64,000 bases of DNA. It comes from an uncultured Bacteroidales bacterium (lineage in GTDB: Bacteria > Bacteroidota > Bacteroidia > Bacteroidales > Paludibacteraceae). Shown piece after piece: positions 1 through 64,000 of this stretch. Position 1 is the first letter of the stretch, and the number at the start of each line of letters is the position of its first letter. Made by a program: the position numbers and the translations under genes. Location: assembly GCA_946186735.1 (NCBI GenBank), contig CAMHOK010000001.1:446-64445 (forward strand). The letters run 5' to 3'. The notes under the pieces were generated by a model that ran no database searches, was not told where the DNA came from, and saw only the letters and a program-made list of their open reading frames with translations.

Positions 1-1272
1 GTTAATGCTGTGGTGCACGTGAAGACCACTTATAAGTCGCAGCGTCAGCAGATCAGCGACCCGTGGTTGGAGTTCTTCTTCGGTCGTCCTGGTACCACCC
101 GCGAGATGCCGGCACAGACGGCAAGCGGCTCGGGCGTGATCATCTCGCAAGATGGTTATATAGTGACCAACAACCATGTCATTGACAAGGCTGACAAGAT
201 CGAGGTGGTGCTTAACGACAAGCGTGAGTTCACCGCCACCCTGGTGGGAACCGATCCGAACACCGACATAGCTCTGCTTAAGATTGACGCTTCAGACCTG
301 CCTATCATCGCTATCGGCAATAGCGACGATCTGAAGGTAGGCGAGTGGGTGCTGGCCGTAGGTAACCCGTTCAACCTCACCTCCACCGTGACGGCAGGCA
401 TAGTGTCCGCCAAGGCAAGGAACATCAATATCCTCTCTACGGAGATGAAGATTGAGTCGTTCATCCAGACCGATGCAGCCGTTAATCCCGGCAACTCCGG
501 CGGTGCGTTGGTTAATACTCATGGCGAGTTGGTGGGCATCAATACGGCTATCGCTTCTCAGACGGGCTCGTATAGCGGCTATTCGTTCGCAGTGCCTACC
601 AGCATCATGCAAAAAGTGGTGAGCGACATACGCCAATATGGTATTGTGCAGCGCGCTATCCTCGGTATCCAGATGCAGGAGATCACCGACCAGCTGCAGA
701 AAGAGAAGAACCTGCCGACGTTGCAGGGTGCTTATGTGGCTAATGTGATAGCCGATGGTGCAGCCGACAAGGCAGGAGTGAAAGAGGGTGATGTGATTAC
801 TCAGATCGACAATACTCCTATCAAGACCGGCACCGACCTGCAAGAGCAGATAGCACGCCATCGTCCGGGTGATACGGTTACGCTGACCGTTCTTCGTCAA
901 GGCAAGATGCTCACTCTCACGGCAGAGCTCACCAACCGCGCCGGTGGTACCTCGCTCGTAGAGAAAGGTGGCGATGCTCTCAAGAGCCTCGGTGCCGAAT
1001 TCAAAGAGGTGGACTCGGCAGTGGCCAACCGACTGGGTATCAACTATGGCCTTCAAGTGAAGAGTCTGAGCAACGGAAAGCTCAAGACCGCCGGCATACA
1101 GAAAGACTATATCATCCTCAAGGCCAACAACCGTGTTATCCGTTCGGAGGAAGACCTCAAAGAGGTGGTTGATAATGCTCAACAAGCCTCGCAACGCGAC
1201 CGCGTTCTGTTCCTCACTTGCTGTACCGCTAACGGAAAAGTGCACTATTTTGCAATAAATCTTGACGAATAA
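1..1272 (+). CDS. htrA: HtrA/DegP-family periplasmic serine endoprotease with PDZ domain (5' end outside window)
   Basis: Frame is open to the window edge. Trypsin-like catalytic motifs TNNHV, DIALLKI and GNSGGAL are followed by a PDZ-like C-terminal half. Confidence 0.9.
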   Translation, partial: VNAVVHVKTTYKSQRQQISDPWLEFFFGRPGTTREMPAQTASGSGVIISQDGYIVTNNHVIDKADKIEVVLNDKREFTATLVGTDPNTDIALLKIDASDLPIIAIGNSDDLKVGEWVLAVGNPFNLTSTVTAGIVSAKARNINILSTEMKIESFIQTDAAVNPGNSGGALVNTHGELVGINTAIASQTGSYSGYSFAVPTSIMQKVVSDIRQYGIVQRAILGIQMQEITDQLQKEKNLPTLQGAYVANVIADGAADKAGVKEGDVITQIDNTPIKTGTDLQEQIARHRPGDTVTLTVLRQGKMLTLTAELTNRAGGTSLVEKGGDALKSLGAEFKEVDSAVANRLGINYGLQVKSLSNGKLKTAGIQKDYIILKANNRVIRSEEDLKEVVDNAQQASQRDRVLFLTCCTANGKVHYFAINLDE

Positions 1273-1296
1273 TTTGGTCAATTAAAAAATATTTAC

Positions 1297-1304
1297 TACT
1301 TTTG
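1297..1304 (+). promoter_or_regulatory. Bacteroidota -7 promoter box TACTTTTG upstream of rpoD
   Basis: Matches the TAnnTTTG consensus, 74 nt upstream of the start codon. Confidence 0.5.
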
Positions 1305-1377
1305 CGCGCTAAATTCGGGTTGGAGGCTACTCTCGCCCGAGTTTGGTGTCCTAATAAATTCATAAAAAACTGATATT

Positions 1378-2241
1378 ATGAGACAATTGAAGATCACCAA
1401 GTCGATTACTAATCGAGAGAGTGCCTCTCTTGACAAGTATCTGCAGGAGATCGGTCGTGAAGACCTGATTACGGTAGAGGAAGAGGTAGAGCTCGCGCAG
1501 CGTATTCGCAATGGTGACCGCAAGGCTTTGGAAAAACTTACTCGCGCCAATCTTCGTTTTGTCGTATCTGTGGCTAAGCAGTATCAGAATCAGGGTCTGA
1601 GTCTTCCTGACTTGATCAACGAGGGCAATCTTGGTCTGATCAAAGCAGCAGAGAAGTTTGACGAGACGCGTGGTTTTAAGTTTATCTCGTATGCAGTTTG
1701 GTGGATTCGTCAGAGTATTCTTCAGGCTTTGGCCGAACAGGCTCGTATTGTTCGATTGCCTCTGAACCAGGTGGGTTCAATCAACAAGATTAACAAAGCA
1801 TTTTCGCGCTTCGAGCAAGAGAACGAGCGTAAGCCTTCTGCCGAAGAGTTGGCTGACGAGTTGGATATCCCCGTTGACAAGATTGCCGACACTTTGAAGA
1901 TGTCGGGTCGTCATGTCAGTGTTGACGCTCCTTTCGTGGAGGGTGAAGACAACAGCCTGATAGATGTCATGGTCAACGAAGATTCGCCTAATGCCGACCG
2001 TGGGCTTATCAACGAGAGTCTGGCTACCGAGATTGATCGGGCGCTTGAGACCCTCACCCCCAGAGAGGCAGACATCATCCGTAAGTTCTTTGGCATCAAA
2101 GTGCCGGAGATGACCTTGGAGGAGATAGGCGACGAACTCAACCTCACGCGTGAGCGTGTCCGCCAGATTAAAGAGAAAGCTATACGACGGCTCAAACAAA
2201 ACCCGAGAGTAAATAGTTTGCTCAAGCCTTATCTGAGTTAG
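1378..2241 (+). CDS. rpoD: Primary RNA polymerase sigma-70 factor (Bacteroidota SigA/RpoD, 287 aa)
   Basis: Sigma regions 2-4 are recognisable ([46 protein letters not shown]). Confidence 0.95.
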
Positions 2242-2281
2242 AAAAATCTGCCGGACCAATCGGTACGATTTTGGTGTGTTA

Positions 2282-2315
2282 GAGGCTCCTTTTAGCGAAG
2301 GGGCTTCTTTTTTTT
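2282..2315 (+). terminator. Rho-independent terminator after rpoD
   Basis: 10-bp stem GAGGCTCCTT/AAGGGGCTTC (two G:U pairs) followed by T8. Confidence 0.7.
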
Positions 2316-2357
2316 ATGAAAAAAGACTTGAAATTTGCACACTACGAAAAAAAAATG

Positions 2358-2365
2358 TAACTTTG
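2358..2365 (+). promoter_or_regulatory. -7 box TAACTTTG
   Basis: TAnnTTTG match 28 nt upstream of the 2393 start, preceded by an A-run. Confidence 0.5.
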
Positions 2366-2392
2366 CCGCGCTTAATAAAATAGTGTTTTCAA

Positions 2393-3247
2393 ATGAGAAC
2401 AAAACAGACAATTAGTTTATTGATTTTGCTCCTTGCTTTTGCGGCTAATGTGGGAGCTGAAACTTACAGAAGCGGAGGCTTAACTTGGTCATCTACTATC
2501 AATGGTAGAGGTCTTTACGGCCGTATGAATAAGCTCTCGAGACACACCATAGCTCTGCGTATCTCCCCTAACTTTTATTCAGGTGATGTTGAGTTGCCCG
2601 GCAATATCTTCACCGGTCATAATGATCCTAACATGGACTATGTGCCTGTCGGCGACAACTCTTTCCTCAGCCAGGTAGGCTTTGGCGTGGCTTTGCAATA
2701 TACCTATCGTCAGAACACTTTTTTGGCTTATCGTGTCCAAGTGATAGGCGGTACGATGCGCGGTAAGTCGCAGTTTACTCGTCATCGCATCAACTCTGCA
2801 GGTCAGGAGTCCGACCCGCTGTTCGACCGTCAGTTCTCATCGATGTTTACAGAGTATAGTGTCGGTATAGAGTTCTATCCTATACCTTCTGCCGGTTTCT
2901 TCCTGTATGTGGGAGCAGGCGGAACGACCAGCTTCATCACGCGTAATTTCAATAAGTATATTGAGAACGATTGGGGCTTGAAAGATGATAAGGTTGTTTG
3001 TACTGTGCCCACTATTCCCGTGGGTCTGGGCTATAAGATAGATATGGGCAGCTTCCAGCTTGGCTTTGAGGTTATGTGGCATCCGGCTGTAGTTGATGTG
3101 AAGAACATGAACCTTGACGGCTGGGAGTCGGGCTATAGGTCGAGCGATGGCATCATCCGTTATCCGACTCTTTCTTCAACCAACCGTTTTACCGATAGTT
3201 TTGCTGAGATAGGCATAAGCTTCGGCTATCGTTTGCCGATTCTATAA
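2393..3247 (+). CDS. Putative outer-membrane beta-barrel protein with signal peptide
   Basis: N-terminal signal peptide (LLILLLAFAANVGAE), alternating hydrophobic strands and an aromatic-rich C-terminus (ISFGYRLPIL). No specific family recognised. Confidence 0.55.
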   Translation: MRTKQTISLLILLLAFAANVGAETYRSGGLTWSSTINGRGLYGRMNKLSRHTIALRISPNFYSGDVELPGNIFTGHNDPNMDYVPVGDNSFLSQVGFGVALQYTYRQNTFLAYRVQVIGGTMRGKSQFTRHRINSAGQESDPLFDRQFSSMFTEYSVGIEFYPIPSAGFFLYVGAGGTTSFITRNFNKYIENDWGLKDDKVVCTVPTIPVGLGYKIDMGSFQLGFEVMWHPAVVDVKNMNLDGWESGYRSSDGIIRYPTLSSTNRFTDSFAEIGISFGYRLPIL

Positions 3248-3255
3248 TCTTAGGT

Positions 3256-4482
3256 GTGGCGAACAAACGGAAAATAATCAACGATCCTGTTTTTGGGTTT
3301 ATCACAGTCCCGGGCGACTTGGTGTTCGATGTGTTGCAGCATCCGTATCTGCAACGATTGAACCGTATCCGTCAGCTGGGTCTGTCTTTCTTCGTGTACC
3401 CCGGAGCTCAGCATAGTCGTTTTCTTCATTCTTTGGGTGCCATGCACCTTATGCAGGAGGCTATAGCTGTCCTCCGTCAGAAAGGGATAGACATCTCTCA
3501 TCAAGAGGGTGTGGCAGCAGCAGCTGCTATCCTTATGCACGACATAGGGCATGGTCCTTTCTCGCATGTGCTTGAGCATACGCTGGTGGAGGGACTCTCA
3601 CACGAAGACTTGTCGCTGCTGCTCATGAAGAAGATCAACGAGCAGATGGGCGACAGACTGGACATGGCAATAAGTATCTTCAAGGATGATTATCCTCGCC
3701 ATTTCCTTCACCAACTCATCTCCTCGCAGCTCGACATGGACCGCATGGACTATCTCTGTCGCGACTCTTTCTTCACAGGTGTAACCGAAGGGTCGGTGGC
3801 ATCGGCAAGAATACTAAAGATGCTCAACGTGGTGGACGATAGGCTGGTGGTGGAGCAGAAAGGGATATACTCTATCGAGAAGTTCTTAGTGGCTCGCCGA
3901 CTGATGTATTGGCAGGTCTATCTGCATAAGACATCGGTAGGAGCCGAGCAGCTCTTGATAAAGATACTCAAGCGTGCTCGCGAGTTGGCACATAGGGGAG
4001 TGGAGCTTTGGTGCTCACCGGCACTACATTTCTTTCTCTATCACGACGTTTCGGCACAAGATTTGTTCTCAGATGAGAGAGTGTTAGAACGTTATGTGTT
4101 GCTTGACGACTCAGATATCTTGTCGGCAGTGAAGTCGTGGATGTCGGCGCCGGATGTGGTGCTCGCAACGCTAAGCTCGCTCTTCACCAATCGCCAACTC
4201 TTTAAGGTGCGTATGCTCGAGGAACCGATAAGAGAGGCAGAGAGGGAAGAGATGCGTAGCACTTATCAGCAACGACTCAAGGTGGATAAACAAGATGCAG
4301 ACTATTTCTTCGACGAATATTCGGTATCAAAAGATACCTACTCAGTCCAAGACGATTCGATAGCCATCATGTTCTCTAACGGAGAGATAAAAGATATATC
4401 AGAGGCTTCCGACATGCTCAACATGCAGGTGTTGACCAAGCGTGTCATTAAGCATTACCTTTTTTATTACAGACTTCAGTAA
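3256..4482 (+). CDS. HD-domain phosphohydrolase (dNTP triphosphohydrolase-like)
   Basis: HSLGAMH...[12 protein letters not shown]...[11 protein letters not shown] motifs are typical of the HD superfamily. GTG start. Confidence 0.8.
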
Positions 4483-4493
4483 ATATTAGTATT

Positions 4494-5504
4494 ATGACTT
4501 TTACAGCACAACAGATAGCAGCTTTTCTCAATGGTGAGATAAGAGGAGACGAGTCGGCTCAAGTGAGCGATGTCAGTTCTATTGAGCACTCTGAACCATC
4601 AACTCTGTGTTTCATCGGAGAAGACAAGTATTTACCTTTGCTTGCTCAGACCAAGGCGAGTGTGGTGCTCGTCTCGCGTCACTTACATTATGAGGGTCAG
4701 ACTCCTGCCACTCTTATCTTCGTTGATAATGCTCGTGGTGCGATGGCTCAACTCTTGGAGTTGGTAGCTCAGACCATCAACCCTCGCCGCCGTGGCGTGG
4801 AGCAGCCTTGCTTCATCGCTGAGGGGGTAGAGATACCGGAGGATGCATACATAGGTGCTTTTGCCTATATAGGTAAGGGCGCGAAGATAGGTGCGGGAGC
4901 GCAGATCTATCCGCAGTGTTATGTGGGTGAGAACGTGAAGATAGGCGACAACACCATACTCTATGCAGGCGTGAAAGTGTATTACAATTGTGTTGTTGGT
5001 AACGACTGTATCCTTCATTCAGGAGCTGTGGTGGGAGCTGATGGCTTCGGTTTTGAGCCGGACGCACAAGGTGTTAACAAGAAGATACCTCAGATAGGCA
5101 ATGTCATCATCGAGGACGATGTGGAACTCGGTGCCAACACCTGTGTTGACCGTGCTATGATGGGCTCAACTGTCGTTCATCGTAATGTCAAGGTTGACAA
5201 CCTGGTTCAGATAGCGCACAATGTGAGCGTCGGGGACAGCACTTTCCTATGTTCGCAAGTGGGTATAGCCGGTTCTACCTCTATCGGTTCGCATTGTATT
5301 CTCACAGGGCAGGTAGGTGTTGCCGGACATATACATGTCACCGACAACTGCATCTTCGGAGCACAGACGGGCGTGGCAGGCTCGATTGACAAACCCGGCA
5401 TGTATCAGGGCTCGCCTGCTATCGACGCTAAACTATGGAGAAGAGCTATCATAGGCTTTAAGAACCTGCCGGAGATGATGAAGATAGTGTATAAGAAGAA
5501 CTAA
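4494..5504 (+). CDS. lpxD: UDP-3-O-acylglucosamine N-acyltransferase
   Basis: Left-handed beta-helix hexapeptide repeats with an LpxD-type N-terminal domain. Sits in lpxD-lpxC-lpxA synteny. Confidence 0.9.
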
Positions 5505-5521
5505 ATGAAAACAACAGATAT

Positions 5522-6421
5522 ATGATGAAACAAAACACAATACAAAACGAGTTCTCTTTCTCGGGTAAAGGGTTGCATACGGGGTTGATGATCAACGCTC
5601 GTTTTCTGCCTGCCGAGGAAAATTTCGGCATACAGATATGTCGTGTTGACCTGCCTTCGAGACCTACTCACCGTGCTCTTGCCGAGTATGTGACAGAGAC
5701 CTCTCGTGGTACGGTGCTTACCTATGACGAGTGGCGTGTGTCAACCGTAGAGCATGCCTTGTCGGCCCTTTATGCTATGGGAATAGATAACTGTCTTATC
5801 GAGGTAGATGCTCCTGAGATGCCTATACTTGACGGTTCGGCCAAGTACTATGTAGAAGCTATTGAGCGTGTGGGTATCAAGCACCAGGACGCACCTTGCG
5901 AAGAGCTTGAGATTGTTCAGACGATAGAGTATGAGAATGAGAGTACCGGCACTAAGATTGTTGTGGAGCCGGCTGAGCGTTTATCGTTGGAGGTAACTAT
6001 TGATTTTCAGTCGGAGGTGCTGTCGTCGAGTACCGCTGTTCTGTCTTCTCTTGACGATTATGCACTTGAGATAGCGCCTGCTCGCACTTTCTGTTTTGTC
6101 AGAGAGGTAGAGCCACTGCTTAAGTTAGGCTATATCAAGGGCGGCGATCTGAAGAACGCTATTGTCATCTACGATGAACAGATGAGTCAGGACGCTTTCG
6201 ACGGCATGGTCAAAGCGCTCGGACAAGACCTGCAGCGCGATGCTTCGGAGTTAGGTTACCTCACACCCCTGCAACTGCCTAACGAACCCGCACGCCATAA
6301 ACTGCTCGACCTCATAGGCGACCTCTCTTTGGTGGGCAAACGCATCAAAGGGCACGTGAAAGCTTATCGCCCGGGACATACATCAAACACTAATTTTGCC
6401 AAACAACTAAGAACATTATAA
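5522..6421 (+). CDS. lpxC: UDP-3-O-acyl-N-acetylglucosamine deacetylase, stand-alone (no FabZ fusion)
   Basis: LpxC motifs are present (GKGLHTG, TVEHALSAL, HKLLDLIGDL, RPGH). The ORF stops after about 299 aa, 9 nt before lpxA. Confidence 0.9.
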   Translation: MMKQNTIQNEFSFSGKGLHTGLMINARFLPAEENFGIQICRVDLPSRPTHRALAEYVTETSRGTVLTYDEWRVSTVEHALSALYAMGIDNCLIEVDAPEMPILDGSAKYYVEAIERVGIKHQDAPCEELEIVQTIEYENESTGTKIVVEPAERLSLEVTIDFQSEVLSSSTAVLSSLDDYALEIAPARTFCFVREVEPLLKLGYIKGGDLKNAIVIYDEQMSQDAFDGMVKALGQDLQRDASELGYLTPLQLPNEPARHKLLDLIGDLSLVGKRIKGHVKAYRPGHTSNTNFAKQLRTL

Positions 6422-6430
6422 ACATACACA

Positions 6431-7210
6431 ATGAAACAACCGTTAGCATATATCCATCCTGAAGCAAAGATACATCCTTCAGTTATTATTGACCCTTTCG
6501 TATGTATTGAAAGGAATGTAGAGATAGGTGAGGGTACTCGCATTGGTTCTAATGTGACCATCTGTGAGGGTACTCGCATAGGTAAGAACTGCAATATCTT
6601 CCCCGGTGCTGTTGTGGGCGCTATCCCCCAAGACCTTAAGTTCAATGGTGAGGAGACGCTTGCCATCATTGGTGACAACACTACGCTTCGCGAGTTCGTT
6701 ACCGTTCATCGCGGCACCGCATCAAAAGGTAAGACGGTGATAGGCAACAACTGCCTGATCATGGCTTATTGTCATGTGGCACACGATTGTCGTTTAGGCA
6801 ACAACATCATCATGTCCAACTCCACTCAGTTGGCAGGAGAGGTGGTGGTTAACGACTATGCCGTTATCGGAGGCGGTACTCTGGTGCATCAGTTCACTCA
6901 CATAGGTGCTCATGTGATGATACAAGGCGGGTCTAAGATCAACAAAGATGTGCCTCCTTATATCACGGCAGCTCGCGATCCTATCCAGTACTGTGGTGTC
7001 AACTCTATAGGTCTGCGCCGTCGCGGCTTCAGCAACGACCAGATAAGAGCCATACAAGATGCTTATCGCGTCATCTTCCAGTCGGGCTTGAATGTGAGTC
7101 AGGCTATGGAACGCATAGAGGCAGAGCTGCCCAGTTCAATTGAGCGCGACGAGATCATCCTCTTCGTGCGCAACTCGCCGAGAGGTATCCTTAAAGGTTA
7201 CTTAGACTGA
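6431..7210 (+). CDS. lpxA: Acyl-ACP--UDP-N-acetylglucosamine O-acyltransferase
   Basis: Hexapeptide-repeat N-terminal part plus the LpxA helical C-terminal domain (NSIGLRRRGFS). Confidence 0.9.
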   Translation: MKQPLAYIHPEAKIHPSVIIDPFVCIERNVEIGEGTRIGSNVTICEGTRIGKNCNIFPGAVVGAIPQDLKFNGEETLAIIGDNTTLREFVTVHRGTASKGKTVIGNNCLIMAYCHVAHDCRLGNNIIMSNSTQLAGEVVVNDYAVIGGGTLVHQFTHIGAHVMIQGGSKINKDVPPYITAARDPIQYCGVNSIGLRRRGFSNDQIRAIQDAYRVIFQSGLNVSQAMERIEAELPSSIERDEIILFVRNSPRGILKGYLD

Positions 7211-7241
7211 GAAAGATATTTCTTAGATTAAGCAAAGGTTT

Positions 7242-9266
7242 TTATACAATCTGCAGATCGACCTGCTTGCGATCGAGATTGACATCTACTATACGCACTA
7301 CAACGGAATCACCTAAGGTGTATTTAGTTGTGGTGCGTTCGCCGTATATACAGTAGTTGTCTTCGTCATAGACGGCATAGTCGTTGCTGAAGATGAAACG
7401 CAGCGGAACGAACCCCTCACAGAAGTTGTCATCGAGCTGGACATATAGTCCGTGCTCGGTAACGCCGGATATATGTCCGTCGAAGACAAGTCCGATCTTG
7501 TCTTGCAGGAACTCGGCTTGCTTATATTTGACCGAAGCTCTCTCTGCCTGTTGTGCAGTCTGTTCGGTCTTAGAGCAATGGTCGCAAGCTTCTTCTAAGT
7601 CTTTGGCAAAGACGGCTACTGTGTTCTTCTTCTCCTCGAAGAGTGCTTGTCGGAGCAGTCGGTGCACCATCATATCGGGGTAGCGCCGTATGGGTGAGGT
7701 GAAGTGTGTGTAGTAGCGGAAGGCGAGTCCGTAGTGTCCGATGTTCTCGGTGGAGTAACAAGCCTTAGCCAAAGAGCGTATGGTGAGCGTCTCTATGAGG
7801 TTCTGCTCGGCTTTGCCTTGAGCCTGCGAGAGCAGAAGGTTGATGTTCTTGGTGATAGTCTCTTTGCGGGTCGATTGTGCCTTGAACCTGTAGCCGAAGC
7901 GTTGTATGAAGCGGCCGAGCGACTCTAACTTGTCGGGGTCGGGCACATCATGAATACGATAGACGAACTCTTTCTGTTTCATTGTCTCTGCCACGGTCTT
8001 GTTAGCAAGAAGCATGAACTCCTCGATGAGGTTGTTGGCGTCGGTCTGCTCGCGTAGGAAGACAGAGACAGGTTTACCTTGTTCGTCGATCTGGAAGCGC
8101 ATCTCTTCTCTCTCGAAGCGTATAGCCCCTTTGTCGAAGCGTTGTCGGCGCAGTGTCTGAGCCAGGCGGTTGAGCGTGGTGAGAGCTGTGCGGAGTTGTT
8201 CGTTGGTCTCTTCTTCGGGGTGAGTGAGTCGCTCCTGAACCTCGTCGTAGTTGAAGCGTCGAGAGGAGCGTATGACGGTCTGTCGGATGCGCTGCTGTAA
8301 GACATGTGCTTGGTCATCGAGCAGGAAGATGACCGACAGACACAGCTTGTCCTCGTCGGCTCTGAGAGAGCATAGCTCATTGCTCAGATGCTCGGGGAGC
8401 ATAGGTATGGTGCGGTCCACTAAATAGATAGAGGTGCCGCGGTGATATGCTTCTTTATCGATATCGGAGCCGGCAGCAACATAATGTGTTACATCGGCAA
8501 TATGTACTCCCACCTCGTATATCTGTTTCTGTGTCTCTTGCTTCGTAAGCTCGGTGTCGTGAGTCGGCTCTGAGGGCTCAGTGAGAAGTCGGAAAGAGAT
8601 GGCGTCGTCGAAATCTTTGGCGTCCTTAGGGTCGATAGTGAAGGTGAGTCGGTCGCGGAAATCTTCGCGTCGGCTCAGCTCTTTGGCATTGATGTCGTCG
8701 TCGATGAGGTTGGCTTGTTGTTCCAGCTCTTCGGGATAGGAGTAGGGCAGACCATACTCGGTAAGGATAGCATGCATCTCGGTATCGTTATCACCGGCTT
8801 GTCCGAGTCGTTCAACGACCTCTCCTTCAGGTAGTCGTCGTCCGGTGCCTGCACGAAGGAGTCGGACCACCACTTTCTCTCCATCGCGTGCACCATGGAG
8901 GTGAGTTGCGCGGACAAGCACATTGTCTCTCATGCTCTTGTCGCTGATACCGCATACTATACCACCGGTGTTGGTGAGGATGATAGTGCCGATGATAGGT
9001 TGTTGTTCTTGGTCTGTAAGCCTATCGTCGTGCCTGTCTTGCTGAGTCTCGGCATGGTCGGGGTCGAGCCGATACTTGCCTTCTTTGATCTCGCGGAGCA
9101 CTCCTTGTGCAGCCATCTCCTGCATGATCTTACGCACCATTTGCTTGCCTTGATCGTCTTTGATACCAAGGTGCTTGTACATCTGGCGACAAGTGAAACT
9201 GCGGTCGGTGTTCTCGCGGAAAGCGTGCTGAATGCGTCTGACTGTTTGTTCGAAAGGAGTGTTCAT
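7242..9266 (-). CDS. rnr: Ribonuclease R
   Basis: RNB catalytic domain (DPKDAKDFDDAIS, HYGLAFRYYTHFTSPIRRYPD) with a C-terminal S1 domain. Confidence 0.92.
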   Translation of the reverse strand: MNTPFEQTVRRIQHAFRENTDRSFTCRQMYKHLGIKDDQGKQMVRKIMQEMAAQGVLREIKEGKYRLDPDHAETQQDRHDDRLTDQEQQPIIGTIILTNTGGIVCGISDKSMRDNVLVRATHLHGARDGEKVVVRLLRAGTGRRLPEGEVVERLGQAGDNDTEMHAILTEYGLPYSYPEELEQQANLIDDDINAKELSRREDFRDRLTFTIDPKDAKDFDDAISFRLLTEPSEPTHDTELTKQETQKQIYEVGVHIADVTHYVAAGSDIDKEAYHRGTSIYLVDRTIPMLPEHLSNELCSLRADEDKLCLSVIFLLDDQAHVLQQRIRQTVIRSSRRFNYDEVQERLTHPEEETNEQLRTALTTLNRLAQTLRRQRFDKGAIRFEREEMRFQIDEQGKPVSVFLREQTDANNLIEEFMLLANKTVAETMKQKEFVYRIHDVPDPDKLESLGRFIQRFGYRFKAQSTRKETITKNINLLLSQAQGKAEQNLIETLTIRSLAKACYSTENIGHYGLAFRYYTHFTSPIRRYPDMMVHRLLRQALFEEKKNTVAVFAKDLEEACDHCSKTEQTAQQAERASVKYKQAEFLQDKIGLVFDGHISGVTEHGLYVQLDDNFCEGFVPLRFIFSNDYAVYDEDNYCIYGERTTTKYTLGDSVVVRIVDVNLDRKQVDLQIV

Positions 9267-9302
9267 GATGATGAAGTGAGTTTAGAGTATTCTTTGTCTT
9301 TG

Positions 9303-9310
9303 CAAAGATA
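9303..9310 (-). promoter_or_regulatory. -7 box TATCTTTG for rnr
   Basis: Minus-strand TAnnTTTG match 37 nt upstream of the rnr start. Confidence 0.5.
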
Positions 9311-9329
9311 CGAGAATTCTTCTGAATGT

Positions 9330-9393
9330 GCAAACAAAAAAGTGAAACAGAAGCGCTGCACTGTCAGACTAAAGTGTCTGATGGTGCAGCGCT
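9330..9393 (-). terminator. Rho-independent terminator of the riboswitch-controlled lipoprotein operon
   Basis: Outer 10-bp arms AGCGCTGCAC/GTGCAGCGCT flank an inner stem. On the minus strand this is followed by a T-rich tract (CACTTTTTTGTTTG). Confidence 0.7.
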
Positions 9394-9443
9394 TTGTTGG
9401 TTAAGTGTTCTACTATCCGTTGATAGACGGAAGGGCTACTCTT

Positions 9444-10235
9444 TTATTTGGCAACGTTCTTGGTAACGGTCAGACCGTCGAGAGCGAAGTAGGTAGGAGT
9501 GTTGAAGTAGGTCTCGGTGCCGTAGGTTACTACATCGGTAGTCTCCATGTCGAAGGTGATACCGTAGCACTCTCCCAGAGCCGACAGGTCAACTTTCTCC
9601 CATGCTTCGTTGATGAACGACTTGCCATCGCGGAAGTCAGCGAGGTAGTACTTAACCTCTTGACCTGCTATCACTTCGTACTTCTCGTTAAGAGCTTGGA
9701 AGGTGAGGGTGAAGTAGTCGCCGGCAGCAAAAGCACGGGCATAGTCATCGCCTTCTTTGATAGCGGCAACAGCCGATGCTACATTGTTTACATACACTTG
9801 TTTGGGAGTGTATGCGCCGTCGAAGCGGATGTCAGCGGTGCGATAGCGAACGCCGTTATAGTAGTAGTCGCCCCAGTAGCAAACCATGTAAGGCTTGCCT
9901 GCACCTGCTACAGCACCCTTGGCAGCAGCCGACTCAGCAGGATAAGTAGTAGCTTGGTCGTTCTTGCTGATGGTGAAGCCCATGTAGTAAGGATACATAT
10001 TACCTGCATACTCGCTCTCGTCAGCGAAGTGCTGGAAAGAATAGACTTGCGATACGATGTAAGGCACGGTCTTGTCGTAAGTGCCGTTCCAGATACCGTC
10101 TGCATCATATTCAACGGTTGCAGGAGTGGTTGATTGACTAAGGTCAAGAGTGATGGTTTGTTTCTTTTCTTGACCGCAACTTGCGAATAGAAGCGCAACG
10201 GCTACTATTGCAACAGAAAAAAGACTTTTTTTCAT
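9444..10235 (-). CDS. Lipoprotein resembling the DUF4465 family
   Basis: Lipoprotein signal MKKSLFSVAIVAVALLFASCG. The central YMGFTISKNDQ...AKGAVAGAGKPYMVCYW pattern recalls DUF4465. It is the second gene downstream of a cobalamin riboswitch. Confidence 0.6.
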   Translation of the reverse strand: MKKSLFSVAIVAVALLFASCGQEKKQTITLDLSQSTTPATVEYDADGIWNGTYDKTVPYIVSQVYSFQHFADESEYAGNMYPYYMGFTISKNDQATTYPAESAAAKGAVAGAGKPYMVCYWGDYYYNGVRYRTADIRFDGAYTPKQVYVNNVASAVAAIKEGDDYARAFAAGDYFTLTFQALNEKYEVIAGQEVKYYLADFRDGKSFINEAWEKVDLSALGECYGITFDMETTDVVTYGTETYFNTPTYFALDGLTVTKNVAK

Positions 10236-10274
10236 GATTGTTGTTAGTTGTTTTGATTATTGGTTATATGTAAG

Positions 10275-11150
10275 TTATTTGTTTGTTGTCAGTATTTTTA
10301 CGCCTGCCACTTCGGTGCTCAGCTCGCCTATGTTATCATACACTTCATCCACAGCGGTCATTATTCTTATGAAGTCGCAGTAGTCTAATCTCACGCTGTT
10401 GCCGTGGTCGTCAACAGCCCAGTCGAGGTCGAAACTGATGCCGTCGGCATCGCTGTTAGGTTTGTTGTCGGCATATCCGTAGTCGAGCACTTTCTGTGCG
10501 ATAGTGCCGTTGAACACCTGGTGGTGTGAGGCGAGACAGGTGCCGGAGACGGTGATGACGGTATCTTCTATCCACTCAGGGAAATAGGGTTGTGTATGGA
10601 AGCGGTTGCGCAGGGTGGTGTCGCTCTTGTGCCATGTCTTGGTGTAGTGGTGGCGGGTGAGCGGGTTGTTGTATTCAGAGCCTGCCAACTCATACCACTC
10701 GTCGTCGGGTAAGGCGTTGTTGTTGAGGTCTTGACTGACATACACTATGCCCGGTTCGCTCGACCCGTATTCTGCGTTCGATTGCATCAAGAAAGCGTTG
10801 CCTAAGACTTGGAAGTCGTAGGCTGAGGGGCGGTTGTTCACTTTCTGCCTGAAGCAGACGGTTACATACCCACCGAAGCCTCCTAAGGAGATGAGTGAGT
10901 TGGTGTTGAGAGCTTCTTGTGCTTTGCGGCACATGTCAGCGTGTGTGTCGCCCTGTTCGTAGGTAGGCATAATATTGACGAACTGCCCCATAGCCGGACA
11001 ATACTCTATGACCATGAGCGGTTGTTCGTCGGCGGGCTCTTCTCCGTGATGTGGCTTAGAGCAACCCACACACAAAAGGACAAGCGCTAACGCACTCGCC
11101 ATAAGACACCTAAAGAGCTTTCGTTGTGTAATAGTCAGTTGTTCTCTCAT
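10275..11150 (-). CDS. Putative cell-surface lipoprotein, first gene of the B12-riboswitch operon
   Basis: Signal/lipobox-like ALALVLLCVGCSK. Lies directly downstream of the riboswitch. No specific family recognised with certainty. Confidence 0.55.
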   Translation of the reverse strand: MREQLTITQRKLFRCLMASALALVLLCVGCSKPHHGEEPADEQPLMVIEYCPAMGQFVNIMPTYEQGDTHADMCRKAQEALNTNSLISLGGFGGYVTVCFRQKVNNRPSAYDFQVLGNAFLMQSNAEYGSSEPGIVYVSQDLNNNALPDDEWYELAGSEYNNPLTRHHYTKTWHKSDTTLRNRFHTQPYFPEWIEDTVITVSGTCLASHHQVFNGTIAQKVLDYGYADNKPNSDADGISFDLDWAVDDHGNSVRLDYCDFIRIMTAVDEVYDNIGELSTEVAGVKILTTNK

Positions 11151-11184
11151 GCTTTATGTCTCCTATCCTCGGGAGCCAATAAAA

Positions 11185-11372
11185 CTCAATGATGGCAGGT
11201 CTTCCGGCTTGTGATGCTTGCTCTTGCCTTCCCATCCGCTGTTTGGCGGACAGTGGCTTGAGACTTAGAGCAAACGTTCAATCACTTACGGCTGCGGGAC
11301 AGCGCAGGAGTCGCACCTGCTTCCCATCTTAGTCAGTCGTGCTCGATGAGACGACTGAAACCACCATATCTT
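11185..11372 (-). promoter_or_regulatory. Cobalamin (B12) riboswitch
   Basis: The minus strand reads ATGGTGG...GGGAAGCAGGTGCGACTCCTGCGCTGTCCCGCAGCCGTAAG...GCCACTGTCCGCC...AAGCCGGAAGACCTGCCATCAT. The last element is a full B12 box (plus-strand 11195-11211). P1 pairing ATGGTGG/CTGCCAT is possible. Confidence 0.85.
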
Positions 11373-11396
11373 ATCGTTAATCTTAAACGACGCGGC

Positions 11397-11404
11397 AAAG
11401 ATAC
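11397..11404 (-). promoter_or_regulatory. -7 box TATCTTTG driving the riboswitch leader
   Basis: Minus-strand TAnnTTTG match about 25 nt upstream of the aptamer. Confidence 0.5.
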
Positions 11405-11554
11405 TGCTTTTTTTTCGTTTGAGCAAAAGAAGATGAATAATTATGTTATTAGGAAAAGATTAGGGCAGCATTAGTGTTGCTCTAAGCGTTTATGCCATGT
11501 CGGAGCAAAAACCTACTTTCGCAGTGCCAAACGGGGACTAAAGACGAAAAAGAG

Positions 11555-11761
11555 ATGAAACATATTCAACTCCTTGGCGCCATTGTGATGTGCGTGTTCG
11601 GCATGGCTCTGCTTGCCACAAGTTTTTTTGTTCCTCCTATGGGGATTATTGATCCCAGTGCTCTCGCCGCTTTTGCGGAGATACTCTCATTCAGTGGTGC
11701 CATCATAGGCATCGACTATAAGTATAAGAAGAAAGCGGACTCCTCGTCCGATAATTATTAA
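11555..11761 (+). CDS. Small 2-TM membrane protein with charged C-terminal tail (holin-like architecture)
   Basis: 68 aa from the ATG at 11555. Two hydrophobic helices (LLGAIVMCVFGMALLATSFFV, ALAAFAEILSFSGAIIGI) precede a KYKKKADSSSDNY tail. The upstream part of the 89-aa ORF is probably not translated. Confidence 0.5.
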   Translation: MKHIQLLGAIVMCVFGMALLATSFFVPPMGIIDPSALAAFAEILSFSGAIIGIDYKYKKKADSSSDNY

Positions 11762-11779
11762 CCTTAAAAGCAGACAGAC

Positions 11780-12295
11780 ATGACATGCTTAACATTGCTT
11801 CGGCGCGTTTTTACATCGAAGGAGACGGTAGGCACTCTCCTTCTTGATGACACTGAGCTCTGTTCGACTATAGAGCCCCCTGTTCGTCCTACTTCTCAAC
11901 ATCCCAAGGGCGCTATACCTATGGGTTGGTATGAGATGAGTGTTACCCATTCGCCGCGTTTTTCTCGTGCTCTTCCTTTGCTTCGGTTGGTTCCGGGTTT
12001 TGAGGGTGTGAGGATACATGCGGGCAATAGCAGCCGAGATACAGCCGGCTGCGTGCTTGTGGGCGAGTTGCCGGAAAAGGCTTGGCAAGAACCGGTAGGA
12101 GAAGGTAGGTGGCGACTGTTAGAGTCAAGGAAGACAGAGACCGGAGTAACTGAACTTATTAAACAACTATTGAGAGATGGACAAGTATATCTTTATATTA
12201 CTGATATTGAGCGGCACAATGCTGAGTTGTGCAAGAGTACCCAAGAGTGTCATAGCTTCCTCAGACGCTATGCAGTCGCTGCACCACTCGGATAG
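11780..12295 (+). CDS. DUF5675-like protein (possible peptidoglycan-active enzyme)
   Basis: Pattern TVGTLLLDD..C.T.E...KGAIPMGWYEM..THSPRF...LPLLRLVPGFEGVRIHAGNSSRDTAGCVLVGE is as I recall for the phage/bacterial DUF5675 family. The H-x9-GC spacing is reminiscent of YkuD-type His/Cys active sites. Confidence 0.6.
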   Translation: MTCLTLLRRVFTSKETVGTLLLDDTELCSTIEPPVRPTSQHPKGAIPMGWYEMSVTHSPRFSRALPLLRLVPGFEGVRIHAGNSSRDTAGCVLVGELPEKAWQEPVGEGRWRLLESRKTETGVTELIKQLLRDGQVYLYITDIERHNAELCKSTQECHSFLRRYAVAAPLG

Positions 12296-12545
12296 CCTTA
12301 TGCTCTTCGACAGTGTGTTGATAGTGATTGACGGAGATAAGGTATATAAGGAGCATACGCGTACCACCTATAATCTTCGCAAGAGCGACAAAGAGCAAGC
12401 TGTCCGGACCGAGGCTGTCAGACAAGACCAGAGCCACCATGGTTGGCGATGGTGGTTAGTGATAGCAGTGATAGTGTTAGCGGTGATAGCGATAGTCGTT
12501 GTGGCACTATGGGTTATCCGTCGTCTGAGATTGTTGTACCGTTAG
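12177..12545 (+). CDS. Protein with N-terminal lipoprotein signal and C-terminal TM anchor (unimolecular-spanin-like architecture)
   Basis: N-terminus MDKYIFILLILSGTMLSC. C-terminus WRWWLVIAVIVLAVIAIVVVALWVIRRLR. Overlaps the 3' end of the DUF5675 ORF in another frame. Confidence 0.45.
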   Translation: MDKYIFILLILSGTMLSCARVPKSVIASSDAMQSLHHSDSLMLFDSVLIVIDGDKVYKEHTRTTYNLRKSDKEQAVRTEAVRQDQSHHGWRWWLVIAVIVLAVIAIVVVALWVIRRLRLLYR

Positions 12546-12974
12546 TCCTATATCGCTGACACCTTTGAGCCTTTCGTCGCGCATGAGGTGTCGGATACTC
12601 AGAGAGCAACTATCGTTTCGCAGGAAGCGGTAGTTGCTTTTGTATAAGACGGGCATCTCGTATAGTCTGCCGTTATGGCTGCCTAACCATTGTCCTCGTT
12701 GGTCTGCCAGATAGAACTCAATAGTGTCGGTCAAGGTGCTGTCGATGTTCACCTCGAGCCAGATGTTCTGATAGGGGTAGAGGTTGGTGTGGCGCATGAA
12801 GAGAAGCAGGTCATAAGCGGCGATGGTGTCGGGCAGGAAACAGAAGGTGACGACGGTGTCAGCATCCCAACCGGCAAGCGGAAGGTTATGTCGAGACGAA
12901 TAGATGGTCCTCGGGGTGCAGGCAGAGCACAACAAGACTAATGAAAATAGAGATATATAGAAGATTTTTCGCAT
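12507..12974 (-). CDS. gldH: Gliding-motility/T9SS-associated lipoprotein GldH
   Basis: Lipoprotein signal LVLLCSAC. Conserved YPYQNIWLEV and FYLADQRGQWLG segments. Typical synteny downstream of PSP1 and holB. Confidence 0.75.
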   Translation of the reverse strand: MRKIFYISLFSLVLLCSACTPRTIYSSRHNLPLAGWDADTVVTFCFLPDTIAAYDLLLFMRHTNLYPYQNIWLEVNIDSTLTDTIEFYLADQRGQWLGSHNGRLYEMPVLYKSNYRFLRNDSCSLSIRHLMRDERLKGVSDIGLTVQQSQTTDNP

Positions 12975-12977
12975 GTC

Positions 12978-14069
12978 TTATCTGTTTTTCTTTGCCTTGC
13001 GTTTCTTGTCGAAGCGTGTGAGGTCGTCTTGACCTACCACATTCTTGTAGTCGATTTCGGGTATGAGGTTGGCTTTCTTGCCCGACAGCTTGGCAGGTTT
13101 CTCTCCTTTCTTGTTCATCTCAATAATCTTCCACGCTTCTTCTGAGCTTATCATCTGCAGGTTAGCGGGGAAGGCGGGAGAGGTGGAGTAGGTCAGTTCG
13201 CCTCTAAGAGGGTTAGATGAGAAGAGGAAATAAGTGCCTTCGAGTGTCTCGAGTTGGATATCTTTGCTTGGCATCTTGCTCAGTGCTTCTTGATATTGGT
13301 CGAGTTCGTAACTCAGGCAGCACTTGAGTTTGGCGCATTGTCCTGCGAGTTTCTGCGGGTTGAGCGAGAGGTTCTGTGTGCGTGCGGCGGCGGTGCCTAC
13401 TGAGTAGAAGTTGCTCAGCCAAGTGGTGCAGCACAACTCTCTACCGCAAGGTCCGGTTCCTCCTATTCGTCCTGCCTCTTGACGGGCACCTATCTGCTTC
13501 ATCTCGATGCGTACACGGAAAGTCTCGGCATAGACCTTGATGAGTTGACGGAAATCAACGCGTTGGTCTGCAATGTAATAGAAGATAGCTTTGGTGCCGT
13601 CGCCTTGATACTCCACATCGCCTATCTTCATCTGCAGTCCTAACGATTGTGCTAATTGTCGGGCTCTGATCATCGTGTCCTGCTCTTTGGCTTTAGCCTC
13701 TTCTGCCCTTTTGATATCGTTCTCGGTGGCGAGTCGGTAGATCTGTCTGACCTCGTACCTATTGAGGTCGATACGGTTCTTGCGCATCTGCAGCTCCACC
13801 AGCTTGCCGGTGAGAGTAACTGTTCCTATGTCGTGTCCGGGATTGGCTTCTACGGCTACGATGTCGCCTTTCTCGAGGTCGAGCATCTGCTCGTTGCGAT
13901 AATAGCCTTTGCGGGTGTTCTTGAACTGCACCTCAACAAGCTGGCTCTTCTGCATGTCATCAAGGTCGCTCAGCCAATCGGTAACAGGAAGCATCTGGCG
14001 CGAGTTGCATCTGCAACCGCGGATACCATATTGGCAGGTGCCGTTATTAAGTGTGTAGTTGTTGTTCAT
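12978..14069 (-). CDS. PSP1 domain protein (RicT/YaaT-like)
   Basis: PSP1 C-terminal domain with a Cys-rich segment (GPCGRELCCTTWL...CAKLKCCLSYE). Confidence 0.85.
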   Translation of the reverse strand: MNNNYTLNNGTCQYGIRGCRCNSRQMLPVTDWLSDLDDMQKSQLVEVQFKNTRKGYYRNEQMLDLEKGDIVAVEANPGHDIGTVTLTGKLVELQMRKNRIDLNRYEVRQIYRLATENDIKRAEEAKAKEQDTMIRARQLAQSLGLQMKIGDVEYQGDGTKAIFYYIADQRVDFRQLIKVYAETFRVRIEMKQIGARQEAGRIGGTGPCGRELCCTTWLSNFYSVGTAAARTQNLSLNPQKLAGQCAKLKCCLSYELDQYQEALSKMPSKDIQLETLEGTYFLFSSNPLRGELTYSTSPAFPANLQMISSEEAWKIIEMNKKGEKPAKLSGKKANLIPEIDYKNVVGQDDLTRFDKKRKAKKNR

Positions 14070-14086
14070 GTTGTTTGTTATTAATT

Positions 14087-14132
14087 TCTAACAGCGCAGC
14101 GGTCTAACCTCTAACAGCGCAGCGGTCTAACC
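14087..14132. repeat. Intercistronic tandem repeat array, 2 x 23 nt (TCTAACAGCGCAGCGGTCTAACC)
   Basis: Two perfect tandem copies. The holB stop codon (14127-14129) lies inside copy 2. The array ends 18 nt before the PSP1 start. Confidence 0.95.
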
Positions 14133-15269
14133 TCTCTTTATTAACAAGATCATTTGCAGGCTCAGGTCGAAGAAGATCATTTTTGCGTTTCCGTTTTGTT
14201 CTATCTGTCGTTGAGCGAGCGTTAGTTGTTGCATTATCTGTTCTACATTATGCTCGTTGATGAAGGGTGCGAACTTCGAAGAGAACTGTTGTTCGGCGTT
14301 GGTCATGTAGTTGATCTTGGGTTGTTGGTAGTTAGCTATGAAGTTCTCTCTTACGAGTCGTTGTGCATATTGCAGGAAGGCTTTTTGTCGTTCTCTGCCG
14401 AAGGTGGAAGCCGCCATCTCTTCGCTCCATTTTTTCATATCGAGCAGTGCATCCACTTGTTTTTTGTGTCCCACGAGCCACGCGTTCCGCATGAGTCTTT
14501 GGAAGGAGGCGAACATGCGGTTGTTGTCTTCGGAGGTATTGATTGTCTGCAGAGCCTTGAGCCAACTGCCGGCTGCTATATGTGCTACGGCTTGGCTCTC
14601 CTCCGTGCTTATGTTGAAGCGTTGGTTGAGTGCGGTGGCTATCTGCTCTTCGCTGAGCAATCCGACGGGTCGTTGTTGTACGCGCGAGAGGATAGTGGGT
14701 AGCAGCTGGTCGGGCTCTTCGGAGACGAGGAGGAAGATGGTTTTCTCGGGCGGCTCTTCAAGTATCTTAAGCAGTTTGTTGGCGGCGGTGGTGTTCATCT
14801 TCTCCGGTAGCCAGATGATCATCACTTTGTAGCCGTTGCCATAAGCTTTGAGTGATAACTTGCGCAGTATCTCACCGCTCTCTTTCTCGTAGATCATCCC
14901 TTGTTTGGTCTCCACTCCGAGTTTGATGTACCAGTCGTTGAGGTCGAAATAAGTCTTTTCGAGTATGAGCTGTTGGAAGAGTGGTGCGAAGGTGTCGCAT
15001 ACTTCACCTTTCTCTACTATAGGGAAGACGAAGTGGAGGTCGGGGTGTTGCAGTTTGCTATATTGCAGGCATGTCGGGCAGTGTCCGCAAGAGTCGGTGT
15101 CGGTAGGGTGTTCGCATGCCATATATTGGGCATAGGCAAGTGCCAGTTGCATCTTCCCCACGCCTCTGCTTCCGGTGAAGAGTTGTGCATGTGCCACTTG
15201 TCCTGTCCTCAGCGATTGCCGGAGGGCTTGTTTGACATCTTCTTGTCCTATGACATCTTTAAACTGCAT
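14127..15269 (-). CDS. holB: DNA polymerase III subunit delta'
   Basis: AAA+ clamp-loader motifs HAQLFTGSRGVGK, the Zn-module C..C..C, and SRVQ (SRC-like). Confidence 0.85.
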   Translation of the reverse strand: MQFKDVIGQEDVKQALRQSLRTGQVAHAQLFTGSRGVGKMQLALAYAQYMACEHPTDTDSCGHCPTCLQYSKLQHPDLHFVFPIVEKGEVCDTFAPLFQQLILEKTYFDLNDWYIKLGVETKQGMIYEKESGEILRKLSLKAYGNGYKVMIIWLPEKMNTTAANKLLKILEEPPEKTIFLLVSEEPDQLLPTILSRVQQRPVGLLSEEQIATALNQRFNISTEESQAVAHIAAGSWLKALQTINTSEDNNRMFASFQRLMRNAWLVGHKKQVDALLDMKKWSEEMAASTFGRERQKAFLQYAQRLVRENFIANYQQPKINYMTNAEQQFSSKFAPFINEHNVEQIMQQLTLAQRQIEQNGNAKMIFFDLSLQMILLIKRG

Positions 15270-15293
15270 GTGGTATATGTAAGAGTTGTTGGT

Positions 15294-15875
15294 TTAATCG
15301 ATGAGTTTCATCACTTCGTTGCGTGTCTCGAGTCGGTTGAAGGCGCCTGTGAAGTCGGAGGTAACGGTGAGCGAGTGCTGTTTCTGTACGCCACGCATCT
15401 GCATGCACAGGTGCTCGGCTTCTATCACTACGATGACGCCGAGCGGGTCGAGGGTGTTCTGGATACACTCTTTGATTTGTGTGGTGAGTCTTTCTTGCAC
15501 TTGCAGTCGTCGTGCGAACACATCCACTACGCGGGCTATCTTGCTCAGTCCTGTTATCTTACCGTTAGGTATGTATGCCACATGTGCTTTGCCGAAGAAT
15601 GGCAGCAGGTGGTGTTCGCATAGCGAGTAGAACTCTATATTTTTGACTATCACCATCTGTTGATAGTCTTCTTCAAAAAGAGCGGAGCGAAGGATAGCTT
15701 CGGGGTCTTCGGCATAACCTTTGGTCAGATACTGAAGAGCCACCCCCATGCGGTGCGGTGTCTTCTTCAAGCCTTCGCGATAGGGGTCTTCTCCTATGGT
15801 CTTGAGCACATCGGTGAACTTATCTTCTAACGCTTCAGTGACGGCTATGTGTGGTGTGAATGCTTGCAGGTCCAT
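15294..15875 (-). CDS. folE: GTP cyclohydrolase I
   Basis: [20 protein letters not shown] and the QERLT motif. Confidence 0.93.
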
Positions 15876-15883
15876 GTTGATTT

Positions 15884-15921
15884 TGATTATTCCATTACTG
15901 TTTGATTATTCCATTACTGTT
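15884..15921. repeat. Perfect 19-nt tandem duplication (TGATTATTCCATTACTGTT x2) spanning the SPOR gene stop codon
   Basis: Copy 2 contains the last codons and the stop of the 15906..16331 gene. Copy 1 fills most of the spacer to the folE start. Confidence 0.95.
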
Positions 15922-16331
15922 ATCTTGTCTCTAACGACATAGGTGTCGCCTTGCAGGTCCGGCAGGCGTGTGATGAGATCTTCTTTGAGCAGTTGTGCAT
16001 CTTCTTGTGTGCGAAAATCGCCTATACGCACTTTCCAGAAAGGCGGGTTATAAAGTACATAGATGTTCTCGCTCAGGTTCATCTCTTGCAGCCTTTTCTC
16101 CAGAGCAAAGGCTTCGGCTTTGGCTGTCTGTTGGCGATTAGACGAGAAGATCTGTACTCGGTAGCCTTGTATCTCTACTGCTTGTCGCTCGCGTCCTTCT
16201 ATCTTGTCGTTGATAAGACGGGTGATGGTTGAGTCTTGATGAACAATAACGCGTGGCATGTCGCGCAAGATGTCTTGTGCCATCATCAGTGATGACACAC
16301 ACAGAAGGGTTATTATGAATGTTTTTCTCAT
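15906..16331 (-). CDS. SPOR domain protein
   Basis: Signal peptide plus a C-terminal SPOR-like repeat (YRVQIFSS...FWKVRIGDFRTQEDA). Confidence 0.75.
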   Translation of the reverse strand: MRKTFIITLLCVSSLMMAQDILRDMPRVIVHQDSTITRLINDKIEGRERQAVEIQGYRVQIFSSNRQQTAKAEAFALEKRLQEMNLSENIYVLYNPPFWKVRIGDFRTQEDAQLLKEDLITRLPDLQGDTYVVRDKITVME

Positions 16332-16340
16332 TGTGTCTAT

Positions 16341-16398
16341 CTAACTTCTAACAGTGAAACGGTCTAACAGTGAAACGGTCTAACAGCGCAGCGGTCTA
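16341..16398. repeat. Intercistronic tandem repeat array, 3 x 16 nt (CTAACAGTGAAACGGT x2, CTAACAGCGCAGCGGT) plus partial units
   Basis: Read directly from the sequence. The next partial unit (CTA) is the stop codon of the uridine-kinase-like gene. Confidence 0.95.
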
Positions 16399-18129
16399 AT
16401 ATCTAAACGAGCTTCCTCCGACGAACTCGCGTAGCAGCGATGTTGGCGGTATTGCTTTTTCGGAGATGGGCACGAAGTATTGCAGGAACTTGAGCATGCG
16501 GTGTGCCTCGGTATATTCTTCGCAGAACTTAGGCACCTCGGCAAGTATGCGTTCGGCATGTCTCTTGAGCACCGACAGTTCGAAGAGCAGAGCGGAGTTG
16601 AACATGACGTCGGCTTCTTCTTGGAAGGGGTAGATCCATTTTTTCTCGCCTCTCTGTACGCTCTCGTATCTGGCTATGGTCTCTCGTGCCGAGTAGTTAC
16701 GATAGCGGTAGTCTCTGACGATGCGTCTGAGCAGTCGGGTGTCGGTGGTGGGTATCCAGTTGTGGTTGTCGAGGTTGATGGTGGTTAGTGCCGACACATA
16801 GATCTTGAAGGTGGCTTCGCGCGGCATGTTAGGCATGAGCGAGGGGTTGAGGGCATGTATGCCTTCGAGGATGATGACGGTGTTGTCTTCTATCTGCACC
16901 TTGCGTCCCACCCATTGGCGTTTGCCGGTCTCGAAGTTATACTCAGGTATGTCTATCTCTTTGCCTTGTAGCAGGTCGTTCATCTGTTCGCGGAACAGAG
17001 GCAGGTCGAGCGCGTTGATATCTTCGAAGTCATATTCGCCATTCTCGTCTTTAGGTGTGTCCACACGATTGACGAAATAGTTGTCCATAGAGATGACCAC
17101 GGGCATTATTCCGTTGACGCGCAGCTGTATGCGCAGGCGTTTGGAGAAGGTGGTCTTACCTGACGATGACGGACCTGAGATGAGCACGAACTTAGGTCTG
17201 CCGTTCTCGCGGTTGGTGATCATGTCGGCAATCTGTGCCACTTTCTTTTCTTGCAGGGCTTCAGAGAGCTTGATGATCTCTTCCACTTTGTTGCTCCGGC
17301 AGATGCGATTGAAGTCGCTCACGTCGCGTATGCCCAGCAGCTTGTTCCAGCTCAGATACTCGCTGAAAGAGTTGAACATCTTGTCTTGAACGATGGTATC
17401 TTCCAGCTTGACGGGGTTCTGACGGTCGGGTATGCGTATGAGCATGCCGTCGAAATACGGTTCGATATCGAAGATGCTCAGATAGCCGGACGAAGGCATG
17501 AGTACTCCCATGTAATAGTCGATATAGTCGCCCATGGAGAAGTATCGGCAATAAGGCATACCCAAGGTCTCGAAGATACTGCCGTCTTCTTCAGAGCGCT
17601 CTTTGAATAGCTTCATCACCTCCACAGTGCGCTTCTCTTGGTTGATGATTGGGCGGTCTTCGGCAATGATGTCAAGCACCCGCTGCTTGATATCCTTGAT
17701 TATCTGCTTTGTGAGAGGTATCTGCTCACCTTTCTCGCCTTGCAAGGTGCAGTAGTAACCCTTGCATATAGGGTGTTCGATGCGCAGGTCGGCTCCCGCA
17801 TACAACTCTCTGATGGCGCAAGCAATGACCATGCTCAATGTTCTTACATAGCAACGCATACCGCTCGGGCAACTGATATCAACAAACTCAATATCCTTGG
17901 GCCGATAGATGAGGAAATGGAGGTCTTCTAATTTGTAGTTGACATGGGCAGCCACCACCTTGTAAGGCAGAGAGAGACCTATGAGTTGGTAGATCTCCAA
18001 GAGTGAACTGCCGCGTGGCACTTCGTAATACTGCTTGTTGTTCTTGCAGTAGATAGTGACGGTCTGTGTTTTAGGCATTGCGGATAGTGTCTTGTTGACT
18101 TCCACATCCGAGGGGAAAGTAGGTTGCAT
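16396..18129 (-). CDS. Uridine kinase-family nucleoside kinase with N-terminal TGS/ThrRS-like extension
   Basis: P-loop ISGPSSSGKTTFSKRL and a Udk-like C-terminal half. The ATG at 18129 is preferred over the TTG at 18138. Confidence 0.75.
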   Translation of the reverse strand: MQPTFPSDVEVNKTLSAMPKTQTVTIYCKNNKQYYEVPRGSSLLEIYQLIGLSLPYKVVAAHVNYKLEDLHFLIYRPKDIEFVDISCPSGMRCYVRTLSMVIACAIRELYAGADLRIEHPICKGYYCTLQGEKGEQIPLTKQIIKDIKQRVLDIIAEDRPIINQEKRTVEVMKLFKERSEEDGSIFETLGMPYCRYFSMGDYIDYYMGVLMPSSGYLSIFDIEPYFDGMLIRIPDRQNPVKLEDTIVQDKMFNSFSEYLSWNKLLGIRDVSDFNRICRSNKVEEIIKLSEALQEKKVAQIADMITNRENGRPKFVLISGPSSSGKTTFSKRLRIQLRVNGIMPVVISMDNYFVNRVDTPKDENGEYDFEDINALDLPLFREQMNDLLQGKEIDIPEYNFETGKRQWVGRKVQIEDNTVIILEGIHALNPSLMPNMPREATFKIYVSALTTINLDNHNWIPTTDTRLLRRIVRDYRYRNYSARETIARYESVQRGEKKWIYPFQEEADVMFNSALLFELSVLKRHAERILAEVPKFCEEYTEAHRMLKFLQYFVPISEKAIPPTSLLREFVGGSSFRY

Positions 18130-18152
18130 ATAAGACAAGATTTATGAATTTG

Positions 18153-18160
18153 CAAAAGTA
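18153..18160 (-). promoter_or_regulatory. -7 box TACTTTTG for the nucleoside kinase gene
   Basis: Minus-strand TAnnTTTG match about 24 nt upstream of the ATG at 18129. Confidence 0.45.
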
Positions 18161-18215
18161 CGAAAAAATTCGGAAATAGACAAGCTCTGTTTTTTAAACT
18201 TAAGTTTTCGGCCTC

Positions 18216-19016
18216 TTACTCGTTGAGTTCATGTTGTGTACCTAAGGGTCGGTCGGGGTCGTAGATCCATCCCCATTTATTGAAGTACCGGCACATATTA
18301 ACTATATGTATCCATAGCATTTTCAAGCTTTTATATGAGGCTTGTTCGTGGTGGTGAATGATGGTTTGGTAGGGATAGAAGAGGGTTTGATAATGTTGGT
18401 TGAGTCGTCTTGTGAGGTCGATATCTTCGGGGTACATAAAGAAGCGTTCGTCGAAGAGTCCTACTCTTCTGAGGGCTTCTACTCTGAGTAGCATGAAGCA
18501 GCCGGAGAGGTATGGCACTTCCATTATATGGTCGTAGCCTGAGGAGCGCATCTCAAAGCGGTTTCTCATGTCTCTTCCGATAGACTTAGGTAGGAAGCGG
18601 CGTGCGAAGAGGTCGAGTGGTGTGGGCAGTTGTTTGCACAGGTATTGCACGGAGCCGTCGGGATAGAGGACTTTAGGTGAGAGCAGTGCGACAAACGGGT
18701 GTCGGTTCATGTAAAGGACCATGTCTTCGAGAGCTGAGGCGGTGAACTCAACATCGGCATTGACAACGAGGTGGTAGTCAGCGCCTTGACTGACGGACTC
18801 GCGCAAGGCGATGTTGTGGGCTTTGCCGTAGCCTAAGTTGGCATTGTTGAAGCGGTAGGTCACCTTCTCCTCAGTTAGTGATGAGAGGTAAGGGGAGGCT
18901 TTTGGGGAGTTGTCGATGATAAAAACACGCCTTACCCATTCCATCGGCAAGACGGTGTTGAGAAGGCGTTGTATCTGATCTTCGGGGGTGTTATATGTTA
19001 CTACCGAGACATTCAT
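18216..19016 (-). CDS. Glycosyltransferase family 2
   Basis: GT-A fold N-terminus (VSVVTYNT...IIDNSP) and DxD-like region. 4-nt overlap with the upstream GT gene. Confidence 0.8.
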   Translation of the reverse strand: MNVSVVTYNTPEDQIQRLLNTVLPMEWVRRVFIIDNSPKASPYLSSLTEEKVTYRFNNANLGYGKAHNIALRESVSQGADYHLVVNADVEFTASALEDMVLYMNRHPFVALLSPKVLYPDGSVQYLCKQLPTPLDLFARRFLPKSIGRDMRNRFEMRSSGYDHIMEVPYLSGCFMLLRVEALRRVGLFDERFFMYPEDIDLTRRLNQHYQTLFYPYQTIIHHHEQASYKSLKMLWIHIVNMCRYFNKWGWIYDPDRPLGTQHELNE

Positions 19017-19771
19017 TTCTTATATTTGAGCACTCCGTTGATAGCCCAATGTGTTAAGTAATAGAGACTTTTTATCACCGATAGTCCTTCGGCTTTGCGA
19101 TAGACAAGGTATTGCGGGCGGATCATCTTTTTCTTGTTGTGTGAGACGGAGGAACTGACGATGCGATAGGCTCCGAGTATCTTTTGGTTGCCGTAAGCCA
19201 CTCCTGCTTTTTTTATTATCTCGAGCCAGAAGACATAGTCGTCGCGCAGCGAACGGAACTCCTCACGCAGATAGATCTTGCCGTGGGGCTGAGTGTCGTA
19301 GAGGGCAGTGAGACAAGTGATGGAGCAGGTGCGCAGCAGGTCTTTGTAGGTTATTTTCTCGGGAGGATAGAAGGGGCTGAGGATGTCATTGCCATTGGCA
19401 TCGATGCGCCTATGTGCTCCATAGACGAGCACCGTCTGTTTCTCTTTCATCAGGCTCAGTTGCCACTCGAGGAACTGCGGCACCCAGATGTCGTCAGCGT
19501 CAAGCAGGGCTAAGTAGCGTCCTTGAGCTCGGCGTATGCCGTTGTTGCGGGCGGCAGCACTGCCTGCGTTGGCTTGAGAGAAGACCTTGATACGGTTGTC
19601 GCGGGAGGCATAATCGCGGGCTATGAGCTCGCTGCGGTCGGTGCTACCATCGTTGATGATGAGCATCTCCCAATCGGTATAGGTCTGAGCAAGAACACTC
19701 TCGATGGTCTCACTCAAAAAGCGTTCGCCGTTATATAGAGGGGTGATGATACTTACTAAGGTGTCTTTCAT
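19013..19771 (-). CDS. Glycosyltransferase family 2
   Basis: VSIITPLYNGERFL...INDGSTD...LDADD motifs. Confidence 0.85.
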   Translation of the reverse strand: MKDTLVSIITPLYNGERFLSETIESVLAQTYTDWEMLIINDGSTDRSELIARDYASRDNRIKVFSQANAGSAAARNNGIRRAQGRYLALLDADDIWVPQFLEWQLSLMKEKQTVLVYGAHRRIDANGNDILSPFYPPEKITYKDLLRTCSITCLTALYDTQPHGKIYLREEFRSLRDDYVFWLEIIKKAGVAYGNQKILGAYRIVSSSVSHNKKKMIRPQYLVYRKAEGLSVIKSLYYLTHWAINGVLKYKK

Positions 19772-19804
19772 TGCTTTTTGGTATATGCTTCAGTAAAGTA
19801 GCGG

Positions 19805-19812
19805 CAAAGATA
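19805..19812 (-). promoter_or_regulatory. -7 box TATCTTTG internal to the glycosyltransferase cluster
   Basis: Minus-strand TAnnTTTG match 34 nt upstream of the 19771 start, in the only real intergenic gap of the cluster. Confidence 0.45.
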
Positions 19813-19843
19813 CGATTTTATTTTGTATCAACCAAATTTGCAA

Positions 19844-20575
19844 TCATTCTTTTCTTAGCTTATAAGCGATAGCGAAGCCTATGACATGTCTGAGCACCAC
19901 CACCCGGCTCCATATCTTTGTCCATAGACTGCGGCGGCTTCGGTGCCAGATGTTTTCTGCGAGGTTGGTGTGTGCCAGGTCGTGTCGCCGATAGATGATG
20001 TAAGGCTTGTCGAGGAAATAAGTCTTGCCTATGATCTCGGCTACGAGTCCGAGCCAGATGTCGTGTCCTATCTCGTCGGTCTCGGGGAAAGGCAGAGCAG
20101 CCTCCACCACTCGGCGGCGCATAGCCATACAAGCACCGAAGTAAGTGTTGTTCAGCGAGTTCTTTATTATACCCTTGCCTGAGTGATAGAAAGTGAAGAA
20201 CGAGTCATTAAACACATGTAAGTCTTTGTCTGCCAGTTGGCTATCGTGCACCACGAGGTCGTACTCTTGCAGTGCTTCAAGGCAGGCCTCTACCTTACCC
20301 GGCAGCCACACATCGTCTTGGTCGGAGAGGAAGACAAAGTCGCCATGGGCATGACTCAAGGCATTGAGGAAGTTCCATTTGAAGCCGTGTCGAGTATTCA
20401 GACAGATGACTATCCGCGGGTCGTTGAGCGAGCGGATGATGTCGAGTGTGTGGTCTTGCGAGCCATCGTCAGACACTATCACCTCGTCGTCAGAGCTGAG
20501 TTGAGGGAGGATAGAGCGTATCTGCTGTTCGACATACTTCTCTCCGTTATATGTGGCAATGCAAACACTGATCAT
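19844..20575 (-). CDS. Glycosyltransferase family 2
   Basis: ISVCIATYNGEKYV...VSDDGSQD...SDQDD motifs. The start at MISVC (20575) gives an ATGA overlap with the upstream gene; the longer ORF start is rejected. Confidence 0.8.
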   Translation of the reverse strand: MISVCIATYNGEKYVEQQIRSILPQLSSDDEVIVSDDGSQDHTLDIIRSLNDPRIVICLNTRHGFKWNFLNALSHAHGDFVFLSDQDDVWLPGKVEACLEALQEYDLVVHDSQLADKDLHVFNDSFFTFYHSGKGIIKNSLNNTYFGACMAMRRRVVEAALPFPETDEIGHDIWLGLVAEIIGKTYFLDKPYIIYRRHDLAHTNLAENIWHRSRRSLWTKIWSRVVVLRHVIGFAIAYKLRKE

Positions 20576-21591
20576 GACTGAAGCGAGAGGTTGATGGTTT
20601 GATATTGCTGAGCTATCTGTTCCCACGATGTCGGCACATTGTTCTTGACATACTCTTGCGAGCGTTCTTGCCACTTATCGAGAGTATGTGTATCTTCTAA
20701 GAGAGAGAGAATGGTCCGGGCAGCTTTGTCGGTGTCAGCGAGTGGAAGGAGCCGTTCTTGTTCGGAGGTGGTGAAGGGTCCTTTGTTGCTCACCACCACG
20801 CAGCCGTTGACGGCGGCAGCAAGGAACGAGCCTCGGCGCTCCGACAACCCGTCAGGGTAGGGGAGGTATGCCACTTTGGTGTGGTTGAGCATGGCTGCCA
20901 CCTCTTCCTTGGTCTTGTCGCCGATATACTCTATACCCTTCTCGTTGAGCCGGTTGAGCATGGCTGCTCCATAGTCGGCCGTTTCTTTCTGTGTCTGTCC
21001 CATGACATAGACCCGACAGCCTTTTCTTTTCTCACGCAACTCGGTGGCAACAGAGAGAAAGTCTTCCAGTCCTTTGTTAGGTCGGATGAAGCCGAAGAAG
21101 CACACATCCCACTCTCGCTCAGACATAGGCTTGAGCTCGGCAACAACGGGTATGTTTGAGTTGATCTTGATGATGGCTGTTCGTCGCAACCACGGGTTGC
21201 GCCGGCGGGCAGCATCGCGTTCGAACTCGGTGGTGAAGATGACGGTGGAGGCTATGAGAAAGAGCAGGGTCAATGCCAGCTTACCTTTCCAACCCAACTG
21301 CGAATATTCGTGTATGGTGAGCACGAGTCTTCGGTGAAGACAGAGCACGGCATAGAGAGCAAGCAAGTGGGGCGTGAGGTGCGTGGAATAGCCCATGGTG
21401 GGGTATTGCAGGTTAATGACCTTGTCGGTGGTCCGCTTGAGTTGACGGCACAGCTGACGGAGGTTGCTCATCTGCCAGTTGCGCTCATAGAAAAGATGGA
21501 AAGAGCTGCCGGTGGGTGTGGAAAGGATACATTGAGTGTAGTCGCCTACACCGCAGCGCTCGGGTGGATATGTGCCGGTGATGATTAGCAT
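20572..21591 (-). CDS. Glycosyltransferase family 4 (GT-B fold)
   Basis: N-terminal PPERCGVGDY and C-terminal ...AYLPYPDGLSERRGSFLAA motifs are typical of GT1/GT4 enzymes. Confidence 0.75.
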   Translation of the reverse strand: MLIITGTYPPERCGVGDYTQCILSTPTGSSFHLFYERNWQMSNLRQLCRQLKRTTDKVINLQYPTMGYSTHLTPHLLALYAVLCLHRRLVLTIHEYSQLGWKGKLALTLLFLIASTVIFTTEFERDAARRRNPWLRRTAIIKINSNIPVVAELKPMSEREWDVCFFGFIRPNKGLEDFLSVATELREKRKGCRVYVMGQTQKETADYGAAMLNRLNEKGIEYIGDKTKEEVAAMLNHTKVAYLPYPDGLSERRGSFLAAAVNGCVVVSNKGPFTTSEQERLLPLADTDKAARTILSLLEDTHTLDKWQERSQEYVKNNVPTSWEQIAQQYQTINLSLQS

Positions 21592-21595
21592 AAGG

Positions 21596-22789
21596 TTAGC
21601 GTTTGCGTTTCAACTCATCTTGATAGAGGTCGAAGACATACTTGCGTTGCTCGTAGGTATGGGTCTTCTGCACGAGGAAGTTCTCGTAGTCATATAGTAT
21701 GTTGTTCGACAGGTTGTGCATCTTTATGACGATGACGGTGCTGATGAGGATGGCGAAGACTGGGGCTGTTACTCGGTCTAAGTACTTGAGCAGCATGGGG
21801 TACATCACCCAGCAGCCAAAACTGAACAGTGCTCCGAAGCGTGTGATGAAGATGTCGAACTCATAGCCATAGAGGCAGATGAGCACGAAGATGGTCATGG
21901 CGTTGATATAGATGAGCAGTGGTTTATCATCGCTGATCATGCGGTGCTGAACGAAGAGTACGAGCAGGAAGGCGATGGTGCGTTCTATATATCCGAGGGT
22001 GAAGCCGTAAACGCGACTGAAGATAGCGTTGTCAACATAGTTGAGCACACGCTCTTGCATCTCTTCGGGCATGAAGTGTGCCACTTGGCGGATGATAAGG
22101 CTTACCGAAGGGAGACCGAACAGGTAGATGATGTTTCCCACTACGAAGAGTGCGAGCACAACGAGCAAGGGCATACGACGGTGTATGAAGAAATAGCAGG
22201 GTGCGAGCACTATGATAGACCAGTGGAAGGTGAGAGCAAGAGCAAAGAGAAGATAGTGTTTTAGCCATTCTCTTGACTCTATATACCTCAGTGAGTAGAG
22301 GAAGATGAGCAATCCCTTGACATTACGCATGAGGTCGGTCTCGAAAGTGAATCCGTAGAAGACGAAGAACACGGCGAGAGCGAATACGAAATACTTATGT
22401 GTCACGCTGTGCTTGAGGAAAGCGTAGAGTAGCAGAGCATCGATGAGTGTGGAGAAGAAGACGAGGAAGTTGTAAGCGGCTTGCCCATGCAGACCGACGA
22501 GGTCGGTGATGGTGAAGAAGAAAGAGATGTATATGTTCCACCCGGGTTCGTTGAAGGTCCACTTGTGAGAAGTGAAATCTTTGAGCGGCACGGCGTTGAT
22601 GAAGTCGCGATAGTAGTTGGTCCAGTCCCATCCGATGAAGCCTCGACCGCCGATGAACAAGATGAAAAGCACAATGGAGAGTATGCTCAAACAGCGTTGG
22701 CTCTTCTCGGTAAGCGGAACAGCAGTCTGGAGCAATGCCAACAACAGCAGCACCAAGATAAAAACTATGTAAGGAAATGAGTAAGACAT
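21596..22789 (-). CDS. EpsG-family polysaccharide polymerase-like membrane protein
   Basis: About 10 predicted TM helices. The GRGFIGWDWTNYY segment is typical of EpsG/Wzy-like proteins. Embedded among GT genes. Confidence 0.7.
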   Translation of the reverse strand: MSYSFPYIVFILVLLLLALLQTAVPLTEKSQRCLSILSIVLFILFIGGRGFIGWDWTNYYRDFINAVPLKDFTSHKWTFNEPGWNIYISFFFTITDLVGLHGQAAYNFLVFFSTLIDALLLYAFLKHSVTHKYFVFALAVFFVFYGFTFETDLMRNVKGLLIFLYSLRYIESREWLKHYLLFALALTFHWSIIVLAPCYFFIHRRMPLLVVLALFVVGNIIYLFGLPSVSLIIRQVAHFMPEEMQERVLNYVDNAIFSRVYGFTLGYIERTIAFLLVLFVQHRMISDDKPLLIYINAMTIFVLICLYGYEFDIFITRFGALFSFGCWVMYPMLLKYLDRVTAPVFAILISTVIVIKMHNLSNNILYDYENFLVQKTHTYEQRKYVFDLYQDELKRKR

Positions 22790-22793
22790 AGCT

Positions 22794-22828
22794 TTTCAAC
22801 TTTCAACTTTCAACTTTTCAACTTTTAC
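22794..22828. repeat. Short tandem repeat TTTCAAC x3 + TTTTCAAC at the GT2 stop / EpsG start junction
   Basis: Read directly. Encodes the KVEKLKVES C-terminus of the 22796..23704 gene on the minus strand. Confidence 0.9.
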
Positions 22829-23704
22829 ATGTCGTAGTCGGTATCTCCAGAACTCTTGTTTCTGTTTGTTGGCAGTGAGAGTGAAGAACAAGAGTCGGAG
22901 CAGGCAGTTGAGCGTAAGTATAGCGTCTGCCAGACGATGTTCGAGCCGTGAGGTTGTCTTGTTCAGATAGGTTTGCCTTGAGGGCATCATGTAGGTCTGT
23001 CTCTCGAGCATTGAGCCGATGGTCTGACTCTCAAGGTGGCAGATGTGTGCTTGTGGTACACTGATTATCTTATATCCATGGCGTCGTATGCGGTAGCACA
23101 GCTCTGTCTCTTCGTAGAAGAGGAAGAAGTCGTCGGAGAAAGGTCCCACCTGCCGGATGACCTCTGCTCTTGTCATCAGGTCGGCACCGATGATATATCC
23201 CACCTCTTTGGGTCGGCCGGTGTGGTTAAACTTGAGCGAGGAGCGGTGTCGGAGCCTGAGCCATAGGTTCGACCATAGCTCGTTCCATTCCATCCTTGCT
23301 CCGGGCAGCAGCGGCCAATAAGAGAACTGCTCGGCACCTTGCGCGTTGCTCAGGTTGCCTCCGCATGCGCCTACCTCAAGGTTAGCGTCAAGGAAATGTG
23401 AGAGCACACTCACGGCATCGTTGAGGAGCCGAGTGTCGGGATTGAGGAAGAAGAGGTGTCTGCCTCTTGCCTCTCTTATACCTTCGTTGTTGGCGCGTGC
23501 AAAGCCTAAGTTGTCATCAAGTCGGATGAGACGAAGGTTGTAGGTCTGTTGAGCGTCAAGTAGCAACGAGAGGTCAGAAGAGTGGTTGTCAACCACGATC
23601 AACTCATAACTCACCCCTTTGGTTAAGTCAACAACCGACCTCACTGCCTCAACAAGCAATGCAGACGCGTTGTAATTGACTATTATGATACTTACATCTA
23701 TCAA
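22796..23704 (-). CDS. Glycosyltransferase family 2 (TTG start)
   Basis: VSIIIVNYN...VVDNHSSD...NPDT motifs. No in-frame ATG near the N-terminus. Confidence 0.8.
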   Translation of the reverse strand: MIDVSIIIVNYNASALLVEAVRSVVDLTKGVSYELIVVDNHSSDLSLLLDAQQTYNLRLIRLDDNLGFARANNEGIREARGRHLFFLNPDTRLLNDAVSVLSHFLDANLEVGACGGNLSNAQGAEQFSYWPLLPGARMEWNELWSNLWLRLRHRSSLKFNHTGRPKEVGYIIGADLMTRAEVIRQVGPFSDDFFLFYEETELCYRIRRHGYKIISVPQAHICHLESQTIGSMLERQTYMMPSRQTYLNKTTSRLEHRLADAILTLNCLLRLLFFTLTANKQKQEFWRYRLRHVKVEKLKVES

Positions 23705-23751
23705 GACCTAAAGGGATGAGGGTGAGTTTTTCTCTTGTCTGTATTTACAAA

Positions 23752-23794
23752 TTACGAATTACTACAGCTCCTCAGAGCGGTTAGTAATTCGTAA
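23752..23794 (-). terminator. Hairpin downstream of rpsP
   Basis: Perfect 13-bp arms TTACGAATTACTA/TAGTAATTCGTAA with a 17-nt loop, 22 nt after the rpsP stop. The T-tract is weak. Confidence 0.5.
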
Positions 23795-23815
23795 GATGTA
23801 ATCAGCAGAAACGCT

Positions 23816-24346
23816 TTATTCAGCCTGTGCTTCAGGTGCGGCTTCTTGTGCAGCCTCAGCAGCTTTTTGTGCTTCAGCCTCTAAGAGAGCTTGCTTCTTC
23901 TGAGCTACTTTCTGAGCGATAGCTTTGTTGGTCTCTTGCTCTTGCTGGAGGGCTTTGCGTTGAGCAGCTAATTTCTTGTCGGCTTCCTCTTTCGAGATCT
24001 TACCGAGTTTCTGATCTTTCTGTGCCTTCCAAGCATCGAAACGACGCTGTGCTTCTTCCTCAGAGAAAGCGCCTTTCTTCACGCCACCGCAGAGGTGCTT
24101 CATGAGCATAACGCCCTCACCTGAGAGGATGTTGCGAACGGTGTCGGTCGGTTGAGCACCTACACCTATCCAATACATAGCGCGGTCGAAATTGAGGTCA
24201 ACCGTTGCAGGGTTGGTGTTAGGGTTGTAAGAACCAATGCGTTCAATGTACTTGCCATCGCGAGGAGCGCGGCTGTCGGCTACTACGATGTGGTAGTATG
24301 CATAGTCTTTATGACCATGACGAGCCAAACGAATCTTTGTTGCCAT
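23816..24346 (-). CDS. rpsP: 30S ribosomal protein S16 with long Lys/Ala/Glu-rich C-terminal extension
   Basis: [42 protein letters not shown]. The start is set at the internal ATG (24346), not the 204-aa ORF start. Confidence 0.92.
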
Positions 24347-24441
24347 AAATGTGTTGTTTGTTTTGCGCCGATAACACGGCATAGTTACTACTATAGGGGT
24401 CAACCCGTGACCCTTAACGGGCTTTTTCACGAAAAGCGCGG

Positions 24442-24449
24442 CAAAGATA
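24442..24449 (-). promoter_or_regulatory. -7 box TATCTTTG for rpsP
   Basis: Minus-strand TAnnTTTG match, leaving a leader of about 95 nt. Confidence 0.5.
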
Positions 24450-24529
24450 CAACTTTTATTTCATTCAACAAAATTTTCTTCGATTGAAAGGTGAAAACAT
24501 GAGTTTATTGCAGTTTAAGAAAAAATGTG

Positions 24530-24537
24530 TAACTTTG
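24530..24537 (+). promoter_or_regulatory. -7 box TAACTTTG for ychF
   Basis: TAnnTTTG match 44 nt upstream of the start. Confidence 0.5.
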
Positions 24538-24580
24538 CGCTCCGAAAAGAAAAACAGTAACAAAATAATCATACATAATA

Positions 24581-25687
24581 ATGTCGTTGAAATGTGGAAT
24601 AGTGGGACTCCCCAATGTGGGTAAGTCAACTCTTTTTAATTGTCTTAGCAATGCTAAGGCGCAGTCAGCCAATTTTCCTTTCTGCACTATAGAACCGAAT
24701 GTGGGTGTTATCACCGTACCTGATGAGCGCCTCAATGTGTTGGCTCAGATATGTCATCCGGAGCGTGGCATCATTCCTACCACGGTGGAGATAGTGGACA
24801 TAGCCGGTTTAGTCAAAGGTGCGTCGAAAGGTGAGGGATTAGGTAATAAGTTTCTTGCCAACATCCGCGAGACGGATGCCATTCTGCATGTGCTTCGCTG
24901 TTTTGACGATGACAATGTTGTTCATGTTGACGGTTCGGTTGACCCTGTTCGTGACAAAGAGATTATTGATGCTGAGTTGCAGCTCAAGGACCTGGAGACA
25001 GTAGAGTCGCGCATACAGAAATGTGAGAAGCAGGCTCGTGCGGGTCAGGACAAGCAGGCGCAGTTGGCGTTGGGTGTCCTTCTTAAGTTCCGTGAGGCGC
25101 TCTCGGAAGGTCGTTCGGCTCGCACCGTGGTGTTAGACAACAAAGACGAAGAGCAGGTGGCACGCGAGATGTTCTTGCTCACTCGTAAGCCTGTGCTCTA
25201 TGTATGTAATGTGGACGAAGCGTCTGCGGTGAGCGGCAACAAGTATGTGGAGCAGGTGCGTGAGGCTGTGAAGGACGAGGATGCTCAGGTGCTGGTCTTG
25301 GCAGCGAAGATAGAGTCGGAGATAGCTGAGTTGGAGACTTATGATGAGCGTCAGATGTTCCTTGAGGAGTTGGGCTTGGAGGAGTCGGGTGTCAACCGAC
25401 TTATCAAAGCGGCATACTCACTGCTTCAACTGCGCACATTCCTCACAGCGGGAAGCGACGAGGTGCGCGCCTGGACTTTCCGCGAAGGTATGAAGGCACC
25501 GCAGTGTGCGGGCGTTATCCATACCGACTTCGAGAGAGGCTTTATCCGTGCTGAGGTCATCAAGTATCAGGACTTCGTGGAGTTAGGAGGTGAGAGCCAA
25601 TGTCGTCAGGCAGGCAAGCTGTCGGTAGAAGGAAAAGACTATCTGGTCAAGGACGGCGACATCATGCACTTCTTGTTTAATGTATAA
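24581..25687 (+). CDS. ychF: Redox-regulated ribosome-binding ATPase YchF
   Basis: [16 protein letters not shown]1 motif and the C-terminal TGS-like domain ([11 protein letters not shown]). Confidence 0.95.
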
Positions 25688-25698
25688 TCCGGATAACT

Positions 25699-26679
25699 AT
25701 GGAAACATTAATGAGTAATATGTGGATTGTGGCAGCAATCATGTTGGTCGGACTTGTCTTGCTTGTCAAGAGTGCCGATTGGCTTGTTGATGGTGCGTCA
25801 GCTCTTGCTAAGCGTTTTGGTATAAGCGACTTGGTTATCGGTCTGACGGTAGTAGCTTTTGGCACATCGATGCCTGAGTTCGTGGTCAACATGGTATCGG
25901 TGGCAGACGGCGTAACCGACTTGGCGCTAACCAACATACTTGGTTCAAACATCATCAACACCTATGTTATATTAGGTGTCACGGCACTGATCTATCCTAT
26001 TGCCACGCAGAAGCGTACACGCGATTTCGATCTGCCGCTTGGTATCATTGCCGGTTTGGCAGTTATTATGATAAGTGTGATATCTCCCATGTTGGGTATG
26101 CCTGATGGTATCAACAGATGGGGTGGAGTGGTTTTGCTTGTGATCTTCATCATCTTCATGCATCTTACTATGCGTCATGCTAAAGACCATACTGACGAGC
26201 TTGAGACTTCCACTTATTCTTCGATGCCCCTATGGCGTGCTATCATACTCATATTGGTAGGTCTGATTGGTTTGGTCGTAGGAGGTGAGATGATAGTGAA
26301 GAGTGCGGTTAAGATAGCTGTGCAGTTGGGAGTGAGCGATGCCATCATCGGTCTGACGATAGTAGCGTTGGGTACCTCGCTGCCTGAGTTGGCTACCTCG
26401 GCGGTGGCTGCCTTCAAGAAGAACTCCGACATAGCCATAGGCAATGTGGCAGGAAGCAATATCTTCAATGTGTTCTTTGTATTAGGTATGAGTGCCACTA
26501 TCCGTCCGTTGCCCGACTACGACAATATGATGCTTGACTCGGTGATGGTAGCTTTGGGCAGTATGCTGGTATGGCTCTTTGTCAAGATCTCGCATAAGCG
26601 CGAGCTGAACCGCTGGGGAGGAGTGTTGCTGCTTATCGTTTATGGAGCATATCTGGCATACCGACTGACACATGTGTGA
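25699..26679 (+). CDS. Ca2+/Na+ antiporter (CaCA/YrbG family)
   Basis: Two alpha-repeat motifs (GLTVVAFGTSMPEF and GLTIVALGTSLPEL) in a protein of about 10 TM helices. Confidence 0.88.
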   Translation: METLMSNMWIVAAIMLVGLVLLVKSADWLVDGASALAKRFGISDLVIGLTVVAFGTSMPEFVVNMVSVADGVTDLALTNILGSNIINTYVILGVTALIYPIATQKRTRDFDLPLGIIAGLAVIMISVISPMLGMPDGINRWGGVVLLVIFIIFMHLTMRHAKDHTDELETSTYSSMPLWRAIILILVGLIGLVVGGEMIVKSAVKIAVQLGVSDAIIGLTIVALGTSLPELATSAVAAFKKNSDIAIGNVAGSNIFNVFFVLGMSATIRPLPDYDNMMLDSVMVALGSMLVWLFVKISHKRELNRWGGVLLLIVYGAYLAYRLTHV

Positions 26680-26755
26680 GGTGGCGATAAGGATGGCGGA
26701 TGACAAAGATAAGTACTTTTTTCAAAAAAAATTTGCGTAATTGAAAGAATTGGCG

Positions 26756-26763
26756 TACCTTTG
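26756..26763 (+). promoter_or_regulatory. -7 box TACCTTTG for rpmH
   Basis: TAnnTTTG match 92 nt upstream of the rpmH ATG. Confidence 0.45.
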
Positions 26764-26854
26764 CAGCCGCTTTGAAAAAATACGTATTTTAATCAACCCA
26801 TCCGCCGGTAGCCGGTAGTTGAACTATAGGTCCGGAGGGCAAAATCTTACAACA

Positions 26855-27013
26855 ATGAAAAGAACATTTCAACCAAGTCAGAGAAAAAGACGTAATAAAC
26901 ACGGCTTCCTCGAGAGAATGGCTACAGCCAACGGCCGCCGAGTATTGGCAGCACGCCGCGCTAAAGGTCGCAAAAAACTGACAGTAGCAGACGAAGGTCG
27001 TCATAAGTATTAA
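26855..27013 (+). CDS. rpmH: 50S ribosomal protein L34
   Basis: [22 protein letters not shown]...GRKKLT. The internal ATG is chosen. Confidence 0.95.
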
Positions 27014-27044
27014 TAATATTCACTTATGTCTCTGTTAGGCAAAC

Positions 27045-27077
27045 GGGAAAAGAGCGTCGGCTCCTTTCCCATTTTTG
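27045..27077 (+). terminator. Rho-independent terminator after rpmH
   Basis: Stem GGGAAAAGAGC/GCTCCTTTCCC (one mismatch), GTCG loop, then ATTTTTGT. Confidence 0.75.
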
Positions 27078-27122
27078 TATGTTAGCAACCTGAAGGAGAC
27101 AACGAACCAATCATTTTTTAGT

Positions 27123-27458
27123 ATGCAGACAACAAGACAACAGAAAATAGAGCGATTGTTGCAGAAAGACTTAGGTGATATCTTCCTGAGTTTTGCGCGT
27201 CGTTTAGGCGGAACGCTCATCTCGGTGAGTGAAGTGCGCGTATCTCCCGACTTGTCGATAGCTCATGTCTATCTGAGCATCTATCCTCAGGACAAGGTGG
27301 CACCTACCATGGAGCTGATTGAGGAGAACCACGGCGCTATCCGTGGCGAGATGGGAACACGCGAGAGACATCAACTCCGTATCATACCGGAGCTGCATTT
27401 CCATATCGACCCCACACTCGACCGCATGGATCGTATCGACCAGTTGCTCAAGCAATAA
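27123..27458 (+). CDS. rbfA: Ribosome-binding factor A
   Basis: RQQKIERLLQKDLGDIF...VSEVRVSPDLSIAHVYLS pattern. The internal ATG is chosen. Confidence 0.88.
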   Translation: MQTTRQQKIERLLQKDLGDIFLSFARRLGGTLISVSEVRVSPDLSIAHVYLSIYPQDKVAPTMELIEENHGAIRGEMGTRERHQLRIIPELHFHIDPTLDRMDRIDQLLKQ

Positions 27459-27486
27459 TCATACATGAACGATCAACGAACACACA

Positions 27487-28698
27487 ATGCCGCTTAGTTG
27501 GAAAATAGCATGGCGTTATCTGTTTGCCAAGAAGAAGCATAATGCTATCAATATTGTCTCGATAGTGTCAGCTTTGGGTGTGGCAGTAGCTACGGCGGCG
27601 ATGGTGTGTGTGTTGTCGGTGATGAACGGTTTCTCGATGGTAGTAGAAGAGATGTTCTCTTTGTTCAACCCCGATCTGAGGATAACGACAACGACGGGTC
27701 AGTCGTTCGACGGCCATACCGCTGTTTTTGACTCTATTGCTCAGATGAGCGAGGTGAGTGTGTTCTCGGAGACGATAGAGCAGACGGCTCTGGTGCAGTT
27801 CTCGGGTCGTCAGCTGACAGCCACCGTTAAGGGTGTGGACGATAAGTTCGAGCAGCTCACAGGCATCGACAGCATCATCATCGACGGCGACTACGAGGTG
27901 TATGATGGTGCTTTCTACCGTACGGTGATGGGACGGGGACTTGCCAACCAGATAGGTATAGGTGCACATTTTGTATCGGGCATGAGACTATATGCTCCCA
28001 AACGCTATGAGAAAGTGAACATGCTCAACCCAGAGAGCTCGCTCAACAGAGAGAGCGTGTGGATATCGGGTGTGTTCGCTGTCAATCAAGTTGAGTATGA
28101 CGACCGATACATGCTGGTGGATGTGGAGCTGGCACGGCACTTGTTCGATTTCGCTCCTACAGAGGTTACTGCCATCGAACTGGGTGTGAGAGACGGTGTG
28201 AAGGTGAGTGAGGTTGCCAAGCGTATCGAGAAGCTGTTAGGCAACGACTATCAGGTGGCCGACCGCTATCATCAGCAGGAGGATTTCTTTCGTATATACG
28301 AGATAGAGAAACTGCTCACCATCCTTCTTCTTGCGTTCATCATACTCATAGCCTCGCTCAACATCATCGGTGCCTTGTCGATGCAAATGATTGACAAGAC
28401 AGAGGATATACGCATCTTCCGGACCATGGGCTTAGACCTGCAAGGCATAAAGCGTGTGTTCTTCTACGAAGGCTTTCTTGTCTCGATGCTCGGTGCGTTG
28501 GTAGGAGTGGTGGTAGGTGTGGGTGTGTGCTTGATACAAGAGTTTTTCGGCATCATCAAGTTGGGCAATGGCAGCGACTATGTCATCTCTGCTTACCCTG
28601 TGGATGTGCAGACGCCTGATGTGCTGCTTGTCTTGCTCATCGTCTTGCTGATAGGTATGGCGGCAGCGTATGTGCCGGTCAGATCGCTGCGCTGTTAG
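27487..28698 (+). CDS. FtsX-like ABC transporter permease (LolE-like)
   Basis: MacB-like N-terminal TM helix, periplasmic domain and a C-terminal FtsX 3-TM module. Confidence 0.8.
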   Translation: MPLSWKIAWRYLFAKKKHNAINIVSIVSALGVAVATAAMVCVLSVMNGFSMVVEEMFSLFNPDLRITTTTGQSFDGHTAVFDSIAQMSEVSVFSETIEQTALVQFSGRQLTATVKGVDDKFEQLTGIDSIIIDGDYEVYDGAFYRTVMGRGLANQIGIGAHFVSGMRLYAPKRYEKVNMLNPESSLNRESVWISGVFAVNQVEYDDRYMLVDVELARHLFDFAPTEVTAIELGVRDGVKVSEVAKRIEKLLGNDYQVADRYHQQEDFFRIYEIEKLLTILLLAFIILIASLNIIGALSMQMIDKTEDIRIFRTMGLDLQGIKRVFFYEGFLVSMLGALVGVVVGVGVCLIQEFFGIIKLGNGSDYVISAYPVDVQTPDVLLVLLIVLLIGMAAAYVPVRSLRC

Positions 28699-28723
28699 AC
28701 CGTTGCGCTGTTAAAGGTTAGAG
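28683..28723. repeat. Intercistronic repeat array of the same family, opposite-strand orientation (ATCGCTGCGCTGTTAG, ACCGTTGCGCTGTTAA, AGGTTAGAG)
   Basis: Unit 1 encodes the last residues (SLRC) and the TAG stop of the permease gene. The array ends 4 nt before the next ATG. Confidence 0.9.
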
Positions 28724-28726
28724 ATT

Positions 28727-29314
28727 ATGAAAAAAGATATAATATTGATAATATGTGCTCTGTTGCTTTTGTCGTGTGGTAAGAGCAGGCAGGTGGAGAC
28801 GCCGAAAGATGAGGTGCTTGATAAGGGCTTTATCACTTTTTTCGGACAGTATTATGCCGAAGAGGGGGTGAAGAAGAATGTGTTTGAGATAGATGTCTAT
28901 TCGCCCGACATCGTTATTGACGAGAACATGCGTGTGTCGGGTCATGGCACCAATGTTTATATCTCCGACTTGTTTGTTGACACTCTTTCCACTCGTTTGC
29001 CTGCTGGTGAGTATCACTCTTCTGCTGATGCTGAAGACTCCGCTTTCTTGCGCGGCATAGAGCTGGAGGGTCATTATAGCGGAGCTTATGTCCTTACTCT
29101 GGAGCAGTCGGGCAGTTATCATGTTGCGCTTGTTGATACGGGCACGGTGAGCGTCAGTTATGTTGGCGACACCACCGTTATTGATTTCAACCTTGTGCTC
29201 TCAGGCAGACCTAAGAGCACTTATAAAGGTCAGTATAGGGGTAAAATTCCATACTTGGATGGCAGAAAAGTTGGAAGACATATTAAAGGAGTATCACACT
29301 TATCTAAGACTTGA
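28727..29314 (+). CDS. Hypothetical lipoprotein
   Basis: Signal/lipobox ICALLLLSCG. The 3' end overlaps the xerD start by about 56 nt. Confidence 0.5.
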   Translation: MKKDIILIICALLLLSCGKSRQVETPKDEVLDKGFITFFGQYYAEEGVKKNVFEIDVYSPDIVIDENMRVSGHGTNVYISDLFVDTLSTRLPAGEYHSSADAEDSAFLRGIELEGHYSGAYVLTLEQSGSYHVALVDTGTVSVSYVGDTTVIDFNLVLSGRPKSTYKGQYRGKIPYLDGRKVGRHIKGVSHLSKT

Positions 29315-30173
29315 GAAGTCGCTCTCAGCCAATTCTATTGAGGCTTACGAGCGCGACTTGAGTAAGTTGGTGGCATACTGCGAGAAGTGCGGTTTGGATG
29401 TGGTAACGCTCAACTTAGAGCAGTTGCAAGACTTCGTCTATTCCGACCTTGGCAGGACCGACTCGACCCGTTCGCAGGCTCGCACTCTGTCAGGCATTCG
29501 CTCTTTCTATCGTTTCCTTCTCTATCACGATAAGATCCTCACTGACCCTACCGAGCTCTTGGACATGCCTAAGATAGACATGCATATACCCGAGGTGTTG
29601 ACGGTGGAGGAGATAGACTCGATGGTGGCACAGATAGATGTGAGCCGGTTTGACGGTCAGCGCAACAGAGCTATCATAGAGATGCTGTACGGCTCCGGAC
29701 TACGCGTGTCAGAGTTGTCGAACTTGAAACTGAGCAATATGTATCTTAACGATGGCTATATGCTCGTTGAGGGTAAGGGTAGCAAGCAAAGACTGGTGCC
29801 TATATCACCGGAAGCGGAGAAACAGTTCAAGTTGTGGTTGGAGTTCAGGTGCCATCTGCCCATTCAGCCGGACTATAAAGATTATGCTTTCCTTAATAGG
29901 TTCGGCAGACGACTGAGTAGGATCATGGTGTTTAATATCATCAAGCAGTTGGCAGAGCAGGCGGGCATCACCAAGAACATCTCCCCTCACACTTTGCGTC
30001 ATTCGTTCGCCACACACTTGTTGCAGAACGGTGCTGACCTCAGAGTCATACAACAACTGCTCGGACACGAGTATATAACGACCACAGAGATATATACTCA
30101 TGTTGATATACAAGACCTCAGAGAGGCTATCATTAAGTATCATCCTGCAAACAAAAGACAAGAAAAGAGATGA
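29259..30173 (+). CDS. xerD: Site-specific tyrosine recombinase XerD
   Basis: N-terminal SAM-like domain (YLRLEKSLSANSIEAYERDL) and catalytic HTLRHSFATHLL...LLGHEYITTTEIYTHV. The internal ATG is chosen. Confidence 0.88.
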   Translation: MAEKLEDILKEYHTYLRLEKSLSANSIEAYERDLSKLVAYCEKCGLDVVTLNLEQLQDFVYSDLGRTDSTRSQARTLSGIRSFYRFLLYHDKILTDPTELLDMPKIDMHIPEVLTVEEIDSMVAQIDVSRFDGQRNRAIIEMLYGSGLRVSELSNLKLSNMYLNDGYMLVEGKGSKQRLVPISPEAEKQFKLWLEFRCHLPIQPDYKDYAFLNRFGRRLSRIMVFNIIKQLAEQAGITKNISPHTLRHSFATHLLQNGADLRVIQQLLGHEYITTTEIYTHVDIQDLREAIIKYHPANKRQEKR

Positions 30174-32570
30174 AAAAGGCGTTGACGATAATCATGTTGT
30201 TGTTGCTTGCAAACATCGGTTATGCTCTTGAGACCGTTGTTGTGGGCGATGTGTACGACAAGCAGACTCTCCAACCCATTGAGAACGCCAATGTCTATTT
30301 CAAGGGAACGAAGATAGGCTGTGCTACTAACGATGAGGGCACTTTCCTTGTTCGTGCCGACTTAGACAAGAGTGCCACTCTGATAGTGTCGGCTGTTGGT
30401 TATAAGAAGAAACGGTTTACTATAGAGCCCGGTAGTCAGTCGGGCATACAGGTAGAGCTGGAGCAGTCGAACGCTATGTTGACCGACCTGCTCGTAGTGC
30501 CCGGGGAGAATCCCGCTTTGGCGCTGATGGAGAGAGTGAGACATCGTCGATTGATCAACGACCTTAGCAATAACTCCGCCGTGTCGTACGAGATGGCAGA
30601 AGAGCGGCAGTTGTGGATAAGTCGTATCAACAGCAATCATCTGCGTCGGCGTCTGTGGAAGAACCTGAGCCTACAGATGATCACCGCATCCGACTCTACT
30701 TATCTGCTTCCAATGATGGTCTCTGAGCGCCGCTATCGGAGACAAGGACGCGACTTCACACCCATCACGCAGGCACAGACACAGTCGGTGGTCCTGACCG
30801 ATGATAACCTCTCGGCTATCATTGATGTGATGAACGAACCGCTTAACTTCTATCAACAATCGCTCAGCATCTTAGGCAAGCAGTTCATCAGTCCGCTCTC
30901 TTCAATGGGCAACAGCCACTATGACTATTATTTAGCAGACTCAGTAGAGCATGCAACGGGCAAGCTTTACGAGGTGCATTTCCGTAGTAAGAATCCTTAT
31001 ACCTACACTTTCAATGGCACTTTGCTCATCGACTCCGCCTCTTGTGCCCTTCGTGTGGTGGACGCCTCTGTGCCCTCAGAGGTGGCAGTCAACTACCTGC
31101 GCTCCATGCGCGTCTATCAGTCGTTCGCTCAGGACAATAGTCTGGCAGAAGAGTTCTTCTCCACCTCATTCGATGTGGCGGCACATATAGACACCACCAA
31201 CCGAGTCTTTCCTGCCGCTCTTATCCTCAGACACCTCAAACAACCTAACATAGAGGAGTCGGAGACGGAAAGAGCGGCTCAACCTTTCCATCACCAACTG
31301 CTTGCCGGAGCCGATTCGCGCGAGGAGCAACAGCTGATGGTGGATAGTATGGCAAAGACTTATATCGACTCTCTCAATCATGAGCCGATAATGAAGATGG
31401 CTCGGTATGTGGCTTATGTGTTCACCACCGGTAACCTGAGCACCGGCACTTGCATAGATGTGGGCAATGTGGTGGAACTGATTGGTGGTTTCCCGTTCGA
31501 GGGGTTCCATATAGCCTTACCTTTTGCCACCAACGAGAAGTTGTGGAAGAATGTGGAGTTGTCGGCTTATCTCGCTTACGGCTTCAAGGACCACGCATAT
31601 AAGGGTAAAGGACAGATACGCGTCAAGTTACCTACCGACAGACGACATCTGTTCGGAGCCTATTATTGGGACCATTACAACAACTCAGAACTCAGTCCGA
31701 TCTATTTTAAGATGCGTGAGAACGATATCTTCTACGGCGATAAGGACTTTATGTATATGATACTGGAGTCGGTGCTATATACAAAGACCGAGACTCACAC
31801 TTATGCTCGTCAGAAAGAGTTCAAGGTGTGGAGCGAGAACGAGTGGAACGACTATCTGTCAACCACTTTAGATGTGAATGTGGGCAAGCTTGGCTATGGT
31901 TCGCCTATGGTGGGTTACAACCAGATGCCTATGTTTCCATGAGACGAAGGTTGATTTCTTCATGCGTCGGCACTATGGTCATAGTCGTTATCCCGTTGTG
32001 CATTTCTTGGCAGAGATGGGCAGCTATAAGACCGATGCGATGCGCTATGACAGGATGTATGGTCGATTGTCGTTGCTGGTGTCGCAGACGGTAGGCCTGC
32101 AGATGTTCGGTAAGCTGGACTATAGTGTGGTAGGAGGAGTGGTGCTGGGCAAGGTGCCTTATCCTTTCCTTGAGACTTTTGCGGGTAACCCCACTTTCGC
32201 CTACGATAGGTATAAGTTCTCTCTGATGGACCATTATCAATATGGTGCCGATCGTTTTCTTTACGGTTTTCTCACCTGGGACATGCAGGGTCTGCTTTTC
32301 AACCGTATCCCGGGCATTCAGCGTCTTCACCTCAGAGAGCTCATAGAAGCCAAGATAGCCTGGGGCATGCTCAGCGATAAGCATCGGCAGGTGGTGCCAT
32401 TGCCCGAAGGGATGAGCTCGCTCAGAGTGCCGTATGTGGAGTTGGGTGTGGGCATAGGCAATATACTGCAAGTGGCAAACGTGTTTGCCGTCTTCCGCTT
32501 GACACACAACACACCGGCAGATAACGCCCTTCCATGGTGGGGAATACGCGTTTGCTTCTCTTTTATGTAG
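30170..32570 (+). pseudogene. DUF5686/carboxypeptidase-regulatory-like domain outer-membrane protein, interrupted by a frame change near 31930-31945
   Basis: ORFs 30170..31942 (590 aa, CarboxypepD_reg-like N-terminus VVVGDVYDKQTLQPIENANVYFKGT) and 31878..32570 (230 aa) together match a single protein of about 820 aa. The frames differ by +1. Confidence 0.65.
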
Positions 32571-32631
32571 TCGTTTTAAGAGAAATTTGTATTTTTCTTA
32601 AGAATAGTTGTAAATATTCGGATATTTTTAT

Positions 32632-32639
32632 TACCTTTG
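32632..32639 (+). promoter_or_regulatory. -7 box TACCTTTG for the AraC-family gene
   Basis: TAnnTTTG match 37 nt upstream of the start. Confidence 0.5.
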
Positions 32640-32675
32640 CAGGTCGATTTTTAAGAATAACTAAAATTTAGACCT

Positions 32676-33515
32676 ATGCAAGAGATACCTTTGTTGGATT
32701 GTCCTTCACCGTTCTTGGTTGGTGATGCCAGTGGTAAGATAATGAACGAGTATGGTCGTTTCCCGTGTAAGATCAAGTGTGGAGTGTATGCTTTCATGGT
32801 GCGCGGTCAGGCGTCAGCAACCATCAATATCACCCGATATAATTTTAAGGAAGGTGATGTGTTGTGGTTGGAGTCAGGCAGTTTCTTGCTCATACATGAG
32901 TTCTCGGACGATGCTCTGGTCTATTATTTGCTTTTCTCATACGATTTTCTTGAGAAGAGCACTTTCCGTCATCGTGTTACCTTGTCCACCATGGAGTTGC
33001 ATAATCCTATCTTCCATACCGACAAAGAGGTGTCGGCTGTGATTGAGAAGGGTTTTGATATGCTTTTTGGTGCCGTCAATCTCAAGCAAGACATACTCAC
33101 TCCGGATGTCATGGTTTATGTCTATCAGATTATTGAGCATCTGCTTATTGAGAGTGCTCGTCGGCATAAGAGCATAGTGGCTAAGCCTCAGGTAAGGCGT
33201 ACGGAGATCTATCACGAGTACAACGACCTTGTTCTCAAGCATTACTCAGAGTGGCACCATGTGTCGGAGTACGCAGAGGCTATGCACCTGACTCTTCCTC
33301 ACCTCTGTTCGTCTATCAAGGCGGCATGTGGTAAGACGGCAGGCGAGCTGATTGATGAGGCCATCATCACTGATGCGAAAGCTCAGCTGAAGATCACCAA
33401 TCATCAGATCAAGGAGATAGCTCTGTCGTTAGGTTTTGAGAACGTGGCTTTCTTCAATCGGTTTTTCAAGGCTCATACCAACATGACTCCTCGCGAGTAT
33501 CGCAACAGCGAATAA
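32676..33515 (+). CDS. AraC-family transcriptional regulator
   Basis: Cupin-like N-terminal part and a C-terminal double HTH (IKEIALSLGFENVAFFNRFFKAHTNMTPREYR). Confidence 0.88.
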   Translation: MQEIPLLDCPSPFLVGDASGKIMNEYGRFPCKIKCGVYAFMVRGQASATINITRYNFKEGDVLWLESGSFLLIHEFSDDALVYYLLFSYDFLEKSTFRHRVTLSTMELHNPIFHTDKEVSAVIEKGFDMLFGAVNLKQDILTPDVMVYVYQIIEHLLIESARRHKSIVAKPQVRRTEIYHEYNDLVLKHYSEWHHVSEYAEAMHLTLPHLCSSIKAACGKTAGELIDEAIITDAKAQLKITNHQIKEIALSLGFENVAFFNRFFKAHTNMTPREYRNSE

Positions 33516-33556
33516 TTCCTTTTAGCAGCGAGGAGTCTGTACGACAGCGAAGAGTA

Positions 33557-34663
33557 TTATCTGAGGTCGCTTAAGATAGAGTCAGCGGCAGCTGTAGGTG
33601 CGTCTTTCTTGCCGAGTTGTTCGCGCAAGAGAGCGTAGTTGTTGAGCATGGTCTGTCGGTAAGCCGAGTCGTTGAGTAGTCGAGACGTCTCGGCATACAC
33701 ATTGTCTTCGGTGAACTCATAGGCGAGCAGTTCGCGTATCACTTCTTTACCCATGATGATGTTGGGTAGGGTGAAGTGCGGTATCTTGAAGAGGAGAGGT
33801 CTGATAAGATTGAGCACATGCCCGAAAGCGAGGTGATAGACTGCCACTTGCGGGCAACCGATGATGGCTGTCTCGAGGGTGGCGGTGCCGGAATTGACGA
33901 TAGCTGCCTGAGCTTGCTGCAAGAGGGAGTAGGTGTCGGTGGTGAGACTGACGGTAGCAGACATAGATGTCTGAGAGATGATTGTCTCATAGACCGAACG
34001 GTCGATGCTCGGTGCTTGTGCCACAACCAACTTATATCCGCTGAAGCCTGAAGCGGCTTTTAACATCTTCCCCAGACATTTATCTATCTCATGTTTTCTT
34101 GACCCGGGCAGTATGGCTATGACGGGTTGGGTTGGCTTATTGGTGCCGGCTATGGGCGCCAAGGCTGTTGCCGTGGGGTTACCCACATACTCGGTGTGGT
34201 AGCCGTAGCGCTCGTAGAAAGCGGGCTCGAAGGGGAAGATAGTGAAGACCTTCTGTGAGTAGCGGGCTATGCGATGTATGCGCCATGTCTTCCATGCCCA
34301 TACCTTTGGCGGTATGTAATAGTAGATGCGTGTGTCAGGCAGGTGCTTGCGGCAAAAACGGGCTATACGCAGATTGAACGAAGGGTAGTCAACGAGGATG
34401 AGTGCGTCGGGTCGTTCTTTCAGCAATGACCGATGAGCCAACGAGAAGTTGTGTGAGATCTTAGGAAGGTGTAGGAGCACATCAACAATACCCATGTATG
34501 CCATCTGCGAGTAGTGGAGAAGCACAGAACAGCCGGCTTGAGCCATCTTGTCGCCACCCATGCCCACGAAAGTGCTGTCAGCGTCTCTTGCCTTGAGTGC
34601 TTCGATGAGTCGCGCGGCATGCATGTCGCCCGACGCTTCGCCTGCTATGATGAAATATCTCAT
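33557..34663 (-). CDS. lpxB: Lipid-A-disaccharide synthase
   Basis: MRYFIIAGEASGDMHAARLI N-terminus and GT19 family features. Confidence 0.92.
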   Translation of the reverse strand: MRYFIIAGEASGDMHAARLIEALKARDADSTFVGMGGDKMAQAGCSVLLHYSQMAYMGIVDVLLHLPKISHNFSLAHRSLLKERPDALILVDYPSFNLRIARFCRKHLPDTRIYYYIPPKVWAWKTWRIHRIARYSQKVFTIFPFEPAFYERYGYHTEYVGNPTATALAPIAGTNKPTQPVIAILPGSRKHEIDKCLGKMLKAASGFSGYKLVVAQAPSIDRSVYETIISQTSMSATVSLTTDTYSLLQQAQAAIVNSGTATLETAIIGCPQVAVYHLAFGHVLNLIRPLLFKIPHFTLPNIIMGKEVIRELLAYEFTEDNVYAETSRLLNDSAYRQTMLNNYALLREQLGKKDAPTAAADSILSDLR

Positions 34664-34677
34664 TACTTAGTTGCAGA

Positions 34678-34953
34678 TTAGAAGGTTAGACCGATGGCGA
34701 GTAAGACATAGGGTATGGCACCTAAGATGATACCTTTGGCCAGCCTCCATGTCTCCATGGTGTAGAACACGAAGAGCAGAGCCATGTTTGGGAAGACGCT
34801 GATGATACACAGCTTGGTGAGTATATGCTTGGCCATCTCCCATTCGTCGAAGAGCCAGAAGAGGTTGTTCTGACGGAGGTAGATATATGCGATGAGTGCG
34901 GGCAGAAGGAGTCCGAGCAAGATACCTATCCAATATTTATCGAAGCGTTGCAT
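34678..34953 (-). CDS. Small integral membrane protein (3 TM), conserved position between surE and lpxB
   Basis: Hydrophobic helices. Tight junction with surE (its start is adjacent to the surE stop). Confidence 0.5.
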   Translation of the reverse strand: MQRFDKYWIGILLGLLLPALIAYIYLRQNNLFWLFDEWEMAKHILTKLCIISVFPNMALLFVFYTMETWRLAKGIILGAIPYVLLAIGLTF

Positions 34954-35673
34954 CTATTTGGCGGTCATGTCGATAGTGGTAGGTGAGATAGCGACGAAGC
35001 CGTGAGCGAGAGCCCACTCGTCGGTATCTTGGGCTTGCGGTTCGTGGTTGACAAAGACGCCTTGCAGTTGGTAGTAAGGCTCACCGTTCTCATCGATGAA
35101 CTCGGCTATCTCTTTCTCCCAATGCGAGCGTGCATGTCGTGTGAAGCGTATGCCTTTGAGTTCGCCTATGGGTGCATTGATGTTGTAGCACACTCTGTCG
35201 GGGAACCCGCGTTGGAGCAGTTGGTTGACGATAGGTATGATGAGCGGCTGCAGGTGAGAGAAGTCGGCGTCGGGATGGTGGTCGCAGAGTGAGAACCCGA
35301 TAGAGGGTATACTCTGTTCGCAGCCCACGAAGCAAGCTCCCATAGTACCTGAATAGATCACATTGACGGCGGCGTTACTCCCGTGGTTGATACCGCTCAG
35401 GAGCAGGTCGGGACGGGTGTCCTTGTAGATGATGTTCACCGCTAACTTGACGCAGTCGGAGGGGGTGCCGTTGGTTATATATACATCTCTGGTGGGTGTG
35501 TGCTCGATGAGTCGGAGGGTCATGGGGCGGTCCACGGTGATGGCATTAGACATGCCTGAGCGCGCTCCGTCGGGAGCCACCACGGTAACATGTGCTATCG
35601 TCTCCATGGTCTGAGTGAGGGTCAGTATGCCTTTCGATCCCCAACCGTCGTCGTTAGTGATGAGTATCTCCAT
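34954..35673 (-). CDS. surE: 5'/3'-nucleotidase SurE
   Basis: ILITNDDGWGSKGI and GINHGSN motifs. Confidence 0.92.
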   Translation of the reverse strand: MEILITNDDGWGSKGILTLTQTMETIAHVTVVAPDGARSGMSNAITVDRPMTLRLIEHTPTRDVYITNGTPSDCVKLAVNIIYKDTRPDLLLSGINHGSNAAVNVIYSGTMGACFVGCEQSIPSIGFSLCDHHPDADFSHLQPLIIPIVNQLLQRGFPDRVCYNINAPIGELKGIRFTRHARSHWEKEIAEFIDENGEPYYQLQGVFVNHEPQAQDTDEWALAHGFVAISPTTIDMTAK

Positions 35674-35678
35674 GTGCT

Positions 35679-37052
35679 TTATTCGGTAACCATGTCCATA
35701 ACTCTCTTTGCCAGCTCTTCGGCATGTTCGAGGGTGTGTGCTTCGGAATAGACGCGTATGATAGGCTCGGTGTTAGACTTACGCAGGTGTACCCATCCGT
35801 CGGCGAAGTCGATCTTGACACCATCGCGTGTGTCCACTTGTTCGTGCTTGAAAGCCTCTTGCACTCTCTGTAGCACCTTGTCCACATCCATCCCCTCGCT
35901 GAGGTCGATACGGTTCTTAGAGATGAAATAGTTGGGGTAGGTCTGTCTTAGTTGACTCACTTTCATCTTCTTGTGTGCGAGTAGGCTGAGGAAGAGGGCT
36001 ATACCTACGAGTGCGTCTCTGCCGCTATGGCAAGCGGGGTAGATGACACCGCCGTTACCCTCACCGCCGATGACGGCGTTGACACGGCGCATCTGTGCAA
36101 CCACATTGACCTCGCCCACTGCGGCAGCCGAGTATTGCATGCCATGCTTGAGGGTGATGTCACGAAGGGCACGAGTGGAAGAGAGGTTGCTCACAGTGTT
36201 GCCGGGGGTGTGAGACAAGACATAGTCGGCAACGCTGACCAGAGTATATTCCTCACCGAACATCTCACCATCTTCTTGGATGATAGCTAAGCGGTCAACA
36301 TCGGGGTCAACAACGAACCCTACATCCATGCCGCCCTCTTTCATCTTCTCGCTTATCTGAGTGAGGTTCTGCGGTATGGGTTCGGGATTGTGTGCGAAAT
36401 GTCCGGTAGGCTCGGTGTTGAGCTCTACTATCTTCTTCACTCCCAGAGCCTTGAGTATGGCGGGTATGGCCAGTCCGCCTACCGAGTTGACGCAGTCGAT
36501 GGCAACGGTGAAGTCGGCTTGTTCGATAGCATGGCGATCAACCAACGGCAGATCGAGCACTTTCTGCACATGATAAGGCAGGTAGTCTTTGTGGCTGACG
36601 GTGCCCAGCTCATCGACCTGAGCAAAGCAGAAATCTTCTCTCTGTGCTATATCAAGCACTTGTTTGCCCTCTTTGTCGGTGAGGAACTCACCGTCCTGGT
36701 TGAGCAGTTTGAGTGCGTTCCACTGCTTGGGGTTATGCGAGGCGGTGAGGATGATACCTCCTGCCGCTTTCTCACCGGTGACAGCCAGTTCGGTTGTAGG
36801 GGTGGTGGCAAGACCAATGTTGACAACATGGTAACCCATACCTATCAGAGTGCCGCAGACAAGCATGTCAACCATCTCACCGGAGATGCGTGCGTCACGA
36901 CCGACAACAATAGTCTTGTTGTCGGGAATCATTGCTGCTCGCTGTGTGGCATAGGCTGCCGTGAAACGGACGATATCAACGGGATTGAGACCTTCGCCTA
37001 CCCGTCCGCCTATCGTTCCGCGTATGCCGGAAATAGATTTAACAAGTGACAT
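35679..37052 (-). CDS. glmM: Phosphoglucosamine mutase (Bacteroidota type)
   Basis: SGIRG, active-site TASHNP, and DPDVDR metal-binding loop. Confidence 0.88.
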   Translation of the reverse strand: MSLVKSISGIRGTIGGRVGEGLNPVDIVRFTAAYATQRAAMIPDNKTIVVGRDARISGEMVDMLVCGTLIGMGYHVVNIGLATTPTTELAVTGEKAAGGIILTASHNPKQWNALKLLNQDGEFLTDKEGKQVLDIAQREDFCFAQVDELGTVSHKDYLPYHVQKVLDLPLVDRHAIEQADFTVAIDCVNSVGGLAIPAILKALGVKKIVELNTEPTGHFAHNPEPIPQNLTQISEKMKEGGMDVGFVVDPDVDRLAIIQEDGEMFGEEYTLVSVADYVLSHTPGNTVSNLSSTRALRDITLKHGMQYSAAAVGEVNVVAQMRRVNAVIGGEGNGGVIYPACHSGRDALVGIALFLSLLAHKKMKVSQLRQTYPNYFISKNRIDLSEGMDVDKVLQRVQEAFKHEQVDTRDGVKIDFADGWVHLRKSNTEPIIRVYSEAHTLEHAEELAKRVMDMVTE

Positions 37053-37065
37053 ATTTTTAGATTTT

Positions 37066-37122
37066 AGAGGTTAGACCGCTTTGCTGTTAGACCGCTTTGC
37101 TGTTAGACCGCTTCGCTGTTAT
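37066..37122. repeat. Intercistronic repeat array, 3 x 16 nt (ACCGCTTTGCTGTTAG x2, ACCGCTTCGCTGTTAT) plus GAGGTTAG prefix
   Basis: Same family, but here inverted relative to the direction of the flanking minus-strand genes. Overlaps the stop codon of the 37119..37673 gene. Confidence 0.9.
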
Positions 37123-37673
37123 CTTTTTATTCGTATCTTCAGGTCGTAGCCGTAGGGTGTGACGGTCGATTGTTCCTGACCTGTACCTGAGAAGCCGAGT
37201 TTGCTGGGGTTGATGATCTTAGCCTCTGCTCCGTTGTAGGTCATCATCAGTACAGCCGCATGCCAGCCCTGACATGCATTGACATTGTCGGTGAGGAAGG
37301 TGAACTCTACGGGATAGCCGCTGTCGGCAGTGGTCCAGTTGCTTAAGGTGTCAGGGTTGAGGTCGAGGGTGTAGCGGCGGTAGCGTAAGACGATTTTGTC
37401 GCCGCTGGTAACAGCCTCTGAGGCTGTGTCGCCCTGGGCTACAAGATGGAAATAGAGGTTGTCGTAACCAAACTGGGTCATGTCTAAATAGTCTTTCTCG
37501 CCCCATTGGTCGGGCACCTCGTGTATGACGTTGATATGGTTACGCTTGATATAGTCGGCAATAAGAGCCTTCTCTGCTTTGAGTTGGTTGGCATAGGTGT
37601 TCGATTGACAACTCGAAGCGATAATGACAATTGGCAAGAGAGCCAAGAAAGGAAGTATCTTTTTCATATTCAT
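37119..37673 (-). CDS. Lipoprotein (DUF4827-like, FKBP-fold suspected)
   Basis: Signal/lipobox IVIIASSC. The C-terminal half resembles an FKBP-type beta fold. The assignment is tentative. Confidence 0.45.
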   Translation of the reverse strand: MNMKKILPFLALLPIVIIASSCQSNTYANQLKAEKALIADYIKRNHINVIHEVPDQWGEKDYLDMTQFGYDNLYFHLVAQGDTASEAVTSGDKIVLRYRRYTLDLNPDTLSNWTTADSGYPVEFTFLTDNVNACQGWHAAVLMMTYNGAEAKIINPSKLGFSGTGQEQSTVTPYGYDLKIRIKR

Positions 37674-37677
37674 GTTT

Positions 37678-38205
37678 TTATTCGTGTGTTTGAATGTCGA
37701 TGATGAGGTTGGTATAGGGTGGTATGATGTCGTTGCCTGCTTGGTCGTAAGCCAAGTACCAAGGAGCTATTATTCGTGCTTTCTCTCCGTGTCTCATGAG
37801 CAGTAGTGCTTCGTCCACGACAAGTGTCTCTTGCCGTTTGCCAATGACGATGGTGGTGTGTATGTCGCTGAGCAGACGGCCTTGCAGGTCGTACTCTCTG
37901 AGGCTCAGCTCCACCGACTCGTTGTTCAGGAAGCGTGGCAATGAAGAGCGTGAGGTGATCTGATACCAGAAGCCGAGGTCGTTCAAGACAAAAGTGGAGT
38001 CTTGCGTGGTCATGAACTGAGTGATCTCACGGTCGGTGGCTTCAACTAACTGGCGGCGAGCGTTAATCATAGCAACGGCAGTGGTGTCTTCCGAGCGCTT
38101 GTTAGACGGCAACTGAGGCCGCTGACGATGGCAGGAAGCTAAACATGAGCATAGACTCACAAAGGTAAGGATGTAAACAATCGTTCTCATAAGCCTACTT
38201 AGCAA
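37678..38205 (-). CDS. FKBP-like peptidyl-prolyl isomerase domain lipoprotein
   Basis: Signal LTFVSLCSCLASC. C-terminal GEKARIIAPWYLAYDQAGNDIIPPYTNLIIDIQ resembles the FKBP C-terminal signature. Confidence 0.5.
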   Translation of the reverse strand: MLSRLMRTIVYILTFVSLCSCLASCHRQRPQLPSNKRSEDTTAVAMINARRQLVEATDREITQFMTTQDSTFVLNDLGFWYQITSRSSLPRFLNNESVELSLREYDLQGRLLSDIHTTIVIGKRQETLVVDEALLLMRHGEKARIIAPWYLAYDQAGNDIIPPYTNLIIDIQTHE

Positions 38206-38281
38206 CTGACCGCAAAATTACAAAAAAATCTTTAATCGTGCAAAGTTGAGGGCTATATTTTGTTGTTTGGAAAAATTATAG

Positions 38282-38289
38282 TACTTTTG
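38282..38289 (+). promoter_or_regulatory. -7 box TACTTTTG for the acyl-CoA ligase gene
   Basis: TAnnTTTG match 39 nt upstream of the start. Confidence 0.5.
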
Positions 38290-38327
38290 TGGCGGAATAA
38301 TAATATAAACACAATTATAAAGCAATT

Positions 38328-40223
38328 ATGACAATCATTGATTTCGTAGAGAAATACACCAAACAATTCTCAGAACATACTTTTCTTCGCGAGAAAGTTG
38401 ATGGCAAGTGGGAAGAGACCACTTTTGCTCAGACTCGCGAACAAGCACACATCATAGGTGCCGGACTGATGAAGCTCGGTCTGAAGAAAGGCGATAAGGT
38501 GGCGCTGCTCTCAGAGGGGCGCAACCTATGGATAACGGGCGAGCTGGGTATCTTATATGCCGGTGCGGTTAATGTGCCCTTGTCGATAAAGCTTGAAGAG
38601 TCTAACGACCTGCTTTTCCGCATCAGACATTCTGATTCGCGGTTCGTGATGGTATCTAAGTATCAGTTGCCTAAGGTGCGTAAGATCATTGACGACGTGC
38701 CCAACGTGGAGAAGGTGATAGTGCTTGATGAGATAGAGGATTTAGGCAAGAACGAGATAACGATGAGCCAGGTGATGGCTATGGGTAAGGAGTTCTTGAA
38801 AGAGCATGAGAGTGAGTTTGTCGCTCGTTACAGTTCAGTCGGCGATCATGACTATGCCAATATCTCTTATACCTCCGGTACGACAGCCGACCCGAAGGGT
38901 ATCCTACTTACTCATCGCAACTACACAGCCAATGTGGAGCAGGCTCATTCGGTCATCGGTGTGGATGTGGACGATGTGATGCTCATCATCTTGCCTCTTG
39001 ACCATTGCTTTGCTCATGTGGCAGGGTTCTACACGATGATGTCGTATGGCGGCAGTATTGCCACAGTGCCTGTCGGAAAGACGCCTCTGGCTACACTGAG
39101 AAACATACCGGTAGCTATTCAAGAGATTAAGCCTCATGTCATGCTCTCTGTTCCGGCTCTTGCCCGTAACTTCAAAGCTAACATTGAGAAAGGTGTGAAG
39201 AGCAAGGGCACGACGGTGGAGAAACTATATAACATGGCTTTGGACAACGCCATCAAATACTATAAGGAGTATTACAACCAAGGCGGTAAGGATGCTTGGC
39301 GCAAACCACTGGTCGGACTGTTCGATAAGTTAATCTTCAAGAGTGTTCGCCAAGGTCTGGGTGGTCGTATGAAGTTCTTTGTGGGCGGTGGTGCGCTCCT
39401 TGATATACAGTTGCAGCGCTACTTCAATGCCATAGGCATACCTATGTTCCAAGGCTATGGGTTGAGCGAAGCCACTCCTATCATCTGTGCTAACGCCCCC
39501 GGACACGCTATCTTCGGCTCATCAGGCAGGATCGTTAAACCTCTGGATGTGAAGATATGCGATGCTGAAGGACAAGAAGTGCCTTATGGGACGAACGGAG
39601 AGATAGTTATCCGCGGTGAGAATGTGATGGCGGGCTATTGGAAGAACGAGAAAGCCACAGCCGACACTATCATCGACGGTTGGTTGCACACCGGCGATAT
39701 GGGTTATATAACGGCAGCTCACCCCAACTACCTATATGTGACAGGTCGCTTCAAATCGCTACTTATATCGTCTGACGGCGAGAAATATTCTCCGGAAGGG
39801 TTCGAAGACTCGCTCACCGACGGCTCGCCGTATATCGACCAAGTCATACTGCACAACAACCAAGACCCGTACACCATGCTCCTTGTGGTGCCCAACATGG
39901 ACGCTCTAAAGGAGTATGCACAGAAGAGAGGTGTTGACCCGCAGAGCACAGAAGGTAAGCAGGCTATGCTCAAGAAGTTGCAAGCAGAGGTGGACGAGTA
40001 TAAGAAAGGCGGAAAGAAAGAAGGCATGTTCCCGGAGCGCTGGCTGCCAACAGCTCTGGCTGTGCTGCCCGAACATTTCACCGAACAGAACCACTTGGTT
40101 AACTCAACCATGAAGATTGTTCGCGGCAAGGCTGAAGAGTATTTCAAAGACCGTATCGAATATGCTTACACCGCTGAGGGTAAGGAGCTGCTCAACGAGA
40201 AGAACATGGAAGCAATGAAATAA
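38328..40223 (+). CDS. Long-chain-fatty-acid--CoA ligase (AMP-dependent synthetase)
   Basis: AMP-binding motif ISYTSGTTADPKG, plus GYGLSEA and TGDMG motifs. Confidence 0.88.
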   Translation: MTIIDFVEKYTKQFSEHTFLREKVDGKWEETTFAQTREQAHIIGAGLMKLGLKKGDKVALLSEGRNLWITGELGILYAGAVNVPLSIKLEESNDLLFRIRHSDSRFVMVSKYQLPKVRKIIDDVPNVEKVIVLDEIEDLGKNEITMSQVMAMGKEFLKEHESEFVARYSSVGDHDYANISYTSGTTADPKGILLTHRNYTANVEQAHSVIGVDVDDVMLIILPLDHCFAHVAGFYTMMSYGGSIATVPVGKTPLATLRNIPVAIQEIKPHVMLSVPALARNFKANIEKGVKSKGTTVEKLYNMALDNAIKYYKEYYNQGGKDAWRKPLVGLFDKLIFKSVRQGLGGRMKFFVGGGALLDIQLQRYFNAIGIPMFQGYGLSEATPIICANAPGHAIFGSSGRIVKPLDVKICDAEGQEVPYGTNGEIVIRGENVMAGYWKNEKATADTIIDGWLHTGDMGYITAAHPNYLYVTGRFKSLLISSDGEKYSPEGFEDSLTDGSPYIDQVILHNNQDPYTMLLVVPNMDALKEYAQKRGVDPQSTEGKQAMLKKLQAEVDEYKKGGKKEGMFPERWLPTALAVLPEHFTEQNHLVNSTMKIVRGKAEEYFKDRIEYAYTAEGKELLNEKNMEAMK

Positions 40224-40264
40224 CACAACAATCATAATTATTAACAACTAAAAATGTAGAGTTT

Positions 40265-40996
40265 ATGAAGAAGATTACTTTCTTTCTTGGTGTGATGGTA
40301 GCTCTGTTGGCTTCATCGTGTAGTTCGGTAAAGGTATCGAGTACAGGTAAGACGCTTGAGCCGGAGATTACCACATTGCGTGCAGACTTAGACATTAAGT
40401 ACACCAAGGTTAAGGGTGTTTATGACATCAATGTGAAGAAGAACGAGCATGTTGATATCAAGGCAATGTGCAACAATGCTGTGTTCAATGCTTTGGATCC
40501 TGTGGGTGCAGATTACCTTGTAGGTCCTCAGTTTAAGGTGGATATAGAGGTTCGTGGTCGTAAGTATATAACTGTAACCGTTACAGGTTATCCTGCTTAC
40601 TATAAGAATTTCCATCAGGACGCAGAGCCTCAGTATCTGGAGTCGTATGATATTCAAGAACTCAAGCCCGGCACTCCTTACCTTGTTATCGACAAAGACC
40701 AGTATGGTGGCGTTATGGGTTATGACCTTATTGCTCCGAAGGCTCCTAAGTGCTGCGAGAAAAAACCTTGCACCATCGACCTCAACGAGACAACCGTAGA
40801 GAAGATCATCCTCAACCATAACGGCAAGGTAACCCCCAAGCCCGAGCAGGTTGTAGAGGTGCAGAAACCGACTATCACCAGCCGTATAGAGGAGAAGGTG
40901 ACAGCCGCTAAGCAAGAAAAAGCAAAGAAAGCTGAAGAGAGAAAGGCAAAACAAGCTGCAAAGAAAGCAGCCAAGCAGAACGCTAAGAAGAAATAA
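40265..40996 (+). CDS. Hypothetical lipoprotein with Lys/Ala-rich C-terminal tail
   Basis: Signal/lipobox VALLASSC. C-terminal AKKAEERKAKQAAKKAAKQNAKKK. Confidence 0.5.
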   Translation: MKKITFFLGVMVALLASSCSSVKVSSTGKTLEPEITTLRADLDIKYTKVKGVYDINVKKNEHVDIKAMCNNAVFNALDPVGADYLVGPQFKVDIEVRGRKYITVTVTGYPAYYKNFHQDAEPQYLESYDIQELKPGTPYLVIDKDQYGGVMGYDLIAPKAPKCCEKKPCTIDLNETTVEKIILNHNGKVTPKPEQVVEVQKPTITSRIEEKVTAAKQEKAKKAEERKAKQAAKKAAKQNAKKK

Positions 40997-41023
40997 AGCG
41001 GCTGACTAAGCCGATTAGTATTT

Positions 41024-41066
41024 GCGCATTGTGTAACCGAAAAGGTTATACAATGCGTATTTTTTA
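41024..41066 (+). terminator. Rho-independent terminator
   Basis: Stem GCGCATTGTGTAACC/GGTTATACAATGCGT followed by ATTTTTTAT. Confidence 0.75.
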
Positions 41067-41141
41067 TTGTCAAAAAGTAGGATGGGTAACAATAAATGGC
41101 GATTTTTGCAGACTTATGCTTGATGATACAAGAAAAAGCAG

Positions 41142-41149
41142 TAACTTTG
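41142..41149 (+). promoter_or_regulatory. -7 box TAACTTTG for the TonB-dependent receptor
   Basis: TAnnTTTG match about 62 nt upstream of the start. Confidence 0.5.
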
Positions 41150-41210
41150 CGTACAGAAATAAACGGGCATGACAAGACATAAAGAGGCTCGTTGGTGAGT
41201 TAAAATTGAT

Positions 41211-43604
41211 ATGGTTATGGCAAAGAGGATCTTACAGATATTATTCCTTTTTATTTTTTATGTAGCATCGTGTTATGCTCATGTAGTAGGTGTGGTGGTT
41301 GACCTTGATGGTCTGCCGCTGATAGGTGCCAATGTCTATTGGGCGGGGAGCAGTGTGGGTGTGAGCACTGACACGGCAGGTGTGTTCAGTATAGAGACAG
41401 TGGCAGGGAAGAAGCAGTTGGTGGCAAGTTATGTGGGCTATAAGTCCGACACTGTTGTGTGCTCATCTAATAGTCATAAGGTCGTGTTTGTGCTTGTAGC
41501 AGACCTGGAGTTGGGTGAGGTGGAGGTGTCGGAGCGTCGTGCTACCCTCATCAAGTCTCGCACCTCGGCTCTCAATGTCCAGACGCTCAATGCCGGAGAG
41601 CTGTGTAAGGCAGCATGCTGCAACCTGAGTGAGTCGTTCGAGACCTCGGCAGCCGTTGATGTGGCTTATTCAGACGCTGCCACCGGTGCTAAGCAGATCC
41701 GTCTGTTGGGTCTGGCGGGCACCTATGTGCAACTGCTCACCGAGAACACTCCGGGTATAAGAGGACTGGCGCAGTCTTTCGGCATGGAGTATGTGCCGGG
41801 ACCATGGATGGAAGCTATTCAGGTGTCGAAAGGAACGGCATCGGTGATCAACGGATATGAGTCAACCACGGGTCAGATCAATATCGAGTATCTCAAACCT
41901 AAGTTGCAAGACCCGCTTACCATCAATCTCATGCTCAACAGTGAGCTGCATAGCGAGCTTAACCTTACAGGCGGTTGGCGCGTCACGCCTGAGGACGATG
42001 AGACGGACGTGACGACAGGCCTTATGGTGCATGCCGGGCTGATGCCAATGAACATGGACATGAACGGCGATAGCTTCGTTGATATGCCATCGGGCTATAA
42101 GGTCAATCTGTTGAACCGTTGGGATATCTTCAAAGACGATTATACGGGTCGCATACTCTTGCGTGGGATCTACGACCGTCGGTTAGGCGGACAACGCACC
42201 GACAATATCTTCGCTCAGACAACGCCCTCTGCTCTTTCGCCCGCCCCTTATCTTATCGACCTTGACCCGCGTCGGGTAGAAGGGTTCATGAAGAACGGCT
42301 ATGTGATAGACGAAGAGAAAGAGATGTCGATAGGTATCATCACTGCCGGCTCCTATCATTGGCAGGATAACAGTTACGGTCATCGTCGCTGGAAAGCGGC
42401 TCAAGCCAATGCTTATCTGAACGCTATGTTCCAGACCTCTTTCTCAGAGAGCCATAAGCTGACCTCGGGTCTGTCGCTCAACCATGACACGTATATAGAG
42501 ACGCTTGAGGGGATATTGCCTGACGATGTGGTGATGACAGCCTTAGGTCAACCGATTGACAGATTAGATCTGAGCCGTAGGCAGACTGATATCGGTGTTT
42601 TTGCCGAGTACTCGTATAAGCTTGACGAAAAACTCTCGTTGCTGGCGGGTATGCGTGCCGACCTTATCATACGCGATAAGGTGAGAGTCATTCCAACACC
42701 GCGTTTCAACCTGCGCTATTCGCCATGGGAGTGGTGGACGATACGCGCATCGGTGGGTATGGGTTACCGCTCGCCTAATGTGCTTGCCGACAATGCTCAG
42801 TATCTGCCCACAGGGCGTCTGCTCTTCCCTGCTACCACCACCGAAGATTATGGGTTCAATCGCGCGCTGCAGACCAAAGGGCTGATGACTCCTAACATGG
42901 AGAGTGCCCTCAATGCCGGACTGAGCACTATGTTCTACATACCGATAGCAGAGCGCGAGTTGCAACTGTCGGCAGAGTATTACTACACTCATTTCTTCGA
43001 CTGCTTAGTGGCAGACGCCGAGACGGCGGGCATGGTCAGGTTCTATAACCTGAGCGACATTGATGGTGCTCGTGCTTTCTCGCATACGGCTCAAATAGAG
43101 GCCACTATGGAGATATTGCGAGGATGGACCATGACTCTTGCTTATCGTCATACCGACAGTCGTCAGACCCTCTATTCACCTTCTCAGAACGCGTATATGC
43201 TTCGTCAGAGACCTCTGCAGAACAGGTTCAAGGCTATCATATCAACCTCCTATCAGACACCGCTGAAGAAATGGCAGTTCGACTTCACAGCGCAGTTCAA
43301 CGGCTATGGCAGGATGCCGGAGTCGTTCGTGGTACCAACGGCGTCTGATCAGTACTTCGTCAGAGGAGCAGAGACCTACCATCGGTGGTACCCGCAACTG
43401 CTCGGACAGATAACCAAGTATTGGCGCACATGCTCACTGTATGTGGGGGCTGAGAACATGACCAACTTCAGGCAAGCGAGTCCTATCGTTGCCACCACGA
43501 CTCCTTTCAATAGTGCTTTCGATGCTTCTGCCGTGTGGGGACCCATCAACGGATGGAAAGTGTATGTGGGGTTCAGGTGGAACTTAGAAAGAGATGACGA
43601 TTGA
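41211..43604 (+). CDS. TonB-dependent outer-membrane receptor with N-terminal carboxypeptidase-regulatory-like domain
   Basis: Signal peptide, CarboxypepD_reg-like VVGVVVDLDGLPLIGANVYW, plug region, and a long beta-barrel ending in an aromatic-rich C-terminus (VYVGFRWNL). Confidence 0.88.
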   Translation: MVMAKRILQILFLFIFYVASCYAHVVGVVVDLDGLPLIGANVYWAGSSVGVSTDTAGVFSIETVAGKKQLVASYVGYKSDTVVCSSNSHKVVFVLVADLELGEVEVSERRATLIKSRTSALNVQTLNAGELCKAACCNLSESFETSAAVDVAYSDAATGAKQIRLLGLAGTYVQLLTENTPGIRGLAQSFGMEYVPGPWMEAIQVSKGTASVINGYESTTGQINIEYLKPKLQDPLTINLMLNSELHSELNLTGGWRVTPEDDETDVTTGLMVHAGLMPMNMDMNGDSFVDMPSGYKVNLLNRWDIFKDDYTGRILLRGIYDRRLGGQRTDNIFAQTTPSALSPAPYLIDLDPRRVEGFMKNGYVIDEEKEMSIGIITAGSYHWQDNSYGHRRWKAAQANAYLNAMFQTSFSESHKLTSGLSLNHDTYIETLEGILPDDVVMTALGQPIDRLDLSRRQTDIGVFAEYSYKLDEKLSLLAGMRADLIIRDKVRVIPTPRFNLRYSPWEWWTIRASVGMGYRSPNVLADNAQYLPTGRLLFPATTTEDYGFNRALQTKGLMTPNMESALNAGLSTMFYIPIAERELQLSAEYYYTHFFDCLVADAETAGMVRFYNLSDIDGARAFSHTAQIEATMEILRGWTMTLAYRHTDSRQTLYSPSQNAYMLRQRPLQNRFKAIISTSYQTPLKKWQFDFTAQFNGYGRMPESFVVPTASDQYFVRGAETYHRWYPQLLGQITKYWRTCSLYVGAENMTNFRQASPIVATTTPFNSAFDASAVWGPINGWKVYVGFRWNLERDDD

Positions 43605-43657
43605 TGAGAGATGATGAATGACAAAGATAAGAGATGAACGATAAAAACATAATGTAT

Positions 43658-43963
43658 ATGAAGAAGATAGTTGTTTTATTATTATCGGTACTGCTGTTGC
43701 TGCCTGTGTCGGTGTCGGCCGCCAAGCCCAAGCGCGAGAAGGCTGTGTTCCGCGTGGAGATAACCTGTCAGGGTTGCGTCAACAAGATAGAGAAGAACAT
43801 TGCTTTCGAGAAAGGAGTGAAGGACTTGTTGATTGACAAAGACAAGCAGGTGGTAACCGTTGTCTATGACCCTTCGAAGACCGACAAGACTGCTCTTAAG
43901 AAGGCTTTTGCCAAGATTCGCAAGCCCGTTCTGGAAGATTTGAGCGACAAGCAAGACAAATAA
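43658..43963 (+). CDS. Exported heavy-metal-associated (HMA) domain protein
   Basis: Signal peptide MKKIVVLLLSVLLLLPVSVSA followed by an HMA fold with the metal-binding TCQGC motif. Confidence 0.8.
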   Translation: MKKIVVLLLSVLLLLPVSVSAAKPKREKAVFRVEITCQGCVNKIEKNIAFEKGVKDLLIDKDKQVVTVVYDPSKTDKTALKKAFAKIRKPVLEDLSDKQDK

Positions 43964-44022
43964 AAACGAAGTGAGCGGCATAAAAATAATGCGACTTAGT
44001 TTTGTAGTTCAAGAAAAAAATG

Positions 44023-44030
44023 TAACTTTG
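44023..44030 (+). promoter_or_regulatory. -7 box TAACTTTG for the DUF47-PiT operon
   Basis: TAnnTTTG match 26 nt upstream of the start, preceded by an A-run. Confidence 0.5.
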
Positions 44031-44055
44031 CAACGCAAACCAATTTCAAATTTTT

Positions 44056-44709
44056 ATGTCAGCTTTAAACAGCATTTTTTCCGTTTTTCTTCCTAAAGAA
44101 GACAAGTTTTTTCCCATGTTTCGCCGTATAGGCGAGGCTATGGTAGAGGCAGCCGACTTATTCACTCAACTTATTTCAGAGACCGAGCGTCAGAAGCAGG
44201 AGGAGATATATCCTCAGATTAAAGCTATTGAGACAGAGTGCGATAACATTGTTATCGATATTTTTAACGAGCTCAACGATGCTTTTGTTTCTCCTTTCGA
44301 TCGTGAAGATATTCATGGTTTGACCAATGCTCTTGACGATGTGGTTGACCTTATCACCTCATCGTCAAAGCGTATCTTGCTATATCGTCCCAAACAGATC
44401 CCGACCAAAGCCATGCACATGGCAGAGATTATCCTTGAGGGAGCCAAGTGCGTGAGAGTGGGTATGACAGAGTTGAAGACTATCAACAAGAAACCTCATT
44501 TGGCTTTGGAGCAGTGTCAGCGTCTTCATGACTTAGAGCACGAAGGAGATGAGGTGTATGAGAGCTTCTTGCAAGATCTGTTTGAGAATGAGAAAGATGC
44601 CGTAGAGTTAGTTAAGCTCAAAGACTTGATGCAAGGTATGGAGTCGGCTACCGACAAAGAGAATTCTGTAGGTAAGGCTCTAAAGACCATAATAGTTAAA
44701 TACGCTTGA
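44056..44709 (+). CDS. DUF47 (PhoU-like) phosphate-transport regulator
   Basis: Typical N-terminus and helical repeats. 4-nt overlap with the downstream PiT gene. Confidence 0.8.
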   Translation: MSALNSIFSVFLPKEDKFFPMFRRIGEAMVEAADLFTQLISETERQKQEEIYPQIKAIETECDNIVIDIFNELNDAFVSPFDREDIHGLTNALDDVVDLITSSSKRILLYRPKQIPTKAMHMAEIILEGAKCVRVGMTELKTINKKPHLALEQCQRLHDLEHEGDEVYESFLQDLFENEKDAVELVKLKDLMQGMESATDKENSVGKALKTIIVKYA

Positions 44710-45767
44710 TTATGGTTTACCTCATTGTCATTATCGTACTTTGCGTAGGTTTCGATTTTATCAATGGCTTCCACGATGCCGCCAATAGTATAGCGACGGT
44801 TGTGAGCACCAAGGTGCTGACACCTGTTCAGGCGGTTATCTGGGCGGCCATGTTTAATTTTATAGCCTTTTTTATAGCCAAGTATCTTATTGGTTTTGGT
44901 GTTGCGGAGACAGTCCAGAAGACGGTAACGAGCGATGCTGTGGGCAGTCCGGCAGGTCTGACGATTATCATTGCGGCATTGTTGGCAGCCATCACCTGGT
45001 CGTTGTTCACTTGGTGGAAAGGTATTCCATCCTCTTCCTCACATACTCTCATTGGTGGTTTGGTAGGTGCTGCAATAGCAGCCAAGGGTTTTGCAGCCGT
45101 TCATTGGATGACGGTTGGTAAGATAGCGTTGTTTATCTTTGTGGCTCCCTTGATAGGTTTTGTTGCCGGCAATATCATCACCGTTCTGACCACTTGGATC
45201 TTCCGTCGCACCAAGCCTCATAAGATGGACAAATGGTTTCGTCGGTTGCAGTTGCTCTCGTCGGCGTTCTTGAGTCTGGGTCATGGTCTGAACGACTCGA
45301 CCAAAGAGATAGGTGTGATAGCGTGTGCGATAGTGGCATGCAGAGAGTTGGGCATAGATGTGTTGCCTCATTGGCTGATGCCTTCAGAGGAGTTGGCGGC
45401 TATAGGAGTGCCTGTTCCCGAATGGGCCGCTTTTGCCTGCTTCACCGCCATAGCTGTAGGAACGATGTCGGGAGGCTGGCGTATCATCAAGACCATGGGC
45501 AACAAGATAACCAAGATCACTCCCGTTGAAGGGTTCTGTTCGCAGACAGCCGGCGCTCTGACCATCAGTATCAGTCAGATGCTCAAGATACCCGTTTCTA
45601 CCACTCATGTCATATCAGGCAGTATAATGGGTGTGGGGTCGGTTAAGCGCCTATCAGCCGTGAGATGGGGAGTGTCGCTGGATATGATAACAGCATGGGT
45701 GCTGACCATTCCTGTCAGTGCGCTGATAGGAGCCTGTTCTTTTTGGTTAGTGAGCCTGTTCTTATAA
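44706..45767 (+). CDS. Inorganic phosphate transporter, PiT family
   Basis: GFHDAANSIAT and GLNDSTKEIG signatures. Polytopic membrane protein. Confidence 0.9.
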   Translation: MIMVYLIVIIVLCVGFDFINGFHDAANSIATVVSTKVLTPVQAVIWAAMFNFIAFFIAKYLIGFGVAETVQKTVTSDAVGSPAGLTIIIAALLAAITWSLFTWWKGIPSSSSHTLIGGLVGAAIAAKGFAAVHWMTVGKIALFIFVAPLIGFVAGNIITVLTTWIFRRTKPHKMDKWFRRLQLLSSAFLSLGHGLNDSTKEIGVIACAIVACRELGIDVLPHWLMPSEELAAIGVPVPEWAAFACFTAIAVGTMSGGWRIIKTMGNKITKITPVEGFCSQTAGALTISISQMLKIPVSTTHVISGSIMGVGSVKRLSAVRWGVSLDMITAWVLTIPVSALIGACSFWLVSLFL

Positions 45768-45778
45768 ACAATATAGTT

Positions 45779-46906
45779 ATGTTAGAGATCGTTGAAGTAA
45801 AGAGTAAGAAGCAACTGAGGCAGTTTATTGACTTTGCAAACGAGTTATATAAGGACTGTGAGAACTATTGTCCGCCGTTGTATATGGACGAGTTGGATGT
45901 GTTCGACATGAAGAAGAACCCCGCGTACGATGTGGCGGAGTCGGTTGAGTATATGGCAGTGTCAGACGGCAAGGTAGTGGGTAGGATAGCCGGTATCATA
46001 AACTATGCCGCCAACGAACATTGGCAGACGAAGAAAGTGCGGTTCGGTTGGTTCGACTTTATTGACGATGAGCGTGTGTCTTTTGCTTTGCTCGACAAGG
46101 TGGCTCAATGGGGCAGAGAGCACGGCATGGAGTGGTTGAACGGTCCGGTAGGTTTTACGGACCTTGACCATGAGGGTTTGCTCATCGAAGGTTTTGAGTA
46201 TTTGGCCCCTTTGGCTTCGCTCTACAACTACCCGTATTATATCGAGCACTTGGAGGACTACGGACTCAAGAAAGAGAACGATTGGATAGAGATGCAGATC
46301 ACTCCTCCTGCAGAGTTGCCGGAGCGCTTGTTGAGGATAGGGAAGATAGTGGAGCAACGGAGCAAGGTGCACATTGATAAGGTGAAGAATGTGAGTGAAC
46401 TGACCAAGAAGTACGGCTACTCATATTTCGATGTTATCGATGAAGCTTATCAGCGGTTGTATAATTTTCAACCTCTCACCAAGCGTCAGAAAGAGTACTA
46501 CTCAAAGGTCTATTTCCCTATACTCAATTTCGATTTTGTGAGTGTCGTTGTTAACGAAAAAGATGAGATAGTGGGTGTGGGCGTGGGTATGCCCGACATC
46601 TCTGAGGCTGTCCGCAAGTGTGGTGGTAAGCTGTTTCCTTTTGGTTGGTGGTATCTGTTCAAGGCTCTCAAGGCTAAGAAGATGGAGGCTTTCGACTTGT
46701 TGCTTATCGCTGTAAGGCCCGATTATCAGGGTCTGGGCATCAATAGTCTGATTCTCATCGACCAGTACCCGTATTTCATCAAGTATGGTATCAAGCGTGT
46801 GGAGACGACCTCTATCATGGAGACCAACTATAAGAACCAAGCCAACTGGACTATGTTCCCGCACAAGCAGCATAAGCGTCGCAGAGCATATCTCAAGCCG
46901 TTATGA
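45779..46906 (+). CDS. Putative GNAT-like acyltransferase family protein (about 375 aa)
   Basis: Start set at MLEIVEVKSKKQLRQF. C-terminal IAVRPDYQGLGINSLIL resembles the acetyl-CoA-binding motif A. The upstream part of the ORF overlaps the PiT gene and is rejected. Confidence 0.5.
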   Translation: MLEIVEVKSKKQLRQFIDFANELYKDCENYCPPLYMDELDVFDMKKNPAYDVAESVEYMAVSDGKVVGRIAGIINYAANEHWQTKKVRFGWFDFIDDERVSFALLDKVAQWGREHGMEWLNGPVGFTDLDHEGLLIEGFEYLAPLASLYNYPYYIEHLEDYGLKKENDWIEMQITPPAELPERLLRIGKIVEQRSKVHIDKVKNVSELTKKYGYSYFDVIDEAYQRLYNFQPLTKRQKEYYSKVYFPILNFDFVSVVVNEKDEIVGVGVGMPDISEAVRKCGGKLFPFGWWYLFKALKAKKMEAFDLLLIAVRPDYQGLGINSLILIDQYPYFIKYGIKRVETTSIMETNYKNQANWTMFPHKQHKRRRAYLKPL

Positions 46907-47361
46907 CCAACAAAGACGATTTATATGAATCAGCGGTTAGTGTGCTTGACCAGTATATAGAGCAGAACCGCATGCGGCACACGCAAGAGCGTTACACCGT
47001 GCTCCGCCAGATCTGTCAGTTCCCCTCGCAGTTCACTACCGAGCAACTGACAGTGTTGCGTTCTGCCGAATTGTCGCTCTCGCGGGCTACTATATATAAT
47101 GCTATTCAGCTTTTTTTGGATTGTGGACTGCTTGTGGCACATTCTTTGCGGGCAGGATCGAAGACGACAAGTTATGAGTTGGTCATACCCAAACGCTCGC
47201 AGATGATTTTTCAGTGTACCAAATGCGGGAGGGAGGTTAAGTTCGATAATAAAGCTATTGATAGGGTTATTATGGAGCATAAGTATCCCAACTTCGTCCC
47301 GAAGAACTACTCACTTTATGTCTTCGGCGAGTGTAAGCATTGTCGTCGTCCGGAACATTGA
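46903..47361 (+). CDS. Fur-family transcriptional repressor
   Basis: Winged-helix N-terminus and two CxxC pairs (CTKCG, CKHC). Confidence 0.8.
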   Translation: MTNKDDLYESAVSVLDQYIEQNRMRHTQERYTVLRQICQFPSQFTTEQLTVLRSAELSLSRATIYNAIQLFLDCGLLVAHSLRAGSKTTSYELVIPKRSQMIFQCTKCGREVKFDNKAIDRVIMEHKYPNFVPKNYSLYVFGECKHCRRPEH

Positions 47362-47389
47362 GTTAATAACTATTTAACAGATTAGGATT

Positions 47390-48067
47390 ATGGCTGTATA
47401 TTGGATAATCTTTGGTGCTATAGCGTTGGCCAGTTGGATAGTGAGCAAGTCGCTTGAGAGTAAGTTTGAGAAATATTCTCAAGTCAGTCTGCCATTGACG
47501 GGCAAGCAGGTGGCAGAGCGTATGTTGCTTGATTATGGCATCACGGATGTTACGGTCAAGTGTGTTAAGGGTCATCTGACCGACCATTATAACCCTCAAG
47601 ACAAGACCCTTAATCTGAGTGAGAGTGTCTATTCGGCAGCCAATGTGGCGGCAGCGGCTGTGGCAGCTCATGAGACCGGTCATGCCCTTCAGCATGCTGT
47701 GGGTTATGCTCCGCTTCGTCTGCGTTCGGCTCTGGTTCCGGTGGTGAGCGTGTCGAGCAAATGGATGTCGATAATACTGTTAGTGGGTATGCTGTTGTTG
47801 CAATATACACCACTGCCTTTGGAGATAGGAGTGGTGCTGTTCGGGTTGACCACCTTGTTCTCTTTTGTCACTCTTCCTGTAGAGGTTAATGCATCGCAGC
47901 GTGCTGTTAAGTGGTTGGAGGAGTCAGGTCTGACCTATGGTGAGACCACACGGATGGCTTCGTCTGCCTTACACTCGGCGGCATATACATACGTGGTAGC
48001 GGCATTGTCGTCGCTGGCAACGCTGTTGTATTATGTGTTCTTGCTTGTAGGTGGTAGAAGGAGTTAA
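47390..48067 (+). CDS. Putative neutral zinc metallopeptidase (membrane-associated, HExxH)
   Basis: AAHETGHALQH motif, N-terminal TM helix and C-terminal TM helices. The layout is typical of the Zn_peptidase_2 family. Confidence 0.8.
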   Translation: MAVYWIIFGAIALASWIVSKSLESKFEKYSQVSLPLTGKQVAERMLLDYGITDVTVKCVKGHLTDHYNPQDKTLNLSESVYSAANVAAAAVAAHETGHALQHAVGYAPLRLRSALVPVVSVSSKWMSIILLVGMLLLQYTPLPLEIGVVLFGLTTLFSFVTLPVEVNASQRAVKWLEESGLTYGETTRMASSALHSAAYTYVVAALSSLATLLYYVFLLVGGRRS

Positions 48068-48113
48068 AAATAGTAAAATATCAAAAAGATTATTGCTTTG
48101 CGGCGATAATTTT

Positions 48114-48190
48114 GGCCCCGTAGCTTAGTTGAATAGAGTGTCAGATTCCGGTTCTGAAGGTCCTGGGTTTGAGTCCCAGCGGGGTCACCA
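48114..48190 (+). tRNA. tRNA-Arg (anticodon CCG), CCA encoded
   Basis: A cloverleaf can be drawn. Acceptor stem is GGCCCCG/CGGGGTC, anticodon stem TCAGA/TCTGA, loop TTCCGGT, T arm CTGGG-TTTGAGT-CCCAG, and the 3' end is ACCA. Confidence 0.88.
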
Positions 48191-48222
48191 AACAGGTCAT
48201 GCAGACCTCAAACAGTTGAATG
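48164..48222 (+). repeat. Direct repeat copy 1 (tRNA-Arg 3' 27 nt plus 32 nt downstream), att-like
   Basis: 56/59 identical to 49932..49990. Confidence 0.9.
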
Positions 48223-48270
48223 ACTAATTTTTAGTGTTATCTTGTGATAGATAAAGTCAAAACTAATCTC

Positions 48271-49212
48271 TTAGTCGTTCTTCAGCAATCTCTTTATTCT
48301 TTCATGCAGTAATGATTTATATGCTTCTTTCTGCTCTTGAGTCAAGAAAGAGCAACTGATAGTCTCTTCCCATTTGGGTAAAACAGACGCAAATCGCTCT
48401 GCTGTGTGACGGATAAAATGTACAGGGAGGTTAGCATGTCTTGCTGCTTCTTCAAAATCGCGTAACCGGATATTGGATTTTTTACCATTTAATGTCAGTG
48501 CCATTTCCTCTTTATCCTTTGGGTTCACTATTGTCACATTCACAAGGTCATAAGCAGGTGTTAAGACATATTGTGTTGCCGGTTTATACAACGAGAAGTT
48601 TTTCAAATGCATATCGTTGTTGCCCGTCAGGAAACAAAAGATTAACAATTCGTAGAAATTCGTCAAATCCAATTGTGGGATTGCGGAATACTGAGCAATC
48701 AGTTTGGCTACTTGTTCATAACTGCTTTTGTACTTGTCCTCCGTCTTGCGTTCCGCCAGTTGGCACATATCTTCCATCAAAATCTTCTGCCCCTTTGCGC
48801 CCCGGTCGAACCGCCGGGTAATATATCCGAGACTACCGTCTGCCAGGCGGATGAGCGAATGTCGTGCAACAGGCAATCTGGCATCTTCCGCCAAGTGCAT
48901 TGTAAGGTCTTCAACTTCCGGTAAGTGTTCGAATAGCTCGGTCTGGGGCTTGAAAATATATTGTCCCCATAATCCCACAATCGTCAAGCGTTTGCTGCCT
49001 TCGTGTTCTGTCAGATTAAGCGACAACTTGGCCTGTACGCCGGTAAGAGTGGTCTGCGAACGGATGATTTCGGTTGCCAGCCGTTCCATATCCGCTTGAG
49101 TATAGTCCATGAGCGGCTGCTGTTTTATGCCGAACATCTTCTTGGCACAGGACGGATGAAAATCTATCTGTCCGGGCTTTAATTTCTTATAACAATATAG
49201 ACATTTGCACAT
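48271..49212 (-). CDS. HipA-family Ser/Thr kinase toxin lacking the HipA N-terminal subdomain (HipT-like), with Cys-rich N-terminus
   Basis: HipA_C catalytic loop GNNDMHLKNFSL. N-terminal CKCLYCYKKL...HPSC motif. Confidence 0.85.
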   Translation of the reverse strand: MCKCLYCYKKLKPGQIDFHPSCAKKMFGIKQQPLMDYTQADMERLATEIIRSQTTLTGVQAKLSLNLTEHEGSKRLTIVGLWGQYIFKPQTELFEHLPEVEDLTMHLAEDARLPVARHSLIRLADGSLGYITRRFDRGAKGQKILMEDMCQLAERKTEDKYKSSYEQVAKLIAQYSAIPQLDLTNFYELLIFCFLTGNNDMHLKNFSLYKPATQYVLTPAYDLVNVTIVNPKDKEEMALTLNGKKSNIRLRDFEEAARHANLPVHFIRHTAERFASVLPKWEETISCSFLTQEQKEAYKSLLHERIKRLLKND

Positions 49213-49217
49213 ATAGA

Positions 49218-49538
49218 TTATTCTTCTATAGGTTGTACACTAACAGCTCCGATACAATCTTTGCAGCATAGCAACAGCAATCCCATTCGGTCCAATTGGG
49301 AGATATCGCTATTACGCAATGCCACATCCAACAACCAACCTTCCGGTATCAAACCGTCAAAGAACGGATGTAGGATATTACTATCATACGCTTGTTCACG
49401 AAGAGGCAGAGTTAAACTAACAGGCTCTGCGTCTGCTCTTTCTAAATAGCGGCTATCATACGTAAAACGGTATCCTGTTTCGGTCTCCTCTAAACGTCCC
49501 GCCAAAAAATCACGGACATAGATATCAGCTTTGCGCAT
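49218..49538 (-). CDS. HipA N-terminal subdomain protein (HipS-like)
   Basis: 106 aa. The VSLTLPL...FFDGLIPEGW pattern is typical of the HipA N-terminal coupling domain. Confidence 0.8.
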   Translation of the reverse strand: MRKADIYVRDFLAGRLEETETGYRFTYDSRYLERADAEPVSLTLPLREQAYDSNILHPFFDGLIPEGWLLDVALRNSDISQLDRMGLLLLCCKDCIGAVSVQPIEE

Positions 49539-49737
49539 GGTTTTTAGGTTGAGCGGTTAGACAATAATTGAACAGGTTGAGTAGTTGATTGACCGTATCC
49601 ATACGTGCAGTCGTTTTGCCTTGTTCCAACTCACGGAGAAAAGCCAGACTTACTCCTGCTTTACGGGCCGCCTCTTCTTGTGTCAAGCCATATTGTTTTC
49701 GCAAGGCTTTGACAGTGTTTGCAATTTCTGTTCTCAT
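49525..49737 (-). CDS. XRE-family HTH protein (HipB-like)
   Basis: LRKQYGLTQEEAARKAGVSLAFLRELEQGK helix-turn-helix. 14-nt overlap with the downstream HipS-like gene. Confidence 0.8.
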   Translation of the reverse strand: MRTEIANTVKALRKQYGLTQEEAARKAGVSLAFLRELEQGKTTARMDTVNQLLNLFNYCLTAQPKNHAQS

Positions 49738-49828
49738 AGTACTACATATTATAGTAGATAATCATGTCCTGTTTCTTAAATTATACTTACGATGGTATAT
49801 AAATCTGTGTAGTTCTATCGTGTTTATA

Positions 49829-49838
49829 TACTATAGTA
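49829..49838. promoter_or_regulatory. Perfect 10-bp palindrome TACTATAGTA just downstream of the islet promoter (candidate operator)
   Basis: Read directly. A related TACTA-N7-TAGTA sits at 49740-49756 next to the HTH gene start. Confidence 0.3.
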
Positions 49839-49851
49839 GTTAAAATACGTT

Positions 49852-49859
49852 GCAAAGGT
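49852..49859 (-). promoter_or_regulatory. -7 box TACCTTTG for the hipB-like operon
   Basis: Minus-strand TAnnTTTG match. Confidence 0.4.
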
Positions 49860-49931
49860 AGTAAAATACTCGATATCCGCAAATATTTTTTGCGATTTTC
49901 CGAAGATTGTGGGTACTTTGTTCCAAAGATT

Positions 49932-49990
49932 GTGGGTTTGAGTCCCGGTGGGGTCACCAAACAGATCATGCAGACCTCAAACAGTTGAAT
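49932..49990 (+). repeat. Direct repeat copy 2 (displaced tRNA-Arg 3' end plus flank), att-like
   Basis: 56/59 identical to 48164..48222. Preceded by a duplicated 12-mer AAGATTGTGGGT (49903-49914 and 49925-49936). Confidence 0.9.
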
Positions 49991-50011
49991 GGTCGGTCGT
50001 GCGGTAAAGAC

Positions 50012-50053
50012 GAAGCATCTTCTCTGAATTTGACAAGATTCAGAGAAGATGCT
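50012..50053. terminator. Perfect 16-bp hairpin (AGCATCTTCTCTGAAT / ATTCAGAGAAGATGCT, 8-nt loop)
   Basis: Read directly. Lies between the att-like repeat and the repeat array downstream of the GH57 gene. There is no strong T-tract on either strand. Confidence 0.45.
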
Positions 50054-50054
50054 C

Positions 50055-50140
50055 TCTAATTTCTAACAGCGCAGCGGTCTAACCCCTCACAGCGTAGCGT
50101 TCTCACAGCTCAGCGGTCTAACCTCTAACAGCGCAGCGTT
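50055..50140. repeat. Largest array of the 16-nt repeat family (about 4 full units with CTAACC(C/T) short units)
   Basis: The units are CTAACAGCGCAGCGGT, CTCACAGCGTAGCGTT, CTCACAGCTCAGCGGT and CTAACAGCGCAGCGTT. The array ends 1 nt before the GH57 stop codon. Confidence 0.9.
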
Positions 50141-50141
50141 C

Positions 50142-51422
50142 TTATTGCTGTTTTCTTTTGCGCAGTTTCTTTATCTCTTCTTCGAGTTCGGCTATCTCTT
50201 TCTCTTGGTTGTTGATGGTGGTGAGCAGTTCGTTGAGTTCTTCGTTCTCGATGGTGGTAGGATATTGTTCGTCAACGAGTTGCAGGAAGTCGGAGAGGAT
50301 GTTCATATAGTTGATGAAGGCATCGTAAGGCGACTCGTAAGGTGAGCCTTCGACATGTTGGTGGCTCATGTAGTGGAGATAGGTGATGTCTTGTAGTACG
50401 AGCCAGTCAGCCTTGAGTCGTTTGTCTTGGCAGAGGTGTACTCTCTCGCTCACGGCATAGAGTTTATTGAGGGCTTCTTGTTGCAGGTCGTTGCCATTGT
50501 ATGCAGCAAGGTCTTTGGCTTCTCCTGTCCATGTGAGAGCGTAGGGTACGCTTACGGTACCTGAGACGGCTATCTTCTTGCTAACCTCGGCAGGTGTGAG
50601 GAAGCCTATCTCGCGTTCGAGGGCATAGAAAGGCAGAGCTTTGAGGAAGTCGAAGATACCTGTCTGAGCGTTCTGTCTGATACCGAAAGTCTCGGCTCCG
50701 AGCCAGATGTTTACCACCTCTTCTTCGTTAGGCAGTTGGCTTATCTGCATGGCATAGCGTTCGGCATCCATGGGGTAGTTTTTCCAAGCGGGGTCAGAGA
50801 AATGGAAGGCGAGCTCATCGCTGAGTTGGTTGTTGCGGAGCAGCACTTTGAGCTTGGGCGAGAGGGCGGAGTTATATACATAGTTAGGTGATTTCCATGA
50901 CAGTATATGTTTGGCTCCTTCGGTCATTATAGTCTTATATCCCATTTGGTTGACTGTCTCGCCTATCTCGTCGGAGTAGAGCAGTTCGGTGTTCCATACG
51001 GTAGTGGGTTTGACTGAGAAGAGGTTGTTGAGTTGCTGAGCATGCTGTTTGAGTTGTGCTTCGAAGTCGGCTTTGTTGTACTCGGCAGCGAGTGAGTGTG
51101 CATAGGGTGTGAGTACGAACTCCACACACTTGGTGGCGGCGAGCTCTTTGAGGCAGTCGATCATCTCGGGTGCGTACTGTTGGAACATGTCGATGAGCAG
51201 TCCTGAAACCGACAGAGCGCAGTGGAACTTCTGGTGGGACATGCGTATCATGTCTGCCAATGTGCGGCAGAGTGGCAGATAACTGGTCTGGACGAGCCAT
51301 GAGATGTTATCTTCGGTCTGCATGTCGTCGTAGTAGTAATGGTCTTGTCCGATGTCGAAGAAACGATAGCGTTTGAGCACATACGGAGCGTGCATCTGGA
51401 AGCAAAAAGATATATTTTTCAT
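50142..51422 (-). CDS. Glycoside hydrolase family 57 (alpha-amylase-like) with C-terminal coiled coil
   Basis: The N-terminus FCFQMHAPYVLKRYRFFDIGQDHYYYDD is typical of Bacteroidales GH57 proteins. Synteny with GT4 and debranching-enzyme genes. Confidence 0.8.
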   Translation of the reverse strand: MKNISFCFQMHAPYVLKRYRFFDIGQDHYYYDDMQTEDNISWLVQTSYLPLCRTLADMIRMSHQKFHCALSVSGLLIDMFQQYAPEMIDCLKELAATKCVEFVLTPYAHSLAAEYNKADFEAQLKQHAQQLNNLFSVKPTTVWNTELLYSDEIGETVNQMGYKTIMTEGAKHILSWKSPNYVYNSALSPKLKVLLRNNQLSDELAFHFSDPAWKNYPMDAERYAMQISQLPNEEEVVNIWLGAETFGIRQNAQTGIFDFLKALPFYALEREIGFLTPAEVSKKIAVSGTVSVPYALTWTGEAKDLAAYNGNDLQQEALNKLYAVSERVHLCQDKRLKADWLVLQDITYLHYMSHQHVEGSPYESPYDAFINYMNILSDFLQLVDEQYPTTIENEELNELLTTINNQEKEIAELEEEIKKLRKRKQQ

Positions 51423-51520
51423 ACTTTTTCCTCCGCTTCTTGTGAAGCAATACGGATGGAGGGGTTCCGTTTTTTATATTATTATTCTGTTTATCTTAGG
51501 TGTTGTGTTCTCAGCTTTGT

Positions 51521-52777
51521 TTATCTGCCGATCACTTTGTCGTAGATAGCTCTCACTTTGAGTCCGGCGTCAGCCCATCGTATGTTGTTGACCTCTTCTC
51601 GTCCGAGAGTGCTCAGTGAGTGGTACATGGCGGGGTACTTGACGATAGCATAGATAGCGTCTGCCATAGCATCGATATCCCAGTAGTCGGTTTTGATGGC
51701 GTGTGTGAGTATCTCGGCGCATCCTGACTGGTGTGAGATGATGCTGGGGCATCCTACTTGCATGGCTTCGAGTGGTGAGATGCCGAAGGGCTCGCTGACG
51801 GATGGCATGATATAGACATCTGACTCTGCCAACATCTGTTGCACCTGTTTGCCTCTCATGAATCCCGGGAAATGGAAGCGGTCGGCGATGCCGCGTCGTG
51901 CGACGAGGTCGATCATCTCTTGCATCTTGTCGCCTGAGCCTGCCATGACGAAGCGTACCCCTTTGGTCTTGGCGAGCACACGAGCTGCAGCTTCGACGAA
52001 GAACTCGGGTCCTTTCTGCATGGTTATACGGCCGAGGAAAGTGACAATCTTATCCTTGCGTTCGTGCTTAACGAACTCTTCGGGATGAGCCAAGGGCTCG
52101 ACGGCATTGTGAACGGTAGATACCTTATCGGGGTTGATACCGTATTTCTCGATGACTGTTCGTCTTGTGAGGTTGCTCACGCACATTATATGGTCGGCAG
52201 CGTCCATACCTCTTTTCTCAATAGCGAAGACGGTAGGGTTGACATTACCTCGTGAGCGGTCGAAGTCGGTGGCATGCACATGTATGACGAGCGGTTTGCC
52301 GCTTATCTGTTTGGCGAAGACTCCGGCGGGGTAGGTGAGCCAGTCGTGCGAGTGGATGATGTCGAAATCGAGGCTATGAGCGAGCACCGAAGCCACGGCT
52401 TCGTAGTTGCCTATCTCTTCCAGCAGGTTGTCGGGATAGCGTCCGGAGAAGCCCACACAACCCAGTTCATCGGTACCTATACGGGTGTAGTCATAGTGAA
52501 TACCGTTGCGCAGGTGATAGTACTCTTCGGGCGACATCTTGCCTTCCATCTGTGAGCGTACTTTGTCGTAGGGCACATCTTTCCATACGATAGGTACGGA
52601 GTTGGCTCCGATGATGCGAAGGAACGATTGGTCTTCGTCGCCCCATGGCTTGGGTATAACGAAGGTTATGTGCATATCCGGCTGCTGCGCCATGCCACGC
52701 GTGAGACCATAGCTGGCGGTGCCAAGTCCACCGAGGATATGAGGCGGGAACTCCCAACCAAACATTAGTGCTTTCAT
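51521..52777 (-). CDS. Glycosyltransferase family 4 (glycogen synthase-like)
   Basis: GWEFPPHILGGLGTA N-terminus and the PSVSEPFGISPLEAM (E-x7-E) motif. Confidence 0.82.
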   Translation of the reverse strand: MKALMFGWEFPPHILGGLGTASYGLTRGMAQQPDMHITFVIPKPWGDEDQSFLRIIGANSVPIVWKDVPYDKVRSQMEGKMSPEEYYHLRNGIHYDYTRIGTDELGCVGFSGRYPDNLLEEIGNYEAVASVLAHSLDFDIIHSHDWLTYPAGVFAKQISGKPLVIHVHATDFDRSRGNVNPTVFAIEKRGMDAADHIMCVSNLTRRTVIEKYGINPDKVSTVHNAVEPLAHPEEFVKHERKDKIVTFLGRITMQKGPEFFVEAAARVLAKTKGVRFVMAGSGDKMQEMIDLVARRGIADRFHFPGFMRGKQVQQMLAESDVYIMPSVSEPFGISPLEAMQVGCPSIISHQSGCAEILTHAIKTDYWDIDAMADAIYAIVKYPAMYHSLSTLGREEVNNIRWADAGLKVRAIYDKVIGR

Positions 52778-52822
52778 GTTATCTTCTATTGATGTTTAAT
52801 TACTGATTATTGTTTAGTCTCT

Positions 52823-54796
52823 TTATTGTTCTTGCTCAGAGGCTTGTTTCTCTTTTTCTTTCTCTTGTACTGTTTTCATCACAGAGATGACGGCGGCCAC
52901 TGATGGTGCGTACGACATGCCTCCGTGTCCTTTGTATGGAGGGTTACCGTCGTATATCTCATTGAGTGTACCGATACACAGTTCTGACATCTCCACCTCG
53001 AAGCCCACGAGCATACGCTCCATGAAGCCTATGCCGCTGAGCTTGTAAACTCGCATATAAGCGTTGGCGTATGCCATGATGGTCCATGGCCATACGGGAC
53101 CATTGTGGAAGTTGTGGTTGCGCTCTTGTTCGCCTCCCACATAGACGGGTCTATATTCGCCGCTCTTAGGTGAGATGGTGCGGAGTCCTCGTGGTGTGAG
53201 CAGCTCTTTGGTGCAGATGTCCACCACTGCTTTCTGCTGTTTTCTGTCGAGAGGAGAGTAGGGTAGAGCGGCAGCCCATATCTGGTTGGGTCTGACCTCT
53301 TTGTCGTGGTAGTTGTCAACGACATAGTCGTCGAGATAGACGCCGTTCCAGAAGGTGTTGACGAAGGCTGACTTGCACAGCTCTGACTGATAAGAGATGA
53401 GGTCGGCTCTATGTTCTTGTCCCATGGTGCGAAGCATGTCGGAGACGAAGCAGAGGTCGTTGTACCATAGTGCGTTGATCTCGACCACATATCCTGTTCG
53501 TGGAGTGATGGGTCGTCCATCTTCCATAGCGTTCATCCACGTGGCGGGTCGGGAGAGTCCGTCCACCCATGTGAGTCCGTTGGAGTGGAGGAACATGCGG
53601 GGGTGGCGCTGCTTGCGTATCATCTCGATGATTTCGGCGCATATCTGTCCGTATTTCTGAGCGGCTTGTTCGATACCATACACATCCGCATATTTCTGAA
53701 TAGCTCTGATGAACCAGAGCAGAGCGTCGGGTTCATCGAGTCCTTTGAGTGCTATCTTATCGGCTGTCTCGGGGTTAGCGATGAACGACTCGACCTCGTC
53801 GATGGCAGTCTTGTCCATGATAGCCTCCCAGTACTCGGGTCGGTCGATATAGAGTGTGCACGATGGCAGTGAGAAGAACTGCTCTCTTGCTGTGGGTTTG
53901 AACCAGGGATAACCGGCGAGCAGATGACACTTGTCGCCTTCGCGTTTATAGAACTGAGCGGCGGAGTTCTTGAGGCAAGCGAACATGTTGTCGCGCACAT
54001 TGCGTCGGAGCATCTCTTTATCCCAGATGGTCTTGAGGGTGCGGGTGTTGATCTCGCTGATGCCGGCAGAGAAGATGACCGACTCACCTTTCTTCATCGG
54101 CAGTTCGAACCAACCGGGTACCATCAGGTCTTCTTTATACTCGTAGCCGCGTTCTTGTTCTTTCTGATATTCGATATCTTTGTACCAGTGTGGTTCATGA
54201 GTATAGGTACATTGTTTGGAGAACTGCATGAAGAGTTGCGGGAACTCTGGATACATACGGTTGACTCTTCCGTTCTGCACCTCGTCCATGTTGCTGTTAG
54301 CACGGTCGTTTTGGTGTGTGAGTTGGTTGACGGAGCGGAAGGCGAGGAAGGGGCGGAAGCGCAGAGTGGTAGGTGAGTGTGCTTCAAGCAGTGTGTAGCG
54401 GATGAGGATACGCGGCTCGAAAGAGACGAGCAGTCGCTCTTTGGTGAGTACGACACCTCCTACACGGTAGGTGGTGCGTGCTATCACATCGCAGTCGAAC
54501 TGGCGGATATACTTATGTCCGTTGGGCGAGAAGGTTTGTTCTCCGTATTTATGAATGCCTAAGTTGAACTCGGCACCATGTTGGATGACTGTCTCGTCGA
54601 GCGAGGAGAGGAGTACATAGTTGTCGTCGCCCAGTTCGGGAAGGGGCATGACTAACTGACCATGATACTTACGGGTGTTGCAGTCAACGAGAGTCGAGCT
54701 GTTGTACACTCCGGCGCGATTGGTCCTGATCATCTCCTTGGAGAGCGAGCGTTCAAGGTTGATGAGCAGCGCTTTATCAAAATTAAGGTATCCCAT
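52823..54796 (-). CDS. Amylo-alpha-1,6-glucosidase / glycogen debranching enzyme
   Basis: GDE N-terminal domain plus the (alpha/alpha)6 C-terminal domain (GPVWPWTIMAY). Confidence 0.85.
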   Translation of the reverse strand: MGYLNFDKALLINLERSLSKEMIRTNRAGVYNSSTLVDCNTRKYHGQLVMPLPELGDDNYVLLSSLDETVIQHGAEFNLGIHKYGEQTFSPNGHKYIRQFDCDVIARTTYRVGGVVLTKERLLVSFEPRILIRYTLLEAHSPTTLRFRPFLAFRSVNQLTHQNDRANSNMDEVQNGRVNRMYPEFPQLFMQFSKQCTYTHEPHWYKDIEYQKEQERGYEYKEDLMVPGWFELPMKKGESVIFSAGISEINTRTLKTIWDKEMLRRNVRDNMFACLKNSAAQFYKREGDKCHLLAGYPWFKPTAREQFFSLPSCTLYIDRPEYWEAIMDKTAIDEVESFIANPETADKIALKGLDEPDALLWFIRAIQKYADVYGIEQAAQKYGQICAEIIEMIRKQRHPRMFLHSNGLTWVDGLSRPATWMNAMEDGRPITPRTGYVVEINALWYNDLCFVSDMLRTMGQEHRADLISYQSELCKSAFVNTFWNGVYLDDYVVDNYHDKEVRPNQIWAAALPYSPLDRKQQKAVVDICTKELLTPRGLRTISPKSGEYRPVYVGGEQERNHNFHNGPVWPWTIMAYANAYMRVYKLSGIGFMERMLVGFEVEMSELCIGTLNEIYDGNPPYKGHGGMSYAPSVAAVISVMKTVQEKEKEKQASEQEQ

Positions 54797-54845
54797 AAGG
54801 CAGAATTTATGATATTGTTATTTATTATCTTTTTGTTGTGTGGGC

Positions 54846-55955
54846 TTATTTGAACTCATCTTTGGTGTCAGCCACGAACTGTCGTATCTGCTGTTCGTTC
54901 TCTTTTCGGCAGATGAGCAGTACTCCTTCGTTCTCGACGACGATATAGTTGTTGAGTCCTTCGATGACCGCCATCTTACCGTTCTCGAGTGTAACGAGGT
55001 TGTTAGCAGCGTTGTAGAAAGCGGCTTGTGAGTGAAGAGCGACATTGCCTTGTTGGTCTTTGTCAGACAACTCGTAGAGTGAGCCCCATGTGCCCACATC
55101 TGACCATCCGAAGGCAGCGGGTATGACCCTTACGTTCTCGGCTTTCTCCATGATACCATAGTCGATAGAGATATTGTCGCAGAGAGGGAAGTGTTGGTTG
55201 ATATAGTCTTGTTCGTTATCGGTTCCGATAATCTCTTTGCCGTCCTCGAAGTGTTGCCATACAGATGGCAGGAACGTTTGGTAGGCATCGATGATGGTTT
55301 GGAGGTTGAAGACGAACATGCCTGAGTTCCACAGATAGTTGCCGTCGGCAAGGTACTGCCGTGCTGTTTGGATGTCGGGTTTCTCTCTGAACCTAAGAAC
55401 TTTATATGCTTCTTTGTTGATGCCGAGCGGTTGTGTCTGCTGAGGTATCTGTATGTATCCGTATCCTGTCTCGGGTCGAGTAGGTGTCATGCCGAGAGTG
55501 AGTATGTGGTTGTTGTCGGCTACATAGTTGAGTGCGGTGGTGAGTGTTAGTTGGAAGGCATTAGTGTCGGTTATGAGATGGTCGGCAGCGGCAACGAAGA
55601 TGTTGGCCTTATTGAGGGGTTTGTGTTGCTGCGCGAGGGTAGCTCTGATGCGTGCTATGGCGTATGCCACGCAAGGTGCGGTGTTGCGTCGGCAGGGTTC
55701 GGCGAGTATCTGTGCGGGTTGTAGCTGAGGTATCTGTTGGAGCACTAACTGTCGGTATGCTTTGTTGGTGACGACAAGGATGTTGCTCACGGGCACGAGA
55801 GGGAGGGCGCGTTGGACGGTCATCTGTATAAGCGACTGTCCGGTGCCGAAGAAGTCGAGGAACTGTTTGGGTTTGTGTTCTCTCGAGAAGGGCCAGAAGC
55901 GACTTCCTATGCCGCCTGCCATTATGATGAGGTAGTTGTTGTCGGTGTTTGTCAT
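54846..55955 (-). CDS. manC: Mannose-1-phosphate guanylyltransferase
   Basis: IIMAGGIGSRFWPFSR nucleotidyltransferase motif. The length of about 369 aa is typical of the Bacteroidales enzyme. Confidence 0.82.
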   Translation of the reverse strand: MTNTDNNYLIIMAGGIGSRFWPFSREHKPKQFLDFFGTGQSLIQMTVQRALPLVPVSNILVVTNKAYRQLVLQQIPQLQPAQILAEPCRRNTAPCVAYAIARIRATLAQQHKPLNKANIFVAAADHLITDTNAFQLTLTTALNYVADNNHILTLGMTPTRPETGYGYIQIPQQTQPLGINKEAYKVLRFREKPDIQTARQYLADGNYLWNSGMFVFNLQTIIDAYQTFLPSVWQHFEDGKEIIGTDNEQDYINQHFPLCDNISIDYGIMEKAENVRVIPAAFGWSDVGTWGSLYELSDKDQQGNVALHSQAAFYNAANNLVTLENGKMAVIEGLNNYIVVENEGVLLICRKENEQQIRQFVADTKDEFK

Positions 55956-55970
55956 GGTGATAGTCGTTTA

Positions 55971-57308
55971 TTATTCCCACATAAGGCTATTGAGTTGTCC
56001 TCGATAGACATCAGAGAGCATCTGTCCGTTGTTTTGTCCGCCGATGATATAGATATATCCGTCGTTGACGAAGACGCTGTGTCGGTGTCTTTGTTTGTAT
56101 GTCTGAGGTAGTCGGTTGTGTGTGGTGTCGGGTAGTTGGAAGGTATAACCTTCGTTGTTAGACACCATCAGGTTTTCTTGCAGTTTGTTTTTGTCGTCCA
56201 CTCCGCCGAAGAGGAAGATTGAGTAGAGATAAGGAACGATAGCATGTTGTGCGATGGGTTGGTTTTTGATAGCGGTGCTATAGTCAGCCCATCGATAAGC
56301 GTTAGTGTTGGTTATTTTCTCGAGTCCCCATCGTGTGTTGAGCATGTTTCCTTTCTTGTCGTACCCGCCCATGACGAAGGCTCGTGGTCTGAGGCTGGCA
56401 TTGTCGTAGGTAGTGGCGGCGAAGTCGGAGACGGGGAAGTTGTCGGGCAGAGGTGTGTCTTGTCGTTTCCACTGTTTGCCATCTTTAGAAGTGGCGATAT
56501 AGTAGTTGTCGGATGTTTTATCTTTGGCCAGGGCCCATATTGAGTCTTCGAACTGGAAGTATAGGTTCTCGATGGTGAAGGTCTCGGCAGAGATGTCGTT
56601 GGCTGTCCATGTGAGTCCGTCAGGAGATGTATAGACCTCGTCTGATGCGGCACATATCACTTGCTTGTCGAGGGCGAGCACTCGTCTGGGGTCGCACTTG
56701 ACGGGCATGTGTGAGGTCTGTTGTGTCCACGTAGCGGCGTCGGGTGAGGTATATGTGTAGGTCTCGAGTCCGTCGTTGATGAGCAGGAAGAAGGTGGAGT
56801 TGAAGTAGAAAGCTTTCTGTTCGCCGTTGCGCAGGTTAGTGATACTTTCGGTCAGTTGTGTCCACGAATAGAGATAGGGGTCCACCTTATGCACATTGAC
56901 GAAGATCTTGTACCAGCGGTGTGTTGACAGGTCGCTGGATATGACATGCAGCTTGACCGGCCTTGGCTCGAAGTTTATGGTGTCGTAGCCTTTGAGTTCG
57001 ATGGTGTCGCTGTCGGAGATGAGAATGGCGGCAGCGGGTGTGGCCTTGAAAGTGAAGGCGGGTATGACTCGGTCTATCCTTGTGAGGTAGTCGAGCGAGT
57101 CGGAGTTATAGACGAGTCCGGTGTCGCTGAGCTCTTCGATAGTGAAGTCTGCATATTTGAGTCCGGGTATGGTGTCGTTAGCACGGAAGGTGAGCGATGC
57201 GAGAGTGGCATCGGACGAGAGTACGGGCTTGTTGTTGGTCGTTGTTGTACACGAAGCGAGCCCTAAGAGAGCAAGCAGGGTGAGTAATATGTATGAGTGT
57301 TTGAGCAT
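55971..57308 (-). CDS. Lipoprotein with Kelch-like beta-propeller repeats
   Basis: Signal/lipobox LLGLASC. Repeated GG-containing blades (FVMGGYDKKGN, IFLFGGVDDKN, IYIIGGQNNGQ). Confidence 0.55.
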   Translation of the reverse strand: MLKHSYILLTLLALLGLASCTTTTNNKPVLSSDATLASLTFRANDTIPGLKYADFTIEELSDTGLVYNSDSLDYLTRIDRVIPAFTFKATPAAAILISDSDTIELKGYDTINFEPRPVKLHVISSDLSTHRWYKIFVNVHKVDPYLYSWTQLTESITNLRNGEQKAFYFNSTFFLLINDGLETYTYTSPDAATWTQQTSHMPVKCDPRRVLALDKQVICAASDEVYTSPDGLTWTANDISAETFTIENLYFQFEDSIWALAKDKTSDNYYIATSKDGKQWKRQDTPLPDNFPVSDFAATTYDNASLRPRAFVMGGYDKKGNMLNTRWGLEKITNTNAYRWADYSTAIKNQPIAQHAIVPYLYSIFLFGGVDDKNKLQENLMVSNNEGYTFQLPDTTHNRLPQTYKQRHRHSVFVNDGYIYIIGGQNNGQMLSDVYRGQLNSLMWE

Positions 57309-57331
57309 CTTATAAATATTGTGGGTTGGTT

Positions 57332-57934
57332 TTATTTGATGATGTTGGTTTCAGTAACGATGATGTCCATGTTCTTGTCTCGGAAGTTGTGTGGTAGTGT
57401 GGTGTCGATAAGCTGATAGTCGTATCCTACTCCCATCTTTTTTGCTTTGTTGTTTTTGTTGAGGAATCGGTCGTAATATCCTCCTCCTCTTCCGAGTCGA
57501 TGTTTGAGGTGGTCGAAAGCCACGGCCGGTATGATGATGAGGTCGATAGGTCCTTTGTAGGCTTTCCCTTGCGGTTCGGGTATGCCGAACTTGCCTCTAT
57601 GCAGTTCTTGTTTGGGTGCGAAAGGTTTGACTTCGATGGATGTGCGGTGTACGACAGGGAGGTAGAAGTGTTTGGTGTCGGCATATTGTTCGACAAGTTT
57701 GATTAGGTCCACTTCGTGTCGGATGGGGTAATAGAGCATTATGTGTTGTGCTTGCTGGAAGATGTCGGTTTGTTCTATCTGTTGTCTTATTTTTTCTGAG
57801 CGTTGTTGCACATCCTCTCTGCTCATTATTCGCCTGCGTTGCAATATTCTTTCTCTCACTCTTTCTTTTTCCTTTTTTATTCGTCTTGAAGGAAAGAGGT
57901 TAAGCAGGTCGTGGAAGGTATATCTGAGTGTCAT
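57332..57934 (-). CDS. 5-formyltetrahydrofolate cyclo-ligase
   Basis: IIPAVAFDHLKHRLGRGGGYYDRFL signature. Confidence 0.88.
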   Translation of the reverse strand: MTLRYTFHDLLNLFPSRRIKKEKERVRERILQRRRIMSREDVQQRSEKIRQQIEQTDIFQQAQHIMLYYPIRHEVDLIKLVEQYADTKHFYLPVVHRTSIEVKPFAPKQELHRGKFGIPEPQGKAYKGPIDLIIIPAVAFDHLKHRLGRGGGYYDRFLNKNNKAKKMGVGYDYQLIDTTLPHNFRDKNMDIIVTETNIIK

Positions 57935-57963
57935 GGTTTGTGAGTGGTTGTGGGTTGGTGTTG

Positions 57964-58728
57964 TCAGTCTCGTCCGAAGTCGATAGCCGGTGATTGTGCC
58001 AGTTGTTTTTTGAGCTGTTCATCGGACTCTTTGGTGAGAGGTTTTTCTCCTGTTCGGTAGTAGTATATCACTCCGTAGCTTTTGCAGCAGCATAGTCTCT
58101 CGTAGGGCAGTCGGTCGCGGAAGTAGGTCTCCACTTGGTTCCAGATGTCGAGAATGATGACATCGGCTTGTTGTCGGAGCGAGCCCATATCTTCGTAGGA
58201 GCGGTTGGCTGTTTTGTTGTGCATCTTTTGTGTTATCTGATAGTCTTTGAAGATATCGTAGTGCACTTTGACTTTGGCGATGGTTGGGTTGTAGATAGGG
58301 AAGCCTCCTGCTCGTGTTCGCTCTGTCTCTCCGTCGATGATGTTTTGTCCCCATACGAGCAAGTCTTCTTCAGATGAGAGGTCGGGCAGTATATGGTTGT
58401 TGACATCAAGTTTGTAGAGTGCTTTTTGTTCTTTGTTGATGTCTCCTCTGATGACGGCAAGGTTGAGCACTTGAATGAAGTGAGATATATACATTCTTGC
58501 GTTCTGTACTATATGTCTGTATCTTTTGTTTGCCGATACTTTCGATTGGAAGTTTTGGTGGTATTGTGTTACTTGGTTCTCGAAGGTGATGAGGAATCGT
58601 CTGGCTTCGTTGAGTGTTCTGTAGGTGAGCACTTGTTCGGTGAAGTCGGCTTCGGAGGCGCGTTGAACGGCAGTCTGCAGTGCGTGTAGTCGTGCCTGGT
58701 CGGTGTTGGGTAAACGGCGGTAGGGCAT
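57964..58728 (-). CDS. Conserved hypothetical protein
   Basis: 254-aa ORF with no antisense competitor of comparable quality, tightly packed in an operon-like array. No motif recognised. Confidence 0.5.
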   Translation of the reverse strand: MPYRRLPNTDQARLHALQTAVQRASEADFTEQVLTYRTLNEARRFLITFENQVTQYHQNFQSKVSANKRYRHIVQNARMYISHFIQVLNLAVIRGDINKEQKALYKLDVNNHILPDLSSEEDLLVWGQNIIDGETERTRAGGFPIYNPTIAKVKVHYDIFKDYQITQKMHNKTANRSYEDMGSLRQQADVIILDIWNQVETYFRDRLPYERLCCCKSYGVIYYYRTGEKPLTKESDEQLKKQLAQSPAIDFGRD

Positions 58729-58751
58729 GATATTGACTGTTTTAGTTTATA

Positions 58752-59708
58752 TTATTTTTCTCTTTTCATCAGTTGTAGTGCGATGTGTCGGAGTTGTTGG
58801 AGCTGTTGTGGAGCGGCGTTGAGCAGGTTGAGTTGTTCAAGAGCGAGTGAGGTGTAGTGTTGGATGATGTTTTCTGTTTCGTCTTGGATGTTAAGTGCGT
58901 TGTAGATGTCTCTGACGGCTGTTATCTTCTCTTGAGCGTTGATATGTGTGTCAGCGAGGAGGTTGTTGAGTTGTTCTTTTTGTTGTTGATCAGCTTTCTC
59001 AAAGGCTTTGAGCAGGAGGAAAGTCTTCTTTGCTTCGAGTATGTCGCCTCCTATGGGTTTGCCGAAGGTCTTTTCATCACCATAGGTGTCGAGCAGGTCG
59101 TCTTGCAGTTGGAAAGCCAGTCCGATGTTTATCCCGTAGTTGTAGATGTAGTCTAAGTCGTCGTGTCTGGCATCAGCGAGGAAGGCTCCTATCTGCAGTG
59201 CGGTGGCGATGAGCACGGCAGTCTTTTTCTCGATCATGTTGATGTATTGGTCGATGCTGACGCTTTTGAGTTTTTCGAAGTCCATGTCCAGTTGTTGTCC
59301 TTCGCATACGGCTGATGCCATCTTATTGAACATCCGAATGACTGAGGGTTGTTTACTCTCGCTTATTTGTGCCAGATAGGAGTAGGCTTCGATGATCATC
59401 GTGTCTCCTGAGAGTATGGCGATGTTGGTGTTCCATTTGCGGTGCACGGTAGGTCTTGAGCGTCGGAGGTCGGCGTTGTCCATGACATCGTCGTGCAGGA
59501 GAGTGAAGTTATGAAAGATCTCGATGGCTAAGGCGGCATTGTCGGCATCGGTGTTTTTGGCGGAGCCATACATCTGAGCTGCGAGCAGCAGCAGGTTGGG
59601 TCGCAACCTCTTACCTCCGTTTTGCAGGGTGTAGGCTATAGGCTCGTAGAGCGAGTAGGGCTCGCGGTGCCAATCGATGGATGATAATATCTGTTCGAAA
59701 TCGTTCAT
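58752..59708 (-). CDS. Polyprenyl diphosphate synthase
   Basis: First and second Asp-rich motifs LLHDDVMD and QLQDDLLD. Confidence 0.88.
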   Translation of the reverse strand: MNDFEQILSSIDWHREPYSLYEPIAYTLQNGGKRLRPNLLLLAAQMYGSAKNTDADNAALAIEIFHNFTLLHDDVMDNADLRRSRPTVHRKWNTNIAILSGDTMIIEAYSYLAQISESKQPSVIRMFNKMASAVCEGQQLDMDFEKLKSVSIDQYINMIEKKTAVLIATALQIGAFLADARHDDLDYIYNYGINIGLAFQLQDDLLDTYGDEKTFGKPIGGDILEAKKTFLLLKAFEKADQQQKEQLNNLLADTHINAQEKITAVRDIYNALNIQDETENIIQHYTSLALEQLNLLNAAPQQLQQLRHIALQLMKREK

Positions 59709-59715
59709 AAGTTGA

Positions 59716-60690
59716 TTATTTGAAGGAGTCTTCGATGATGTCGGTGAGCACCTCTGTAATGTTGAGGTTAGCGGCTCTTACCTGTTGTGGAATGAAGCTG
59801 GTGGCAGTCATTCCGGGGGTGGTGTTGATATCCATCACTTTAGGTATGCCGTTCTCGATGATATAGTCGGCACGGATGATTCCGTGTGCACCGATGAGGT
59901 CGTAGATACGGTCGGTGAGTTGTTGTACGCGCTGTGTCATCTGCTCGGAGATGCGGGCGGGTGTTATCTCATCGGACTCGCCATAGTACTTGGCAGCGTA
60001 GTCGAAATATTCGTTCTTAGTCACCACCTCGGTGAGTGGGAAGATGACGGAGTGTTGTTTGGTCTTGTACATGCCGCAGGTCACTTCTGTTCCTTGCATG
60101 AAGGCTTCGACGATCACTTCCTCTCCTTCGTTGAAAGCGAGTGAGATGGCGGGTCGTATCTGTTCGGGAGTCTTCACTTTGGTGCATCCGTAGCTGCTTC
60201 CTCCTGTGTTAGTCTTGATGAAGCATGGCAGTCCTACTTGTTGTATTATCTGTTCGTCGGTCATGTCGTCGGGATGTCGGAGCAGGACGGAGGTGGCGAT
60301 GTCGATGCCGAAAGCTTTGAGGAAGTGGTTGCAAGTGAACTTATTGCAAGTGAGAGCTGCAGCGAGTACGTTACAGCATGAGTAGGGCAGGTGCAGCATG
60401 TCGAAATAGCCTTGCAGTTGTCCGCTCTCGCCGGGTATGCCGTGGATGGTGATGTAGGCGTAGTCGAAATGGATGGTCTGTTGGTTGAGAGTGAAGGAGA
60501 AGTCGTTCTTGTTGACATCTACTGTTGTGTTGTCTGCAAGGAGCACTTTCCAATCAGCGGCTCTCATGACCACTATATATAGGTTGTAGCGTTCTTTATC
60601 GATGAAAGAGTAGAGTCCTTGTGCGCTGCGGAGCGACACCTCATGTTCGCTCGACTCGCCTCCTGCCACTATTGCTATTGTTCGTTTCAT
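59716..60690 (-). CDS. ddl: D-alanine--D-alanine ligase
   Basis: IAIVAGGESSEHEVSLRSA N-terminus and ATP-grasp C-terminal part (INTTPGMT). Confidence 0.92.
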   Translation of the reverse strand: MKRTIAIVAGGESSEHEVSLRSAQGLYSFIDKERYNLYIVVMRAADWKVLLADNTTVDVNKNDFSFTLNQQTIHFDYAYITIHGIPGESGQLQGYFDMLHLPYSCCNVLAAALTCNKFTCNHFLKAFGIDIATSVLLRHPDDMTDEQIIQQVGLPCFIKTNTGGSSYGCTKVKTPEQIRPAISLAFNEGEEVIVEAFMQGTEVTCGMYKTKQHSVIFPLTEVVTKNEYFDYAAKYYGESDEITPARISEQMTQRVQQLTDRIYDLIGAHGIIRADYIIENGIPKVMDINTTPGMTATSFIPQQVRAANLNITEVLTDIIEDSFK

Positions 60691-60744
60691 AGTTTGGTTG
60701 AATTTGTTTTGTGTTTGATTGTTGGTTTTATGTTTGTGTTTGAT

Positions 60745-61428
60745 TTATTGTCTTTTTAAGTTGAGTTTGTAGCCTCTGCCTCTGAGTCCTTGTATTTGTA
60801 TGTCGGGGTCGTCTTCGAGGTAGTGTTTGATATGGTTGACATAGACGCTCAGTGAGCGTTGTGCGAAATAGCTGTCGGTTTTCCACACTCGCCTTAGTAT
60901 GAATCGTTTTTCCACCACTTTGTTGATGTTCTGAGCGAGCAGAGCGAGCACTTCGTTCTCTTTGACGGAGAGGTGTTGGCTTTGTGTGTTGTGTGATAAT
61001 GTTTGTGCTTCGGTGTCGAGAGTGAAGATGCCTATCTGCATTTTTGTCTGTTGTCTTCGGAGTGCGAGTTGTGGTCGTCTGAGCCAACTGTTTATCTTAC
61101 AGACGAGCACATCGATGTCGTATGGTTTGGTTACGTACTCATCGGCTCCTGCCCTATAGGCTTGGCATATATCTTCTTTCTCGTCTTTTGATCCGATGAC
61201 GATGACGGGTAGTGTCTCGTCCACTTCTCTGAACTCCCCTACCAGGTGCATAGCGGCTGCGTTGTTAGCGGCACAATCGACGATAGCGAGGTCGTACACA
61301 GCTTCTTGCAGGCGTTCGATGATGAGGTCGGTATTGCTGAGGCTATCAACGTGAAAGCCTTTGCTCTTCAGGCTCTGCGAGAGGAGCGAGGCGTAGGCAA
61401 TATCGGTAGAGGTGAGAAGGATGTTCAT
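60745..61428 (-). CDS. OmpR/PhoB-type response regulator with atypical receiver N-terminus
   Basis: Receiver domain (DLAIVD, VTKP) plus a winged-helix output domain (RSLSVYVNHIKHYL...GRGYKL). The ATG at 61428 is preferred to the TTG at 61437. Confidence 0.8.
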   Translation of the reverse strand: MNILLTSTDIAYASLLSQSLKSKGFHVDSLSNTDLIIERLQEAVYDLAIVDCAANNAAAMHLVGEFREVDETLPVIVIGSKDEKEDICQAYRAGADEYVTKPYDIDVLVCKINSWLRRPQLALRRQQTKMQIGIFTLDTEAQTLSHNTQSQHLSVKENEVLALLAQNINKVVEKRFILRRVWKTDSYFAQRSLSVYVNHIKHYLEDDPDIQIQGLRGRGYKLNLKRQ

Positions 61429-61430
61429 AT

Positions 61431-61472
61431 AAAACAAAGGGTGTAAGGTGTGGTTAGGTCCACACCTTACAC
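61431..61472 (-). terminator. Rho-independent terminator after pepD
   Basis: Perfect 13-bp stem GTGTAAGGTGTGG/CCACACCTTACAC. On the minus strand it is followed by CCTTTGTTTTAT. Confidence 0.7.
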
Positions 61473-61479
61473 TTGTGTG

Positions 61480-62952
61480 TTAAAGTTGGCGGAGTGTTGC
61501 TAAGAGGAATTGGTAGAACATCTCCACTGTCTTGATGTTCACTTTCTCGTCGGGTGAATGCGGATGTTTGATGGTAGGTCCGAAAGAGATCATGTCCATA
61601 CCCGGGTAGTTGCGTGAGATGATGCCACATTCCAGTCCGGCATGGATGGTGATGATTCGTGGTTTGTGGTTGAACTCTTTCTCATAGACCTCGAGCATGG
61701 TGTGCAGTATGGGCGAGTTGATGTTAGGTTTCCATCCCGGGTATGAGCCGGAGAACTCGGTCTTAGCTCCGGCGAGTTGGAAACAACTCTCGATGATGCT
61801 CTGCAGCTCTTCTTTTCTTGACTCTACCGATGAGCGTGTGAGGCAGTAAACAGTTATCTTATATTCATCGCCATCGGTTGTCTGTCTTACTTTCTGAGTG
61901 TTGATTATTGCCAGGTTGTTGCTTGTCTCTACCACATCGGGCATCTCGGGAATCATTCTGAAGACTCCATGGGGGCAAGCAGTGACGGCGTGTATGATAG
62001 AGTCTTGTATCTCTTCAGGGACGAGCACCTCGGGCAGGTCTGTGGGTGTGACTATGAGTTGTATGCCTTCGTCCACTCCTGCATACTCGCTGAGGAAGAG
62101 GTCTTCGGTCTGTTCTGCGAGTTGTTGTATATCGTCTTCGGCGCCTTGTGGTACGGTGATGACAGCTTCTGCTTCTCTTGGTATCGAGTTTCTCAGTGAG
62201 CCTCCGTTGACGGAAGCGAGTCGTGCTTCGTAGTCAGCCACTGCCACTTTGAGGAAGCGGAAGAGCAGTTTGTTGGCATTGGCTCGTTGCAGATTGATGT
62301 CGCAGCCTGAGTGTCCGCCTTTGCATCCTTTGACAGTGACCTTGAGGGCCACATCTCCTTCGGGTACGGGTTGGGCTACATAGTCGAAAGTGAACTCTCC
62401 GTCAACGCCTCCTGCGCACCCCACATACAGCTCGCCTTCTTCTTCGGAATCGAGGTTGATGAGGGTCTTTCCTTGCAGGAACCCTCCTTTGAGAGCGAAA
62501 GCTCCGTACATACCTGTCTCTTCGTCCACGGTGAAGAAGGCCTCGAGAGGCGGGTGTTTGAGCTCTTTGTCGGCGAGCACAGCCATAGCGGTAGCGCAAC
62601 CTATGCCGTTGTCGGCGCCCAGAGTAGTGCCGTCGGCGGTAACCCAATCGCCGTCAACATAGGCGCGGATAGCGTCGTGTTCGAAATCGAACTTGACATC
62701 AGAGTTTTTCTGGGGCACCATGTCCATGTGTGCTTGCAGGATGACTCCCGGATGGCCTTCCATGCCTTGTGAAGCGGGCTTGCGAATGAGCACATTGCCG
62801 ATAGCATCACGCAAGGTGGTGAGCCCAAGCGACTTACCATATTGGTATAAGAACTCGGATATCTCTTCTTTCTTTCCCGAAGGACGGGGGATTTGAGTGA
62901 TGGCATAGAAGTTTTGCCAAACGCTCTTTGGGTTGAGGTCTTGTAGTGTCAT
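61480..62952 (-). CDS. pepD: Aminoacyl-histidine dipeptidase (M20C)
   Basis: LQAHMDMV, GADNGIG and TVDEETGM motifs of PepD-type M20 peptidases. Confidence 0.9.
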   Translation of the reverse strand: MTLQDLNPKSVWQNFYAITQIPRPSGKKEEISEFLYQYGKSLGLTTLRDAIGNVLIRKPASQGMEGHPGVILQAHMDMVPQKNSDVKFDFEHDAIRAYVDGDWVTADGTTLGADNGIGCATAMAVLADKELKHPPLEAFFTVDEETGMYGAFALKGGFLQGKTLINLDSEEEGELYVGCAGGVDGEFTFDYVAQPVPEGDVALKVTVKGCKGGHSGCDINLQRANANKLLFRFLKVAVADYEARLASVNGGSLRNSIPREAEAVITVPQGAEDDIQQLAEQTEDLFLSEYAGVDEGIQLIVTPTDLPEVLVPEEIQDSIIHAVTACPHGVFRMIPEMPDVVETSNNLAIINTQKVRQTTDGDEYKITVYCLTRSSVESRKEELQSIIESCFQLAGAKTEFSGSYPGWKPNINSPILHTMLEVYEKEFNHKPRIITIHAGLECGIISRNYPGMDMISFGPTIKHPHSPDEKVNIKTVEMFYQFLLATLRQL

Positions 62953-62981
62953 GGTTGTAGTGTTGTTAAATTAAGTCGCTG

Positions 62982-62989
62982 CAAAGTTA
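62982..62989 (-). promoter_or_regulatory. -7 box TAACTTTG for pepD
   Basis: Minus-strand TAnnTTTG match 30 nt upstream of the start. Confidence 0.5.
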
Positions 62990-63019
62990 AGAATTTTAAT
63001 TTTCATGGGCAAGCATTTT

Positions 63020-63059
63020 ACGAATAAGGCAGCAATTTTATTTTTGCTGCCTTATTCGT
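63020..63059 (-). terminator. Perfect 16-bp hairpin downstream of the HIT gene
   Basis: ACGAATAAGGCAGCAA / TTGCTGCCTTATTCGT with an 8-nt A/T loop. No clear T-tract follows. Confidence 0.5.
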
Positions 63060-63091
63060 AGATTGCAAGAAGCCTATAATCAAATGATTGC

Positions 63092-63502
63092 TTACGGCTC
63101 TTCGTCGATATAATGTGCGATAGAATTAGCTATTTGTGCCATCTCGTCGGTAGAGAGTTGCAGTTTGGGGTTAGAGAAGAGCATATCTTTCTCTGAGTTG
63201 AGTGGGACGAGGTGTATGTGCACATGGTTAACTTCCATGCCTAAGACCGCCATTCCGACGCGTTTGCAGTCGGTTGCTTTCTGCAGTCCTTTAGCCACCA
63301 TCTTAGCGAAGATTATCATGTCGGCGAGTGTTTGGTCATCGAGGTTGAAGATATAGTCTTCTTCGGGTTCCGGGAGTTTAGGAACGACGAGTGTGTGTCC
63401 TTTGGTGAGCGGGTTGATGTCGAGGAAGGCATAGAAGCGGTCGTCTTCTGCCACTTTGAACGAAGGGATGTCTCCGTTGATGATTTTGGTGAAGAGAGTC
63501 AT
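63092..63502 (-). CDS. HIT-family (histidine triad) protein
   Basis: HVHIHLVP histidine triad. Confidence 0.9.
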   Translation of the reverse strand: MTLFTKIINGDIPSFKVAEDDRFYAFLDINPLTKGHTLVVPKLPEPEEDYIFNLDDQTLADMIIFAKMVAKGLQKATDCKRVGMAVLGMEVNHVHIHLVPLNSEKDMLFSNPKLQLSTDEMAQIANSIAHYIDEEP

Positions 63503-63527
63503 GGCGTTTAGTGTTTAGAGTTTGCGT

Positions 63528-63998
63528 TTAGAGAGATATTTCGAGCACTTCGAACTCCATGAGTCCGGCGGGCACTTGTACTTTTGCCACTTGTCCTACT
63601 TTCTTCCCGAGCAGAGCTTGTGCTATGGGAGTCTTGACCGACAGTTTGCCTTCTTTGAAGTTGGCTTCGCTCTCGGTTACGAGTTGGTAGGACATGATAG
63701 CTCCGGTCTTGACGTTCTTGATCTTGACCTTGGTGAGCACCTGTACTTCTTTGGTGTTGATACGGCTCTCGTCGATGATGCGTGCATCCATGATTTTCTC
63801 TTTGAGCAGTGCGATTTTCGACTCCAGTTTGCCTTGTTCTTCTTTTGCTGCATCATATTCAGCGTTCTCGCTCAGATCTCCTTTGTCGCGAGCCTCCTGA
63901 ATGGCGGCAATAACGCGAGGACGTTCAACGCCCTCAAGATAGACGAGTTCGTCTTTAAGTTTCTGCAGACCATCTGCAGTCATATAGATATTTGCCAT
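63528..63998 (-). CDS. greA: Transcription elongation factor GreA
   Basis: Coiled-coil N-terminus with DLSENAEYDAAKEEQ and a GreA C-terminal domain. Confidence 0.93.
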   Translation of the reverse strand: MANIYMTADGLQKLKDELVYLEGVERPRVIAAIQEARDKGDLSENAEYDAAKEEQGKLESKIALLKEKIMDARIIDESRINTKEVQVLTKVKIKNVKTGAIMSYQLVTESEANFKEGKLSVKTPIAQALLGKKVGQVAKVQVPAGLMEFEVLEISL

Positions 63999-64000
63999 AA

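What the first reader, a model, noticed from the sequence alone, without database searches (positions are those of the whole stretch)
50055..50140. Dispersed family of about 16-nt tandem intercistronic repeats (CTAACAGCGCAGCGGT-like) at five loci in 64 kb
The same short unit occurs in tandem at five sites:
- 14087-14132 (2 x 23 nt, each a 16-mer plus CTAACC);
- 16341-16398 (3 x 16 nt);
- 28683-28723 (2 units plus a partial unit, opposite strand);
- 37066-37122 (3 x 16 nt, opposite strand);
- 50055-50140 (about 4 units with short CTAACC spacers).

Within an array the units are near-identical. Between arrays they differ at a few positions (GCGCAG, GTGAAA, GCAAAG), which suggests local amplification of diverged founders. 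Every array lies in the short spacer directly after a gene. Four of the five fill almost the whole gap between co-directional, operon-like genes: holB|PSP1, udk-like|SPOR, ftsX-like|lipoprotein and DUF4827-like|glmM. There are no unique spacers, no flanking inverted repeats and no obvious internal palindrome. They are therefore neither CRISPR arrays nor classical REP or MITE elements. Minisatellite-type arrays have been reported in another Bacteroidales species (the Porphyromonas gingivalis 23-nt repeat element, cited from memory). I cannot tell whether these are related. Possible roles include protein or RNA binding sites, mRNA processing or stability determinants, or copy-number-variable spacers that tune translational coupling.
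Basis: seen in the sequence. Interest (0 to 1): 0.65.

Follow-up and report, generated by a model that had tools for sequence, protein, structure and literature searches.

The report
Mini-hairpin repeat arrays in Bacteroidota
A 16-23-base unit, a tiny DNA hairpin flanked by the word GTTAGA, sits in short tandem runs that vary in copy number, between (and in other genomes sometimes inside) genes of this Bacteroidales genome and many other Bacteroidota; it behaves like a small selfish repeat rather than a gene-control signal, and I found no prior description of it.

Summary
The five arrays are real: 16 matches to the unit against 0.57 expected by chance, 14 of them in the arrays. Each unit is GTTAGA-CC-[mini-hairpin]-CT-GTTAGA. 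The centre is a perfect small palindrome in 53 of 76 unique variants (3.8 expected), with compensatory stem changes. On the TCTAAC strand its loops follow the published stable DNA mini-hairpin rule, GCGNAGC or GCGNNAGC.

The family occurs across Bacteroidota (Bacteroidales, Flavobacteriales, Saprospiraceae) but patchily. There were no units in 452 kb from 80 relatives, and essentially none in phages. Copy number differs between strains with identical flanking proteins (1-2, 2-3 and 2-5 units). Orientation is random relative to genes and to GC skew. In other genomes, arrays also lie in frame inside conserved enzymes such as MiaB, in linkers. Arrays are polar: NNN-AGA-[CC-hairpin-CTGTTAGA]n, often starting on a stop codon.

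Best reading: an undescribed REP-like or MIRU-like selfish repeat that is seeded next to AGA, grows and shrinks by slippage, and persists where it does no harm. A dedicated regulatory role is poorly supported. What disperses it is unknown. The P. gingivalis BrickBuilt 23-nt repeat is unrelated.

The parts
14087..14135 (-). Array 1. Two 23-nt units (GTTAGACCGCTGCGCTGTTAGA plus 1 nt) between holB and PSP1. The holB stop codon is the TAG of the first GTTAGA. The mRNA sense is GUUAGA.
   Evidence: Strains carry 1 or 2 units. The same junction is occupied in the distant relative L050.
16341..16406 (-). Array 2. Three 16-nt units (centres GCTGCGC, GTTTCAC, GTTTCAC) plus flanking hexamers, between the PRK/udk-like gene and SPOR. 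The PRK stop codon is the TAG of the first hexamer, ATTAGA.
   Evidence: Strains carry 2 or 3 units and differ by a 7-nt heptamer indel. The junction is empty in 34 relatives.
28678..28723 (+). Array 3. GTCAGATCGCTGCGCTGTTAGA, then CCGTTGCGCTGTTAAA, then GGTTAGA. The first unit encodes the last residues of FtsX (…VRSLRC*), and the stop codon is the TAG of the second hexamer. The array ends 3 nt before the next gene's ATG.
   Evidence: The orthologous junction is empty in L037.
37055..37122 (+). Array 4. Heptamers TTTTAGA, TTTTAGA and GGTTAGA, then three 16-nt units (centres GCTTTGC, GCTTTGC, GCTTCGC). The genes are on the minus strand, so the mRNA reads UCUAAC. The DUF4827 stop codon (TAA) lies in the terminal GATAAC. 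The array ends a few nt from the glmM start codon.
   Evidence: The orthologous junction is empty in L087.
50055..50145 (-). Array 5. Four units with mixed 16- and 23-nt spacing, running from the GH57 stop codon (TAA inside the hexamer ATAAGA) to the terminator-like hairpin.
   Evidence: Strains with an identical GH57 protein carry 2, 3, 4 or 5 units between fixed flanks.
50014..50053 (.). An 18-bp perfect hairpin that scores as terminator-like, directly downstream of array 5. It is context, not part of the repeat family.
63503..63533 (+). A run of heptamers without hairpins (GTTTAGT GTTTAGA GTTTGC GTTTAGA) filling another intercistronic gap, 3 nt from a start codon on the opposite strand. It may be a related form lacking the hairpin module.
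   Evidence: Its relationship to the family is inferred from sequence similarity only.

Best explanation
The arrays belong to a family of very small, non-coding, non-autonomous repeats found across Bacteroidota. I found no prior description of it.

The unit is (GTT)AGA-CC-[mini-hairpin]-CT-GTTAGA. On the TCTAAC strand the hairpin is a GCGNAGC or GCGNNAGC-type DNA mini-hairpin, and it probably forms when that strand is single-stranded DNA.

Units reach new sites by insertion immediately 3' of a host AGA. The machinery is unknown: either an enzyme acting in trans or microhomology-mediated template switching. Each unit ends in GTTAGA, so it recreates a direct repeat. Replication slippage between these repeats, helped by the hairpin, then adds and removes 16-nt, 23-nt and 7-nt steps. 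This produces short arrays whose copy number varies.

Copies persist only where they do no harm: in intergenic spacers, overlapping a stop codon (TAGA, TAAGA or TGAGA), or in frame within protein linkers. In this window they fill four intercistronic gaps and one 3' UTR.

Any effect on gene expression is probably incidental. Examples would be a change in cistron spacing, or stop codons in all three frames once three units are present.

Shown here: anatomy, hairpin covariation, loop rule, copy-number variation between strains, phylogenetic spread and patchiness, random orientation, intragenic insertions, boundary polarity.

Inferred: single-stranded DNA as the relevant form, slippage as the engine of length change, AGA as the target, and selfishness.
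For: - Anatomy and hairpin: 53 of 76 unique centres are perfect hairpins, against 3.8 in shuffles (maximum 10 of 1000). Stems range from 2 to 6 bp.
- Covariation: G-C changes to A-T in 8 of 25 units and C-G to T-A in 9 of 25. None has a one-sided G·U change. No shuffle of 500 reaches the observed value, and shifted registers collapse.
- Loop rule: 150 of 192 triloops are GNA on the TCTAAC strand (20 of 37 unique, about 6% expected). The closing pair is C-G 28 times and T-A 9 times, never G-C or A-T. Tetraloops are GNNA, including non-GNRA forms. This matches the mini-hairpin DNA motif, which is far more stable as DNA (Tm 76.5 C) than as RNA (39 C) (PMC13037366), and its dependence on the closing pair (PMC3201870).
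- Copy number varies in strains with identical flanking proteins: 1 or 2, 2 or 3, and 2 to 5 units.
- Spread: more than 100 loci in Bacteroidales, 17 in Flavobacteriales and 2 in Saprospiraceae. None lies outside the phylum once six microsatellite false positives are removed.
- Patchiness: no unit in 452 kb from 80 relatives, and the PRK|SPOR junction is empty in all 34 relatives that could be compared.
- Orientation is random: <A< 40, >A> 37, >A< 20, <A> 17. GC skew is positive in 54 loci and negative in 44.
- Insertions into conserved proteins: L060 MiaB has 13 extra residues (39 nt = 16 + 23) in a linker relative to B. uniformis MiaB 7MJV. In L020 the array fills the linker between Fer4_20 and Pyr_redox_2. 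The stop-containing frame is avoided by TAA to TTA changes or by unit lengths summing to a multiple of three.
- Polarity: the 5' end lies a median 25 nt from a gene boundary against 110 nt for the 3' end (Wilcoxon p = 6e-6). In 11 of 57 cases the stop codon is the TAG of the first GTTAGA.
- Boundary asymmetry: the 5'-most hexamer keeps only AGA (34 against 12 with two or more mismatches; 19 against 1 with three).
Against: - No mobilising gene was found. There is no IS200- or RAYT-like ORF in the roughly 850 kb of array-bearing loci, and no protein family recurs beside arrays. The HUH queries were written from memory, and whole genomes could not be searched.
- The same flanking sequence persists across orders. 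REP families usually differ between species, so this hints at constraint by a conserved host factor.
- One orthologous junction (holB|PSP1) is occupied in two lineages only 62-67% identical in protein. This could mean long-term retention or a functional site.
- There is no orientation bias relative to GC skew, which a strictly lagging-strand single-stranded DNA mechanism might have produced.
- Nearest-neighbour folding shows no stability signal. The review says such models do not capture mini-hairpins.
- The polarity statistics include non-independent orthologous sites and rest on crude ORF-based gene calls.
Confidence: 0.55

Rival explanations
1. The arrays are functional cis-elements: tandem binding sites, on DNA or mRNA, for a conserved Bacteroidota protein. 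They would set operon polarity, mRNA stability or processing, or the coupling between adjacent cistrons in a phylum that makes little use of Shine-Dalgarno sites. Copy number would act as a tuning knob.
For: - The flanks GTTAGACC and CTGTTAGA are identical across orders of the phylum.
- Arrays sit against stop and start codons.
- The holB|PSP1 junction is occupied in two distant lineages.
- The arrays fold less than shuffled sequence as RNA (z up to +3.4), which would suit an unstructured leader.
- TAACTGA repeats in similar positions have been proposed as post-transcriptional sites (PMC4679880).
Against: - Orientation relative to the flanking genes is random.
- Relatives lack arrays at the same junctions.
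- Copy number differs among strains with identical proteins.
- The same arrays occur in frame inside unrelated enzymes.
- The flanking genes share no common function.
- The loop rule and the absence of G·U pairs point to DNA rather than RNA.
- Nothing in Rfam matches, even at E <= 5.
Confidence: 0.15
2. The arrays serve the host at the level of single-stranded DNA. Runs of mini-hairpins that bind SSB poorly would act as priming, pausing or recombination sites during replication or repair.
For: - GNA and GNNA loops with a C-G closing pair occur on one defined strand.
- Mini-hairpin sequences occur at primase-dependent origins (G4, ssiA), and such sequences bind SSB poorly (PMC13037366).
- The core is conserved across the phylum.
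Against: - Orientation shows no bias relative to GC skew.
- The distribution among close relatives is patchy.
- Copy number is unstable.
- Placement in gene spacers and protein linkers looks like tolerance, not design.
Confidence: 0.1
3. There is no mobility. Each array arose independently in place. A chance AGA/GTTAGA-rich spacer acquired a small quasi-palindrome. Template-switch 'correction' perfected the palindrome, and slippage then amplified it. The family resemblance would be convergent.
For: - Heptamer runs without hairpins exist, such as 63503-63533 and the heptamers flanking many arrays.
- From my own knowledge, quasi-palindrome template switching can produce double 'compensatory' changes without selection. 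That would fit the absence of one-sided intermediates.
Against: - Independent origin cannot easily explain identical 8-nt flanks on both sides of variable hairpins in more than 100 loci across three orders.
- It also cannot easily explain the same units inserted into the linkers of conserved enzymes.
Confidence: 0.08
4. The arrays are chance similarity or assembly artefacts.
For: Some short-read contigs end or carry N-gaps inside arrays.
Against: - 16 hits against 0.57 expected.
- The arrays are shorter than a sequencing read.
- The same flanks and units appear in independent assemblies from different samples and pipelines.
Confidence: 0.01

Closest known systems
REP / BIME elements (repetitive extragenic palindromes, mobilised by RAYT HUH transposases; GTAG- or CGTC-tagged; PMC3733652)
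   Same: Both are very short hairpin-forming repeats with a conserved sequence tag beside the stem. Both are high-copy, mostly extragenic and found in both orientations. Both are occasionally found inside genes, are patchy among relatives, and are often placed just after stop codons.
   Different: The tag is GTTAGA/AGACC, not GTAG or CGTC. The stem is only 2-6 bp. Units form direct head-to-tail arrays that share a hexamer, not inverted pairs (REPINs or BIMEs). No RAYT was found. The flanks are the same across a whole phylum rather than specific to a species.
MIRUs (mycobacterial interspersed repetitive units; PMC12548453)
   Same: Both are dispersed, tandemly repeated units at gene boundaries within operons. 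Both vary in copy number between strains, appear mobile, and are placed so that flanking genes are little disturbed.
   Different: MIRU units are much longer (40-100 bp from my own knowledge). They carry a short ORF that is translationally coupled to the downstream gene. The units here are 16-23 nt, carry stop codons rather than an ORF, and contain a mini-hairpin.
TAACTGA heptamer direct repeats of Beggiatoaceae, Cyanobacteria and a few Bacteroidetes (PMC4679880), and cyanobacterial STRR heptamers (own knowledge)
   Same: Both are dispersed intergenic tandem repeats of a short word. Both give stop codons in all frames, often overlap an upstream stop codon or lie just before a start codon, and have a sporadic phylogenetic distribution with no known mechanism.
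   Different: The word is different (NGTTAGA against TAACTGA). A hairpin module sits between the words here. TAACTGA repeats are mostly in one orientation relative to the downstream start codon, whereas these are in random orientation.
Mini-hairpin DNA motif GCGNAGC / GCGNNAGC (PMC13037366; closing-pair dependence PMC3201870)
   Same: On the TCTAAC strand the unit centres read GCGCAGC, GCGAAGC, GCGTAGC, GCGGAGC, GCGATAGC or GCGCCAGC. They have the required 5'-C…G-3' closing pair.
   Different: That motif is a structural element described at phage and plasmid priming sites and promoters. It has not been described as the core of a dispersed chromosomal repeat family. Its stability in these units was not measured here.
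BrickBuilt, the 23-nt minisatellite MITE of Porphyromonas gingivalis (PMC4596501)
   Same: It is an intergenic 23-nt tandem repeat in a member of the Bacteroidales, with copy-number differences between strains.
   Different: The unit sequence is unrelated (AGAYCATARTATCCTCTCRTRTG). It is embedded between leader and tail segments that carry IS5-type terminal inverted repeats. It is restricted to P. gingivalis and P. gulae. None of these features is present here.

Membership tests
CRISPR array | Repeats of 24-48 nt separated by unique spacers of similar length | tested here: not met
   Units are contiguous with periods of 16 or 23 nt and no spacers.
REP / BIME (RAYT-associated) | A short imperfect palindrome able to form a hairpin | tested here: met
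   53 of 76 unique centres are perfect hairpins against 3.8 expected. Covariation is seen in the stem.
REP / BIME (RAYT-associated) | A conserved GTAG (or CGTC) tetranucleotide at one end | tested here: not met
   The conserved flanks are GTTAGACC and CTGTTAGA. Neither GTAG nor CGTC is present.
REP / BIME (RAYT-associated) | A cognate RAYT (Y1 HUH transposase) in the genome, often flanked by the repeats | tested here: inconclusive
   No hit in the window or in about 850 kb of array-bearing loci, and no recurrent neighbouring gene. The queries were written from memory, and whole genomes could not be searched.
REP / BIME (RAYT-associated) | Typical arrangement as inverted pairs or mosaics (REPIN, BIME) | tested here: not met
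   Units within an array are always head-to-tail direct repeats.
MITE | Terminal inverted repeats bracketing the element, with target-site duplications | tested here: not met
   No inverted repeat brackets any of the five arrays.
MIRU-type intercistronic VNTR | Tandem direct repeats at gene junctions, with copy number varying between strains | tested here: met
   1 or 2, 2 or 3, and 2 to 5 units in strains with identical flanking proteins.
MIRU-type intercistronic VNTR | The unit carries a short ORF whose stop and start codons overlap those of the flanking genes (translational coupling) | tested here: not met
   Each hexamer carries a stop codon (TAG or TAA). With periods of 16 or 23 nt, three units close all three frames. 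No ORF spans an intergenic array.
TAACTGA / STRR-type heptamer repeats | Tandem repeats of the specific heptamer (TAACTGA) with a consistent orientation towards the downstream start codon | tested here: not met
   The word here is NGTTAGA, and orientation is random. The heptamer-run component, as at 37055-37075 and 63503-63533, is similar only in kind.
BrickBuilt (P. gingivalis) | The 23-nt consensus AGAYCATARTATCCTCTCRTRTG, with leader and tail segments carrying IS5-like terminal inverted repeats | tested here: not met
   The consensus from PMC4596501 shares nothing with the unit. No leader, tail or terminal inverted repeats are present.
Mini-hairpin DNA (GCGNAGC / GCGNNAGC) | The sequence GC-GNA-GC or GC-GNNA-GC with a 5'-C…G-3' closing pair | tested here: met
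   150 of 192 triloops are GNA. The closing pair is C-G 28 times and T-A 9 times. Tetraloops are GNNA.
Mini-hairpin DNA (GCGNAGC / GCGNNAGC) | Extraordinary thermal stability and nuclease resistance as single-stranded DNA | not testable with these tools
   Nearest-neighbour folding does not capture this (PMC13037366 says so). Melting or NMR measurements are needed.

The most novel reading that the evidence does not exclude
This would be the smallest mobile DNA unit known in bacteria. A 16-nt cassette (CC-mini-hairpin-CTGTTAGA) would be recognised as a single-stranded DNA hairpin on the TCTAAC strand. An as yet unidentified enzyme conserved in Bacteroidota, acting in trans, would copy or insert it 3' of AGA. 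Because each insertion recreates its own target, arrays would build themselves. The enzyme could be of HUH type or something new. A variant of this reading is that the host has co-opted the arrays as single-stranded DNA signals.
Probability: 0.2. Interest if true: 0.8.

Novelty: new variant of a known kind. Interest (0 to 1): 0.55.

Why it matters
- It adds a repeat family spanning the whole phylum to Bacteroidota, a group in which small dispersed repeats are poorly catalogued. Its design is unusual: a published ultra-stable DNA mini-hairpin motif flanked by direct repeats.
- The arrays are ready-made copy-number markers for telling apart strains of uncultured rumen and gut Bacteroidales in metagenomes.
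- They explain why short-read contigs break at these junctions.
- They warn annotators that some 'linker' peptides in enzymes (GLTAQRSNS-like) are translated repeats.
- The conserved flanks, the AGA-anchored polarity and the strand-specific loop rule point to a mechanism acting on single-stranded DNA that has not yet been identified.

Tried and rejected
- Rfam at gathering threshold and at E <= 5 found nothing over the arrays.
- Literature searches for the motif's own sequence and for REP-like repeats in Bacteroidetes or Flavobacteria found no description.
- The P. gingivalis lead was read and rejected.
- Nearest-neighbour folding as DNA and as RNA gave no stability signal. I judged it uninformative for mini-hairpins, not evidence against them.
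- A local IS200/RAYT search with queries written from memory gave no hits. This is a weak test.
- Clustering all ORFs near arrays found no recurrent neighbour. The one apparent recurrence was thioredoxin, more than 6 kb from the array in two of the four loci, and so a coincidence.
- Orientation against GC skew showed no bias.
- A phage scan with an unconstrained centre gave one non-palindromic hit beside a tRNA.
- Promoter and terminator scans did not flag the arrays above chance.
- The holB|PSP1 junction could not be compared in the folE-fetched relatives because the synteny differs. It was compared in L050 instead.
- Exact-protein look-ups for DUF4827 and for the lipoprotein found nothing.
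- Six pattern hits (L053, L057, L062, L064, L074, L118) were discarded as unrelated GTTAGACC/T microsatellites.

Full report

Yes. Tandem Repeats Finder reports arrays at 14087-14135 (period 23, 2.1 copies, 100% match), 16347-16399 (period 16, 3.3 copies), 37070-37121 (period 16, 3.2 copies) and 50061-50142 (periods 16, 23 and 39). The short array at 28.7 kb is visible in the sequence. The 16-mer CTAACAGCGCAGCGGT with up to 3 mismatches occurs 16 times against 0.57 expected, and no shuffle of 100 reaches 16. Fourteen of those hits lie in the five arrays. The arrays fill intercistronic gaps of 57, 64, 28 and 66 nt. The fifth array lies between the GH57 stop codon and an 18-bp terminator-like hairpin.

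**2. Anatomy**

I aligned the same junctions from other strains and from other genomes. The unit has a constant frame and a variable centre: GTTAGA-CC-[centre]-CT-GTTAGA. In 16-nt arrays neighbouring units share a hexamer. In 23-nt arrays each unit keeps both hexamers plus one base. Bare heptamers (NGTTAGA) often flank the arrays.

After correcting for the bias of my search pattern, 53 of 76 unique centres are perfect hairpins with loops of 4 nt or fewer. Shuffling gives 3.8 on average and at most 10 in 1000 trials. Stems range from 2 bp (GC-TGC-GC) to 6 bp (GGCTAT-AA-ATAGCC).

On an alignment of the 25 unique 22-nt units, the two variable stem pairs change on both sides together. G-C becomes A-T in 8 units and C-G becomes T-A in 9. 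There are no one-sided G·U intermediates. No shuffle of 500 reaches the observed covariation, and shifted registers collapse.

**3. A strand-specific loop rule**

Read on the TCTAAC strand, 150 of 192 triloops are GNA (20 of 37 unique variants, against about 6% expected). The closing pair is C-G 28 times and T-A 9 times, never G-C or A-T. The tetraloops are GNNA and include forms that are not GNRA (GATA, GCCA, GTTA, GCTA).

This matches the published definition of extraordinarily stable mini-hairpin DNA, GCGNAGC or GCGNNAGC. That motif has a Tm of 76.5 C as DNA against 39 C for the RNA counterpart, and sequences containing it bind SSB poorly (PMC13037366). Its stability depends on the closing pair (PMC3201870).

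Nearest-neighbour folding shows no stability. The review states that conventional models do not capture this motif, so I treat the energy calculation as uninformative. The loop rule and the lack of G·U pairs suggest that the relevant form is single-stranded DNA of the TCTAAC strand. This is an inference.

**4. Distribution**

By my estimate only a handful were expected by chance. Six are unrelated GTTAGACC/T microsatellites. All the rest are from Bacteroidota. Most are rumen and gut Paludibacteraceae and other Bacteroidales. Seventeen loci are from Flavobacteriales (Kordia, Wocania, Hwangdonia, Mesonia, Crocinitomix, Vicingaceae, Acidiluteibacter and others), and two are from Saprospiraceae.

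The family is nevertheless patchy. Eighty loci fetched by FolE similarity (63-80% identity) hold no unit in 452 kb. The PRK|SPOR junction is empty in all 34 relatives where it could be read. For example, L164 reads TTTAGATATTAG|TTGG where the window reads TTTAGATATTAG|ACCGCTGCGCTGTTAGACC. The DUF4827|glmM and FtsX junctions are empty in L087 and L037. The holB|PSP1 junction is occupied in L050, which is only 62-67% identical in protein, and there too the array starts on the stop codon.

Phage contigs gave one hit. It is non-palindromic and lies beside a tRNA.

**5. Dynamics**

Contigs that encode proteins identical to those of the window differ in unit number:

| Junction | Units seen |
|---|---|
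| holB\|PSP1 | 1 or 2 |
| PRK\|SPOR | 2 or 3, plus a 7-nt heptamer indel |
| After GH57 | 2, 3, 4 or 5, between fixed flanks |

Some short-read contigs end or carry N-gaps inside arrays. The arrays therefore disturb assembly, but they are not artefacts.

**6. Relation to genes**

Among 114 arrays with usable neighbours, orientation is random: <A< 40, >A> 37, >A< 20, <A> 17. The mix of co-directional, convergent and divergent contexts looks like that of ordinary intergenic regions. Orientation does not follow GC skew either (54 positive, 44 negative).

There is, however, a polarity. The GTTAGA 5' end lies a median 25 nt from the nearest gene boundary, and the 3' end a median 110 nt (Wilcoxon p = 6e-6). 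In 11 of the 57 cases with a same-strand upstream gene, the stop codon is exactly the TAG of the first GTTAGA.

The 5'-most hexamer is also more degenerate than the 3'-most one. Hexamers with two or more mismatches number 34 against 12, and those with three mismatches 19 against 1. The 5' hexamer usually keeps only AGA. An array therefore looks like NNN-AGA-[CC-hairpin-CTGTTAGA]n. This also explains why TAGA, TAAGA and TGAGA stop contexts are found at array starts.

These statistics include some orthologous, non-independent sites and rest on ORF-based gene calls. I rate them as moderate support.

**7. Arrays inside genes**

Several long ORFs read through arrays, nearly always in the TCTAAC sense, giving peptides such as GLTAQRSNS. 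The stop-containing frame is avoided in two ways. One is point mutation (TAA to TTA in L093). The other is a set of unit lengths that sum to a multiple of three (18, then 16 + 17, in L020).

The hosts are recognisable enzymes. L060 is MiaB. It carries 13 extra residues (39 nt = 16 + 23) in a linker relative to B. uniformis MiaB, PDB 7MJV. L020 is an NfnB/GltD-type oxidoreductase, and its array lies exactly between the Fer4_20 and Pyr_redox_2 domains. Others are an NRPS adenylation domain and an APH/RapZ_C protein. These are true insertion events. The element is not confined to gene junctions.

**8. Interpretation**

The best fit is a selfish, non-autonomous repeat of the REP or MIRU kind. It is seeded next to AGA, expanded and contracted by slippage between its own direct repeats, and retained only where harmless.

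A dedicated regulatory role is poorly supported, for four reasons: random orientation, empty orthologous junctions, copy-number differences among otherwise identical strains, and in-frame copies within genes.

Three things keep a functional or host-factor reading alive. The flanks are identical across a whole phylum. One junction is occupied in two distant lineages. No mobilising gene was found (a weak test). What disperses the element is unknown.

**9. Comparison with known elements**

- It is not CRISPR, because there are no spacers.
- It is not a MITE, because no inverted repeats bracket the arrays.
- It is not BrickBuilt, whose consensus and architecture are unrelated (PMC4596501).
- It shares the logic of REPs but fails their GTAG/CGTC tag and their inverted-pair arrangement (PMC3733652).
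- It shares the intercistronic copy-number behaviour of MIRUs but not their coupled ORF (PMC12548453).
- It resembles the TAACTGA heptamer arrays in kind but not in sequence, orientation or structure (PMC4679880).
- Rfam holds nothing like it, and I found no paper describing it.

**Verdict**

This is a new variant of a known kind of element, of moderate interest.

Noticed in passing
window 48114-48190 and 49920-49959: tRNA-Arg(CCG) is followed about 1.7 kb downstream by a 40-nt copy of its own 3' half, identical at 35 of 40 positions. The two bracket an HTH/HipA-N/HipA-C (hipBA-type) toxin-antitoxin module. This looks like a small element integrated at the tRNA, with att-like duplication. The 50 kb array and the terminator-like hairpin lie just beyond its right end.
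   Followed up: partly
window 11177-11380 (-): A cobalamin riboswitch (Rfam RF00174, 100.9 bits) lies upstream of the minus-strand gene at 10275-11150.
   Followed up: no
window 15882-15921: A perfect 19-nt tandem duplication (TTTGATTATTCCATTACTG, 2.1 copies, 100% match) lies at the junction between SPOR and folE. It is unrelated in sequence to the GTTAGA family.
   Followed up: no
window 60677-60736: A 19-nt tandem repeat (ATTGTTCGTTTTATGTTTG, 3 copies, 72% match) lies in the gap between the genes at 59716-60690 and 60745-61437. It is unrelated to the family studied.
   Followed up: no
window 63503-63533: A heptamer run without hairpins (GTTTAGT GTTTAGA GTTTGC GTTTAGA) fills another intercistronic gap, 3 nt from a start codon on the opposite strand. 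It may be a hairpin-less relative or precursor of the arrays.
   Followed up: partly
L093 1743-3215 (APH plus RapZ_C protein): Besides the clear in-frame array (residues 163-186), the same protein has a second, degenerate array-like stretch further on (…QRSGLYSVSPKDGLTAQAVVQRSGLSV…). One gene may therefore have been hit twice, or an older copy may be decaying.
   Followed up: no
L152 and L147, PRK|SPOR junction: Relatives that lack the array have other short repeats directly after the same TATTAG stop codon. L152 has GTTTAGA GTGTAGA GTGTAAA GTGTAAA, and L147 has a GTTTAG…CAGTTTAGAG stretch. This junction may be prone to heptamer-type repeats in general.
   Followed up: no
L011 (Wocania) and L068 (Hwangdonia); also L024/L040, L027/L104, L035/L047/L065/L087 and L083/L100/L115: Single units or arrays sit at what appear to be the same orthologous sites in different species or genera. 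Some insertions therefore persist over long periods, even though other junctions turn over quickly.
   Followed up: no
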